64,000 nt of DNA from Carcharhinus amblyrhynchos (taxonomy: Eukaryota). The DNA is taken from positions 22,444,001-22,508,000 of the forward strand of contig OZ336881.1 of NCBI GenBank assembly GCA_965287045.1. Direction: 5' to 3'. A program made the translations under genes and the position numbers. The stretch's first letter is position 1, and every line of letters begins with the position of its first letter. Below the pieces are notes generated by a model, which did not search any database, was not told the origin of the DNA, and saw only the letters and a list, made by a program, of their open reading frames with translations. Shown here in pieces: positions 1-64,000 of the stretch.

Positions 1-170
1 GTTTTAAAGTCAAGGATAGATACATTTTTGAACAGTAAAGGAATTAAGGGTTATGGTGAACGGGGGAGTAAGTGGAACTGAATCCAGAAAAAGATCAGCC
101 GTGATCTTATTGAATGGCGGAGCAGGCCCAAGGGTCCAGGTAGCCTACTTCTGCTCTAGTTCTTAGGTTA
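1..170 (+). mobile_element. CR1 LINE 3' tail fragment
   Basis: Matches the tail (gatcagccatgatcttattgaatggcgg...cctactcctgctcc) of the CR1 copies ending at 16389 and 48730. Confidence 0.8.
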
Positions 171-464
171 TCTTGTGTTCAAGCAGCGATCTGACTGATA
201 AATGATTCCATGGAGTCTGGCTGAACAATGGTTTGTAGCAAGTAATTTCATATTCTAACCAATTCCATGTGAAGGCAATTTTTCTAATTGTTTCTTGAAT
301 TCTATGGCTAATTCAAATTTGGGCACATTATTTCCTTTGCCAGAAACACAATAACAATCTATCACTATTTTCCCCATTATGACTTTTCATTATATTGATG
401 ACCTCAACTTTCTTAGCTTAAAATTGGAAAAGCAAATTCCAGTCTTCACTAATTTGAAAACAAA

Positions 465-1095
465 GGCGACATATGGCCTGCTTGCCTTTATTGGTCAGGG
501 CGTCGAGTACAAGAATCAGGATGTCATGGGGCAGTTTTATAAAAGTTTGGTTAGGTTACACTTAATTCTGATCGTAACATTACGGGAAGGGTGTGGAGGC
601 TTTGGACAGGATGCAGAAGAGGATACCAGGATGCTGCCTGGATTAGAGGGCATGAGCTATAAGGAAAGGCTGTACAAACTGAAGTTGTTTTCTCTGGAGC
701 GGTGGAGGCTGAGGGAAGACCTGATAGAAGTCTATAAAATTCTGAGGGGCACAGATAGGGTTGACAGTCAGAATCTTTTTCTCAGAGTTGACATGTCTAA
801 TACTAGGGGCCATGACTTAAGGCAAGAGGGGGAATTTCAAAAGGAGATGAGAGGGGCAAGTTTTATTGATACAATAAAACTTGCCCCTCTCATCTGTCTG
901 GAACATGCTGCCAGGGATGGTGGTGCAGGTCGATATAATAGGAGTGCTAAGGGGTTTTTAGATAAGTGAATATGCGAAGAATAGAAGGATATAGACAAAG
1001 GGCAGGCAGAAGGGGTTAGTTTAATTTGTGTCATGTTTGGCACAACATCATAGGCCGAAAGGTCTGTTCCATGCTATACTGTTCTATGTTCTAAT
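465..1095 (+). mobile_element. 5'-truncated CR1 LINE (RT C-terminus + 3' UTR)
   Basis: Translation contains RMLPGLEGMSYKERL..LFSLERWRLREDLIEVYKI (CR1 ORF2 C-terminus); ends in a ctgttctatgttcta tail. Confidence 0.85.
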
Positions 1096-1477
1096 GCATA
1101 TTTACATAGTTTTCATTGTTTATACTTATTTTCTAGAATGGGGTACCTAAAACTGTACACAATTCTTCCAGCTGCAACTGTGGTTTAAAAATACCACCTT
1201 GCTTTTTATATTCTATAGAGAGGGAGGAAAAGGTTTTGCTGAATAAATAATGGTATTTGAAAGGCTTATAGCAATATTAAACCTCAAATCAGGTAACAAC
1301 ATAACAAGGAATAGATATTCCATGAATTTCAAATTGCCACATTGCTGGCCAATCTATCTCTCTCTGCGATAGCTTTGCAGAAAAAACATCTTGCCCTTCT
1401 CCTCCATGTGCCTTTCCACACTCACTATCCATTAAACACACCATAGCAAGTTAAATCTAGCAATTTTTATATTTTAG

Positions 1478-1520
1478 CAAACTCATTTTTAATGACCACC
1501 AACTTTCTCTTTCTCAAAAG
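1478..1520 (+). CDS. candidate internal exon of unidentified + strand gene
   Basis: ttttatattttag acceptor and AAG|gtaaat donor; the phase 1->2 reading NSFLMTTNFLFLK(R) joins in frame to the 3840 exon. Confidence 0.3.
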
Positions 1521-1924
1521 GTAAATAATGTGTGGAAAATCACTTCTTCAGATTGTGATTGGTTTTAAGGGATACTAAGATTGTCAAATTTTAGATTTTA
1601 TCTTATTCTTACTTTTCCTTTCTTACTTTACTGACCCCTATTTGAAAATGACCTGGATTTTGTAATCACCTCCATTCAGTACACTTGCACATAGACTGTG
1701 GGTTTTTACACTGGAACTTTGTGATTAAAAACCCATGTCAGTGCATTCTTCTCTGCAGGGGATCGGACGTAAATGTGGACAGAGAAAAACTGTGGGCACA
1801 ATCTGACAACCTTATTCCTCCCATTTTTCAGCGAGGCGAGATGGTAAGATGGGGGGAGGTGAAAAATTGGGTTCACGCCCAGTTTCTCACCTCCCCTGAT
1901 CTTACTGGCTGTTTTGTCAGCGAA

Positions 1925-2560
1925 ATGGGCAGAGGCATCCGTGAATCAGCCCACCAACCCATGTTGGAGAGTCAGCAAGAGGCTAGGGAACATCGGGCAG
2001 CGCTGATGGAAGCCCACAACAGAGTGGCACGTGTGTCGGAGCAGTCTGTTCACCTGCTCTCTGATGAAGTGGCGTCCACCTGTGCACGCATGGAGGTCTC
2101 CATGGGGATGATGGCAGATATCATAGGGGCCCTGTTCCCTGTTACAGTAGAACACCTAGTTTCTACTGGAAATGTACACAGACCTGCACTCCATCTTGGT
2201 AGCCATGGGAGAATTCTTACAGTAGTAACACAGAGGGGCAAAGCACCTTAGCTTCCCTCAAGAAATTCAGAGCCCTCGGGCACCAAAAGAGAGGGGGGTC
2301 AGAAGTTGGTCATCCATAGTTCATTCACTCAGGAATCTCAGATGGTGTCTGCTCCCTCCAGAGCCTCTTTGCCTATGACCCCTACAATCTTATCCTCTTG
2401 TTACCACAGAGGGAGCACATGGCCCACAGAGGAGAACCAAAGGAAGTCAGGGCCCTGCAGGCCTCACTCTTCAGAGATCCCTGCTGAAGTTATCAAAGAC
2501 AACAGAGCTAACAATGCCACAATCTTTCCCTGCCCCTGTTGCGGATATCAGGACAGCACA
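1925..2560 (+). mobile_element. degraded repeat, possibly PIF/Harbinger-associated accessory ORF
   Basis: GC-richer block encoding a helical peptide (MLESQQEAREHRAALMEAHNRV..CARMEVSMGMMAD) without splice signals; the family assignment is from recollection only. Confidence 0.3.
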
Positions 2561-3839
2561 CAAAATTATTGGCCACAAAAAAAAAATCAATAAATTTTGA
2601 TCACAAGTGGTTGCATGGCTGAATATAATTTTGTCACTGATTATTGTGCAAACATATTCACTTTCATCACGTGATATGTACTGCTGCCGATTGGTGTCAA
2701 TATATAGGCTTCGTAGAATGCAAATTGCTTTCACTTTGTCTTCGTGGAATTTCCAATCCCCATCAGAAGATCCCACTGTAACGTCACCTGGCCATTGAAT
2801 TAATCTTCTCCAATTAACCATTCTGCCCTCGGGCTTCTTCTATGCTTTCCCATGTTAAATTTCATTGGTTAAGGAGATGCAGTCTGTACTTGTTTGTCAA
2901 GGTATCCAATGCCCTGCTGCCTTCACTGCACCTTAATCAATCTGCATTTTGGGAGAAGGAGTTTTGAATCTAAAAAGGCACAATTTTTAGGCAGCATACT
3001 GAGATGTGCCTCATTCTAGCAAAATATTTTCCAAAAAAAGCAATGGTTCTATTTTTTAGCACTATTTACTTATAATGTCACCTTGAAGATTTTATTTATT
3101 AGTCACAAGTAAGCTTGCATTAACACTGCAATGAAGGTATTCTGAAAATTGTTTAATGATCCATGTGTTCTTTATTCCAACTAAATTCTTATCATTTAGG
3201 GTGTATCTCGTTTCACTACTTGTGTATTCAAAATTAATTCCTTTACATTTTAAAAATTGAACTGTATCTGCCCACCTACACCACTCTTTCTGCACAACAC
3301 TCTCTACCCAACCTACAACTTACATAGAATAGCCTTCAGGTTTTTAAACATCTTCAACAAATTTAGCACAGCTACAGTTTGGTAGAAGCAACAAATTTTG
3401 ATATTGTTCCCTCAATTTCCAAATCCAAAATGTTTATGTTCATACTGTAAATAAGAGTAGTCCTAATAACGAGACCCTCCAGGACAAAAGACCTTTGTAT
3501 TTTTATCCTCCATGCATAATCCATTCAATTCCATGCAGTATTATTTTTGCAATCAAGTGTATTGATTGAAACTGTTCCCTGCAAACTATATGCTAAAAGA
3601 TAATGTTCCACGCTGGCAATGTTCAACAATATACTGTTAGTTAATACTGGTTTCAATCTCATCAACTCAAAACAAAATTACGCAATTATTTTGACTAATC
3701 TAATTTGAATCAGTTTTTCCATCTGAATCATTCATACAGTCCTGATTTTTAATGAGGTGACAACATTTTAACTTTGTATATTACAAATATGAATGCAACT
3801 TAAAATGCAGCTGAGCATTTATGAATAAGCTTTCTTTAG

Positions 3840-3921
3840 GATAGCCTCCGTGCGTGAAAGAAGTTATCGAATCCCTACAATTCAGCTCATTGACAAGTTT
3901 CTTGATCTGAACCTGATGGAG
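3840..3921 (+). CDS. candidate coding exon, (R)IASVRERSYRIPTIQLIDKFLDLNLME
   Basis: tttctttag acceptor, GAG|gtgagc donor, 82 nt open in phase 2->0, non-repetitive context. Confidence 0.5.
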
Positions 3922-4348
3922 GTGAGCTACTCCTTCAACATGGATGACAGGGATTCTGAATTCTTGAGGAATTGGACACACTAAGGCCCAGATTTGTGAC
4001 AAAACAATTAATACTTAACTAGTGATCTGTGACATTGACTTCACCTTCCCTAATGCTATTTCAAATTTGGCGCTAAATCAAGAAAATCTCCAGTAATGGT
4101 AACATCATCAAACAAGGAACACAGCTAATCACATTAAAGAATTTTCACATACAGAAAATCAAGTAAAATCCTCTCTTTCTTTAATATCATTTTATGGAGG
4201 ATGATTGGGACATAGACAAGCTGAAATCTCAAACAAAAAAATTAAACCTGGATTTTTTTTTCAATAAAATATCATCATAAAGAAATCTGATACTCAACAA
4301 ATAAAATATTAGTTTTCCAAAGCCAGAGAGTTGATCAGCAGTAGTTAA

Positions 4349-4643
4349 TCATAGAATTTTACAGTGCAGGAGGAGGCCTATTGATGGCCCATTGAGTCTG
4401 CACCAACCATAATCCCTATACTCCTAACCCCGTGCATTTATCCTAGCTAGTTCCCCTGACACTAAGGGCCAATCCACCTAATCCACACATCTTTGGACTG
4501 TGGGAGGAAACCAGGGCATCCAGAGGAAACCCATGCAGACGTGGGGAAAATGTGAAAACACCATGCAGGCAGTGATCCAAGCCAGGAATCGAACCCAGGT
4601 CTCTGGTTTTGTGAGACAGCAGTGCTAACCATTGTGCCACCCC
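4349..4643 (-). mobile_element. HE1-type tRNA-derived SINE
   Basis: Minus strand has a tRNA-like head (ggtggcacaatggttagcactgctg...gggttcgattcc; A/B boxes) and a CR1-derived tail. Confidence 0.85.
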
Positions 4644-5458
4644 TTCAGCTTAGGGTGCTGTTAAAAACGCTGTGTTCCACTTCATTCAACAAGGTGCAAC
4701 TTTTTTGAGTGTTTTGATAGCAATATACTTGATGTAAAAGTGGAAGCTCTCATCAGTTCGATGATTTCTAACTGACTGCAATCTGCAGGGACTTTAAGAG
4801 CGCATTCTATGAGAAGTGCAGAGTGACTAACAGCAGCTTCTGGATTTCCATAATTAACTGTGCATGTCAACCTCCAGAAGTTGTCATCAGTTTCCACTGA
4901 GTAATAATTACTGCTGACAGTTCAGTTGCTATTACTACTGAAAACTCTAAGTCCAAATATTCAGCCCTCCCTCATGTATTTTGGGTCTCCTGAGAAACGC
5001 ACGACCTAAGCCTGAATGCTCACGATTTTTTTGAAGTTGTCCCACCAGTCAATTCTGGAGGGGACCCCAAAGGTGGTTGCATAAAGACTGAGAATTTGAT
5101 AGGTAGCCCTAAATGAGAAAACTACAAAAATAACTAATTGTTTCATTTTACTTGTAAATTTATTTCTAATATATTAACCTTTTTGCTTATTTACTACAAA
5201 TAGCCAACAGTAAAAAATTATCAATTCAAGTTTATAAAAAGTTCAGTGTAACATGCTGCAGTGATAGCATTCAGCTGCAAATTTATAAAACTGAGGAGCA
5301 TGGAGATTTTGTGCCCATAATCATTTTCAGAATTCAGGCTTTACTCCAGTGTTTTGTATATTAATATTCTTTGCACAGAATACTACTGAAAGTTTGCAAC
5401 AATGGGTTTAGGGATTGACTGCAATGATTTTTCATTGAACTCCTTTCTGGTTTTCCAG

Positions 5459-5497
5459 GTTGCTCTGCTGCTTTTAATGAAAACATTACCTGCATGA
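5459..5497 (+). CDS. candidate terminal coding exon VALLLLMKTLPA*
   Basis: tcctttctggttttccag acceptor; phase 0 matches the 3921 donor; TGA TAA double stop; AATAAA at 5752. Confidence 0.4.
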   Translation, partial: VALLLLMKTLPA

Positions 5498-5751
5498 TAA
5501 ATTTACTTTACAAGAATACAACTGAACTTGTGTTAATCCAGCAATGCATGAATTTTAAAAAATGTCTTGTTTATAACACCATAATTATAGGATGCACTGA
5601 ATGACAGTAACACATCAAAGGACCAATCAATATTTTTAAAAACATTTTTACATTCTCGCATTTAGGATCACATGAAGCAAAGATTTTGGTATTGACCTTT
5701 ATATGGTTATGGTCAAATACTTTTAAAATAATTTAATCATCAGTCTATAAC

Positions 5752-5757
5752 AATAAA
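5752..5757 (+). terminator. candidate polyadenylation signal
   Basis: AATAAA about 255 nt after the candidate stop, in AT-rich unique sequence. Confidence 0.3.
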
Positions 5758-5945
5758 ATCAATTATTCTAAAAGGTAAAATTGAGGTAGTTGGCTGTACT
5801 CCCAACCACCATCTTGGAGGTCAGATACAAGATAATATCATCACCAAGTTACCCTTCTATTCGGACACAATCACAACTTGGACATATGCTGGTCTTTCAC
5901 CACAGAGTCAAAATCCTAGAACACTCTACTGTGTGTGAACACTTT

Positions 5946-6171
5946 TGTAATGACTTTAACTAGGCTCACAATGTAGACCTCTGAGAAAATGAGCTCCCTG
6001 ATTAAGACAGTAATGGGGTGACCAGAGAGCCCTTCTCGTATATACAATGAGGTGTGTCAGGGTTACAGGTTCATACTCTGTATGAGGAAATACTGTGAGT
6101 GTTGCTGACAATGTAAATAAATTTATTTGGTGCATTGGTGAAGGGACACTGTCCTCTGAGGAGTTATTTCA
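5946..6171 (+). mobile_element. solo LTR
   Basis: TGTAA...TTCA termini, internal AATAAA, flanked by acttt/acttg (5-bp TSD, 1 mismatch). Confidence 0.6.
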
Positions 6172-6469
6172 ACTTGCATCACACCACAGAATCACAGAAT
6201 TCTAACAGTGCTGGAGGCAGCCATTTGGCCAACTATATCTACACTGGCTCTCCAAACCAGCATTATGGTTTAGTGCTATTCCCCTGCCTTTTCCCTGTAT
6301 ATTGTTTATATTCAAATAATTATCTAATGTCCTCTTGAGTGTATCAATTGAACCTGCCTCCACCACACTTCCAGGCAGAACATTCCATATCTGAACTACT
6401 TGTGCAAAAAAGCCTCCCTCAACACTTTTTCTTCCTTTGCAAACCAGCAAATTTGTGCTCTCTCGTTCT

Positions 6470-6645
6470 TAGAATCATAGAATCCCAACAGTGTAGCAGG
6501 AAGCCATTCAGCCCATCGAGGCTGCATCAACAATAATCCCACCCAGCCACTATCCTGTAACCCCATGTATTTACCCCGCTAATCCCTCTGACACTAAGGG
6601 GAAATTTATCATGGCTAATCAACATAACCTGCGCATCTTTGGATC
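6470..6645 (-). mobile_element. partial HE1 SINE nested in CR1
   Basis: Matches the 3' half of the SINE at 4349-4643. Confidence 0.75.
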
Positions 6646-7398
6646 TTATTCTTGATCCTTTTACGAACGGGACAGTTTCTCCCCATCTATTCTGTCCAAC
6701 ACCCTCATGATTTTGAGCAGTTCTATCAAATCTCCTTATTTTCTCCATGGGCAACAGTCCCAACCTCTGCAATCTATCCTAGTAACTGAAGTTTCTCATC
6801 TCTAGAACCATTCTTGTAAATCACTTCTGCACTCTACCAATGCATTTACATCCTTCCTATTGTGCAATGCCTAGACCTGTACATAGTATTCCTGCTGAGG
6901 TCTAACTTGTATCTTTCATGTATTCAGCATAATCTCCTTGCTCTTGTGCTCTATCCCCTCTTAACAAAGCCCAGAAGAGTATATGCTTTATATGCTCTTT
7001 TCACCTGTCCTACCACTTAAATGGTCTATGCACATATACATCCAAGTCCTTCTGCTCCTCCTAAAATTTTACCCCTTATTTTGTAGGTCTCTCTGTTCTT
7101 CCTACCAAGTGCATCACTTCACACTTTTCCGCACTGAACTTCATCTGCCACCTATCTGCCCACTTCAATCTGCCAATGTCCTTACGAAGTTCTACACTGA
7201 TCCCTTCACAGTTTACAATACTTCCAGATTGTGTATCATTCATAAACTTTAAAACTGTCTCCTGTTCACCAATATTTAGATCATAATAGTTATCAGGAAA
7301 AGCAACGGTCCCAATACCACTGGGAAATAGCACTACAAACTTTCTTCCAGCCCAAAAAATATCCAATGCCTATTACTCTCTGCTCCCTATTATTCATA

Positions 7399-7540
7399 AC
7401 GTGGATATGCTGGTGTTGGACAGGGGCAAGCACAGTAAGAAGTCTCACAACACCAGGTTAAAGTCCAGGTTAAGCAAAAAGCTAGTGCCAAATAAACCTG
7501 TTGGACTTTAACCTGCTGCTGTGAGACTTCTTACTGTGCC
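7399..7540. mobile_element. miniature fold-back Penelope-like pLTR insertion
   Basis: PLE tail (gtggatatgctggtgttggacaggggcaagcacagtaag), then gcacagtaagaagtctcacaacaccaggttaaagtcca and its inverted copy tggactttaacctgctgctgtgagacttcttactgtgc. Confidence 0.8.
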
Positions 7541-10500
7541 TCCTATTTAGCCAATTTTGTATCCATATTGCTACTGTCACTTTTAGTCTGAGAGGTATAG
7601 CTTTTCTCACATTTGTTTAATGGCACTGCATCAGCACCTTAGTCCAAGTATGCCACAATCACAGCATTGCCCACTTCGACCTTTTGTTACCTTCTCAAAA
7701 AACTCCAGCAAGTTAGTTAAACATGATTCCTCCTTTAGAAATTCATGCTGGCTCTTCTTAATCAACCCACATTTTTCCATCTGACTACAAGTTCTTTCCG
7801 AAATAATTGTTTCCAGAAGCTTGTCCACTACTGATGTTAAACTGACTGGCCTGTATTTGTTGTTGCTATCCTTACAAGCGTTTTGAACAAGTAACATTTG
7901 CAATTTCCCAGTCCTCTGGCACCTCCCAAGTCTAGAAAAGACTGGAAGGTTGTGGCCCTACAATTTCTGTTCTCACTTCCTTCAAATATCCTTAGATGCA
8001 TCTCATCCGGTCCCTGTGCCTTGTCAACTTTCAAGGCCGAGAGTCTATTCAACATTTGCTTCTCATCAATTTTTAACCCTTCTAGGGACAGAAGTTCCAC
8101 AACTGTCACCGTGTTCATCAATCTCTATGGTAAAGATGAATGCAAAGCATTTATTTAATACCTTAACTATCCCCCCTGCATGTATAAATCTTAGGTTCCT
8201 AATCAGCTCTACTCCTCTTATCACCCTTTTACTATTTATATGGAGATAGAAGACTTTGGGATCCCCCTTTATGTTGACTGCCAATCTTTTATCATAATCC
8301 TTCTTAGCTTCTCTAAAGCACTTTTTCACTTCCCCTCGGAACCTTCTGCATTCCTCTTGATTTTCAGCTCTATCTTCTACCTGATAGCAGTCATTAGGAT
8401 TTTTTTTTCCTTCCTATATTTTCTGTCTCCCTTTTCATCTAGGGTGCTTTAGATTTGTTTGTCCTACCTTTCCCTCCTAACAGAATAAACTTTGACTGTG
8501 TCTGGACTATTTCTATTTTGAAGGTAGGCCATTGTTCAGCTATAGATTTCCCACCAATCTTTCATTCTAGTTTAATTCTTGCCCTATTGAAGTCAGCTCT
8601 GTCCCAGTTAATTATTTTTACTTGGATTGCCTATTGCCCTTTCCTATCATTCTAAATCTTACAATGCAATGGTCACTGTCTCTTAAGTGTTCCCCACTGA
8701 CATTTTATCTACTTGGCCCACTTCATTTCCAAGAACCATGTCCAACAGTGCATCCTTTCTTGTTGGAATGGACACATACTGCTGCAGAAAATTTTTCTAG
8801 ACACAACCTACAAACTTTTGCCCCACTCCACCCTTTATACTACCACTGCCCCAGTCTACATTTGGGTAATTAAATTCTCAGTTAGAATACTCTACACTGT
8901 TTGCATATCTCTAATTTCCCTGCAGATTTGTTCTTCTACATTCTTCTCACTAGTTGGCAGTCTGTCGACTGCACCGAGTAATATAACTGCCCCCTTTTTT
9001 TAGGCCTAGCCATTTGAATCCTCTTCCTCTTTCTTCAGCACTCCAAAGCTCTCCCTAATCAATACTGCCATCCTTCCCTCTCTCCACCCTTTCCTATCTT
9101 TTCTAAAAACCTTGCACCCAGGAATATTTAATACCCAATCTTGCCCTTTTTTTTGTCTCTGTTATTGCCACAACATTATATTTCCACAATGCAATCTGTG
9201 CCTGTAACTCCCCAATCTTATTTACTATCATGAGGACCTAGTGTGGTTCATGGAGGCAGCCAACCATCTGCTCAAGGTTAGAAATGCTGGGTTTGCCTGT
9301 GACACTCATATCCTGATAAAGAATTTTTTTTTCAAAAATGTCATAGGAACAGAATCAAAAGGTATAAGGAGTGGGAAAATGAACATCCTGGCCAGAATTC
9401 TCCAGCCTTGCATGTTCCTCTACCACTGCCAGTGAGAATGGTGAATTTGGCACTCAGCCAACTCCCAGTTCACAGCAGGTGGTCTGGAGAATCCCAGCTG
9501 CAGGCAAATTGGAAAATTCTGGCCTTTAAGTTCCACTATAACTACTGCTTGAAATGTTGAGAAATAAGAGGAAGAGAAGTACTTAATAGATTTTTCTGTA
9601 TGCCATTAATCTCCGGCTGGAGACCATGGAACAGATGTTCAAAGTAGATTCAACAGAAGGAAGATAACTTAGAAAATAGGTAGAAGTCTGTCACACTTGT
9701 AAAGAATTAAGATTGACAAGGTGGCAATATTGTGAAACAAATTACAAAAACGTGCACACTTTTTTTTATTTTGCATTTCCATATGGTAATTATTGTTATA
9801 ATCGATCGTGCTAGAACTTGTATGAGCTAAAAAATCTTTTGGCAGCATGTTCATAACTTAATGCAAGCGTTCTCTACTTCACAGGTGCTCATGATTATCT
9901 TGATCTTGGTCAAACATTTATTTTGCGGAATTTTTTTTTGTATTCATACTTTGCCTATCAACCCAATTTAGGAACAGTATTTATGATTAAACTGTCAGGC
10001 AGGTGATTAATGAATAGTCGTTTTACTGATTTGTCAGCTCGCAGGGTCTCAGAATTCAATCATTCCTGCTCTGATCATGGCCACAGGCCTACTAAAATTC
10101 ATACCAGCATGCAGTGTGAGGTCTGCTTTATCAACCCCCAATTCTGAACAGAAACGCCTACAGGCTTTTCTATCATAAGAACATTCAATTGACATTTTTA
10201 AGTGCACTTAATATTATTGACAGCATGTAATAACTCATTCCTTCATACTAAGTTCCAGACTTTGTAAGAATAACATTTTAATGCACCAAAATCTAAAAGG
10301 ACACATTAACTTCAAATTTGAAAAGGGAGAATACTGACTGGAACACTGTCGGTGTGCTATATCCAAGACAATTGTAATAAAATATTTGCAGTTATATAGC
10401 ACTTAATAAGAGTGTTAATACGTCCTCATATCTTCTGCGAAAACATTTATCTCTTGCTGTACTTCATTCTCTTTAAAAGATATACAATGAAAAAAAATTA

Positions 10501-10632
10501 AAGCTGGCAAAGCCCATGAGTCCATTTTTTGTTATAACTAACCCATTTAATTTTACTTTGCAAAATGGCCCTGAGATTCGTATTTTTTAAGGAAGTGCAC
10601 ATATGAACTGAATAATGGCTATGTTAGGAAAC

Positions 10633-10722
10633 ATGAAAAAAGAAATGAGAAGTTGCACTATGAGTACATATAATCCTATGTGAAAAGAAATAAGAAGTTG
10701 TACTATGAGTACATATAACACG
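10633..10722. repeat. 45-bp tandem duplication
   Basis: aaaagaaat(g/a)agaagttg(c/t)actatgagtacatataa occurs twice. Confidence 0.8.
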
Positions 10723-10845
10723 TAAAAATAAAAATTGTATTTCACTGCACCCTAAAAACCAATTGTACAAATGTACTTTTTAGGCAGTCTTGATACTGAT
10801 ACCATAACAGAAAATGCTGGAAAATCTGAACATCTATAGAATAGA

Positions 10846-10882
10846 GCTAACATTTTGAGTCTGGATGACCCTTTGTCAGAGC
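10846..10882 (-). ncRNA. decayed minimal hammerhead ribozyme motif in a PLE-derived repeat
   Basis: Minus strand reads gct-CTGACAA-agggtc-atcca-gactc-AAAA-tg-TT-agc; restoring three CpG transitions gives CTGACGA...GAAA-cg-TT. Confidence 0.5.
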
Positions 10883-11124
10883 CCAGGACTGTGGAAGAAT
10901 TACAGTTTTTTGTACCCTTTATGTGAAAAAGTGGTTCCTGATTTCACCATTAAATGTTCTAAATCTAAATTAACCTCCTTGTTCTCCATTACCCACTGTA
11001 GAGGAAATAGCTCATTTCTATCAACATATTAAGCCATTTCATTCCTCACATGAATATCATTTGCATTCAACATTGCTCATTTGCCCTGTTTTGACAGAAA
11101 TTGCACTCAAACCAATTATTTAAC

Positions 11125-11480
11125 TTTTTTTTATTCATTCATGGGATATTGGTATTACTGGCCGGCCAGCATTTATTGCCCATCCCTAGTTGCCTGAGAG
11201 TAGTCGAGAGTCAACTGCATTGCTGTGCTCTGGAGTCACACATAGACCAGACCAGGTAAGGACAGCAGATTTCCTTCCCTAAAAGACATTAGTGAATCAG
11301 ATTGGTTTTTCTGACAATCGACAATGGGTTTACGGTCATCAGCAGATTCTTAATTCCAGATATTTTTTATTCAACTCAAATTCCACCATCTACTGTGGTG
11401 GGTTCAAACCTGGGTCGCTAGAACATTAGTTGAGTTTCTGGATTAACAGCAATAATATTACTGAGGCCATCACCTCCCCA
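11125..11480 (-). mobile_element. SINE, probably Deu-domain type (SacSINE1-like)
   Basis: tRNA-like head near 11400-11475, central gagtcacacatagaccagaccaggtaaggacagcagatttccttccc block, and a LINE-like tail (cagcatttattgcccatccctag). Confidence 0.55.
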
Positions 11481-11794
11481 TCAAATGCGCTCAAAAGCAA
11501 TCAATTAAGCATTATTTGACATTGAATAATGCTCCTAAGTTGCTAAAAAGCAACCATTTAACTATTGTTCAACATTGCAAGTAATGTAATTGACATCAAT
11601 GTCATCAGTTGGCCCAAACTACAGCATTCAAGTGATTATCACTTAAGCATTCAGACACCAAAAACATTCACAGATTTTATGTTCCATATTTCTGAATTTA
11701 GAGCTTTAAACATCCTAAAGCTGAGCTAACTTTATAAAACATGTTTTGCTAAGCTAATTTTGTTTTTCTTCATAACCCATAATTTGCACATCAT

Positions 11795-12025
11795 AAACCC
11801 AACCCTTCCCCACCCCTTCCCCCACATCCTCCCTCTGCCGCTAATCCTCCTTATCCCCTCTCTCCAACTTTCTTTCTCCTCCTCTTCATGTCCTTAACCC
11901 CTCTTCCCTTTCTCTCCTACCAACTCACATCGTCCCTCCCTCTTCCCCCTCCCCATCCCCTTCACCCTCTACCAACTCGTATCTTCCCTAACCCCTCCCC
12001 CTCTCTCAACATTTCCCATCTCCAA
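11795..12025. repeat. C/T-rich low-complexity tract
   Basis: About 230 nt dominated by pyrimidines on the + strand. Confidence 0.85.
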
Positions 12026-12044
12026 GGACAATTCTTTTTTTCAA

Positions 12045-12160
12045 AGAGCAAAATGCTGCAGATGCTGGAATCTGAAACAAAAACAGAAAATGCTGGAAAA
12101 TCTCAGCAGGGCTGACAGCATTTGTGGGGAGAGAATAGAGCCAATGTTTTGCGTCTTGGA
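12045..12160 (-). mobile_element. PLE-derived terminal repeat fragment (same family as 10805-10882)
   Basis: Shares aacagaaaatgctggaaaatct...gaatagagc with 10806-10847. Confidence 0.55.
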
Positions 12161-14338
12161 GATAGGGTGGGCTGGGGGGGCAAGGGAGAGAGACTAACAG
12201 ACCTGGAAACTTCAGTCTCGGGGCCACTAATAAGATGTAAATCTTCATTTAAATAATTTATTCAGCTCAGTGCCAATTTCTGGTGTAGAGCTGACAGTGC
12301 CAGAAATCTGGCAGATGCAACTCATGGAGGCCATGGCACCCAGCCCACTCGAGTCTCCCAGCGCAACAGGCAGGGAGAATCTCCCCTTCATCTCTCATTA
12401 TTTCAGTAATTGAATCCTTAACCAAAAATGCAATGCCACCTCTTCTTTTACCCTTTCCCCTGTCTTGCCTGAAGATTCTATATCACAAATGTTGAACCTT
12501 GTATCCAAATAGAATCACAAAGTAGCTATCTTTGAGTCAACTCCCTTTAGCTTAGAAATAAATGGATAATTTACAGCCCAATTCATTAGTACCCAATGTC
12601 TACAACACTTTTCTGGGACTTTGGGAGATCCATCATCTACTCTTGGTGAACTCATTGTTGCCATTGGCTCCAATTGTATCATACGTCATCTTCTCTGCAG
12701 AACAATCCAAGCCTTACTTTGACCTCTGACAATCAAACCACCCAGGCTTACCATCGGCTAGATTTCAGGAGAGGCAGAAAAGCTGGGAAAAGGCAGAAAA
12801 GATTTCATAACCCCTTTCATCTACCCTAAATTTAAAGCTACAGTCCCAAAACATATTAATCTTACAAAGCTCATAATTGTAACAATTTTCAGACCAATGG
12901 AAATCACATACATACATTTATAAAGCAAACTTTGTTATGTTAACAGTGCTTGTCATCACTGAAATTGTGGCCTTTGTGTTCCATCCTCTCTTCCATCATA
13001 CTCTGACTCCCACAGAAGGGCTTCAGTTGCAGCCCACAGACTGCATTAGATCAATTAGCTGTTTGTAAACTAAAATGCTGGTTTTGCACAACTGGTAAAA
13101 TGAAGCACAAAAAATAAATTACAACCGCAAGGAAAGGAGGCCCAAAGATTGCCAGGCAGAAATGGAGGTATCTTCCATTATCCCTTTGAGAAAGTTTAGG
13201 ATAAGCCTTCAGGGATGAGGAAAGGAGACATCATCATACAAGCTATGAGCAATTAGAAAAAGAGTGTCAAATATAAAAAGAGTAATAAGAAAGGTGAGTT
13301 GTAAAGGGGGAAATGTGGGATAAGTCTACGATCAGCACAGATGAGGGAAATGTAAATAGTAAGGGTGACATCAGTAGATAGCGTGATGATGATAGTGCAG
13401 GAAGGCGGTAGAGAGGGAAGCAAGGAAGATGAGAAAAGGTAACTTCATAAATTGGTTCTACAAAACAGGTTCCTCAATGTTAAATTATAACAGTAAACAT
13501 GCTTCCATAGCTATTGTTCAGTTAAGTGTAACAAACACTGCAGCACGATGGTAAACCTAGAACAGTTTCAGCACATGCTCTGCTCAAACAACTGCTTCCT
13601 AGTTAATTTAAAATGAAAAATTTGGAAGGAAATAAAGTCAAAAATAAAAATAAAACCAAAAACTTTACTTGAAGTTACCTTTTAAAGTTGGAAAATTTTG
13701 GGGAAAACAGGATTATAAATAAAGCTCAGCTCTGAAGTTGGGGAAATGGGAGATAATTTTAATAGAATCATCATACTGCTCCAACTAACATAAAGTGAAA
13801 GTGATACAACTTTTCATTTACTTGCAGCCAAGAGAATGGGAAATGCAGCAGGAGTGCAGATGCCCACATACCAAATATATTTATCTTTTTCCACACATCT
13901 CGGGCGGGCGGGGGGCATCTGTACATTCTTCAGCAAATTATTTATTTACTTTAAATGAAATGCTAACATCCCATTCTATTTACTCGAATGCAGTGTCAAG
14001 GATTAATAGAAAGGATAAAAGTGGAGAAGAGCAAATTCAGAGGCCTTAAGTGTGCCAATTTCTTTTCATCCCTTCTGTATCAATAAAGTCTTTCCCTTTA
14101 CAGAAACAAACCAAAACTTTTAATGGGGAAATAAGGGACATCACTTACGAGAGGAGATTTAATAGAGATTTTCAAAAATTGAGAGATCTTGATTCACTAA
14201 ATAAAGAGCATTATTTCTGCTGGCAAGAGAATCAGCAGCTAGGGAACACAGATTTAAGGTAATCCTCCCATCTTTTAACAGGAGAAAGTTATCATTCATT
14301 CAGAACTGGATATGAGACATGCAAACCAACACCATAGG

Positions 14339-14513
14339 TCAAGAATTGATGTAGAGCTGGATGCCTTCTGTGTGCATGTAGAAGCTGATCCCACGTCTGT
14401 GGCCGCAGCCATAAAACAGCAGCATGTAGATGAGAAATATCAGGAAGCAAAGGTTTCTTGGGAATTCCAGAAATAACAGTACGGGAGCTGGAGAGGCCAT
14501 TATTGGTGATACC
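14339..14513 (-). other. candidate exon (frame and strand uncertain)
   Basis: gttgtaaatag acceptor; two minus-strand frames and one plus-strand frame are open; non-repetitive. Confidence 0.25.
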
Positions 14514-15170
14514 CTATTTACAACCAGATACGTAAAATCACTTTACTCATGATAATAACTAGGACATTCTTTTCCTGCTTACTTTGAGAAATTATGATTA
14601 GATCACTTAATAGAAAATAAAAAGGTTTAACCACTATAAATCATCATTAACTTTGTTAAGGATATGACTCCTATTTATTTAGGTACAACAGAGAACTGGT
14701 AACAAAATGCTCTTTGCACACCATGGTATGGCTCGCAAACTACAAATACAAACAATATTTAGGTGCTCTTTAACTAAGGATTTGCATGCAAAGACACGCA
14801 CAAGAATTTTCCTCCAATAATTTTATACCCAGAAGTAAATACTATTACCATACTTCATACAAATTTTTTTTGTAGATCTCCACATCAACTGTAAGTAAAC
14901 AGAAATAATACACAAGTTATGACAAATATCACATGTACCATATTGCAAGCCTTCATTCAGGTTTCAAGTGTCACTTTAATTTACTCTATATATCATGTCA
15001 GAACACACCCTTTGAAACAGGACTTCAAGTCAGAAAACATTAACTAAGTGAAAATAAAGTATTATTTATGGTTTAAAAAATACATCTCCACTGACAGTTG
15101 ATTTATACAGGAAATAAAAGATAATAGGTTGAAAGCAATTCTGTTCGAAGCTTGCTCAGTGAAAACCTAC

Positions 15171-15259
15171 CTCCATGAAGTATAGATAATGCATCTACTG
15201 TACCCATCTGCTGCATACACTGCCTTGAAGAGCCCAAGAAATAACATGTCTGAAGCTGA
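15171..15259 (-). other. candidate 89-nt exon
   Basis: ccaattccag acceptor and GAG|gtaggt donor; two open frames. Confidence 0.3.
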
Positions 15260-16084
15260 CTGGAATTGGAATTTCCAAGATAGAAAAACTGAAGTATTCA
15301 ACTTTCTCTGAATTCCTAATTAAAATTGTTGATGCCATCATTTTTTCCAGATAAGACAACAGTTTCAAACACATTAAGGAAACAAAAATCAATAGTTTTT
15401 AAACCTCAAAGAATGAGATCAAGCTTCACACCAAAACTAATCATTTAAACAATGAAACTGAGATTGAGAAGGTAGGTATAAATTCATTGCAAAGTCAACA
15501 TTTCAAAATTCACTGCACTAAACTGCTGCAGGCTAAATATTCATCACATCACATTCAGTATACCATTTGTTGAATTTACAAGACAGAGTACAATGGTTCT
15601 GGAGATAGCACAAAATATTCAAAACAAACCTCACCAGCCTTTAATCCATCCATTATCAAAAATGCTCATTATGCTATTATGTTGGAATGAAGATATGAAA
15701 CAGATTAAAGCTCAAAGGTCAGAGCAGAACCCCATTTTGGATATGGCATCAGTATGGTGCCTTTTTTCCACAGCTAACTGAAATAACAACACTGCCACTA
15801 TTGTTCTCATTGAAAGAGGGGGAGTGATGGTAGTGCCGGTGGGTGGCATGGAATCACATAACTGAAAAGTCAAATATGTAAAGGAAAATAAATGACTGTT
15901 GGGAGGAGTTTACAGGTGTTCCTAACACTTGGGCAAATAATAAATCAAGGCAAATAATAAATCAAGAAATAACGTGGGTGACTTCAATCTTCATATAGAT
16001 TGGACAAATCAAATTGGCAAAAGTAGTTTTGAAGATAAGTTCGCGAAGCACATTCAGGACAGTTCCTTCAAACATAGCCAAAGT

Positions 16085-16389
16085 AAGAGGGCACAGCCTC
16101 AAGATAAGGGGGGGGGGGGCAGTTTAGAACGGAGTTGAGGAGGAACTTCTTCACTGAAAGGGTGGTGAATCTGTGGAATTCTCTGCCCATTGAAGTGGTG
16201 GAGGCTACCTCGCTAAATATATTTAAGACACGGGTAGATAGGTTTTTGGTAGGCAAGGGAATTAAGGGTTATGGGGAGAAAGCAGGAAAGTGGAACTGCA
16301 CCACTTCAGATCAGCCATGATCTTATTGAATGGCGGGGCAGGCTCGAAGGGCTAGACAGCCTACTCCTGCTCCTATTTCTTATGTTCTT
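16085..16389 (+). mobile_element. young CR1 3' end inserted in an older CR1 (15960-17250)
   Basis: Closely matches 48420-48730; encodes RRNFFTERVVNLWNSLP. Confidence 0.9.
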
Positions 16390-17609
16390 AAATAATGATC
16401 CCCTTAGAGGATGAGGCTGGGGAATTAATAATGAGAAACAAAGAAATGGCAGAGACTTCGGACAATTATCTTGTGTCTGTCTCCACGTCAGAAGAAACTG
16501 CAAGAACAGTAGAAAATCAAGGTACAAAAGAGAAGAACTTAAAACGATCACTAGAGAAAATCTACTAGGAAAAGTAATGGGACTTTTAGGACAAATGTAG
16601 CTATGAGAGAAGATTGGATAGGTTGAGATTGTTTACACTGCAGCAAAGAAAGCTGCGGGTGACTTGATAGAGGTGTACAAAATTATGAGGGAAAGAGATA
16701 GAGTAGACAGGATAAAGTTTTTTCCATTGGAAGAGAATTCAAGAACCAGGGGATATAGATCCAAGTCAAGTGGCAGGAGAGGTGGAGGGGACGAGGAAAA
16801 ACTTACTTTACTCAAAAGGTAGTGGGTGTCTGGAATTAACTGTCTGAGTTGGTGGTGGAGGTAAAAACCCAAAACTCTTAAAAGTACCTGGATCTATATC
16901 ATAAGCCACAGGGCCATAGGCTGAGTGCAGGAACACGGGATTAGAAAGGATGCCTGGATGTCCTCAGGCTTCTGTGCCGTAACTTTTTATGGTTCTATGA
17001 AAGGCTGATAAGTCACCTGCAGTTGCTGGTCTGCATTTGAGGGCCTTAAAGGAGATGTCCATAGAGATAGTGGATGCATTGGCTTTAACTTGAAAACTTC
17101 TCCAGGCTCTGGAAAAATGCCACAGATTGGAAGACCACAAATGTAATGCTTAACTTCAAGAAATGAGGGAGACAGAAAGCAAGTAACAAAAGGTCAGTTT
17201 GCCTAAATGCTGGAATCCATTATTAAGAAGTATCAGCGGGACATTTAGAAGGGGAGGCTATGCATGGGGGGCTGTGCAGTCTAAAATCGAGGATCGCCAG
17301 GGTGCTTATCAACTGGACAGTGGGGGAGGAGAGAAAATAAACTGGGGCAGCGATCAACTGAGGAGGGGGTGCAGAGTGTCAGATTCCTAGTGCACTGGGA
17401 GATCACGTGCATGTGCAATGGTGCCCTCTCACAGATAGCTTCCTGGCATGACTCAGTCCACTCCCCCTTCTGGCAAGAATCACATTTGGCCTCATTTGTT
17501 TCCCTAAGTGGCAAAAGACAGCATCTGAAAGCTCACCCAAAAAGTGGGCACAATTGTCTCCCTTTTTCACACTTGTTCAGCACTTAGAATATTTTAGGTA
17601 AATAGTCCT

Positions 17610-20330
17610 GGGTACAAGGTGTTCAGAAAAGACAGGAAAGGAAGGAAAGAGGTAGGAGTGGCAGTGTTGGTTATGGAAAGCATAGCAGTTCTGGAGAAAG
17701 ATGATGTCCCAGAGGTTTCAGGGATAGAATTAATTTGACTAAAGCGGAAGAAAAAGTGTGCAATTAAATTTGTTGGTCTATTCTATAGACCGCCAACTAG
17801 TGATAAAGATGTAGAAGAACAAATTTGCAGGGAAATTACAAAAAGAAGCAAACATTACAGAGCAGTTATATTTAATCCCCAAACGTAGACTGGGACAGTG
17901 GTAGTGTCAACAGCTGAGAAGAAAAAACATTCCTACATTGCACCATGAAAAATTTCTACAGCAGAATGATGGGGTGATGGCCACTCCACAAGAAGGATGC
18001 ACTGCTGGACATGGTTCCTGGAAATGAAGTGGACCAAGTAGATCAAGCATCAATGAGGAGGTTTCAGATGGCAGAAAGAAAAATAGGAATCCAGAGTAAA
18101 AATAGTTAACTGGAGGTGAGTCAACTTCAATGGAATGCGAACAAAGCTGAGTCAGTTAGACTGGGACGAAAGATTGTACAGGAAAATTTGTAGCTGAACA
18201 ATGGGCTACCTTCAAAACAGAAATAGTCAAAACATATCCTGATAAAAAGAGTAAGTAGTGCAAACAAATCCAGAGCACTAAGGATGAAAAGGGAATTAGA
18301 AATTAAGACAAGGAAGAAAAAGTTTGCTTAAAACAGGTGTCAGGTAGAAAATACAGTTGAGAACGAAGAGGAATATAGAAGATTCTGAGGGGAGGTCAAA
18401 AAGTACTTTCGAGAAGCAAAGAAGGATTATGAGAAAGAATTGGTCACCAATGTAAAAGGGAATCACTAAGTCTTCCTTAGACATATAAATAGTAAAAGGA
18501 ATAGAGCTGATTAGGAACCTAAAACGGGATTTATACATGCAGGCAGAGGATATGGTTAATGTACTGAATGAATACTTTACAGCTGTCTTTATCAGAATAT
18601 GGTGATAGCACAGTGGCACAGTGATCAGCACTACTGCCTCACAGCACCAGGGACCTGCGTTCAATTCCAGCCTCTGGTCACTGTGTGGAGTTTGCACGTT
18701 TTCCTCATGTTTGTGTGGGTTTCCTCTGGGTGCTCCAGTTTCCTCCCACACTCCAAAGATGTGTGGGTTGAGTTGACTCGCCATGCTAATTTGCCCCTTA
18801 GTGTCAGAGGAACTAGCAGGGTAAGTACATGGGATTAAGGGGATAAGGCTTGAGTGGGATTGCCATTGGTGCAGACTTGATGGGTTAAATGGCCTCCTTC
18901 TGCACTGTAGAGGTTCTATGAAATTCTGTCCCTAGGAAGGTTAAAGATTGATCAGGAGGAAGTAGTGAATAGATTGTCAATATTTAAAGTTGACAAGGCA
19001 CCAGGACTAGATGAGATGCATCTAAGGATATTTGAAGGAAGTGAGAACAAAAATTGTAGGGGTGATGCCCATAATTTTCCAGTCCTCTCTAGACTCAGGG
19101 GAGGTGTCAGAGGACTGAAGAATTGCAGATGTTACACCATCATTCAAAACAGGTTATAAGGATAGCCCCTGCAATTACAGGCCAGTCAGTTCATCATCAT
19201 TAGTGGGCATGCTTCTAGCAACAATTATTCAGAATAGAATTAGTAGCTGCATGGAAACACAAGAGTTGATTAGCAAGAGCCAACATGGATTTCTAACAAA
19301 GAAATCATGTTTAACTAACTTGTTGGAATTCTTTGAGGAGGTAACAGAAAGGGTCGATAACAGTATTGCTGTTGATACGGTGTACTTGGACTTTCAGGAG
19401 GCATTCGATACAGTGCCATACAACACTCTTGAGAAAAGTTTTAGCTCATAGAATAAAAGGGTCAGTGGCAATGTGGATACAAAATTGGCTGAATAATAGG
19501 AAGGAGAGAGTAATGGTCATTGGCTATATTTTAGGCTAGAGGAGGATTTGTAGTGGCTCGAGGGTTGGTATTGGGGCCCTTATCCTTCCTGATATATAAT
19601 CATCTAGATCTTGGTCTGAGAGGTCAATTTCAACATTTGCAGATGATACAAAACTTGGAATCATTATAAACTGTTAATAAAACAGTGTAGAAGTTCAAAA
19701 GGACAGACAAGAATATAGAATTCTGAGGTTTATTAATAGCGGCATAAAGTACAACAGCAAGGGAGTTATGCTGAACTTATACAAGACACTAGTTAGGCTT
19801 CAGCTGGAATAATGTGTAAAGTTCTGGGCACCATACCATAAAAAGGATTTGAACGCATTAGGGAGATTGCAAAATAAGTTTACAAGAATGGTTCTGGGGA
19901 TGAGAAACTTGAATTATGAGGATAGATTTGAGAGGTTGGGACAGTTCCCTTTGGAGAGAAGGCAGCCTCGAAGAGATTTGGGATTTGGTACAAATGCTCA
20001 TCATGATGGCTCTGGACAGAGCACATAGGGAGAAATTGCTCCCCCTCGGAAAAGGATCAAGAATAAGAGGACACAGCTTTAAGGTAATTTTGCAAAAGAA
20101 GGAAGTATAATGTGAGAATTTTTTTCCCCCACACAGCTAGTGGTTTGGTTCTGGAGTGCACTGCCTGGAAATATGGTGGAGCAGGTTCAACAAAGGCATT
20201 CAGGTCATCATTAGATGATCACTTGAGGGGAAACAATATGCAGGGGAACGACGTGGAATCATAATACTTGTCTGGAAAGCTAGTGCAGACATGGCTGAGC
20301 CAAATGGCCTCCTTCTGTGCCATCATTATT
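17610..20330 (+). mobile_element. degraded CR1 LINE ORF2 (endonuclease to tail)
   Basis: YRPP endonuclease remnant, KVDKAPGLDEMH, QHGFLTKKSCLTNLLEFFEEVT, YLDFQEAFD and FADDTK (tttgcagatgatacaaaa). Confidence 0.9.
18600..18920 (+). mobile_element. HE1 SINE nested in CR1
   Basis: tRNA-like head (gcacagtggcacagtgatcagcactactgcctcacagcaccaggga) plus HE1 body and tail. Confidence 0.85.
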
Positions 20331-20989
20331 TTGAGTCACACAATCTATATTAATGATTTTGATGAAGGGATTGGTAGTATTGTAGACAAATTTGCTGGCA
20401 ATACAAAATTAGTTGGGAAAGCAAGCTGTGGGGAAGGCACAGTGGTCTGGATCTTTATTCTATAAGCAGATAGTGGGAATTGGGAAAGTTCAGGCTTGGA
20501 ACCCCCATCTCAGGAGAAAGATTCTGTAAAAGCAGAATCTTCATTACCAAGGTGACTGCAGGCTGGAGTTGGGCCAGCTGACCCTAGGAGCTGCTGCTAA
20601 GTGCAGGGATAGCTGTTTAAGAAGCATGCCTGGATACAGAGGGTATTTGTCCCCGTTTTAAAAAAGCACAGGCCGTCCAGTCGTTACTCTTCAAACACTC
20701 ACCATGCTCCTACCCATGTCCTATTGCCCCTCATCCTCCCTATGCAAAGCTAAGGCACCTTCAAGCTCTCTGTAGTAAGTCAGATGTGGGGTTTGCCAGT
20801 TCAGATCAGGTTGGGGGTGGTTGTGGGTTATGTTAAGTCAAACAGGAGATGGGGTCATATCAGGGGCAAATGTGGGAGAGTCCCATGGCAGGGGTGATAA
20901 GGGTTACGGAGGTTGTCTTGTGGGGACTGGTCTGCAGCTTACTGAAGTTATGCCTTCATTACTTCTCTTTCAGAGTAACGAATTTGTTT

Positions 20990-23790
20990 TTTTATTCATT
21001 TAAGGGATATGAGTGTCACTGGCTGGCCAGCATCTATTGCCCATTCCTAGTTGCCCTTGAGAAGATGTGGTGAACTGCCATTTTGAAATGCCACAGCCCG
21101 CATGCTGCAGGTTGACCCACAACGTCAGTGGGGGCAGAATTCCAGAAGTTTGATGCAGCAACTGCGAAAGAGAGATGATATATTTCCAAGTCAGGATGGT
21201 GAGCAGCTTCGAGGGAACTTGCAGGCAGTGGTGTTCCCATATATCTGCTGCCCTGGTCCTTCTAGACTTATTTGGAAGGTACTGTCTTAGAATCTTTGGT
21301 GAACTGCTGTAGTGCATCTTGTAGATAGTAGCAGCAGTGTGGGCTGAGCTTCAATGGTGGAGAGACAGTGATGTTTGTAGATGTGGAATGCTTTATCCTG
21401 CATGGTGTCAAGCTTCTTGAGTTTTGTTGGCGCTGCATCCATGCAAGCAAATAGGGAGCATTTCATTACACTCCTGCCTTGTAGATAGCGGATGGGCTTT
21501 GGGAAATCAGGAGGTGAATTTCTAGCCACAGTATTCCAACTTTCTAACAGTTAGTAACAGGGCCACCCGAAGTTATTGATTTCAATCGCTTTGCAGTTGG
21601 TTCCCAGTGCAGCACAATTGTCCAAAGTTGACACTTCTGGTCAATTGCCAGGTAAACCCTTACTTGGAAATTTCTTAGAATGATTCCCCAGCATATCTTT
21701 GGGCACCCCCAAATCCGATGCTGGGGAGCCAGGAGGTTACTATTAAATAGACTGTAAAAGGCTGAAACCCGAACACTGAACCTTGCAGCACTATGAGTTA
21801 CAGCTTGCCAATTTGAAAAAGGCTCATTTATCTCTACTGTTTGCTTATTGTCCATTAAGCAATCCTCTTTACTAGCTAATAGTTTATCCCAATTTCATAA
21901 GCCCTTACATATTAACATTTGGTATTACACCTCATCAAATACCTTTTGGAAATTCAAATATATCATATTTTGCATCCCCTTTATCTACTCTACTGGTTAT
22001 ATTCTCAAACAACGCCAACAATTTTGTCAAACAGAATTTATCCTTCATAAAACCGTGTTGACTTTCCCTAATCATACAATGATTTTTGAAATGTATTAAA
22101 GAATTCCTTAACAGGACAGCACTTCCTTGAAGAATGATTTCAGGAGAACGACAAGAGCAGCAGATACCTAGGAGCACCACCAACTGGAGGTTCACCATCT
22201 CGAATTGGACGTCTTTTGCCATTCCTTCATTGTTGCTGGGTCAAAATTCTAGAACACCCTCTATGTATGGTACACTGTCGGTGTACCTATATGCACTTCA
22301 GGGACTAGAGGTTCAAGAAGGCAGCTCACCACCACCTTCTCAAGGGCAACTAGGGATGGGCAATAAGTGCTGGCCTAGCCAGCAATATCTAATTCCTGTT
22401 AATGAATAAAGTCATTAGCTGGTAGTTTTCTCCCTTCTTCCTTGAATAGTGGCGTTACATTTGCTAACTTTCAACTGTTTGCACAACTCTAGAGTCTAAG
22501 AACTTCTGAGAAATTGTACCTGCAGCTATTTCTTTTAGAATCCCAGGCATCCTGGGGATTTAAGATTTTAGCTCTTTTAGCTTCTCCATTTTTTTTCTCC
22601 ACTGATATTAATTACTTAAGAGTGAAGAAATTATCAGATCCTACCTAGGTTACCCTCTATTTCTGCCAATTAACTTACGTTTTTTACTCTGAAGACAGAC
22701 TCAAAATATTTGTTAAATGTCTCTACCATTTCCTCATTTTCATGCCCCTTCATGCCCCTATGCCAAGTTATGCCCCTCCATCCACTTCACCTATAGCTCC
22801 TCATGACCCCAATGTGAGCAGTGCTCCACACCCACCTCAATGCCTTCTATGCCAAGCTGCGGCACTTATATGCCAACTGAGCCATTGTGAATAAGCAATA
22901 ATAATGTCAATTATCCAGGCCTTTTGGAGTTTCATTTGCAGGTAAAGCAAGCACTTGAAACCCACTGAAATCTCTTTTCCATATGTAAATAAACAGTGAA
23001 ATTGACAGCAGAGATCAGAGAGTCAGTACTGTCAATCAAGGGTTTAGATGATTGACACTTTATTGCTCTAGAGTAAAAGCATTTTTAATAATATAATGAA
23101 AAGTTATGAATGAATGACTTCTTTCTGAAGCTTTTTTTTGTTTACACATCTTATTATCACTCTAGGATTCATTGGATCAATACAGCGTAGAATGGCTCAA
23201 TGGGCATGAAAATGACAGCTTGGCATAAGAGGCCTTGGGGGATGTTGGAGGGCCATATCCTGGCATGGGGGAATAAGGGGCCATAGGTGTTGTTTGGAGA
23301 GTACAGTCTGGCTCTTTTAATACAGTATTATCCTTAATCCCCTTAGAAAACCACTGCTCGATCCTTCTCGGTGAATTTTTGATTTTCAATTGAATGTATT
23401 TTTGAATATATTGAATTGTTTCTTTAAAAGTTTTCCACTGTTGACTTATCACCACTACCTTTTCATCTATTTACCCAATCAACCTCAGCCAGATCTCTCC
23501 TTACATATATAGCTTTGTTTAAAGTTTAAGATTCTTGTTTCTGATTGGAGTACGTCACTTTCATTGTATTATAAAATTCAGTTGCATTATCAATTTATAT
23601 AGATTCAACTGTATTGTGGCTGAGCCACAATACAGTTTTAGATAGATTTAGATAGATTTTTAATCAACCAAGGAGTCAAGGGCTATGGGGTAACATTCAA
23701 ATTGACGCCACATTCAAATCAGCCACAAACTTATTGAAAGTTGTAGCAGGTTTGAGGGGCAGAATGGCCAACTCCTGCTCCTATTTCTTT
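20990..23790. mobile_element. cluster of old CR1-clade LINE fragments, mostly minus strand
   Basis: ESQHGFMKDKFCLTKLLALFE, AWMxAAPTxLKKLDTxQDKA-type fragments and LINE tails. Confidence 0.65.
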
Positions 23791-24849
23791 TTTCTCATCT
23801 AAACCATTTGAAAACTCAATGACAACTAAATTAAGACTACCTTCACCATTCTCTTGAACTCATCACATTCCTGAACTTGAGCCCTATAGATCGTGGAGGG
23901 GCAAAGATCTGAAGATGAGCATTTAATAACAGTATCATACCTTTGTCCTGCTCTTTAAGCTAACATTAATGCTTGTCCAGTTAATGCTGAGGATATTATG
24001 ACTGAAGGTCAAAAAGATGGCTGGGTTTTTGCTTTTTTTCTACAGAGCCAGGTCCATTTGTTTAAACGCAATCACATTAGAGCTTCGACAAAATTCTCTA
24101 TTTACAGCACAAGTGCACAGGACCAGTCAACGGAATGTATTATAAAGTTATTAACGAACAGCAAGATCTGGCTTGAAGGGTGAAAGTGAGTAAACCAGTA
24201 AATCTGACACAAAGCAATAAATTCAAAAGCAACACTGATGGTCTTCAGAAATTCTGGACTTCGAAATTACAGGGGTAGAGTACATGCACGATCCTGCAAT
24301 TGGGAAGGCAACCAAATAGTACTTTGTGAGCTGAAATAATGAGAAGCAAGAAATCCTCCACAAAAATGTTCCCAATACAAAACATGACAATAAGTTGAAA
24401 TGATTTTGGCACTCTTACCATTTATTCTCCTATCCACCAACACACTCTTTAACACTCCTTAAAGAGATACAACTTGCACTTGTCAGAACACAAAACACAA
24501 CATTTTAAAGACAAATATACATTTTGCTAATGTTTTCCTTTCAAAATTAACTCTCATGCTTACTGGTACAACTTGCTACTTTAACCTCACTACCAATAGG
24601 TGGTGCCATAGATTATAACTATCCTTTCACCAATAGAATTTGGCTTACAATCAAAACAGGGCAAAAGCTTTCCTCCCTCTTCCATTCTCTACTGGCATTA
24701 AGAATCTTCAGTGGAATTAAAATAAGCAGCACAACAAGAAAACCACCCCAAAAATATGATTTTGCTTAAATGGATTGGTGGAAAAAAATTTGAAGGGCTA
24801 AATATTGAAATTAAATAAGTCTCTTGCATTAGACGTCCTTTTATTGTCT

Positions 24850-26900
24850 AGCCATGCCATTACTGACCTTGATCAGGGCCAACACTTTGGGCCCAAATTG
24901 GAGATGTGCTCCAGGGAAAACATCCACCAAAAAATACCAATATTAAATATTTTAAAAATAATCAACAACTAAATGATGATCAGTGAAATATCAGGATTTT
25001 GTCCAATTTCAATTAAAACCTCAACAAAACTTTGCAAGAATTCATGAATCAGTTCAGCTGGTGATTGCTCCATAATTCCAACATTTCTGAATCCATTCAC
25101 AGCAAATTCATGTGTGCTTACACACACTGACGTACTGGATTTACAATGGCCTTCCTATTCTTACATCCATGGTCATTAAGTCTCCAAGCTTCAGCACTGC
25201 AATTTCCCCCAGCTTTCTGAATGCAACTTTTAGTAACCTAGTAAAATTCTGCATCCAGTCACTGACACAGTTTGATGAGAAGTCCTGGCCTCATAGCTGA
25301 CATCATATTTGCTCATTATATCATGCATTAAACTGTCCAGCATGTGACAGCTTAGATGTTAAAAGAGCTCTAGAATTAATTGTGTTTTTGGTCCACAACA
25401 TTCTAAATGCAGTTCAACATCACAGCATCTTTAATCCAGCATTTCACATTGTACGCAACACTGGTGATGGCAATTTTTCACATGACAGGCTTTTGGTTTA
25501 TAAACGACATTAGTTTTAAGTCATTATCTTGGGCTAAACATGCCAGTACCAACACTGAAGCTGGTTTGATCACTGAGTTAAAAGCTCCACCATTTTGTTT
25601 TGGTGCAGCCAGATTTTCTGCAATCTCATTCAAGTTTCCAAAGTTTTGGAAACGAAGATTCAACTTTTTAATGGAGATAACGGCTACCCTGATCATTTCA
25701 TGCTGTATATCATGAAAACTCATGAACGGACTTAAGGTTGGTACTTTTGGCCCTGAAACATACCCAGTCAACCTCAGATTCAACCTTTGTTAGCTTAAAT
25801 ATATTAGAAGCCCAATGCATTGGAGGTGCTTCTGGGCTGCAAAATTATACTTTCAGAATGGAATTATCCAAGCTGATTTTGACAGCATCCCATGATGTGA
25901 TAAGAGGACTGCTGCCACATGAGCAATATGGTTGTGCTCCTGTTAGGATAGAGGCACTCTGTTAGGGACTTGTAAAAGCCTATATTTTCTTCTGTGAAGG
26001 TCTCTTTAAACACAAAATAAAAAGAGAATTCTGGAAAGGGATTAATTGAACTTCTTGGGCATGACATTATTTCAGAGAAGTTAATCTCTGGCTGAGGTTA
26101 CAGAGATCAGAGCTATAAAAAGCGTAAAAAGGGTAAACGCAAATTGGAGTGGTGTTAGATTCCAGCCTGCTCTGCTGCAGCAGATTTAGTTGCAAATAAA
26201 AGACACAAATATAGATCCTAATAAAAAAGCAGGGAGAAGTCTCTCAGAATAGGACAAGGACCATTAAACTAGGGGTGCAAAGCAGCTGGGTGATGAGTTG
26301 TGGCAGATGGTATACGAGGCCAAAAAGACAGAATCCGAAAGCTGAGCATTTTAGGGGCCTGTGGAAATTGGGCATGGTCAGACCGGTAAGTCCAAAGAGA
26401 CTTTAGGTCTACCTTTTGCATGAGTAAAGGAGCTGAATCTTCATCTGGAAAATAAAAGGCCTGTGGGAGTATAATGCCATAAAAGCTGGGGGGTACTTAG
26501 TTTGTATCACGTACTTTTGTTGCATCAACCATTTAGGGTGAAATTTATCTTTTTTTGAACAGTCATTCACCTGTTATTTAATGTTTGAATTATGTTTATT
26601 TTGCTTTGATTGTTAAAGTTTCAAAAGTAAAATCTTGTTCATTAGTTTCTTTCCATTGGCATTGCGGGGATTCAATACTTTTAATAAGTTATCAGTCTCT
26701 ATAGGGATCATAACATTGATCAGTATTCATCTGGAAGAACATAGGTGCTGATGAACATTGGCAAGAACAGATTACTCATGACTGCTCGTTCTATTTGGAA
26801 AACGTGATAATGTAAATCCTGAATAGGAACTGTATGTATCCAGTGACTGATGAATTATGTAATTCATACTCATGTATCATTGCCTATTTTAGAGTAAAAG
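24850..26900 (+). pseudogene. ancient hAT (Charlie/Buster, GTF2IRD2-like) transposase relic, split by an LTR-like insert
   Basis: Collinear frameshifted peptides DIIFAHYIMH, LELIVFLVHNILNAVQHHSIF, WKRRFNFLMEIT, CFWAAKLYF, LIELLGHDIISEKL, LLVLFG and VTDE resemble HCIIH / VVKSVNWI..GLNHSEF / LKRFF..LEEI / AFLAKL / VIDLQCN / ILSMFGS / LTD, judged by eye. Confidence 0.5.
26087..26715 (+). mobile_element. LTR-like insertion within the hAT relic
   Basis: TATAAAA near the 5' end, ends in ...ggatcataaca, flanked by ttaatc/ttgatc; transposase similarity resumes after it; no clean 5' TG. Confidence 0.45.
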
Positions 26901-29484
26901 CAGAAGAAAAACGTAGCACAAGATAGAAAGTTCAAAGAACTCACTTTTCACCCGTGGCGCAATCTAGCTTGACCTGTATAAAATAATCTTTTGAGTACTT
27001 TTAAATTGGACTAAGACAATCCTTGTAATGACCGTCACATGAAAAATATAAGTAGAAAACTAAACAAATATTTTAATTGTTGCTATCAGGCTAACCAACA
27101 TTCTACCCTTAGTTCATATACAGGCCTTGACTGGAATTCTTGGCAACAATAAGATTTTGACTGCTATCCTACCCAGCTAGAATACTGCAGGTTTCATAAG
27201 ACTCGGGTTGATTGAACCCAGGAGGTATAGCTGGGTGGAAGCAGTTAAGCTTATTAAATTGCATAACATCACCAATTGTCATTGCAGACATAGCAACATG
27301 CCATCGCGTGTGGACGGCACAATGTCATTGCTAACCACAGCTGTTATCCAAATTGCCAGATGTCTTCAACAGGCATAACAATTGATGATTCACAAATGAA
27401 CACTGCAACTCCTACATATCCATAAGAACTCAAATTGCCCATATCCTGAACCCTCTAACGTAAGGCATCACTGAACTAAAAAGTTAAAATCAAATGGTAT
27501 AAATTGCAACCTTTAAATTTTGAAACTAAGTACATTTTTATAGACAATTTACTTCCTTTAAAATAAATTTCACTTAAAAATTTGAGAAATAATTCTCTTG
27601 ACAGGACACAATTAAAAGTGTCAAAGTAGGTAAAGGACTTGGTGTAAATAAAAGTTTAAAGGTTACATGTGTTGCAGTATCAGCTTATTTTGCCATAAAA
27701 ATTTACATGCTAGAAAAAAGGATGTTCTAATTCCTATGTGGTGTTTAATTCATCCGACCTGATACTCATAGCTACTGTACTGTAAAAAAATCTAATAGCA
27801 TCATTATGCTCTCTCAAATGGCTCTGCTGCACAATCTAAATGTACTAAGCAAAATTTCAGTATCCCATCTGTTTTCTCTTTGTGCATCACTACTCATCTA
27901 TACCCACAGCCAAAACCAGTCACCAAAAATAATTAACGCCATTATAGCAACACTGAGTGCTGATCACAAAAGATATTGCTACAGTGTCACTGTTCACCAA
28001 TCATGAACATAGAGAGCTACCGATTCAATTTTATATTGTGCACATCTTCAATTAATTTAATCAGCTGGAACACTGGGATAATAGACCAATCCAATATTTA
28101 TAGAAAAAACGCATGCTGCTTCTATACATGAGAGTATGATTGCATTGGCGAGGCTGAGCTGACAGCTCTCATCATTTCAACCAGTTGCTGATCTGTTTGA
28201 ACAAGATCTGCTAGTTCCTTTCAGATCTCCAAACCACTTCATAATAACACTGATAGGTTACTTCCAGCATCTCATTTCCATCTTACTTTTCAACATTCAG
28301 GAGAAAGCAACAAAAATATTTGATGATAAATAGAGAGAAAAGATATTTGGTTTGTAACAGCATGAATATATAGGCCCAAATGGACTGTGGAGAAAATACA
28401 GCAAATCCAATTCCTGACTAATGAATACTGGCTGCCATGGACACAGAGCAGAAAACAAAATGATGTGGTATTGTTTGTACTCCTTAGGCTTTAATTATTA
28501 TTTTTAAACAAAGTAGCCTTCTGGGAATTTGACAAATTACCACCCCCAACCACCCCCCCCCTCCAAAAAAAGAGTGCTCCTCCTAAACAAGAACAGAATA
28601 AAACATTTCCATAAGTGACAGGATCCTTATCTGTACTGAAAGATTGATAAGCACACCTCCCAACACAGTTTGTGACACACAGGAAATGAACTGAAAGGAA
28701 TCATGACAACTTATTCTCCAGCAAATGAACAGGATAAAAATTAACTCTTTGTTAGCAGTGCTTGCTACACAATACAGTGCTTTCTATAGACTACATGCTT
28801 GAATTAATTTGATATGAGAAGATATTATACTCTCCTAAGAACGTGAAATACAAGGAATATTCCTTAAACACAAGCCAGGTGAATCTTCCAGTTTAGTTTC
28901 AAATCTTCCCAACTTCGATCTTTTTGATTTGAGCATGAGCTCTCACCCACATTCCTGTGCAGTAATCCACAGGCTTTCAGCCTCTGACTGCTCTTCCTCT
29001 CCCAGATCCTGTCAGCCTAACTGTGCCAATGAGTTTTCAGGGGAAACTAAGAAACCAGTCTCCTTTGAAACCCCATCACAGTGGCAACTTTAATCACATG
29101 GACCTTGAATCTGGGTAGAAATACTAATTAGCTATCAATCAGTTCCCAACTCTCTCTAATCTTGGAAATAAATGGACAGTTAAAACTTTTAACTGTTTAC
29201 AATCCAACATTCTCAACACCTTCCTGAAATTTTGGAGACTAAAATCTAGTCATCTTAAACACAGGTGCTAGTTCTATTGTGTCTAAGTGTTGCTACATCT
29301 TCTTTCCAGCAAAAAAGGCCTCCCTTTAATCATTAATAGCCACATTACTCAGGCCTGTTGTTAAGCAGAGTTCAAAACAAAAGGTTATATGACTTCCTTC
29401 ATTATACTCCAGATTAAAGACAGTCCCAGACGATTTTACGAATCTCATATTTGTAACAGTTAGGAAAATAAATTCTGTTCTTTG

Positions 29485-31610
29485 CAGGCAAGAGCATGAA
29501 TCGCCAAGTCTGTCTGGAGCCAGGGAAAAGGACAGTTCCTCAGGGCTGGAGAGAAAATTGGGAGTCAGAGGGGAAGGATCCAGTTGTCGCGATGCATGTA
29601 GGTACCAGCAAAACAGTCAGGGCTAAGAGGTTCTGCTGAGAGAGAACAAGCTGCAGGGGTGAAACTGAAAGCACAACAATTATCTCTGAATTACTACCTG
29701 AGGCATGAGAAAATTGGTACAGCACCAATATCAGAGAGTGTATGACTCAAAGATTGGTCGGGAGAAGGAGGTTTTGATTCATGAGGCATTGGCACCAGTA
29801 TTAGGAAAGAGACAATTCGACTACCATGACCATCCTCACTTGAACCACTGGCACCAGTATTCTGGTGAGAGCTGCTGAGAGCTTAAATTTAAAAATGTAG
29901 GGGGAGGATTCTGGTGATGGAAGATTTGGAAAGTGCAAGAAAAAGGACACAGTGGGTAACAAAAATATTGTCAGAATAGGGAAAACAAGATTTAATCTAA
30001 CAGAGGATTTGGGTGAAGGGCAATTTGGAAATCTAATAATAGTTGAGGCAGTATGAAAGATATATTGACTTAGGTAATGAGAAGCTGAGTGGGACATCAA
30101 TGGGAAATATTGTGACAGAGTGTCAGGTCCATGTCTGGAATAGTAGCAAAAACAAAACTGAAGATATGTTTATCTGAATGTGTGGAGTATCCGCTGTATG
30201 ATAAAGGAACTACAGGCATATTTAGAGATAAATGGTTGATATCAGTATGCAAACACAGAGAATTGGTTACAAGGTGACAAAGGTTAAGAATTAAATATTC
30301 CAGGATAGACAACACTTCAAAAAATACAGGCAGAATGGAAAAGGAGGAGGTGCAGCACTGATATTAAAGGAGAATAGAAGGATAACAGTAAGAAAGGATC
30401 TTGGCTTAGAAAATACAGAAGCAGAATCGGTATGGATGAAGATTAGAAATAGCAATGCTAAGAAAATGCTGATGGGAGCAGTTTCTAGCCTTCTAACAGT
30501 AACTGTGCCATTGGACAATGCATTAAACCAAAGAAAATTGGCGCTTGTAATAAAGGCACTGAAAAAGTTGTGGGGAAATTAAAATCTCAACATGGAGTGC
30601 ACCAATCAAATTAGCAAAGGTGATCTGGAAGATGAGTTTGTAAAATCTTTTTGATTTGATTTGGGCAGTTTCCTGAAGCAATGTGTACTTCACCTAGGAA
30701 TAAAGCTATTTAGATCTAGTACTGTGCAATGAGACAAGGTTAATTAGTAAAATCACAGGAAAGCATAGTAATCATAACACACATTAATTTTGAAAACATT
30801 ATCCAATCACAAACAAGAATCTTAAGTTAAGTCAAAGTCAATTACAATTAGACTAAAAAGGTACAGTGATAAACACTGTAAAATAGTTAAAGAAACAATT
30901 CAAAGCGTTCAACTAAAATACATTCCAATGAAAAATAAATCTTAGCCAGAATGATTCATCCATGGTTAAGGATAGTATCAAATTAAAAAGACATCTGTAA
31001 CTTTTCAAAGTAATTTTAGAAAATAGAGGATTGGGAATGTCTTAGAAAGCAGGATAGGACCACCTATCAAGAAATTGAGAAAAATGACAATAAACTGGCC
31101 AGGAATACGAAGACAGATAGAAAAAGCTTTTGCAAGTATATAAAGCCGAGGCAATTAGTTTAAAATAAATATTTTCCCTTATTGACAGGAACAGCGGAAT
31201 TTATCATGGGAAATAAGGAAATGCAGGAACATTGAGCAAATATTTTGTGTCTCTTCTACTGTAAAGACAAGTTACATGCCAAAAACAGAAGGTAGCCTGA
31301 GGGCTAATAAGAGTTAAAACATTAAGGTAATTAACATGGGTAGAGAGAAGTTCTTGAGAAACTAAGGGATCTAAATCCAACACATCCCCAGGACTTTGTG
31401 ATCTATATTCTAAGATGCTCAAAGCAATAGCTGCAGATAAACGGAAGTGCTGGCTTTCATTTTCCAGAATTACCTGGAATCGTCCAATCAAAATCAAAGT
31501 TGGCAAATGAAACACCACATTCAAGAAAGGAGGAAGAGAGAAAATAGGAAACTACTAGTCAGTTAGGCAGACACTGATCATTAGAAATTTGCTGGAATCC
31601 ATTTTTAACG
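29485..31610 (+). mobile_element. old CR1 LINE (ORF1 esterase remnant + endonuclease half of ORF2)
   Basis: Parallels 45150-47280: gagggg..gatccagttgtc..gcatgtaggtacc, ctgaagatatgtttatctgaatg, and so on. Confidence 0.8.
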
Positions 31611-31754
31611 ATTTCCCTAATGAAAAACCCTGTTGATTTGTTCTAATCAAACAATGATTTTCTAAATGCATTACTAAGACTTGTCTAAAAATGGAAAACA
31701 AATGACATTGTAATGATGTACGCTCATACACTTCGTCAGGAACATAAAATATAT

Positions 31755-32716
31755 TAACAAGGAAAAACTGTACAAAGGATGGCAGCTTCCAGCTGCCCCA
31801 GTCCCTACATGTTTTCTACATGCTTTCTAGATGTCTTCTGCCCAAGATAGGACACAACTGCCTGAGATAATTACCCATTCAGAACATTTACCCAATATAA
31901 GTACAAAAATATTCCAAGTTTAATTAAATGTTAACTTATAATTCCAGCCTTCTAAGGATGGCTGACTTATGAGCAATTTCTAATCATATTACTATAACCT
32001 AATATGTAATCTGAGAACGTGCTTTAGGATATTGGTCTGTAGTTTGCTTCTGTACAATGACCCATCATATCTTGGAGTGGAGAATATTAAGCATGAGAAA
32101 TAGGAGGCAAAGAAGACTTTGAGGCCTGTGGACCAGCTCTGCCATTCATCACGATCATGGCTGATCTTAAGTTTTAACTCCACTTTCCTGTTTGCCTTCC
32201 ATATCTCCTTGATTCCTTGAGAGACCAAAAATCTTTCTACTTCAGCCTTAATGTATTCAATGGTGCTGCATTTACAACCTTCTGAGCTGGAACATTCCAA
32301 AGATTGCCAATCCTTTGAGTGAAGAAATTTCTCATCATAGGCCAATTCTCTCCTCCCAGGGACCAATCTAATGAACCTTCACTGCACAGCCTTCAATGCA
32401 AGTGTATCCTTTTTTTAAAAATATAGATCTAAATTGCTCAGTCTTCAAGTTGTGGTCTCACCAAAGCCTCATACAATTGTAGCAAGACTTCCACATTCTT
32501 GTACTCTAATCCTCTTGCAATAAAGGCCAGCAAACCGGTGATGACTGTCCCTTTAAGGGCAACATAGCAGAAGAGAGTCACTTTGGGACTGAATGGGTAA
32601 TTATCTCAGGGAGTCGTGTCCTATCTTGGGCAGAAGACATCTAGAAAGCATGTAGAAAACATGTAGGGACTGGGGCAGATGGGAGCTGCCAGCCTTTGTA
32701 CAGCTTTTCCTTGTTA
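31755..32716. repeat. 128-bp inverted duplication (31755-31882 / 32589-32716) bracketing a minus-strand CR1 3' end
   Basis: Direct comparison gives about 6 mismatches in 128 bp. Confidence 0.9.
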
Positions 32717-32721
32717 TCAAG

Positions 32722-33995
32722 GAAACTGCCTTGATATCAAGGGCTGTTTTTCTCACCTCACTTCTGCCTTTCAGCCTTTTTGTCCGTATTTGAATCAAGG
32801 CTGTAATGAGGTCAGGTGCTGAGTGTCAAACTGAATATCCATGAGCAGGTTATTGCTGAGTAAGTGCAATAATCAAGAGCAGACAGATGGGCCGGTAATT
32901 GGCTAGGTTGGATTTGTCCTATTTCTTGCGTACAGAACGTACCTGGACAATTTTCCACATTACAGCATTTGACTGAGTAACATCACGGAGCTGTAGCAAA
33001 ACTGGAGTAAATGGGAATCGGGGGAAAACTCTCTGCTGTTTGGAGTCATATCTGGCTCAAAGAAACTTGGTTGTGATGGTTGGAGGTCAATTGTCTCAGC
33101 TTCAGGATATCACTGCAGGAGTTCCTCAGGGTAGTATCCTAGGCCCAATTATCTTTAGTTGCTTCATCAATAATGTCCCTTCCATCATAAAGTCAGAAGT
33201 GAGGATGTTTGTAGGTGACTGCACAATGTTCAGCACCATTCATGACAACTCAAATACCAAAGCAGTCCATGCCCAAATGCAGCAACACCTGGACAGTATA
33301 CAGGCTTGGACTGAAAAGTGGCAAGTAACATTGACACCAGGCAAGTGCCAGGCAGTGACCATATCCAGCAAGTGAGGATTGAACCATCACCCTTAACATT
33401 CAATGGCATTACCATCACTGAGACCCCATGATCAACATCCTGGGAGGTTACCATTGACAGAACTGAATTGGACTAGCCATATAATTACTGCGGTCAAAGG
33501 CCAGGAATCCTGAAGCAAGTGAACTCACTTCCTGAGTTCACTACCTGCCCCAAATTCTGTCCACCAAGGCACAAGTCAAGCTGTAATGGAATACTCTTCT
33601 CTTGCCTGGATTAGTGCAACTCCAACAATAGTCAAGAAGCTCAGCACCATCCAGGGCATTGCCGGATAAATGCCAATGCTGCACTGGAACAGCTTGGCTA
33701 GGGGTACAGCAAGATCTGGAGCACAGGTCTTCAGCACTACTTCAGAATATTGTCAGGGCCCATGGCCTTTGCAGTACCCAGTACCTTCAACTGTTCCTTG
33801 AATCAAGCTGGCTTAAGTCTTGCATCTGTCATGTGTGGGACCTCAGGGGGAGACCAAGATGGAATATCTACTCAGCACTTCTGGCTGAAGATGAGTGCAA
33901 ATGTTTCGTACTGATTTGCTGAGTTTTCCCATCATTGAGGATGAGGTTGTTTGTGGAGCCTCCTACTCCAGCTAGTTGTTTAATTGTCCACCACC
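32722..33995. mobile_element. CR1-clade LINE RT fragments in alternating orientation
   Basis: + strand GVPQGSILGPIIFSCFINN..MFVGDCT (33040-33375), flanked by minus-strand pieces of the same type. Confidence 0.75.
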
Positions 33996-35029
33996 ATGAG
34001 CTAAGACGTAATCCACTGGCTGTGGTGCTTGCAAACCTTTCATTTTCCTGGACGCAGTTGTGTTAGCGATTTTATAAATAACAAGAGATTATGTCAAATA
34101 GCATTTTCAAGGAACCAGCACAGTGGTTCTTGTAACATAGTGACAGTAACATATGAGAGATGTCTTAGGATGAGGAGCAATGGAAAAGAAAATCCCTAAT
34201 ATGGAATCATTGTTTGTGGTCCTGGCTTCTAAAAGCATTGGGCTAGAAGAGTACACCCACTGAAAGATAGTCCTGAGACTGTGGGGAGAGGGGCAGGAAA
34301 AAATTGGAAAAGAGATCTTAAGGCTCACTTGAATTAGGTTTAAGAATGCCAAGACAGGGCTGACAGGGAGTACAGCTTTAAGAATGGCTACGAGGGAAAA
34401 GTGGCTTTGAGGAAAGGTGGGTTTTAGCAACCTTGTGTGTTTGAGGTCCAGAAAGCTCAAATTTGAAACTACAAAGCCCAGACCTCCCACCGCAATACTA
34501 CCCGTCAGCCTCCTCCCACTACTGCATCCCCCAAAGCTAGATGTATCTGTAATTGTGTTTTTGGGGTCATGTTAAACATGCATCTCAATATCAATTAGCC
34601 AGAAAATTTTCCTGCTCTGTCTAGTTAGTGTCTTTCAGAAATTGGCTGCATTTATTTACAACATATTGTTGGGTTGGACTATATTTCTGACCATTGGAGG
34701 CCCACTGTGAAGAGACTCATGATCTTTATTGTCATTGTCCAACAGGAAAGCAAACTTAAAGCTTCTATGGTTGAACAGCATGACTGAAGGTGGTGGAAAA
34801 CAAGTGGGAATGATGAAACAGCGATTTGACAAAATGCACAAAGCGGAGCTATAACTAATTTTGTGAAGATTGTGTGTTATCTGGTGTCATGCATTTGTAA
34901 TTATAATTATCTTGGCTGATGAAAGGAAAGACTTTAACACTCTAATTAGTGGGCTAATTACTTATTTGAAATTTTAGTTTTATCCTTCTTCTGGAATTAA
35001 CAAAAATTCTTTAATCCAGAATGAAAGGG

Positions 35030-35620
35030 GCCAACAAGTTGTATTTACTGCAATAAAATGTCCCATGCTGCTTCACAGGAACATTATAGAACAAAATATG
35101 AAATACATTAAGGAAATATTAAGTCAGATGACCAAAACCTTGTTAGAGAGGATTTCAAGGTGTGGCATGAAGGAGGAATGTAAGGTAGAATGGTGTGGGG
35201 AGGATATTCCCAAGCAAGGGCAAGGCAACTGAGGGTATGCCCATCAGCAGTGCTGTCATTCAAATCAGGGACGCTCAACAGGCCAGGTTTGGAGAAGTGC
35301 CGCTATCTCAGAAGCTTGAGGTTGGAGGACATTACAGAGATAGGGAAGGGAGAGGTCATTAAGGATTTTGAGAACAATGATGAGAGATTAAAGCCAGAAT
35401 TTTCCAGTCCTTCACGGCAGTGGGATCTTTGGTTCCTGCTGGTTTGAACAGAACTTTCAATAGCTCGTGGGCCTCCCGGATTGACAGCTGGAAAATTGTG
35501 GCCTTAAAATGCAAACATACTTGACCAGGAGCCAATGCAGGTCAGCAAACACAATGTGATAGGTAAACAACATATGATAGGTAAACATATGTTGCAAGTT
35601 AAGACATGGGACAAAGTCAA
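35030..35620 (-). mobile_element. old L2-like LINE 3' fragment
   Basis: Pattern caacaagttgtatttac...aaaatgtccc..gcttcacagg...ggagccaatgcaggtcagc is typical of antisense L2 tails (recognition only). Confidence 0.45.
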
Positions 35621-36754
35621 AGCTACAACTTTAAAGGAAAAAACATTTCTTAAAATTGAAAATGGGAAACAAGGCATGATACTGCTCAATGGTCTCCAAG
35701 TGTAGGGAGGCTAATATATCAGGCAATTAGTAAGGAAGTGCTGTTAACAAACCAGTGGGTGCTTGTGTGTGTGATGGTCATAGATTTTAAAAGGACTAAT
35801 TTGCAGGGCTATCACGAAAAGGTTGGGACGTGAAACTGCATTGAAAAACCCTAAGAGATGGCATGGGTGTGATGGGCCAAACAGCCTCCTGCTGAATTGC
35901 AAGATTCCATGATTCAGCATATACATAGGGCTCCACTGTAACTTCACTGGGCTGGAACCTCATTGCAGGGACACCTGCTGTACAGTATTCTGGTGGCTCT
36001 CAAGGTCTTATAACGACTGTAGCAAAACTTTTTATTGCATGGGGTTTGGAGTCCATGAATAATAAAGGATAATAACAGCACTTTGCCTTCCAAATTGCTT
36101 AATGTATCCAGTTACTAACTTTGTATTTCTTGTTCAAGTACATCCAAGTCTCCCTGAGCAACATTTCAAAGTTTTGTGCTTTTAAAATATATTCTACTTT
36201 TTTTAAAATTATGACCAAAGTGAATAATACTTCCCCAGATTATACTGCAACTGCCATCTTCCTGACCATTTGCTTAACCTGTCCATATCTCTTCATAGCC
36301 TTTTATGCACTCTTCAGCTTACATTCTCAAGCAACTTTGTTTCAACAACAAACTTGTATCCGGTACAGTTGGTATCTTCGTCCAACTTTATTAATATAGA
36401 TTGGGCCCACAGGAATCCCATGGCAACACCATCTATTTGGGCATAGATGTTGTGGTGAAAACGCAACTACAGAAGCAACTGCAGGAGTCGCTGAATTTTT
36501 AAGTTCAATGAATAGATTCAGACAATGGTGATGCATCAGATAACTATAACAACGATGCAATGTAAGTATCTTTGGCTTCCTTGAGAGATAGTGGTTAAAA
36601 GACTTGCAATGTTGAACAATCACACGGACAAACAGGATTGCTATCAATATATAAACCTTTATACAAGACTGAAGTAGAGACCATAAAAGACATCCCCTGC
36701 AGAATAAAAGCTACTCTGATCAGAGAATTGCTTGCTGAATATTGTACAAACTCA

Positions 36755-37070
36755 AATGGGTGTGATGGTAGGTATGCAGGTTGTACATCCTACTGACTGG
36801 CAGATCACATTCAACAGTACATCCCTTTGATCTGCCTGCTTTGAATTTAAACAAACATTAAATTGTTCCTAGTGCATTCTCCATGGTAATGCCTCTACCA
36901 AGGTCCACTTGCCAACCAATCAGCACTCTCTTCTCATGCAGAAGAGACTGTTGTTCCTTTTACTATTGGTATTCTTGTCAACTATCCTGATGGATGCATA
37001 GCGAAAAGCTTCAACAGCATGTCCCTTTTTTCAATGATACTCAAGTTCTGTACTACCAAATAACTATTTC
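36755..37070 (+). mobile_element. PLE relic: GIY-YIG fragment, 3' UTR and decayed hammerhead (36983-37016)
   Basis: CDGRYAGCTSY*LADHIQQYIP resembles the YxGxT..L..RI.QH motif; tatc-CTGATGG-atgcatagc-GAAA-AGCT-TC-aaca. Confidence 0.6.
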
Positions 37071-38104
37071 TTTTAATATATGTTTACATGATTTGTATGT
37101 AATCATTCCATCAGACGTGTATGGCTCTTTTGAACTTGAAACAATGAACTTTTACACATTTTCACCTCTTAATTGAGAATATTTTGTTTCTTTCCTTAAG
37201 ATGCATAACTAGCACCTAATTACTAGTGTTTTGATAGAATATTCAATACCACTCACGGCATCATCCTCCTTGCTTCAAACTGTCATTAAAAGCTATTAAA
37301 ATGTCCTTTCCTCCAGGCCCTTGCAATGTCTCTGTTAACAATACAAATGTCATTAACAAAGATGCAGATTGCTAGCTTTTACAGCCATCAGGTCAAGTTT
37401 TAGCTCATTCATGCTGGACAGCAAATTGGTTTACTGCTCATGAAATTGTAGGCTTCATTCTAGCCATTCTAGAATGGTACGAGAGCCAAATTAACCTGTG
37501 AAACACATCTCAGAAACATTTCCTGTTGCTCCAGTTATTCTGGACATTATCCAGTGCCTGTAGTCATTCAATTAAAAAATGTTTTCATGTGTCTCACTTT
37601 CAAAGTAAGAGTCAAGATTTTGACAGATATATCTTTTATGACAAATTTAGTCTGGTCACTATTGAGGAAATGCATCTCCCTTGCCGGCATAGACATCTCC
37701 CAAGTACACTTAAGTCTGAAAGATTCTGCCAACAAAGATCAGAAGTATAATTCACTACATAATAGGATATATATTAAGTTCTTTTCCCTAATCATTTACA
37801 GTTTGCCATCTTAAGGGAAGATAAAAAATCTACATCGCAAAAAGCAACATAAAATAACTTGCAGTCCTAGCAAATGTGGCCTCAGACTACAATAAATATT
37901 TAAATGTTCATACTGTACCCTAGTAAAACAGTACCCTGTATTCAATGACTCTGATTCCATGACGTGCCAAGTATGTTTATTTTAGGAAATGGTAAGGGTT
38001 CTAGATTTGGTGCGATGTTTCAAAATGTCAATTTTCCACCATTTGCAAGAATGAAGAAATAATAGAAAACCCTTTTACAGACTACAGCAATTTAAAAAGC
38101 AACA

Positions 38105-39693
38105 CAGATGTCGCCAGTTCATTGCTTTATTTTGACGGTTTCTTCAAACATGAAGGTTTTATAAAAAAGTTAATAATTGAAAAAAAAACAAAAACATTTA
38201 TTTGCAAACTTTCAAAATATTCTAAATTATATAGAGACATTGAAAACTCAAACTAGCATTCAAACAACTCCAAATCTAATCAATATTAAGGGCTTACAAA
38301 ATGGTCTATAAACCATAACAGGTGTTAACTGAGATCAAATACTTATACTGATTAGCTCAGAGCTCCACGCATGACATATTTATAAATTAAGTTAAATGAA
38401 GCTTAGATTTTAGTTTGGCATTAGTAGCAAAACACTGATCCAGCACTTTGACATCAGAGTACTTTTACTACAACACAATGGAACTTTTTAAACTTTCATT
38501 TTTAATTTTTGTTCTGCAACACTATGACCTGTTTACATTACCTTTTGCATAATATTACAATTGTACGAAATCTTAATTTTGCTGAATTTATTTGAAGTGA
38601 ATAAATCTGGCAGAACTGACTTAAGGAAAAAACAGGAAAAATATACCAATGGGTGTCATTCCCTCCTGTCAGCAACGCCATGGCACCACCAATTCCAACC
38701 CCACCCAACACCCTAAACAATTATTTGGAAAATTATAGCTATACACTAAACCACAATGATCCACAGGAAAAACTGTGACTCACTAATGAAGGATTATGTA
38801 TATTATTCATTCAATTTGTTGCATAAACTCTGTCTGATTCAACCTGTTGGAAGTCCAATTGCTGTAGCTTTTCCTCACTTTGATATCTTTTAATCTGACA
38901 ACATGGTACATTAACATCAAACCCACTTTTGTGAAACAAGCTACTTTGCAAATTCAGTGGCAGTTCACATAAAAGAAACAGCACAGGAGCAGGCATGTTT
39001 ACAGTGGTTAGTTCACCAGGCATGTCTTAAAAGGAAATTCTGATAATTTGGCAGTGTACATATTGATAAAAATAAATTATTGTTTTCTAGACCCAGTTCA
39101 TCTTCAGGTTACCAGGAATTAGGGATTACATGGCAATATTCTGAACGTTATTTTATAAGCATGAAAAGACCTCCATTTATTTTTCTGCAGGCCAAGCAAA
39201 GAGTTAAGACCGTACTGGATTTGTGCTGCAGGCCCAAAATTTAAGTGATTAAAAACTAAAGAGTGTTGCAAACCAGACAACTTCCATACCTAAAAAATAC
39301 AGAATGCAACTGAGAAGATGCAAAAGGAAATACCCGTGACATTTTAAACAGTTCAAGTATACTATTTTTCATTAATTATCATAATTTCAAATCACTTAAG
39401 GGGATTCCATTCACAACAAATATTTCAAGTTTAACTGTGTTCTCAGTGAAAAAGTTAAAAACAAAAAGATCAAATTCCACATTAACAGCTGGAAATCGTT
39501 CAATGGAACCGCGATCTTCTACTGGATGCTGTGGATGTGAGAACAACACTGAATGGGTTCAGCTGTGTCAGCCAAGTCAATTGATTTGTTGCCATCAGTC
39601 TCTGGTCACTTGAGTGAAATATCGGAAGCACCCTGTGCACACTGAACAGTTTCTCAGAACAAGTCAGCACCTTCGGGAGACATGGAATATATT
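38105..39693 (-). other. candidate terminal exon with long 3' UTR, unidentified gene
   Basis: Strong acceptor ttttctcctattcctag at 39694; repeat-free and U-rich on the minus strand; possible C-termini IYSMSPEGADLF* (stop 39654-39656) or NIFHVSRRC*. Confidence 0.45.
38126..38131 (-). terminator. polyadenylation signal of a minus-strand transcript
   Basis: AATAAA, then CA about 15 nt downstream, then tctgtgttgcttttt (GU/U-rich); a second AATAAA lies at 38197-38202. Confidence 0.5.
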
Positions 39694-39769
39694 CTAGGAA
39701 TAGGAGAAAATGCAATTTCCAAATTATTGCAATATCTGTAATGCTGGATAGGCAATATTAAGCATCGTA

Positions 39770-40912
39770 ATGAACGCAAGTGTTAGATTGGTTAAGGATA
39801 CAAATAGTAGAGTTGACCAAGGAGAACTGGTGGGAGTGGTCTATTTTAGATTTTCAGGAGGCTTTCAGACAACCATGTAAAGTCAAAATACATGGGATTG
39901 TGGGTAGTGTCACGAGAAAGATAAAAAGCTGATTAGCAGACAGGAAGCAAAGAGTTAGCACATTTGAGTCTTTTTCCAATTGACAGGCAGTGACTCGTGG
40001 GATACTGCAAGCTCAGATCCCAATTGTTCACACGATATATTGAAGATTTGGAAGAGAAAACTAAATGTATTTTCTCCAAATCTGCAGATGATAAAGTTGG
40101 GTGGGAGAGCGAGTTGTGTGGAGGATGCAGAGATGTTTCAGTGTGATTTCGACAAGCTGAGTGAGTGGTCATATGCATTACAGATGCAGTATAATGTGGA
40201 TAACTGTGAGGTTATCCACTTTTGTAGCAATAATAGGGAGGCAGATTATCTGAATGGGTATAAACAGAGATAGATACTCAATGAGAACTTTTGTCCTTGT
40301 GCAGTCACTAAAAGTAAGCGCGTAGGTATAGAGGTAGTCAAGAAAGCAAATGTCTTTATAGCTAGAGGATATGAGATAGAAATAGGGATGTACAAGGCAT
40401 TGGTGAGGCCACACCTGGAATATTGTGTGCATTTTTGGTATCATTATGAGGAAGGATGTCCTTGCTATAGAGGGAGTGCCACAAAGGTTTACCAGGCTGA
40501 TCCCTGGGATAGCAGGTCTGTCATGAGGACAGACTACGTCGGTTAGGATCATATTCATTTGAAGTTTAGAAGAGTGAGAGTGGATCTCATAGAAACTTAT
40601 AAAATTCTAACAGGGTTAGGCCGGGTAGATTCAGAATGAATGTGGGGAAGGATGATGGGAAGTCCAGAACGAAGGGTCATAGTTTGAGGATAAGGGGTAA
40701 ACCTTTTGGGTAAGGAGAAATTTCCTCACCAGAGTGTGGTGAATCTGTGGAATTCATTACCACAGAATGTAGTTAAGGCCAAAACGTTGCACAATTTCAA
40801 GAAGAAATTAGACATAGTTCTTGGGGCTAGAGGGATCAAGGGATATGGGAGGGAGGCGGGGGGGAGGGGGGGGGGGAGAAGCGGAATTGAATTTAATGAT
40901 CAGCCATGATCA
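39770..40912 (+). mobile_element. degraded CR1 RT and 3' end (tail resumes at 42061-42115)
   Basis: QMQYNVDNCEVIHF and VVNLWNSLPQ; the tail is interrupted at gatcaaaatgaat|...|atggtggagcagg. Confidence 0.85.
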
Positions 40913-42060
40913 AAATGAATGTGGTATATATGGATTTTAGTAAGGCGTTTGATAAGGTTCACCATGGTAGGCTTCTGCAGAAAATGCAGATGTATGGGAT
41001 TGAGGGTAATCTAGGAAATTGGATCAGGAATTGGCTAGCAGATAGGAGACAAAGGGTGGTGGTTGATGGTAAATATTCGTCATGGAGTTCGGTTACGAGT
41101 GGTGTGCCTCAGGGATCTGTTTTGGGGCCACTGCTGTTTGTAATTTTTATTAATGATCTGGATGAGGGTATAGTTGGGTGGATTAGTAAATTTGCTGATG
41201 ACACCAAAGTCGGAGGTGTGGTAGATAGTGATGAAGGGTGTCATAGTTTGCAGGACGACTTGGACAGGTTGCAGAGCTGGGCCGAGAGGTGACGGATGGA
41301 GTTTAATGCGGAGGAGTGTGAGGTAATTCACTTTGGTAGGAATAACAGATGTGTTGAGTATAGGGCTAACGGGAGGACTTTGAATAGTGTGGATGAACAG
41401 GGGGATCTAGGTGTATGTGTACATAGATCCCTGAAAGTTGGGAATCAAGTAGATAGGGTTGTTAAGAAGGCAAACGGTGTCTTGGCATTTATTGGTAGGG
41501 GGATTGAATTTAGGAGTCGCAGCGTCATGTTGCAACTGTACACAACTCTGGTGCGGCCGCACTTGGAATACTGTGTGCAGTTCTGGTCCCCACATTACAG
41601 GAAGGATGTGGAGGTTTACCAGGATGTTGCCTGGTATGGAGGGGAGGTCCTATGAGGAGAGACTGAGGGATTTGGGGTTGTTTTCGCTGGAAAGAAGGCG
41701 GCTAAGAGAGGATCTTATTGAAACATATAAGATGATTAGAGGTTTAGATAGGGTGGACAGTGATAGCCTTTTTCCTCAGATGGAGAAAGCTAGCACGAGG
41801 GGGCATGGCTTTAAATTAAGGGGGGGTAGTTAAAGGACGGATGTCAGGGGTAGGTTCTTTACCCAGAGGGTGGTGAGGGATTGGAATGCCCTGCCTGCTG
41901 CGGTTGTAAATGCGCTAGTTTGGGGGCTTTTAAGAGATCCGTGGATAGGTTTGTGGACGAAAAGGGATTGGTTTAGGTTAGTGGGTCATTGTTTTTTAAC
42001 TGGTCGGTGCAACATCGTGGGCCGAAGGGCCTGTTCTGCGCTGTAATGTTCTATGTTCTA
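40913..42060 (+). mobile_element. younger 5'-truncated CR1 (RT) nested in the previous copy's tail
   Basis: [46 protein letters not shown]; tail tgttctatgttcta. Confidence 0.93.
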
Positions 42061-43224
42061 ATGGTGGAGCAGGCTTGAAGGGCTGAAAGTCTATTCCTGC
42101 TTCCAGTTTCTATACATTTACTACTTCAAAAAGAGAGTCTTCGTGCATCCCTTTATAGAGCTATTCATCAGAACATCAAAATTAAAAACTAAAATACTAA
42201 TGTGTAACTTTAAACATTTTCCTGAGTATTGTCAAAAATGAGATGTACATTTTCCTGTGAACTGAGGAGAAAGAAAAAAAGCAAATCCTGCACACTGAGT
42301 CCCACTACCTCATGGAACATCTTACCCCAGTTACCAAAGATCTGTTGATCAGGTTTCAGCAACCACCACCACCACCACCACCTCCCCCCCCCACCCCAAC
42401 CACAATGCTGACATCTCCTAACCCCCAATCCTCATGGCTAGCATCTCCCCCTCTCCTCCCCATCACACACGACTGCCATTACCATCTGCCGTGGTACAGG
42501 TTGGCACAGTGCCAAACTGTACCACGGAACAGTGCTAGGGGCAGTGTCTGGGCATGTTCCTCTCCTCCAGTAGCTATACTCACCTTTATTGCCACAGGGG
42601 GAATCCCCACCAGAGATTCACATCTGAGTGAACCTGCTGTAAACAAAATTATGCTGGGTGGAGTAGATTGTGGAGGGGGTTAAAAGATATTAAATATGTT
42701 AAAGCACATTTAAATGAGGTTCTCACCTTTTCTGGGTGTGAACTTCGCTACGTCATCAGCGGGGAGTGGGAAAATCGTGTTTCTTGATTCTCTTCGGATT
42801 TTCAGAACACGTCACTACTCTCTGACGGAGATCGCAGGCTGAAAGTTGCCCCCTTAATGTTACACGTCATATTTATATTATCTTCCTACCAGGAACTGAG
42901 TTCTATATTCAGCAGAGACCAAGTAACTCAACCAGTACAGACTTAGCTCTTAGCAGCACTAGGAAACATTATATTTCAACATTTTTCTAACCACAGTGCA
43001 ACACAGACATTCAGCAACCATCACCAAGGAGTATCAGAACCTTGATGCATGCTAGTTCAAAATTTGAGCACACTAGCCTGAAATTTTATTTTCTGCAACC
43101 TTTTTTCATGTCAATACTTGCACTGGAAGCTGTCTACATAATTCTTTTAAATAATGTTTTTATTGAGAATTTTGAACTTTATATATTGTATGTTACTCAA
43201 ATTCCCATGATTCAGCACATTGTT

Positions 43225-44270
43225 ATGTGAAATGATCATTACGCAAAGAAAATGACAGCCCTTCGGCCCTCCAAGCCTGCACCGACCATGTTGCCCAACT
43301 GAACTAAAACCCCCTACCCTTCCAGAGACCATATCCCTCTATTCCCATCCTATTCATGTACTTGTCAAGACACCCCTTAAAAAGTCACTACCGTATCTGC
43401 TTCCACTACCTTCCTCAGCAACAAGTTCCAGGTACCCACTACTCTCTGTAAAAACTCTGCCTCATACATCTCCTTTAAACCTTGTCCCTCACACCTTAAA
43501 TCTATGCCCCCTAGTAACTGACTCTTCCACCCTGGGAAAAAGCTTCTGACTATCCACTTTGTCCATGCCTCTCATAATCTTGTAGACTTCTATCAGGGCT
43601 CCCCTCAACCTCTGTCGCTCCAATGAGAACAAACCAAGTTTCTCCAACCTTTCCTCATAGTTAATGCCCTCCACACCAAGCAACATCCTGGTATATCTTT
43701 TCTGTATCCCCCTCCACACCCTTCTGGTAGTGTGGTGACCAGAATTGAACACAATATTCCAAGTGTGGCCTAACTTAAGGTTCTATAAAGCTGCAACATG
43801 ATTTGTCAATTTTTAAACTCAATACCCTGACTGATGAAGGCAAGCATGCCATATGCTTTTTTGGCTACCTTCTCTATCTGCATTGTCACTTTCAGTGACC
43901 TGTGTACCTGTACATCCAGAACCCTTTGCCTAAGAATACTCTTAAGTGTTCTGCCATTTACTGTATATTTCCTATCTGTATTAGACCTTCCAAAATGCAT
44001 TACCTCACATTTGTCCAGATTAAACTCCATCTGTCATCTCTCCACCAAGTCTCCAACTGATCTATGTCGTGCTGGATCCTCCGACGGTCCTCATTGCTAT
44101 CCGCAAATCCACCAACCTTTGTGTCGTCCGCAAACTTACTAATCAATCCAGTTACATTTTCCTCCAAATCATTTATATATATTACAAACAGCAAAGGCCC
44201 CAGCACTGATCCCTGAGGAACACTGCTTGTCACAGCCCTACATTCAGAAACGCACCCTCCCACTGCTACT
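43225..44270 (-). mobile_element. 5'-truncated CR1 (RT C-terminal half)
   Basis: [40 protein letters not shown] and LGLFSLERQRLRG. Confidence 0.92.
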
Positions 44271-44299
44271 GATACGTGGAGAAGACCAGCAAAGATCAA

Positions 44300-44910
44300 T
44301 AGAAATAATTCAAAGAATCAGAAGTAATTCCTGCTGTTGCAGTCTCAGCACCTTCTTTTGTGCAGATATCAAAAGCATAACAGAAAGTGTGTGTGGGGAA
44401 TCAGGACAACAGAATAAGGCTAAGAAAACAGGGCACCGCACCATGTTGTGCACCCTTCCATAGAGCAATGAAATACAAAGAAAGTCTCTCAGGATCGGAC
44501 ACACTGGAAGGCACAATCGAGACAAGGGTCACCCCTAAATGCTGCTCTCCTTCTACACAAAGAAGACACCCCTCCCAAACAAGCAACCACAACTCTACCT
44601 GCCCAGTCAAGTAACATCAAGAAACCTGTGTAAAGATATTTGAAACTCAATAACCTAGCAACCATGCTCGGGCATGAACCACCCCACACTCCCCCACATT
44701 CCCAGCAACCAAAAGTGCCAACTTCAAGTACTGTCCTCTTCAGGATATTTAGTCTGCCTGCACTGCTATAGGATAAGCACAGGAATTCTCAGACCCAGAA
44801 TAACTAACTAAAATGAGGACTTAAGGCCACATTAACCACTTCCACATCTATCCAACCAGCTACCACCCTGCTGTGGCACAACTCGATTTTTCTATAACTA
44901 AAGCAAAGGG
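44300..44910 (-). mobile_element. old L1/Tx1-like LINE 3' relic (appears to continue at 48744-49403 and 51897-51965)
   Basis: Cys-rich C..C...LDCAF-like remnant on the minus strand; this is the host sequence for the CR1 and PLE insertions. Confidence 0.4.
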
Positions 44911-44922
44911 CACCACAAAAGA

Positions 44923-45575
44923 ATGTGCTCTTTGCCTCTCAATCTGCATAACAGGTTTGAGGTTCTTGCTTCCAGTCTGGACGAGGACGAGGGAGGTGAG
45001 GTCAGTGAGCAAACTGCACACGGTACAGTGATGCAGCAGGACATAGGCAAAGAGAAGGGGAAAAGGAACGTAGTCATAATTGGGGATAGTGGGGTGAAGG
45101 GTATTGACACTGTCCTTTGTCACAATGACAAAGTGCACAGAAGGGTGTGTTGTCTGCCTGGTGCTCGGGTCCGGGATGTCGCATCTGGGCTGCAGAGGAA
45201 GCTGGAGTGGGAGGGTGAGAATCCGGTCGTTGTGGTACATGTGGGTGCCAACGACGTAGGCAAAATGCAAACTGAGGATCTGGGGAGGGAGTATGAAAAG
45301 CTGGGAATGGAATTAAAAAGTAGAACCGACAAGGTGGTTATCTCTGGGCTACTGCCTGAACCGAGTGCAGATGGGCGTAGGATTGATAGGATTAAGGAAG
45401 TGAATGGGTGGCTCAGGGATTGGTGTGGGAGGAATGGGTTTGAATTTATGGGGCATTGGCATCAGTATTGGGGTAGGTGGGACCTGTTCGGGCAGGATGG
45501 GTTGATCTGAACCGTGCTGGGACCAGAGTCCTGGCGAATCGTGTAAAGAAGACTGTAGACAGGGCTTTAAACTAA
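44923..45575 (+). pseudogene. CR1 ORF1 SGNH/GDSL esterase domain
   Basis: Blocks IGDS, LPGA and HVGAND; the DGLHLN block is broken by a 1-nt deletion near 45504 (gatgggttg-atctgaac). Confidence 0.85.
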
Positions 45576-45738
45576 TTGGAGGGGGAGGGTGCGAGGGTAG
45601 GTGACATTACGAGGCCTAAAGTTAAGGAGATGGTACAGGTAAGGGAAGAGGCCAAGGATGTCCCAATAATAAAGGGAGTAGGGGGGCGTGAGTATGGTTG
45701 GTGGCATTCCGGCAAATAGGGTCCAGGTGAAGGCTGGG

Positions 45739-48629
45739 ATGAAGGCACTTTATCTGAATGCACGAAGCATTCGGAATAAAGTGGATGAACTGGTGCCGCA
45801 GATCAGCACAAATGGATATGATCTGGTGGCCATTACAGAGACGTGGCTGCAAGGTGACAGGGACTGGGAGCTGAATGTCCAGGGGTATCAAGTGTTTAGG
45901 AAGGATAGGCGGGAGGAAAAAGGGGGGGCATAGCTCTGCTGATTAAGGATAGCATCAGGGTGGTAGCAAGGGATGATATTGGAGCCAAAGAGCAGAACGT
46001 GGAATCGTTGTGGGTGGAGATTAGGAACAGCAAAGGGAGGAAGACGCTGGTGGGTGTCGTCTATAGGCCCCCGAATAATGATCTGGAGGTGGGGCGGGCT
46101 GTTAACGCACAAATAAGTGCGGCGTGCAGGAATGGAACGGCCATAATTATGGGGGATTTCAATCTGCATATTGATTGGTCGACCCATGTTGGACGCGGTG
46201 GGCTCGAGAAGGAGTTCTTGGAATGCTGCCGGGATAGTTTCCTTGAACAGTGTGTGTTGGAGCCGACGAGGGAGCGAGCTATCTTGGATCTGGTGCTATG
46301 TAATGAGGTGGGTAGAATTAGGGACCTTGCGGTGAAGGATCCTCTTGGGGAGAGTGATCATTGTATGGTGGAGTTTCTGGTGCAGATGGAGGAGGAGAAA
46401 GTGGGTTCCCGGACACGCGTCCTTTGTTTGGACAGAGGGGAGTACGGAAGGATGAGAGAAGAATTGGCGAATGTGGACTGGGGGAGCGCGTTAGAAGGTA
46501 GGTCTGCTGAGGAGCAGTGGAGGATCTTTAAGGAGATCTTTTCTGGGGCTCAGCAGAAATTTATTCCGATGGTCAAAAAGGACCGTAGGAGGAGAGGTAA
46601 TAAGCCGTGGATAACGAAGGAGGTGAAGGAAAGTGTTAAATTAAAAGCGGAGGCGTTTAGAGTAGCTAAAAGTAGTGGGCGAGAAGAGGATTAGGAGAGG
46701 TTTAAATGTCAACAAAGATTGACAAAGAATTTGATAAAGAAGGGTAGGAGAAACTATGAAGCTGGGCTAGCGCTTAATATAAAAAAGGATAGCAAAAGTT
46801 TTTATAAATATATAAAAAGGAAGAGGCTGGCTAGGGTGAACGTTGGTCCCTTAGAGGATGAGAAGGGGGACTTAGTGGTAGGGGATGGGGATATGGCTGA
46901 GGTCTTGAATAACTTTTTTGTTTCGGTCTTCACGGAGGAGGACGTGAATAATTTGCCGTGTGTTAGAGATGGAAAGGTGGTAGGACTGGAATGTCTCAAT
47001 GACATTATTGTTACTAGAGAGGCGGTGCTCGACAGACTGGAGGGACTGATTGTGGACAAGTCCCCAGGACCAGATGGAATGCATCCGAGAGTTCTGAAAG
47101 AAATGGCAGAGGTGATAGTGGATGCCTTGGTTATTTTCCAAACATCGCTGGATTCCGGGGAAGTGCCGGAAGATTGGAAAACGGCTAATGTTACGCCGTT
47201 GTTTAAGAAGGGTGCCAGGCAAAAGGCGGGGAATTATAGGCCGGTTAGTTTAACGTCTGTTGTAGGTAAAATGTTAGAATCCGTCCAAGGAGGAAATAGC
47301 GAGGCATCTTGAGGGGAATTGCTTGATAGAGCAGACGCAGCATGGTTTCGTTAAGGGGAAGTCGTGTCTGATAAATTTACTGGAGTTCTATGAGGATGTG
47401 TCTAGGGCAGTGGATGGAGGAGAGCCGGTGGATGTGGTCTTTCTTGATTTTCAGAAGGCGTTTGACAAGGTACCTCACAAGAGGTTATTGCAGAAGGTCA
47501 GGGGACATGGAGTTGGGGGTAGGGTGTTAGCGTGGATAGAGGATTGGTTGTCAAATAGGAGGCAGAGAGTGGGGGTCAATGGGTGCTATTCGGATTGGCA
47601 GTTGGTGACTAGTGGAGTGCCCCAGGGGTTGGTGCTGGGGCCTCAGCTATTTACCATTTACACAGATGATCTGGAGGAGGGAACCGAGTGTATGGTGTCG
47701 AAATTTACTGATGACACCAAGATTGGTGGAACGGCAAATTGCGCGGAGGGTGTGGAGAGTCTACAGAAGGATCTAGATAGGCTGGGCGAATGGGCCAGGA
47801 ACAGGCAAATGGAATTTAATGTTGGCAAGCGTGAGGTGGTCCACTTTGGTAGGAATAATGGTAGGAAGGATTATTATTTACGTGGCGAAAAACTGCAGCA
47901 GGCGACAGTGCAGAGGGACCTCGGGGTCCTTGTGCATGAGTCGCAAAAACCCAGCTTGCAGGTGCAGCAGGTGGTCAGGAAGGTGAATGGGATGCTGGCC
48001 TTCATAGCGAGGGGGATTGAATATAAAAGTAGGGAGGTCTTGCTGTATAGCAAGCCTGTATAGGGCATTGGTAAGGCTGCAGCTGGAGTACTGTGTGCAG
48101 TTTTGGGCGCCGTACTTACGCAAGGATATTTTGGTCTTGGAGGGAGTGCAGAGGAGGTTTACTAGGCTGATGCCAGAGTTGAGGGGGTTGAGCTATGAGG
48201 AGAGGCTGAATAAGAACATAAGAAACATAAGAAATAGGAGCAGGAGTAGGCCATCTAGCCCTTCGAGCCCGCCCCGCCATTCAATAAGATAAACTAGGCT
48301 TGTACTCGTTAGAGTTTAGAAGAATGAGGGGAGATCTCATTGAGACGTATAAGATGATGAATGGGATGGATAGGATAGAGGTGGAGAGACTCTTCCCGCT
48401 CAGAAAGGACAGTAGGACTAGGGGGCACAGCCTCAAGATAAAGGGGGGGTGGTTTAGAATGGAGTTGAGGAAGAACTTCTTCACTCAAAGGGTGGTGAAT
48501 CTCTGGAATTCTCTGCCCGTTGAAGTGGTGGAGGCTACCTCGCTAAATATTTTTAAGACGCGGGTTGATGGGTTTTTGATAAGTGAGGGGATTAAGGGTT
48601 ATGGGGAGAGGGCAGGAATGTGGAACTGA
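45739..48629 (+). pseudogene. CR1 ORF2 (APE endonuclease + reverse transcriptase)
   Basis: YLNARSI, ITETW, YRPP, MGDFN, SDH; KSPGPDG, YRPVSLTS, DFQKAFD, GVPQG, FTDD; frameshifts near 45929, 47285 and 48040, and a stop at 46692. Confidence 0.93.
48211..48288 (-). mobile_element. about 80-nt antisense CR1 tail inserted in the same family's ORF2
   Basis: Reverse complement of 48650-48730; host ctgaataa|actaggc resumes after it (ataa duplicated). Confidence 0.85.
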
Positions 48630-49506
48630 GCCACGACAGATCAGCCATGATCTTACTGAATGGCAGGGCAGGCTCGAAGGGCTAGATGGCCTACTCCTGC
48701 TCCTATTTCTTATGTTATTATGTTCTTATTACAGCACAGAAGACCAATTAAAGACACATCGCACGACCTTTCAGACATACAACACATTTGGAGCACTGCT
48801 CAACAAGAAAAAAAAGAGCTCCTGGCCAGAGAGCCAAAGATCACATCCTGAACCCCCAACCCCCCGAAGCACACTGTTGGAATAGCCATCAGAATGTACA
48901 TAAAATAGTGATTCTGAATTTACAGGATAACAGGCAAGGAAAAACAAAACAAAATTCCCAAGTCTCTGTGCTCAACAAATGCCCTTATCAGGATAAAAAA
49001 AATCACATAATTAGGAGCAAAATCACAAGGGAACAAAGTTCAGAATTAACAATGAACTCAACGTTACAAGCCATCCATGGAGTTAGAAAAGGCCAAAAAC
49101 ATGACCAGATTGTCAAGGAACATGCAGAACTTCATTTAAGTCGCCACACTTCCATCATGCCACAATCCCACAGGCCAGATGAGCATAAGTCTATGCCCCA
49201 GTGGATGGGAGCCCACCATGCCTAGCCACCTCCAACTCCTCTTGGCGAGCATGAAGGTCAAGATATTGCAAGATATGGTGGGGTCTTCAGCCAACCCAGG
49301 TCTTGAAAATCTGTCCTAGGGTGCAGAATACATCTTCCACATTTTTGCGTCTCAATGCGGTCTTCATCTTGGCATCAATAGCACCACCTCTGCATGGGTC
49401 TGCTTATCAGTGACATTGTGTGGAGATGCCAGTGTTGGACTGGGGTAAACAGTAAGAAGTCTGACAACACCAGGTTTAAGTCCAACTGATTTATTTGAAG
49501 GTAAAC

Positions 49507-49542
49507 TTGCAAGCTTTCAGGGTTTGCCCCTTCATCAGGCAA
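49507..49542 (-). ncRNA. minimal type I hammerhead ribozyme (PLE pLTR)
   Basis: ttgc-CTGATGA-a-gggg-caaa-ccct-GAAA-gc-TT-gcaa. Confidence 0.75.
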
Positions 49543-51810
49543 ATGGAGAGTTCTGGCCTCAGACAGAGCATAGAACAGCACAGACAGTTCACAGATTACT
49601 GATTAGAATGTGAATCTTGACACCTAACCTGCTATTCAAGTCTTAAGTGGCCAAAAAGAGCATTAAGCTCAGGTTAAAGAGATGTGTATTGTCTCCAGAC
49701 AGTACAGTAAGTGAGATTTAGCAAACCCAGGCAAGTCATGGGGGTTACAAATAGTGCAACACGAACCCAAGATCCCTGTTGAGACTGTCCTCATGTGTGC
49801 GGAACTTGGCTATCAGTCTCTACGCTGTCATGTGTTGTGAAGGCCGCCTTGGAGAACGCTTACTTGTAGGTCAGAGGCCGAATGCCCGTAACCACTGAAG
49901 TGTTCACCAACAGGAAGGGAACAGTCTTGCCTAGTGATTGTCGAGCGACGTTCATTCATCCATTGTCGTAGCATCTGCATGGTCTCCCCAATGTACCGTG
50001 CTTCGGGACATCCTTTCCTGCAGCGTTTTAGGTAGACAACGTTGGCCAAGTTGCAAGAGTATGTACCGTGTACCTGGTGGATGGTATTCTCACGTGAGAT
50101 GATGTCATCCATGTTGATGATCCAGCAGGTCTTGCAGGAGGTTGCCGTGGCAGGGTTATGTGGTGTTGTGGTCACTGTTCTCCTGAAGGCTGGGTAGTTT
50201 GCTGCGAACAATGGTCTGGTTGAGGTTGTGCGGTTGTCTGATGGCAAGAAGTGGGGGCGTGGGGATGGCCCTGGCGAGATGTTCGTCTTCAATGATATGT
50301 TGAAGACTCGAGAAGATGTCGTAGCTTCTCCGCTCCGAGGAATTACTGGACGAAGGGTGCTCTGTCCACTGTGTCCTGTGTTTGTCTTCTGAGGTCGGTG
50401 CGGTTTTTCGCTGTGGTGCATCGGAACTGTCGATTGATCAGTCGAGCGCCATATCCTGTTCTTATGAGGGCATCTTTCAGCATCCGGAGGTGTCTGTCAC
50501 AATCCTCCTCATCTGAGCAGATCCTGTATATACGGAGGGCTTGTACAAGGAAGGTGACAGTCCTTGATGGAGATGCATGTGTCCAAGAATGCAACCGATT
50601 CTGGAGAATAGTCCATGGTGAGTCTGATGGTGGGGTGGAACTTGTTGATATATACTTGTTTCAGAGAACAATCACTGACGGTCACCTCAGCACCTCACTG
50701 TACCGCAAGCCCACTGACCACCTCACAATGCTCCACTTCTCCAGCTTTCACCCAAAACACGTTGAAGAAGCCATCTCCTATGGACAAGCCCTCCGTATAC
50801 ACAGGATCTGCTCAGATGAGAAGGATCGTGACAGAACTTCCAGTCACTGGAAGATGCCCTCATAAGAGCAGGATATGGCGCTCAACTCATTGATCGACAG
50901 TTCTGATGCGCCACAGCGAAAAACCGCACCGACCTCCTCAGAAGACAAACACGGGACACGGTGGACAGAGTACCCTTCATCGTCCAGTACTTCCCCGGAG
51001 CAGAGAAGCTACAATATCTTCTCTGGAGTCTTCAACATATCACTGATGAAGACGAGCATCTCGCCATGGCCATCCCCACACCCCCACTTCTTGCCTTCAG
51101 ACAACTGCACAACCTCAAAACAGACCACTGTTTGCAAACTACCCAGACTACAGGAGAACAGTGACCACAACACCACACAACCCTGCCACAGCAACCTCTC
51201 CAAGACATGCTGGATCATCAACATGGATGACATCATTGCACGTGAGAATACCATCCACCAGGTACACAGCACATACTCTTGCAACTCGGCCAACGTTGTC
51301 TACCTAATACGCTGCAGGAAAGGATGTCCCGAAGCACGGTACATTGGGGACACCATGCAGACGCTACGACAACGGATGAATGAACATCGCTCGACAATCA
51401 CCAGGCAAGACTGTTCCCTTCCTGTTGGTGAACACTCCAGTGGTCATAGGCATTCGGCCTCTGACCTTCGGGTAAGCATTCTCCAAGGCGGCCTTCACAA
51501 CAGCGCAGAGTTGCTGAGCAGAGACTGATAGCCAAGTTCCGCACACAAGGACGGTCTCAACAGGGATCTTGGGTTCATGTTGTACTATCTGTAACCCCCA
51601 TGACTTGCCTGGGTTTGCTAAACCTCACTTACCGTACTGTCTGGAGACAATACACATCTCTTTAACCTGGGCTTAATGCTCCTTCCACTCACATTGTTAG
51701 CCACTTTAAGACTTGAATAGCAGGTTAGGTGTAAAGATTCACATTCTAAATCAGTAATCTGTAAACTGTCTGTGCTGTTACATGCTCTGTCTGAGGCCAG
51801 AACTCTCCAT

Positions 51811-51846
51811 TCGCCTGACAAAGGGGCAAACCCCGAAAGCTTGCGA
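51811..51846 (+). ncRNA. minimal hammerhead ribozyme with core mutation (CTGACAA)
   Basis: tcgc-CTGACAA-a-gggg-caaa-cccc-GAAA-gc-TT-gcga. Confidence 0.65.
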
Positions 51847-52781
51847 GTTTACCATCAAATCGGTTGGACTTAAACCTGGTGTTATCAGTGACATTGCCAC
51901 TGTGAACCAGGCTCCACCCAAGTCAGTTCCAACCCCATCTTGCAAACAAGGAACGTCTTCAATTTAATGCAGCTCTCCACAGTCAAGAGTTAACCACGAT
52001 CTTTCAAAAATGTTGTACAGATTATGCAACTACAGATCATGCATAAGGGTTAAAGATGAATAAGTCCTGAGCTCACGAAAATGCAGCCGTTCCCATGCTC
52101 ACATCATATGACCCCCCCACATAAACATTTACAATAGGGATCTATAAATTTTCCCTTTATGTAATCTAAGTAAATATTTAGCTATCACACTTTATTGGTG
52201 AACTAAGATCATTTTTCCAAACATTTTGCATATTCTTCTTCTCCGTCAGTGGAATTTCTACTCCCAAAGTAAGATATTGAACACAATAATAATTCAGAAT
52301 ATTGAGCATCACGTAAGATTCAATTTATTTATTGAATCTTTTATCTCCTTTACAGTTTTCACGAGCACATTACCCCTCAAAGCCGAAGGTTGCACTTGAT
52401 AACAGCAGTTAACAGTCATAACATCTGGCAGAAGTTGTCTCAGCATTTGCAATGTGCACAACCTTCCACTATGAAAGGAATAAGAAAGCTATTTATTGTT
52501 TGAAAGTTAGAAACTAAATGGGGTAGAGAAAATTGGTAATCTGGCAGGGAGGATATATCATGTTGTAAAAGTAGCAAAGCAAGTTCATAACACCATAACA
52601 GGATTGATTTTGAAAGGACATGAATACATAAGCACGGATTCATATAGAATTATGATTAGATCATACTTTCAATAGCTATGGTAATGCTCAGGGTTGTAGA
52701 AATAGGGTGGGGGTGGAAATGGGTAAGATGCTCTTTCGGAGTGTGGGTGCAGACTCGATTGGCCAAATGGCCTCCTTCTCG

Positions 52782-53055
52782 TGGGTGGCAGAGTGGTTAA
52801 CATTGCTGCCTCACAGCGCCAGGGACCTGGGTTCAATTCAGGTCGTGGATGGCTGACTGGAGTTTGCATGCTCTCCCCATATCTATGTGGGTTTTCTCTG
52901 GGTACGCCAGTTTCCTCCCATGGTCCCTTAGTGTCCCAAGATGTAGAATTTAGGGTTATTAGTGGTATAAATATGTGAGGTTATGGGGTAAGCCTGGGGA
53001 TATGTTGGTGTAAATTTGATGGGCTAAGTGGCCTCCTTCCGACTAAGGATTCTAA
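52782..53055 (+). mobile_element. HE1 SINE
   Basis: ggtggcagagtggttaacattgctgcctcacagcgccagggacctgggttcaattc head plus HE1 body. Confidence 0.85.
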
Positions 53056-53069
53056 TGTTCATAATTCTG

Positions 53070-54230
53070 GTTTCACTAGACACTTTCATCCTTTGAGGCA
53101 AAGATGACCATGTTCATCATTTGTGTGGGTTGTTGGTAGGGTACCAGTGGGAGATAGATGGCTGCTAAAACTGATGTGCGCCAGGAAGCCTCTGCTGTAA
53201 AAAGGAAATGATACAGCAGATGACTTAAGCTTTGGACAAGTTATTGGTTCAGGATTTCCTCTGGCACGTTTGCTTTCAAAGGGGACTGCACCATTTTTTA
53301 CTTGGATTCATCACGAGCAACCGGGCAAACCTATCATAGAATCATACAGTGCAGAAGGAGGCCATTCAGCTCAATGCGTCTGCACTGACCACAATCCCAG
53401 CTAGGCTTATCCCCATAACCCCATAACTGCATTTATCCTAGCTCGTCCCCTTGACACTGAAGGTCAATTTAGCACGGACAATCCAACTAGCCCACACAAC
53501 TTTGGACTGTGGTTGGAAACCGGAGCACCTGGAGGAAACAAGGAGAACGTGCAAACTCCGCACAGATAGTAACCCAAGCTGGGAATCGAATCTTGGTCTC
53601 CTGGCACTGTAAGGCAGCAGTGCTAACCACTGTGCCATCATGTCACCCCTAAACGTATGACTCAAAATCGATATCAAACTCTTAAGTGAAGCATTGAGGG
53701 GGCCCCTGTGGTACTTCCTTTGACAGCCATGAGAACACACCCCAAACCTGAGCTCACCAAAGACGACTCACTTTGGTGAACGATCATCAGGCATTCTGGC
53801 TACATGACTAGCTTAACTCAGCTGCGAGGGTCTCAATATTGTGGGGATGGTTGGCATGCCAGTTTGGGTGAGCACTTCAGTGTGTTGTATTTTGTCCTAC
53901 CACCTGATTTTCAGGAGTTTCCAGAGACAGCTCAAATGAAGGTGGTTGAACTTTGTGGCATTATCCTGGTACACAGTCGACGTCTCACGTCCATACAGCA
54001 GACTGAGCAGGATTATTGCCCTGTAGGCTTTCATATTGGGTGATAGGTCTATTCCTTTTCATTTCCAGACAGATGTTCAAAGTCTGCCAAAGACTATTGC
54101 TTCGACAATTCTTGCCTGAGTCTCAGCATCAATATAGACAGCTCGAGAGAATGTGCTGTCAAAATAAGTGAGCCCACCCACTGCTGACCAGTTCTCAGCA
54201 TGGACCGAAACCTTGGGCTGAGTGGGGGGT
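53070..54230 (-). mobile_element. RTE (BovB-like) LINE 3' relic, split by a SINE
   Basis: LTYFDSTFSRAVYIDAETQARIVEA..FGRL resembles FTYLGSTLS...IDxEVxxRIAKA..AFGRL. Confidence 0.7.
53335..53645 (-). mobile_element. HE1 SINE
   Basis: Matches 4349-4643. Confidence 0.85.
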
Positions 54231-54829
54231 GGGGGGACACTCATGAGAAGTACAAACACCAGCACTGACAAGTTGGGTCAAATGGTTTATTTCTCTGCAG
54301 TATATTCTAGGCACTTCTACCAACACCATTTAGCTTAGCGTACAGCAATTTTGGGATGGTTTCCTTTCAAAATGAATTGTAGAAAAAATAGCATTTAAAT
54401 TTCCTAAGTTTTATTGAGTGCAATTTATATTGAGTGCGTCATTTTAAAGCGAGCATGAACATTAGTAGAAATGTGCATATGAAGGGGAAAGCAAGCAATG
54501 AGAGAAAGACACTCCCAATTCTGCCAATCACAAGTACCTGCCCAGAGGTCAAACCAAAGGACTCTTCTGTCCATAGCTGCCACACCCCAACCACCAAATC
54601 TGAGGACAAATTGCTGGTGTTACCAAACCGTAATCAATGAAAACAAAGACCAGTTCAATAATCTTTGGTCCACTATAAAACACACCACACAAAGTCATGT
54701 CATGCCACAAGCATGTAGAAATACAAACAGACTTCTGTATGACACCCAGGGTTTGGAAATCCAATTAAAATTAATTTGAAAAGTACATTCAAAAAAGAAC
54801 ACATTTGCTTGTCTTTTGCATCTATTCAC

Positions 54830-54902
54830 CTCAGAAGAAATTGTAAATCCTGATCTTCTCCATGCATACAATAGATTGATTCTTGATTTTACAAATTTGT
54901 CT
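54830..54902 (-). CDS. candidate 73-nt internal exon (open frame DKFVKSRINLLYAWRRSGFTISSE)
   Basis: gtttctttttag acceptor and GAG|gtgaat donor; coding status unproven. Confidence 0.35.
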
Positions 54903-55764
54903 CTAAAAAGAAACCGGAGGCAAGCTTTTGAAACCAAGTATTTTTGCACCCACCGGAATATGTTTTGAAAGCATTGTTGTAATGTATCAAACATGGCAGT
55001 CAGTTTGAACACAGCAAGATCCTACAAACAGGAACATGTTATTATGACCAGATAATGTTGCAGAGAAGTTAGTTGAAAGAGTAACATTGGCCAGAACACC
55101 AGAGAAAACTCCCTCCCATTAAACAAAATAGCATCCTAGTATCCACTACATTCAGACGAAAGGAGGATTTAACTTCGCATCTGAACCTTGTTTTGTTATT
55201 GCTCACCCTACAACAGTAATGCGAGGGCTAAAAGTCTGCCTGGTCTGTACATAACAAAATTCAATTGGCTGAATTTGATGCAGTCTGTTAAAACGGGAAA
55301 CATGGCAGCCAGGCCCACCTAATCATGAGGGTCCCCATGTCAGTGTCTCTGCTGCGACAAAGCCTTCTTTTATTATGTCTGAGAGCAGAAAGACTGAGGT
55401 GAGATTCCCAGCCAACCAGGATGTTACTTAGGCTCATTAATGAGCCAAGTGACTCTCATTAAATTGCTGGGGTCTCAGGGATAATGGTGACTCAGATTGA
55501 ACAGCTATCCTATACCTCTCAAAGACCTTCTAGCAAAACCTATTGGGTTTGTCAGCAGCCTCCTGGAGGTGCCTTAAAATCAGGCATTCTGGATGGAATT
55601 CAGCCCCATGGTGGAGGCAGGGATGGGGTCTGTTTCCTGCTATGGAGCCCGAGGAGAAATCATGCCATACCTTCCTTCCCCAGCATAATTAATTTTGTAT
55701 CTTAGGTTTTACATCATCTTCCGAGGCAGGGCAGGCTTAATGGTGCCAATCTCACCATCATATC

Positions 55765-56405
55765 AGTGTGTCATATATCAAGGCGGACAAAATAGAAAGG
55801 GTCAAGAGCTTCAAGTTTTTACGTGTCCAGGTCACCAACAATCTATCCCCCCGTGCTGACACTGTAGTTAAGAAAGCTCACCAATGCTTCTACTTTCTCA
55901 GAAGACTAAGGAAATTTGGCATGTCAGCTACAACTCGAACTTTTACAGATGCACCATAGAAAGCATTCTTTCTGGTTTATCACAGCTTGATATGGCTCGT
56001 GCTCTGCCCAAGGCCACAAAAGGTCGTGAATGTAGTCCAATCCATCATGCAAATTAGCCTCCATCCATTGACTGTCTACACTTCCTGCTGCCTCAGCAAA
56101 GCACCTAGCATAATTAATGACTCCACCCACACTGGCCATTCTCTGTTCCACCTTCTTCCTATAGGAAAAAGATATCAAAGTCTGAGGTCACATACCAAAC
56201 GACTCAAGAACAGCTTCTTCCCTGATGCTGTCAGACTTTTGACTGGACTTATCTTGCATTCAGTTGATCTTTCTCTCTACCCGAGCTACGACTGTAACAC
56301 CACATTCTGCACTCTCCCCTTTCCTTCTCTATGTTTTGTCTGTGTAGCACGCAAGAAACAATACTTTTCACTGTATGTTAACACGTGACAAGAATAAATC
56401 AAATT
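55765..56405 (+). mobile_element. Rex1/Babar-type LINE 3' end
   Basis: IERVKSFKFL.VQVTNNLS...VVKKAHQCFYFLRRLRKFG and SLFHLLP.GKRYQSLRSHTKRLKNSFFP; tail aataaatcaaat. Confidence 0.8.
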
Positions 56406-58089
56406 ATATAAAAGGTGGCCAACATCACTGACCCTCAGTTAAAGAAAGAAGATGGATCTCCAGGAACTCCGAGGCTGGAAGATGAACTTCCTTGAGGAAA
56501 CTGAAGCTGGAAGGTCCACTTGATAGATGCTCCCCCACCCACTTCTGTGGTGTTCGCGGTCAGGGTCACTGGAGGTCTCCATCTCAAACACCATAAGTCC
56601 TGACCATTACACACCATAATGGCCATCTCTCATGACCTCCACTCCTTTTTTGCCTTCGCTCACATTCAGTTTGAAATCCCACACTGATCCTTGATATCTA
56701 GTAGGTGCATTGCCACTACTCCCTCTGATACTGACAGCATGAGGACTGGCGATAACACTCAATGAGAAGGACATTTGCTGCCAGGGACCTCATTCATGGG
56801 GCAGGCAGGATGGTGGCCACTTGAGTCCCTGAACGGCACTTGATTCCTTTGGGTTTCCCGCACAAAACTGTGGAAGTTCCCAATGGGTTCTCCGACCATT
56901 AGGTGAGATTCCCCATTGACCCATGAGATGTCAGCCAATAGGTTACTGCAGTTGCTGCACATGCGCAGTGCATAAGTTCACTATATAACAAATAAACTAC
57001 ACGTGCCTGATGACACTTTGGGTGTGATCTTGCCAGCTGTTCAAGCCATACTCCCACTGCAGCAAAATCAGAAAATTTGGCATCTAGCAAATCTCCATTC
57101 ACTGCAGTGGGATAGGAAAATCCCACGGGTGTGAACGGCCATAACATTCCAGCACTTGGCTTTCAGCCAAGCCAATGCAGCCAACAGTTTCAGAAATTTC
57201 CTCCTTAAATTCCTCTGGTAGATCTGTGCCATTCTCACTTCTTAAAATCTTCACACATGCCAACTGGTAGTATTCCTCTAACATTAATAGGTTTGTAAAT
57301 AAGTAATCTATTGTTTCAGATAGGTACTTATGAAAAATCACACATCCAAAAGATGACATACCTGCACTTTCTCTTCACAGACAGTAATTGACACACATGT
57401 CCAATATTTCCTGTTCTTTTTAGTTTTTCAGCATTTTCAATTATCTTTTCCTTTGAAGTTTGGTTTTCAAACATTTATTTTTAGAGGGATATTCTGCAAA
57501 CAATTGGCATGCCCCAAAAAACTATATCATAATGTCTGAAGGGCATCATCAGCTATGTATAGGAAAATATAAGTGTTGTCATCACAGAAAACATTCTAGC
57601 AGACAGCACAAGAAATAACATGCTATTATGTCAACACATCAGAAATTTGATCACCTTGGCTGGGAATCCAGTTTATAAACAGAATAAGAACTATTAATCT
57701 CAATTATAGTACCGTACCTGATTCTGACAATATCATTACCACTCACCTGATGAAATTTAATTGGTAACTATTTTAGAAAGTTGAAATGGTGACATGTAAT
57801 TTATTACTGCAATACTAACCCACTGCTCACAAAGGGCTCATTCAAAAACAATAATTGGGTTATTTTGTGCCATTTTCCTCCCAACAGTTACAGCTCACAC
57901 TTTATTTAACACTACCCTGCAATTCTGATTTGAAGTATCTGCTAGCTGTTAGAATTTTTCAAAATTAACAAGTGGATTTACCAGTTTTTTCTTCACCTCT
58001 CCAGCCTAACCCCTATCCGATCAGAGCTAGAGTTTGAGCACCAGTTCAACCGGAGGACATAAAGTCATCATCAAACTTCTTCTAAACTA

Positions 58090-58870
58090 CAAGACATTGG
58101 AGCAGAAGTAGCCGATTCGGCCCATCGAGTCTGTTCTGCCATTCAAAGAGATCATGATTTATCTGATAATCACCAACTTCACTTTACTGTTTTATCCCTA
58201 TATTCCATGATGCCCTTACTGACTAGAAATCTGTCCATCTCAGCCTTGAACATGCTAAACAACCCAGCCTCTACTGCTCTCCATGATTTCACAGATCCAT
58301 TTCCCTCAGAAGAAATTCCTCTCCATCTGTCAACATTCCCTTTGTCTTCCCTATGACCTGATGAATTTGCACGCTAGCTTTTTGTGATTTATGCAAGTGG
58401 GCCTCCAAATCCCCCTCTTGCAGCTTTCTAAGGTCTCCATCAAAAGAATATTCAGCTTTTTTATTTTTCCTACGAAGTTCATACTTTCACATTTTCCTAC
58501 AGCATATTCTAAGTTTTTGCTCACTCACTTAACCTGTTCATATCACTCTGTAGATTGTGTGTCATGCTCACTCCTTGCCTTCCCATCTAGATTTGTGTCA
58601 TTTGCAAACGTGTCAGTAGTACATTCACAGCCTTCATCCAAATCATTAATACTGTACTGATCTCTGTGACACTCCAATAATTACAGATTGTCATCCTGAA
58701 AATGCCCCTTATCCCAACTCATGTTTTTTTTTATTAGTTTTGATGTGGGGATGCTGGCTATTTTATTAGTTAGCCAATCCTCTATCCATTACTCTAGCCT
58801 TTTATGCAGTACCTTATCAAATGCTTTTTGGAAATCCAAATATATTACATCTACTGATTTCTGCCTTCTA
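58090..58870 (-). mobile_element. degraded CR1 fragments
   Basis: Antisense tail plus antisense YLDFQKAFDKV (accttatcaaatgctttttggaaatccaaata). Confidence 0.75.
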
Positions 58871-58918
58871 ACAGTTCATGAGAGTTGGGCACGATATAGA
58901 TTTATCTCGAGTACATAC

Positions 58919-58967
58919 CCACACGTGTATAAGGGATCCAAATATGGCCAAAACATCCTCATTCAAT
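58919..58967 (-). other. candidate 49-nt exon
   Basis: actgttcttacag acceptor and TGG|gtatgt donor; reads LNEDVLAIFGSLIHVW or *MRMFWPYLDPLYTC(G). Confidence 0.35.
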
Positions 58968-59821
58968 CTGTAAGAACAGTAATTACACACGATATAGAAA
59001 TCAAATGTACAAGCATATTTCAGATTAAATTTGTCAGAATAATTATGTTGATACCTCATTATTCTGTGCATTGTAGCTAGAATTGAAAACATCCAGAATT
59101 TTAGTAGTCTTGGCTCCCAGAATTTTACAACAATATAAACTGCCCACGTTATTTTAATTATTTCCTCGTTTTAAGATCTGGATGCACTAACCACAAAAGT
59201 AAAAATCAGGTAAAGCTTGATGCTATAAAAATAATGAAAGGAAAAAACTAAAGATTCTGTATCTAAATGTGTGTAACATTTGAAACACAACAGATGAACT
59301 GATAGCACAAATTGAAATTGATAAGTGAAACTTGAATAAAAGTACAGGAGTTTTTGAAATAAAAGGAAAATACACCCAGCTGGAAGAAACCTGTGCTTCA
59401 CACTTAAAAAGGAGAAATCTGGAAAGGCGGCAGATATTGGCTGCAGTTAAACAAGTTCAGGAATAAAAAAGAAAAAGTCTCAAGAACAAGTGTGAAAAAC
59501 AAATTGCAGATCTTCCAATGTGAAGAAAGTCTGCCAGGAACCATCCCTACACTAAGGGACAAGGGGCAGTGAGGGTTGACAGTTTTTAAAACAAGAGTAG
59601 TCCTCTACCTGCTAAAAAAAAGTTAAGTTGAAAGAAGATGGTTCTGAAATGGACAGCATAGACTGCAAGCAAAATTAACAAAACACTACATTAAAAAAAA
59701 GACTATTCAGGCAACATAAACATAAAAAAGCTGCAGAAATCTTCCACCAACGCAAGAGATTTTGCATAGTTTGCAAGGATCAAGGAGGAGGAGCTGCAGG
59801 TTCCTGCCAAAACTCCATAAG

Positions 59822-60346
59822 GAGGAAGTCAAAAACTTGATGCCTGTGTCAATATGCACGATCTTCTTGGAGACCCTCTCTACTCGGAGCCAGCAGTTTG
59901 CAGTGTCAATAGTTGTCACAATGTGGAGATACCAGCGTTGGACTGGGGTAAACACAGTAAGACAACTTTCACACTGTCAACCTTTTTTCAAACTGCCACA
60001 GCTGCTGTTTCACACTGCCTGTGCTTCTGGAGTTTTGATGTGGAGATGCCGGCGTTGGACTGGGGCAAACACAGTAAGAAGTCAAAACTTGATGTCTGTG
60101 TCGAAAGGCACGATCTTCTTGGAGATCCTCTCCATTTGGAACTGGCAGTTTGCTGTCGATAGTAGTCTTGATGTGGAGATGTCAGCGTTGGCCTGGGTTA
60201 AAACACAGTAAGCAGACTTCACTTGCCGCTGCAAACTGCCAGCTCCAAGTGCAGAGGATCTCCAAGATGATCATGCACATCGACACAGACATCAAGTTTT
60301 GACTTTTTACTGTGTTTACCCCAGTCCAACGCCAGCATCTCCACAT
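59822..60346. mobile_element. complex reiterated PLE-terminus insertion (4 x 41-nt tail)
   Basis: Tail copies at 59921, 60038 and 60171 (+) and 60306-60346 (-); 14-bp TSD caaaactcca(t/g)aag at 59808-59821 / 60347-60360. Confidence 0.85.
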
Positions 60347-61378
60347 CAAAACTCCAGAAGCACAGACAGTGTGAAACAGCAGCTGTGGCAGTTTAAAAAA
60401 AGGTTGACGGTGTGAAAGTGGTAATGCATTTAAAGTTGTACAGCATTTTATGAAACCACCAGGAGGAACAAAGAACAAGGGACAGAAAAATCAGAGACGA
60501 TCACAGATGGAGGGCAAAGCTAAGAATAGAGGGCAAGTCCATAAAGGGGGTCTGTAAGCAATGCCAAGACCTCAAGAAAAAGATAATGCTGGATCTCAGA
60601 GGAGGTAATAAGAAACCCTGGAAAGGAGACAAGCCAGACAGAGGGCCCCAAAGTGACAGAAAAATCAAGCAGAACTCAGCAGGGATCATGACATGGAACT
60701 CAAGAACAGCCAAGGAAATTCCATATAATGGATGCCATCAGTTTTGTGATCAGTAACAAAACTGCTGTTCTGAGTGAAGCGCCTCAAGAATAACAATCCA
60801 TGGCACTCACATAGAACATCTTGTATCATCCACTGCGCAACTCACTATACTCTTGAAGTAGAAATTAGACCAGAGCTATTACTGGGAATTCTTTCGAAAT
60901 CTAATTGAATCATTGAACTACCAGTTGAGTGGTAAACACAAATAAGCTCAAGAAATTGGCATTCTACAGAGAGGCAGAAACCTTGTGTTTGAGGGTGCTG
61001 AAGAGGACTTAGCAATGGACAAAACCCAAAGAGAGGACATAACAGTTGGAACAAATTAGCAATCGAGAAGAATTGTCTAACAAATATAATGAGGAGGAAG
61101 GAATGTTCAACTTAGAAAGAGAGTTTGTTACAACATAATGACTATCAGTTCTCTGAAAACATGCAAAACACACAAAGGAAAAAAATCATCAAATGTTATC
61201 AGAAGGGTATCCACCTTGGAAGAAACTCAGAAATGGATAAACACATTGCAAAAGCGGATGCATAGAATAAAGAATGACTCATGTCTAAGCACAGGATTGG
61301 TTGAAGCAGAAGAGGGAATGAAATGATTGGAAAATGAAGTCACTCAGCCGTTGAAATTATGTTAGAGAATTAGACAAG

Positions 61379-61611
61379 ATGTGGAGACGCCAGCATTGGA
61401 CTGGGGCAAACATAGAAAGAAGTCTCACAACACCAGGTTAAAGTCCAATAGGTTTGCTTGGTAGCAAAAGCCATTAGCTTTCGCAGTGCTCGTTGTTTGT
61501 GAACTGAAATCCCACTCACCTGATGAAGGAGCAGTGAGCGCTCTGAAAGCTAGTGGCTTTTGCTACCAAATAACCCTATTGTCTTTCACCTGGTGTTGTG
61601 AGACTTCTTAC
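61379..61611. mobile_element. short fold-back PLE pLTR insertion
   Basis: 41-nt tail plus about 65-bp inverted arms; TSD agaatta(g/a)acaa at 61366-61377 / 61612-61623. Confidence 0.88.
61517..61555 (+). ncRNA. minimal type I hammerhead ribozyme
   Basis: cac-CTGATGA-a-ggagc-agtgagc-gctct-GAAA-gc-TA-gtg; intact core and palindromic AGCT stem III. Confidence 0.8.
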
Positions 61612-64000
61612 AGAATTAAACAAAGCAGTAATTCAAGGCAAAGAAGGTACTGAGATTACGTGCCAGAATAAGATTGTTCACACTAATAGAAAGCACAAGA
61701 ACCAATCATAAAATGGTCATTGATAAAGATGCCAAATAGAAAAACTGGAAAGAGAAGAAACTTTAGCACACGATCTACGCACCAGAAACAGAGTATCACG
61801 ACTATTTCCTTCACAAGTTACAGGCCGGGATTGTGAATGAACTTTCAAGACCTAAGACTGTGTTGATCTGTGATGATGGTATTTGCATGCATTGGAGAGC
61901 AAGGTATTTGACAGAGAAAACGATCAATGGAGAATTGGAGATTTGTACCACCTGCAGAATAAAGTACATCATGCTTGGTCAACGCACGGTCTAGGACCGA
62001 ACTGAGAAAGCAGCAAGCAAGGATATGGTGCCTGTCTCTTTAAGATAATACGGAAGTGGATCACCTGACTTGAAGGACCAATGGGAACTGAGGGAGAGTG
62101 ACCACTCCAGAGGATGGAGTCTGCTCTCGGGCAGAATCATCTAGCAGCCCATGTAGTTAATAAGATTGGAGCACAACTCCAAGCGAGTCTAGAGCTCCAT
62201 TCCTACACCTAATTTCTCTCAGGGAATACCTTTTGTTCCTAACAAAGTCCAAAATCTCTTTATAATGCCAGAGTGTGCCATGACATAACATGAGACAACA
62301 CCCAAGCTCAATTCCATCTTCATTTCATGTCCATACGAACGCAGAGTCTAAGGTTTTACTCAAAGACCAGAAATGCTGAAGTGTCCTCTCCTTCACTGCC
62401 ACCGGTCTGAAACCAGCTATAATAACAGATACCAGGGATCAAATTTGGGACCACATAGTGCAACCACCCACAAAATCATTCAAGGAGCTGACACATCAGT
62501 TTGATTTATTCATAGAAACTTCTAGTGTGCAAACCAATATTCCTGTACTTCAGTGATTATCCAAATAATGCAATTTGACAAAGCAAAGTTCCCCCTAGAT
62601 AAACCCTAATAAATGTATATTGGTGCCAGGAAAGAATAGTAGTGAAAGAGTTTTGTGTTACTTATACCTCAATAAAGCTAATGATTCACTGATGCATTTA
62701 GACAGAATCTGCATCATAGCATTGCAGTGTTTGGCAGAAGAAATATGGATTGCTAAATACTACTTGCATGAAGGCCAGATTTCTTTAAAATACCATTGAG
62801 AGATTAATGTACAATTAGACAGTTTATGAATATTTGTTCAAAGCAGACAAAGCCTTGAAGGCAGCCTATTTTAACGCTGTGATGAATGCCTATATTGACA
62901 GTCAACTAAGGGAAAAAACTTTAATTCCACTTAAATTCTATTTCTAAATTCTATCCTCATTTAAAATTGACATCATACCCAATAGTGATAATTTTCAGAA
63001 TACATTACTTTGGTCTTGATTTTAAGATATTATAACATGTCCATGTCCAAGGCAGAGAAAAAAAGTGTCCTACTCACACCAAGCTCCTTGTTGCACACAT
63101 AACCGTTAAGAGTTTCCAGTTGTATCATTCGTTTTGATTAATAAATGTCCTAGTTTACAGGAGATTGGAACTTGAAGTGGGAGAAGTATCCCAAGATATA
63201 ATTGTAAGTAGTTTAAAGAGGGTGTTTGAAAGTGGGGGGAAAGTGGTGGTAAAGAAGATTGATGACAAAAGTTCCTGAGTGCAAGGGCAGAGAAGCTTGG
63301 GCATTCAAGTTGACAGGGGAAGTTGGAAGAAACATGATGGACCAATTCAGAAGAGACTGGTGTATACACCAGTACATATCGTTAGCAAAAATTGTGTATA
63401 TCTAGCCAGTTAATATAGTACCAATTTTACCTCTTCACTCAAATTTTTTTTCAGTTTATCATAGCATCCCATGCCTCAATTAGTACTGAAATTCACCATT
63501 GTAATCCATGTCAAATTGATGTTACCTCAGGAAATTCAATTTGGAATTTGATTTGGCATTCGTGGTGGTAGAACTAGTTTTCCTTGCATTTTTTTCTCCT
63601 TCAGTGTTTGCTGACTACTGTTCTGCCTCAACCAAGGATCATGTTCTTCGAGAGAGTCCAGAAAGCAAGTGTTAACAAATTATTTGACTGTATTGGGCAA
63701 TATGAACAATTCCAATCCTGTCTTTGACCAATGCCCATGCACACATCAACTTTCCAACAACAATTATTGTATGAGTGGAAACACAAGTTCATTTTGTGCT
63801 CCAGTGGTACTGTTTACCGCAGCGAACCACACATTCTTAAATTTAAAGCCAAGAAAATCATCTAGTCTTAACAGGATCAGCAACAGTAACCGGAAACCTT
63901 ACATAGCAAAGCCTGGGTCTAAGACTGAATACTTATCTGCTTGGCCATGGGAAGAAAGAGACCAAAGAGTCAAACTGCACAAAAGTCAATTCCGAATTGT

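Follow-up and report, generated by a model that had tools for sequence, protein, structure and literature searches.

A Penelope-like insertion carrying a 192-nt inverted copy of its own target junction

A single Penelope-like insertion, bounded by one target site duplication (TSD), lies near the end of the window (the whole 64,000-nt stretch of Carcharhinus amblyrhynchos DNA that was analyzed) and includes, in inverted orientation, a 192-nt duplicate of its own target junction. We attribute this duplicate, with somewhat more confidence than doubt, to snap-back DNA synthesis during integration. A sequence-only reading of the same DNA had taken the locus for a CRISPR-looking array of reiterated Penelope tails with captured flanking DNA, fossilized from telomerase-like synthesis. 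The element, the single event, and the capture were borne out by the analysis; the array was not.

Structure of the insertion

The locus is composed of modules designated A, P, and B (Table 1). The final 41 nt of the pseudo-LTR, in reverse complement, make up P; this sequence stands directly before the ATG and again at the element 3' end. A is the reverse complement of codons 1 to 30 of the open reading frame (ORF) that carries the reverse transcriptase (RT) and GIY-YIG domains, the same sequence opening the ORF in loci L030 and L136. The proposed order and coordinates of the modules held, except that the center measures 18 nt (60213-60230) rather than 15 nt. The ~90-nt A module likewise lies where it had been placed; it is no spacer, being the ORF start that natively adjoins P, and this adjacency is present at many other places (in a search that scored 40 of 5475 candidates).

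Table 1. Features of the locus, in window coordinates
Feature	Coordinates	Strand	Remarks
Left TSD, 14 nt	59808-59821	+	13/14 identical to 60347-60360; run X17 has G at 59818, giving 14/14
Tail-less inverted element end	59822-59830	-	~-38 to -45 upstream of ORF start; mutated in the assembly
A1	59831-59920	-	Element ORF codons 1-30, joined to position -45 by a locus-specific jump
P1	59921-59961	-	Last 41 nt of pseudo-LTR (tail region), natively adjoining ORF start
B	59962-60037	-	Right TSD and 62 nt of adjoining flank, copied in inverted orientation
P2, aagtc, and first 70 nt of A2	60038-60153	-	Remainder of the inverted right-junction copy (192 nt)
P2	60038-60078		Followed by aagtc
A2	60084-60170		
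End of A2, P3, and probably a decayed aagtc	60154-60217	-	No remaining partner in right arm; run X17 has A at 60213
P3	60171-60212		X17 has A at 60213
Center filler, ~13 nt	60218-60230	none	Spanned by contigs of X1, X2, and X17
Right arm in element sense	60231-60346	+	ORF +19 to +90, jump, -45 to 0 with tail
Partial rcA (A3)	60231-60300		70 of the 90 nt of A
rcP (P4)	60306-60346		
Right TSD (60347-60360) with the flank duplicated in B	60347-60422	+	

B represents true capture of target DNA, as had been claimed: it differs from the reverse complement of 60347-60422 at 4 of 76 positions, and its local alignment score is 66 to the flank versus at most 10.5 for the best of five element references, with no element match. 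B, P2, and A2 are not the separate modules that they were taken for; a repeat finder joins 59962-60153 to 60231-60422 as one inverted repeat of 192 nt with 15 differences (92% complementary). When the locus is read from the right with the ATG boundary as 0, it runs from 0 to -45, jumps, continues from +91 to +19, and crosses the filler; the opposite-sense part then runs from -46 to +91, from -45 to 0, through the TSD and flank, from -41 to +89, and from -45 to -38 up to the other TSD. The inverted copy of target DNA is contiguous with the insertion junction and the TSD is kept, as in a fold-back event, and the locus folds at a z of -33 versus 20 shuffles. The 13-nt center filler showed no convincing match to the element or to the locus, and its source was not found.

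The insert is a 525-nt dead scar without evident function, and an Rfam scan returned only weak chance hairpin matches. Its copies of P are spaced 117 and 133 nt apart with the fourth inverted, and the intervening DNA measures 76 to 92 nt. P has three matches in the window at no more than 3 mismatches versus none in 100 shuffles, and P-like matches were also found, as had been reported, at the ends of the inserts at 7.4, 49.4, and 61.4 kb.

The element and its family

The locus is a member of the endonuclease-bearing (EN+) Penelope-like elements. The ORF opened by A matches RVT_1 with an E value of 9e-6 in L030 and 8e-11 in L136 (the latter above the cutoff) and GIY-YIG with E values of 0.0013 and 0.0002, respectively, both just under the Pfam cutoff; the locus itself holds only codons 1 to 30 of this ORF. 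The pseudo-LTR is seen in L136, where 5068-5246 repeats 2042-2221 at 89.5%. That copy (L136:2042-10000) is full length at ~3.2 kb and contains stops; it has a 5' pseudo-LTR, and a LINE-like ORF breaks up its long inverted partner. No hammerhead was matched by Rfam in 59000-62000, where the part of the pseudo-LTR at this locus is one without the hammerhead region; core-like hammerhead words were seen by eye at 61.5 kb, in the 61.4-kb insert, and were not recognized by Rfam.

The family is abundant, with 2,285 exact copies of the 41-mer P and 9,844 of a 33-mer in the assembly. The annotated set comprised 163 clusters in 133 loci plus the window, with a callable TSD in 98, after nine duplicate loci were left out ahead of the counts. 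Segmental copies of L037 (L038 to L040) and a locus with a false TSD (L020) were also left out of the flank-capture and arm-allele counts, and L038 to L040 were left out of the TSD count as well. Among the TSD-flanked insertions not chosen by A, 63 of 74 were automatically scored as having one tail end and one inverted tail-less end, with a median TSD of 12 nt (range, 8 to 15). The present locus is among the other 11, its left end being mutated, and it shows the same one-sided tail, with the right end at 0 and the left end at ~-38. The number of P copies within 600 nt was one in 126 and two in 2 of the 129 clusters not chosen by A and was four only here.

Further members of the family lie in the window. 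A 2.46-kb inverted insertion at 49414-51888 has a 15-nt TSD, arms 88% alike, and a GIY-YIG remnant, and short hairpin-type insertions are present at 61371-61611 (with a 12-nt TSD) and at 7401-7538. Elsewhere, segmental duplications on C1 and C22 account for identical insertions with identical TSDs at several nearby places (L037 to L040 and L185 to L186). The TSDs of L017, L063, L122, and L127 contain a word like AATAAAT(G/C)CTG, which hints at a repeated preferred target.

Support from reads and related genomes

The structure of the locus is real, as confirmed by overlapping Logan contigs of short reads, no single one of which spans the whole locus. Contigs of X1 match 59300-59865, 60124-60327, and 60335-61000 without differences, as do contigs of X2, another sample, at 59937-60048 (P1-B-P2) and 60124-60327. 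Contigs of X5, another organism, cover 59300-59873, 59845-59950, and 59933-60048, and the junctions of B are spanned by contigs of both X2 (with no differences) and X5. In X17, a relative, contigs cover both outer junctions and the center, the 14-bp TSD is perfect, and differences at 59822 and 59824 yield taagaagtc, the standard second end of the family.

The empty site that the sequence-only reading had suggested looking for was found in a more distant relative, X12, in which a 583-nt contig joins 59821 to 60358 with 8 unmatched letters between them and no insert. This site is likely orthologous, given the flank variants common to X12 and X17, which is short of proof. Following window position 60565, 21 extra nt are present in X5, X16, X17, and X8, and therefore a small deletion occurred in the lineage of the assembly.

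Jump junctions and the template of the second arm

At no more than 1 mismatch, the 2.9-Gb assembly contains two instances of the aagtc/aaaac junction with P ahead of it, both at this locus, where a third copy of aagtc/aaaac stands after the left TSD. The jump junction is therefore present in all three arms of the locus and confined to it, in keeping with the claim of one event within one TSD. Nine other loci (L003, L004, L008, L029, L133, L134, L137, L141, and L172) have one-off backward jumps from the pseudo-LTR to the ORF start that are present, mirrored, in each of their two arms; these loci were picked mostly by the A query and hence give no rate. All three junctions that were checked for uniqueness in the assembly (this locus, L137, and L009) are confined to their own loci. 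Across 81 insertions, the arms of one insertion agree at 465 of 520 diagnostic subfamily-allele comparisons (89%) versus 51 ± 4% in 1,000 shuffles. The sharing of alleles and the mirrored one-off jumps indicate that both arms came from one molecule, whether cDNA or RNA.

The best case of true reiteration was seen in L009:1265-1677, where two successive backward jumps (-61 to +85) contain an identical T-rich filler of 12 nt, the junction being unique in the assembly; this repeat could reflect a short oligo(A)-ended RNA passed end to end twice, or slippage. In L149, L150, L153, L156, L157, L159, L161, and L162 (around 1500-1700), the arm with the tail begins again at the tail boundary (-23 to -33) and includes no flank there, which suggests that this boundary is a preferred reentry point. 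Stop points near -60 to -70 are a general hot spot in the family, and the idea that a short arm ending at the jump point proves a fixed RNA end was dropped for that reason.

Recurrence of flank capture

Inverted copies of flanking DNA were found at five other loci in addition to this one, the pattern counts being lower bounds. Among 94 TSD-flanked clusters and 65 other clusters, inner flank copies were present at this locus, at L113 (inverted), and, in a finer scan, at L105 (direct); four matches among the 65 clusters without a called TSD were judged to be boundary repeats and were not counted. A search for P with another tail-less start after it yielded 20 matches, 4 of them with an inverted flank copy of ~25 to 55 nt (L144, which is L113; L152; L154; and L163), and in these four the flank was captured from the end opposite that at this locus. 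The pattern of a tail-less start followed by P gave 29 matches and one clear case, L167, whose geometry is that of the present locus; L169 and L180 were not counted as flank capture. From these counts, flank read-through would occur in the family at a rough rate of ~0.05% to 1%. The direct copy in L105:3973-4120 consists of 4 nt of flank, the TSD, and the start of P and lies at a 4-nt microhomology. Inner direct TSD-like copies are also present in L145, L148, and L151 (around 1500-1950), some arms seemingly belonging to different subfamilies; these may be stacked insertions at one site or two-RNA events and were left unclassified.

Mechanism and timing of the duplication

B-P2-A2 is contiguous across the junction between flank and element and could not have been templated by element RNA; its template was therefore DNA already joined to the target. 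We infer the order of the steps, their timing, and the enzyme as follows. On the minus strand, the right target end would prime reverse transcription at the tail, and after ~46 nt the RT would jump back to ORF position +90 and copy A and P again; the right arm (60231-60346) would be this first cDNA, read from the right flank. The cDNA 3' end would then fold back and be extended along the cDNA itself. The inverted arm of the family normally stops ~35 nt before the target junction, and here the snap-back strand would have overrun the tail, the TSD, and 62 nt of flank. Its end would reanneal near the fold, copy P-A-junction again, stop at the normal tail-less boundary, and be joined as a second copy to the left target end, with ~60 nt of the first strand lost at the center of the hairpin. 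The data fit copying of DNA by the RT or by a host polymerase.

This snap-back sequence of events is supported by ends that conform to the family standard and by X17, which restores the left end and the TSD. Several points count against it. The right arm lacks ORF +18 to 0 and the second P, both of which are present in both copies, so that a further loss must be assumed; the switch from flank to P1 has a microhomology of 0 to 2 nt, none clear; and fold-back can originate from either end, which suits independent priming of both ends.

As regards timing, counts by eye gave 9 private non-CpG changes between A2+P2 and A3+P4 and at least 7 more between A1-P1 and A2-P3, with none shared in either comparison. 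The absence of shared changes versus ~16 private ones (against the family majority) favors an origin at insertion over a later event at a uniformly random time, by a likelihood ratio of ~6 to 10. A2 and A3 differ at 8 of 70 positions, the A1 pairs differ at 11 of 70, and all shared CpG changes fit the tree expected of a later duplication, which lean slightly to a later event. In L154, a non-CpG variant is common to the inner and outer copies and absent from the other arm; this suits a later event or a second template and counts against an origin at insertion.

The geometry can also be reached by other routes. It is conceivable, if doubtful, that a single short (or circular) RNA served as template from both target ends, with one cDNA primed at the tail and the other 38 nt further on, each making the same jump from -45 to +90, and that the tail-primed cDNA alone folded back, overran the flank, and was end-joined to the other; this twin priming shares its core, a DNA-templated capture during insertion, with the snap-back explanation. 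In the anole, a Penelope element cuts both strands and extends each of them, starting at two neighboring RNA sites between which the tail lies (PMC11167929); captures begin from either end, and the L009 junction is repeated with its filler as if one RNA had been passed end to end repeatedly. Twin priming demands, however, that two polymerases make an identical jump; stops at the family hot spot of -60 to -70 do not prove fixed RNA ends, and the L162 repeat stops at -59 whereas its other arm reaches -103. We think it unlikely that an ordinary inverted insertion (A1-P1/rcA3-rcP4) formed a hairpin at which a host replication or repair fork later switched template at the center, copied flank-P-A backward, and returned by arm homology. 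Such a switch would give the same geometry without later loss from the center, and the slightly closer A2/A3 pair, the shared CpG changes that it predicts, and the L154 variant agree with it, but it is opposed by the lack of shared non-CpG changes and by the inner copy already being present in another organism (X5).

The proposal that the element RT copied the RNA end over and over in the manner of telomerase, with switches to target DNA supplying the spacers, now appears very improbable. Other members of the family do show backward recopying of short stretches of the element (L009, L178, and L191, with restarts near -30 in eight loci), and one backward recopy of an RNA segment around P survives from the original proposal; telomerase-like reiteration finds no support here. 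The P copies come from two natural contexts, the tail at the target junction and the position beside the ORF start, each of them duplicated in units of 130 to 190 nt that are partly inverted, and one unit includes flank DNA, such that at least that copy was templated by DNA. P2 lies inside this DNA-templated duplicate, A-P is native, the 117- and 133-nt spacing and the inverted fourth copy are not those of a head-to-tail run, and the P-(5 to 90 nt)-P pattern was found only at this locus (exact motifs, a lower bound). An assembly artifact, a propagated composite family, or stacked independent insertions could be entertained in that no contig covers the entire locus, and we regard all of these as scarcely credible. 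Junctions were recovered from a second sample and from relatives, and the arms are 8% diverged. A propagated unit was rejected, the whole unit matching only itself (with 40 of 5475 candidates scored) and the junction being unique; independent insertions were likewise set aside, with one TSD around the whole and none seen around each P.

Snap-back on target-primed cDNA might even be the normal route to the second arm in this family, stopping as a rule at the tail boundary, with the present locus as a read-through and the element RT performing the whole series; we offer this tentatively. If true, one mechanism would account for the partial tandems as well as for the inverted arm and the one-sided tail. 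The series of RT activities, which is no firmer, would lead from a backward jump on a short RNA through fold-back and displacement into the target DNA to reannealing and a second round.

Comparison with known systems

The completion of Penelope-like integration and the origin of inverted arms with a one-sided tail are described as unresolved (PMC8557442, PMC11167929). For inverted arms that extend into target DNA, if for no others, the template must have been DNA attached to the target, and one-off junctions mirrored between arms allow the template to be tested from the genome alone. A single locus is of modest value; it is worth more as one of a small set of mechanistic fossils that constrain the last step of Penelope integration.

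The layout of EN+ Penelope-like elements, with an inverted 5'-truncated copy and a one-sided tail of 30 to 40 bp, has been published (PMC8557442, PMC3846280, and PMC11167929), and the locus agrees with it in its ORF of RT and C-terminal GIY-YIG, pseudo-LTR, partial tandem, inverted arm, one-sided tail, and TSD. What it has in addition is an inner copy, in inverted orientation, of the flank together with the target junction. The tail has been tied to two RT start sites, with both strands extended (PMC11167929), and self-priming on an antisense template is proposed in PMC3846280; to judge by the present locus, that template would be first-strand cDNA attached to the target rather than antisense RNA. 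In the open-access literature that was searched, no description of flank read-through in Penelope elements was found.

For L1, fold-back inverted duplications of target DNA of 52 to 220 bp are reported for 3 of ~1200 insertions (0.3%) in PMC10191854, and inverted target duplication is also reported in 10.1101/2024.12.14.628481. The likeness consists of a short inverted target duplicate beside an insertion made by target-primed reverse transcription (TPRT), a retained TSD, and a similar size and rough rarity; in L1, however, the duplicate is mostly on the reciprocal end and contains target DNA only, whereas here it runs through element cDNA and the priming junction. For R2, PMC11371274 describes snap-back synthesis that is primed by the cDNA 3' end and proceeds along the cDNA or nearby target DNA before joining. 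Priming by the cDNA 3' end of synthesis back along the cDNA would be common to both systems, but it yields a minority class of junctions in engineered R2 insertions, whereas the inverted arm is the rule in this Penelope family (63/74) and passes the priming junction here.

The locus resembles the products of telomerase and CRISPR systems in having several copies of a short sequence at near-even spacing. Repeat addition by telomerase produces head-to-tail copies of one short RNA template by realignment. A CRISPR array consists of direct repeats in one orientation, separated by unique foreign spacers of even length, with cas genes nearby. In contrast, the copies at this locus are not head-to-tail units of one template, their orientation is mixed with one repeat inverted, and what had been read as CRISPR-like spacers are repeated element ORF and local flank. 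The kinship of the RT of Penelope-like elements with telomerase is stated in PMC8557442. The locus is a rare accident of a kind that recurs in this genome and a variant on known fold-back and snap-back events.
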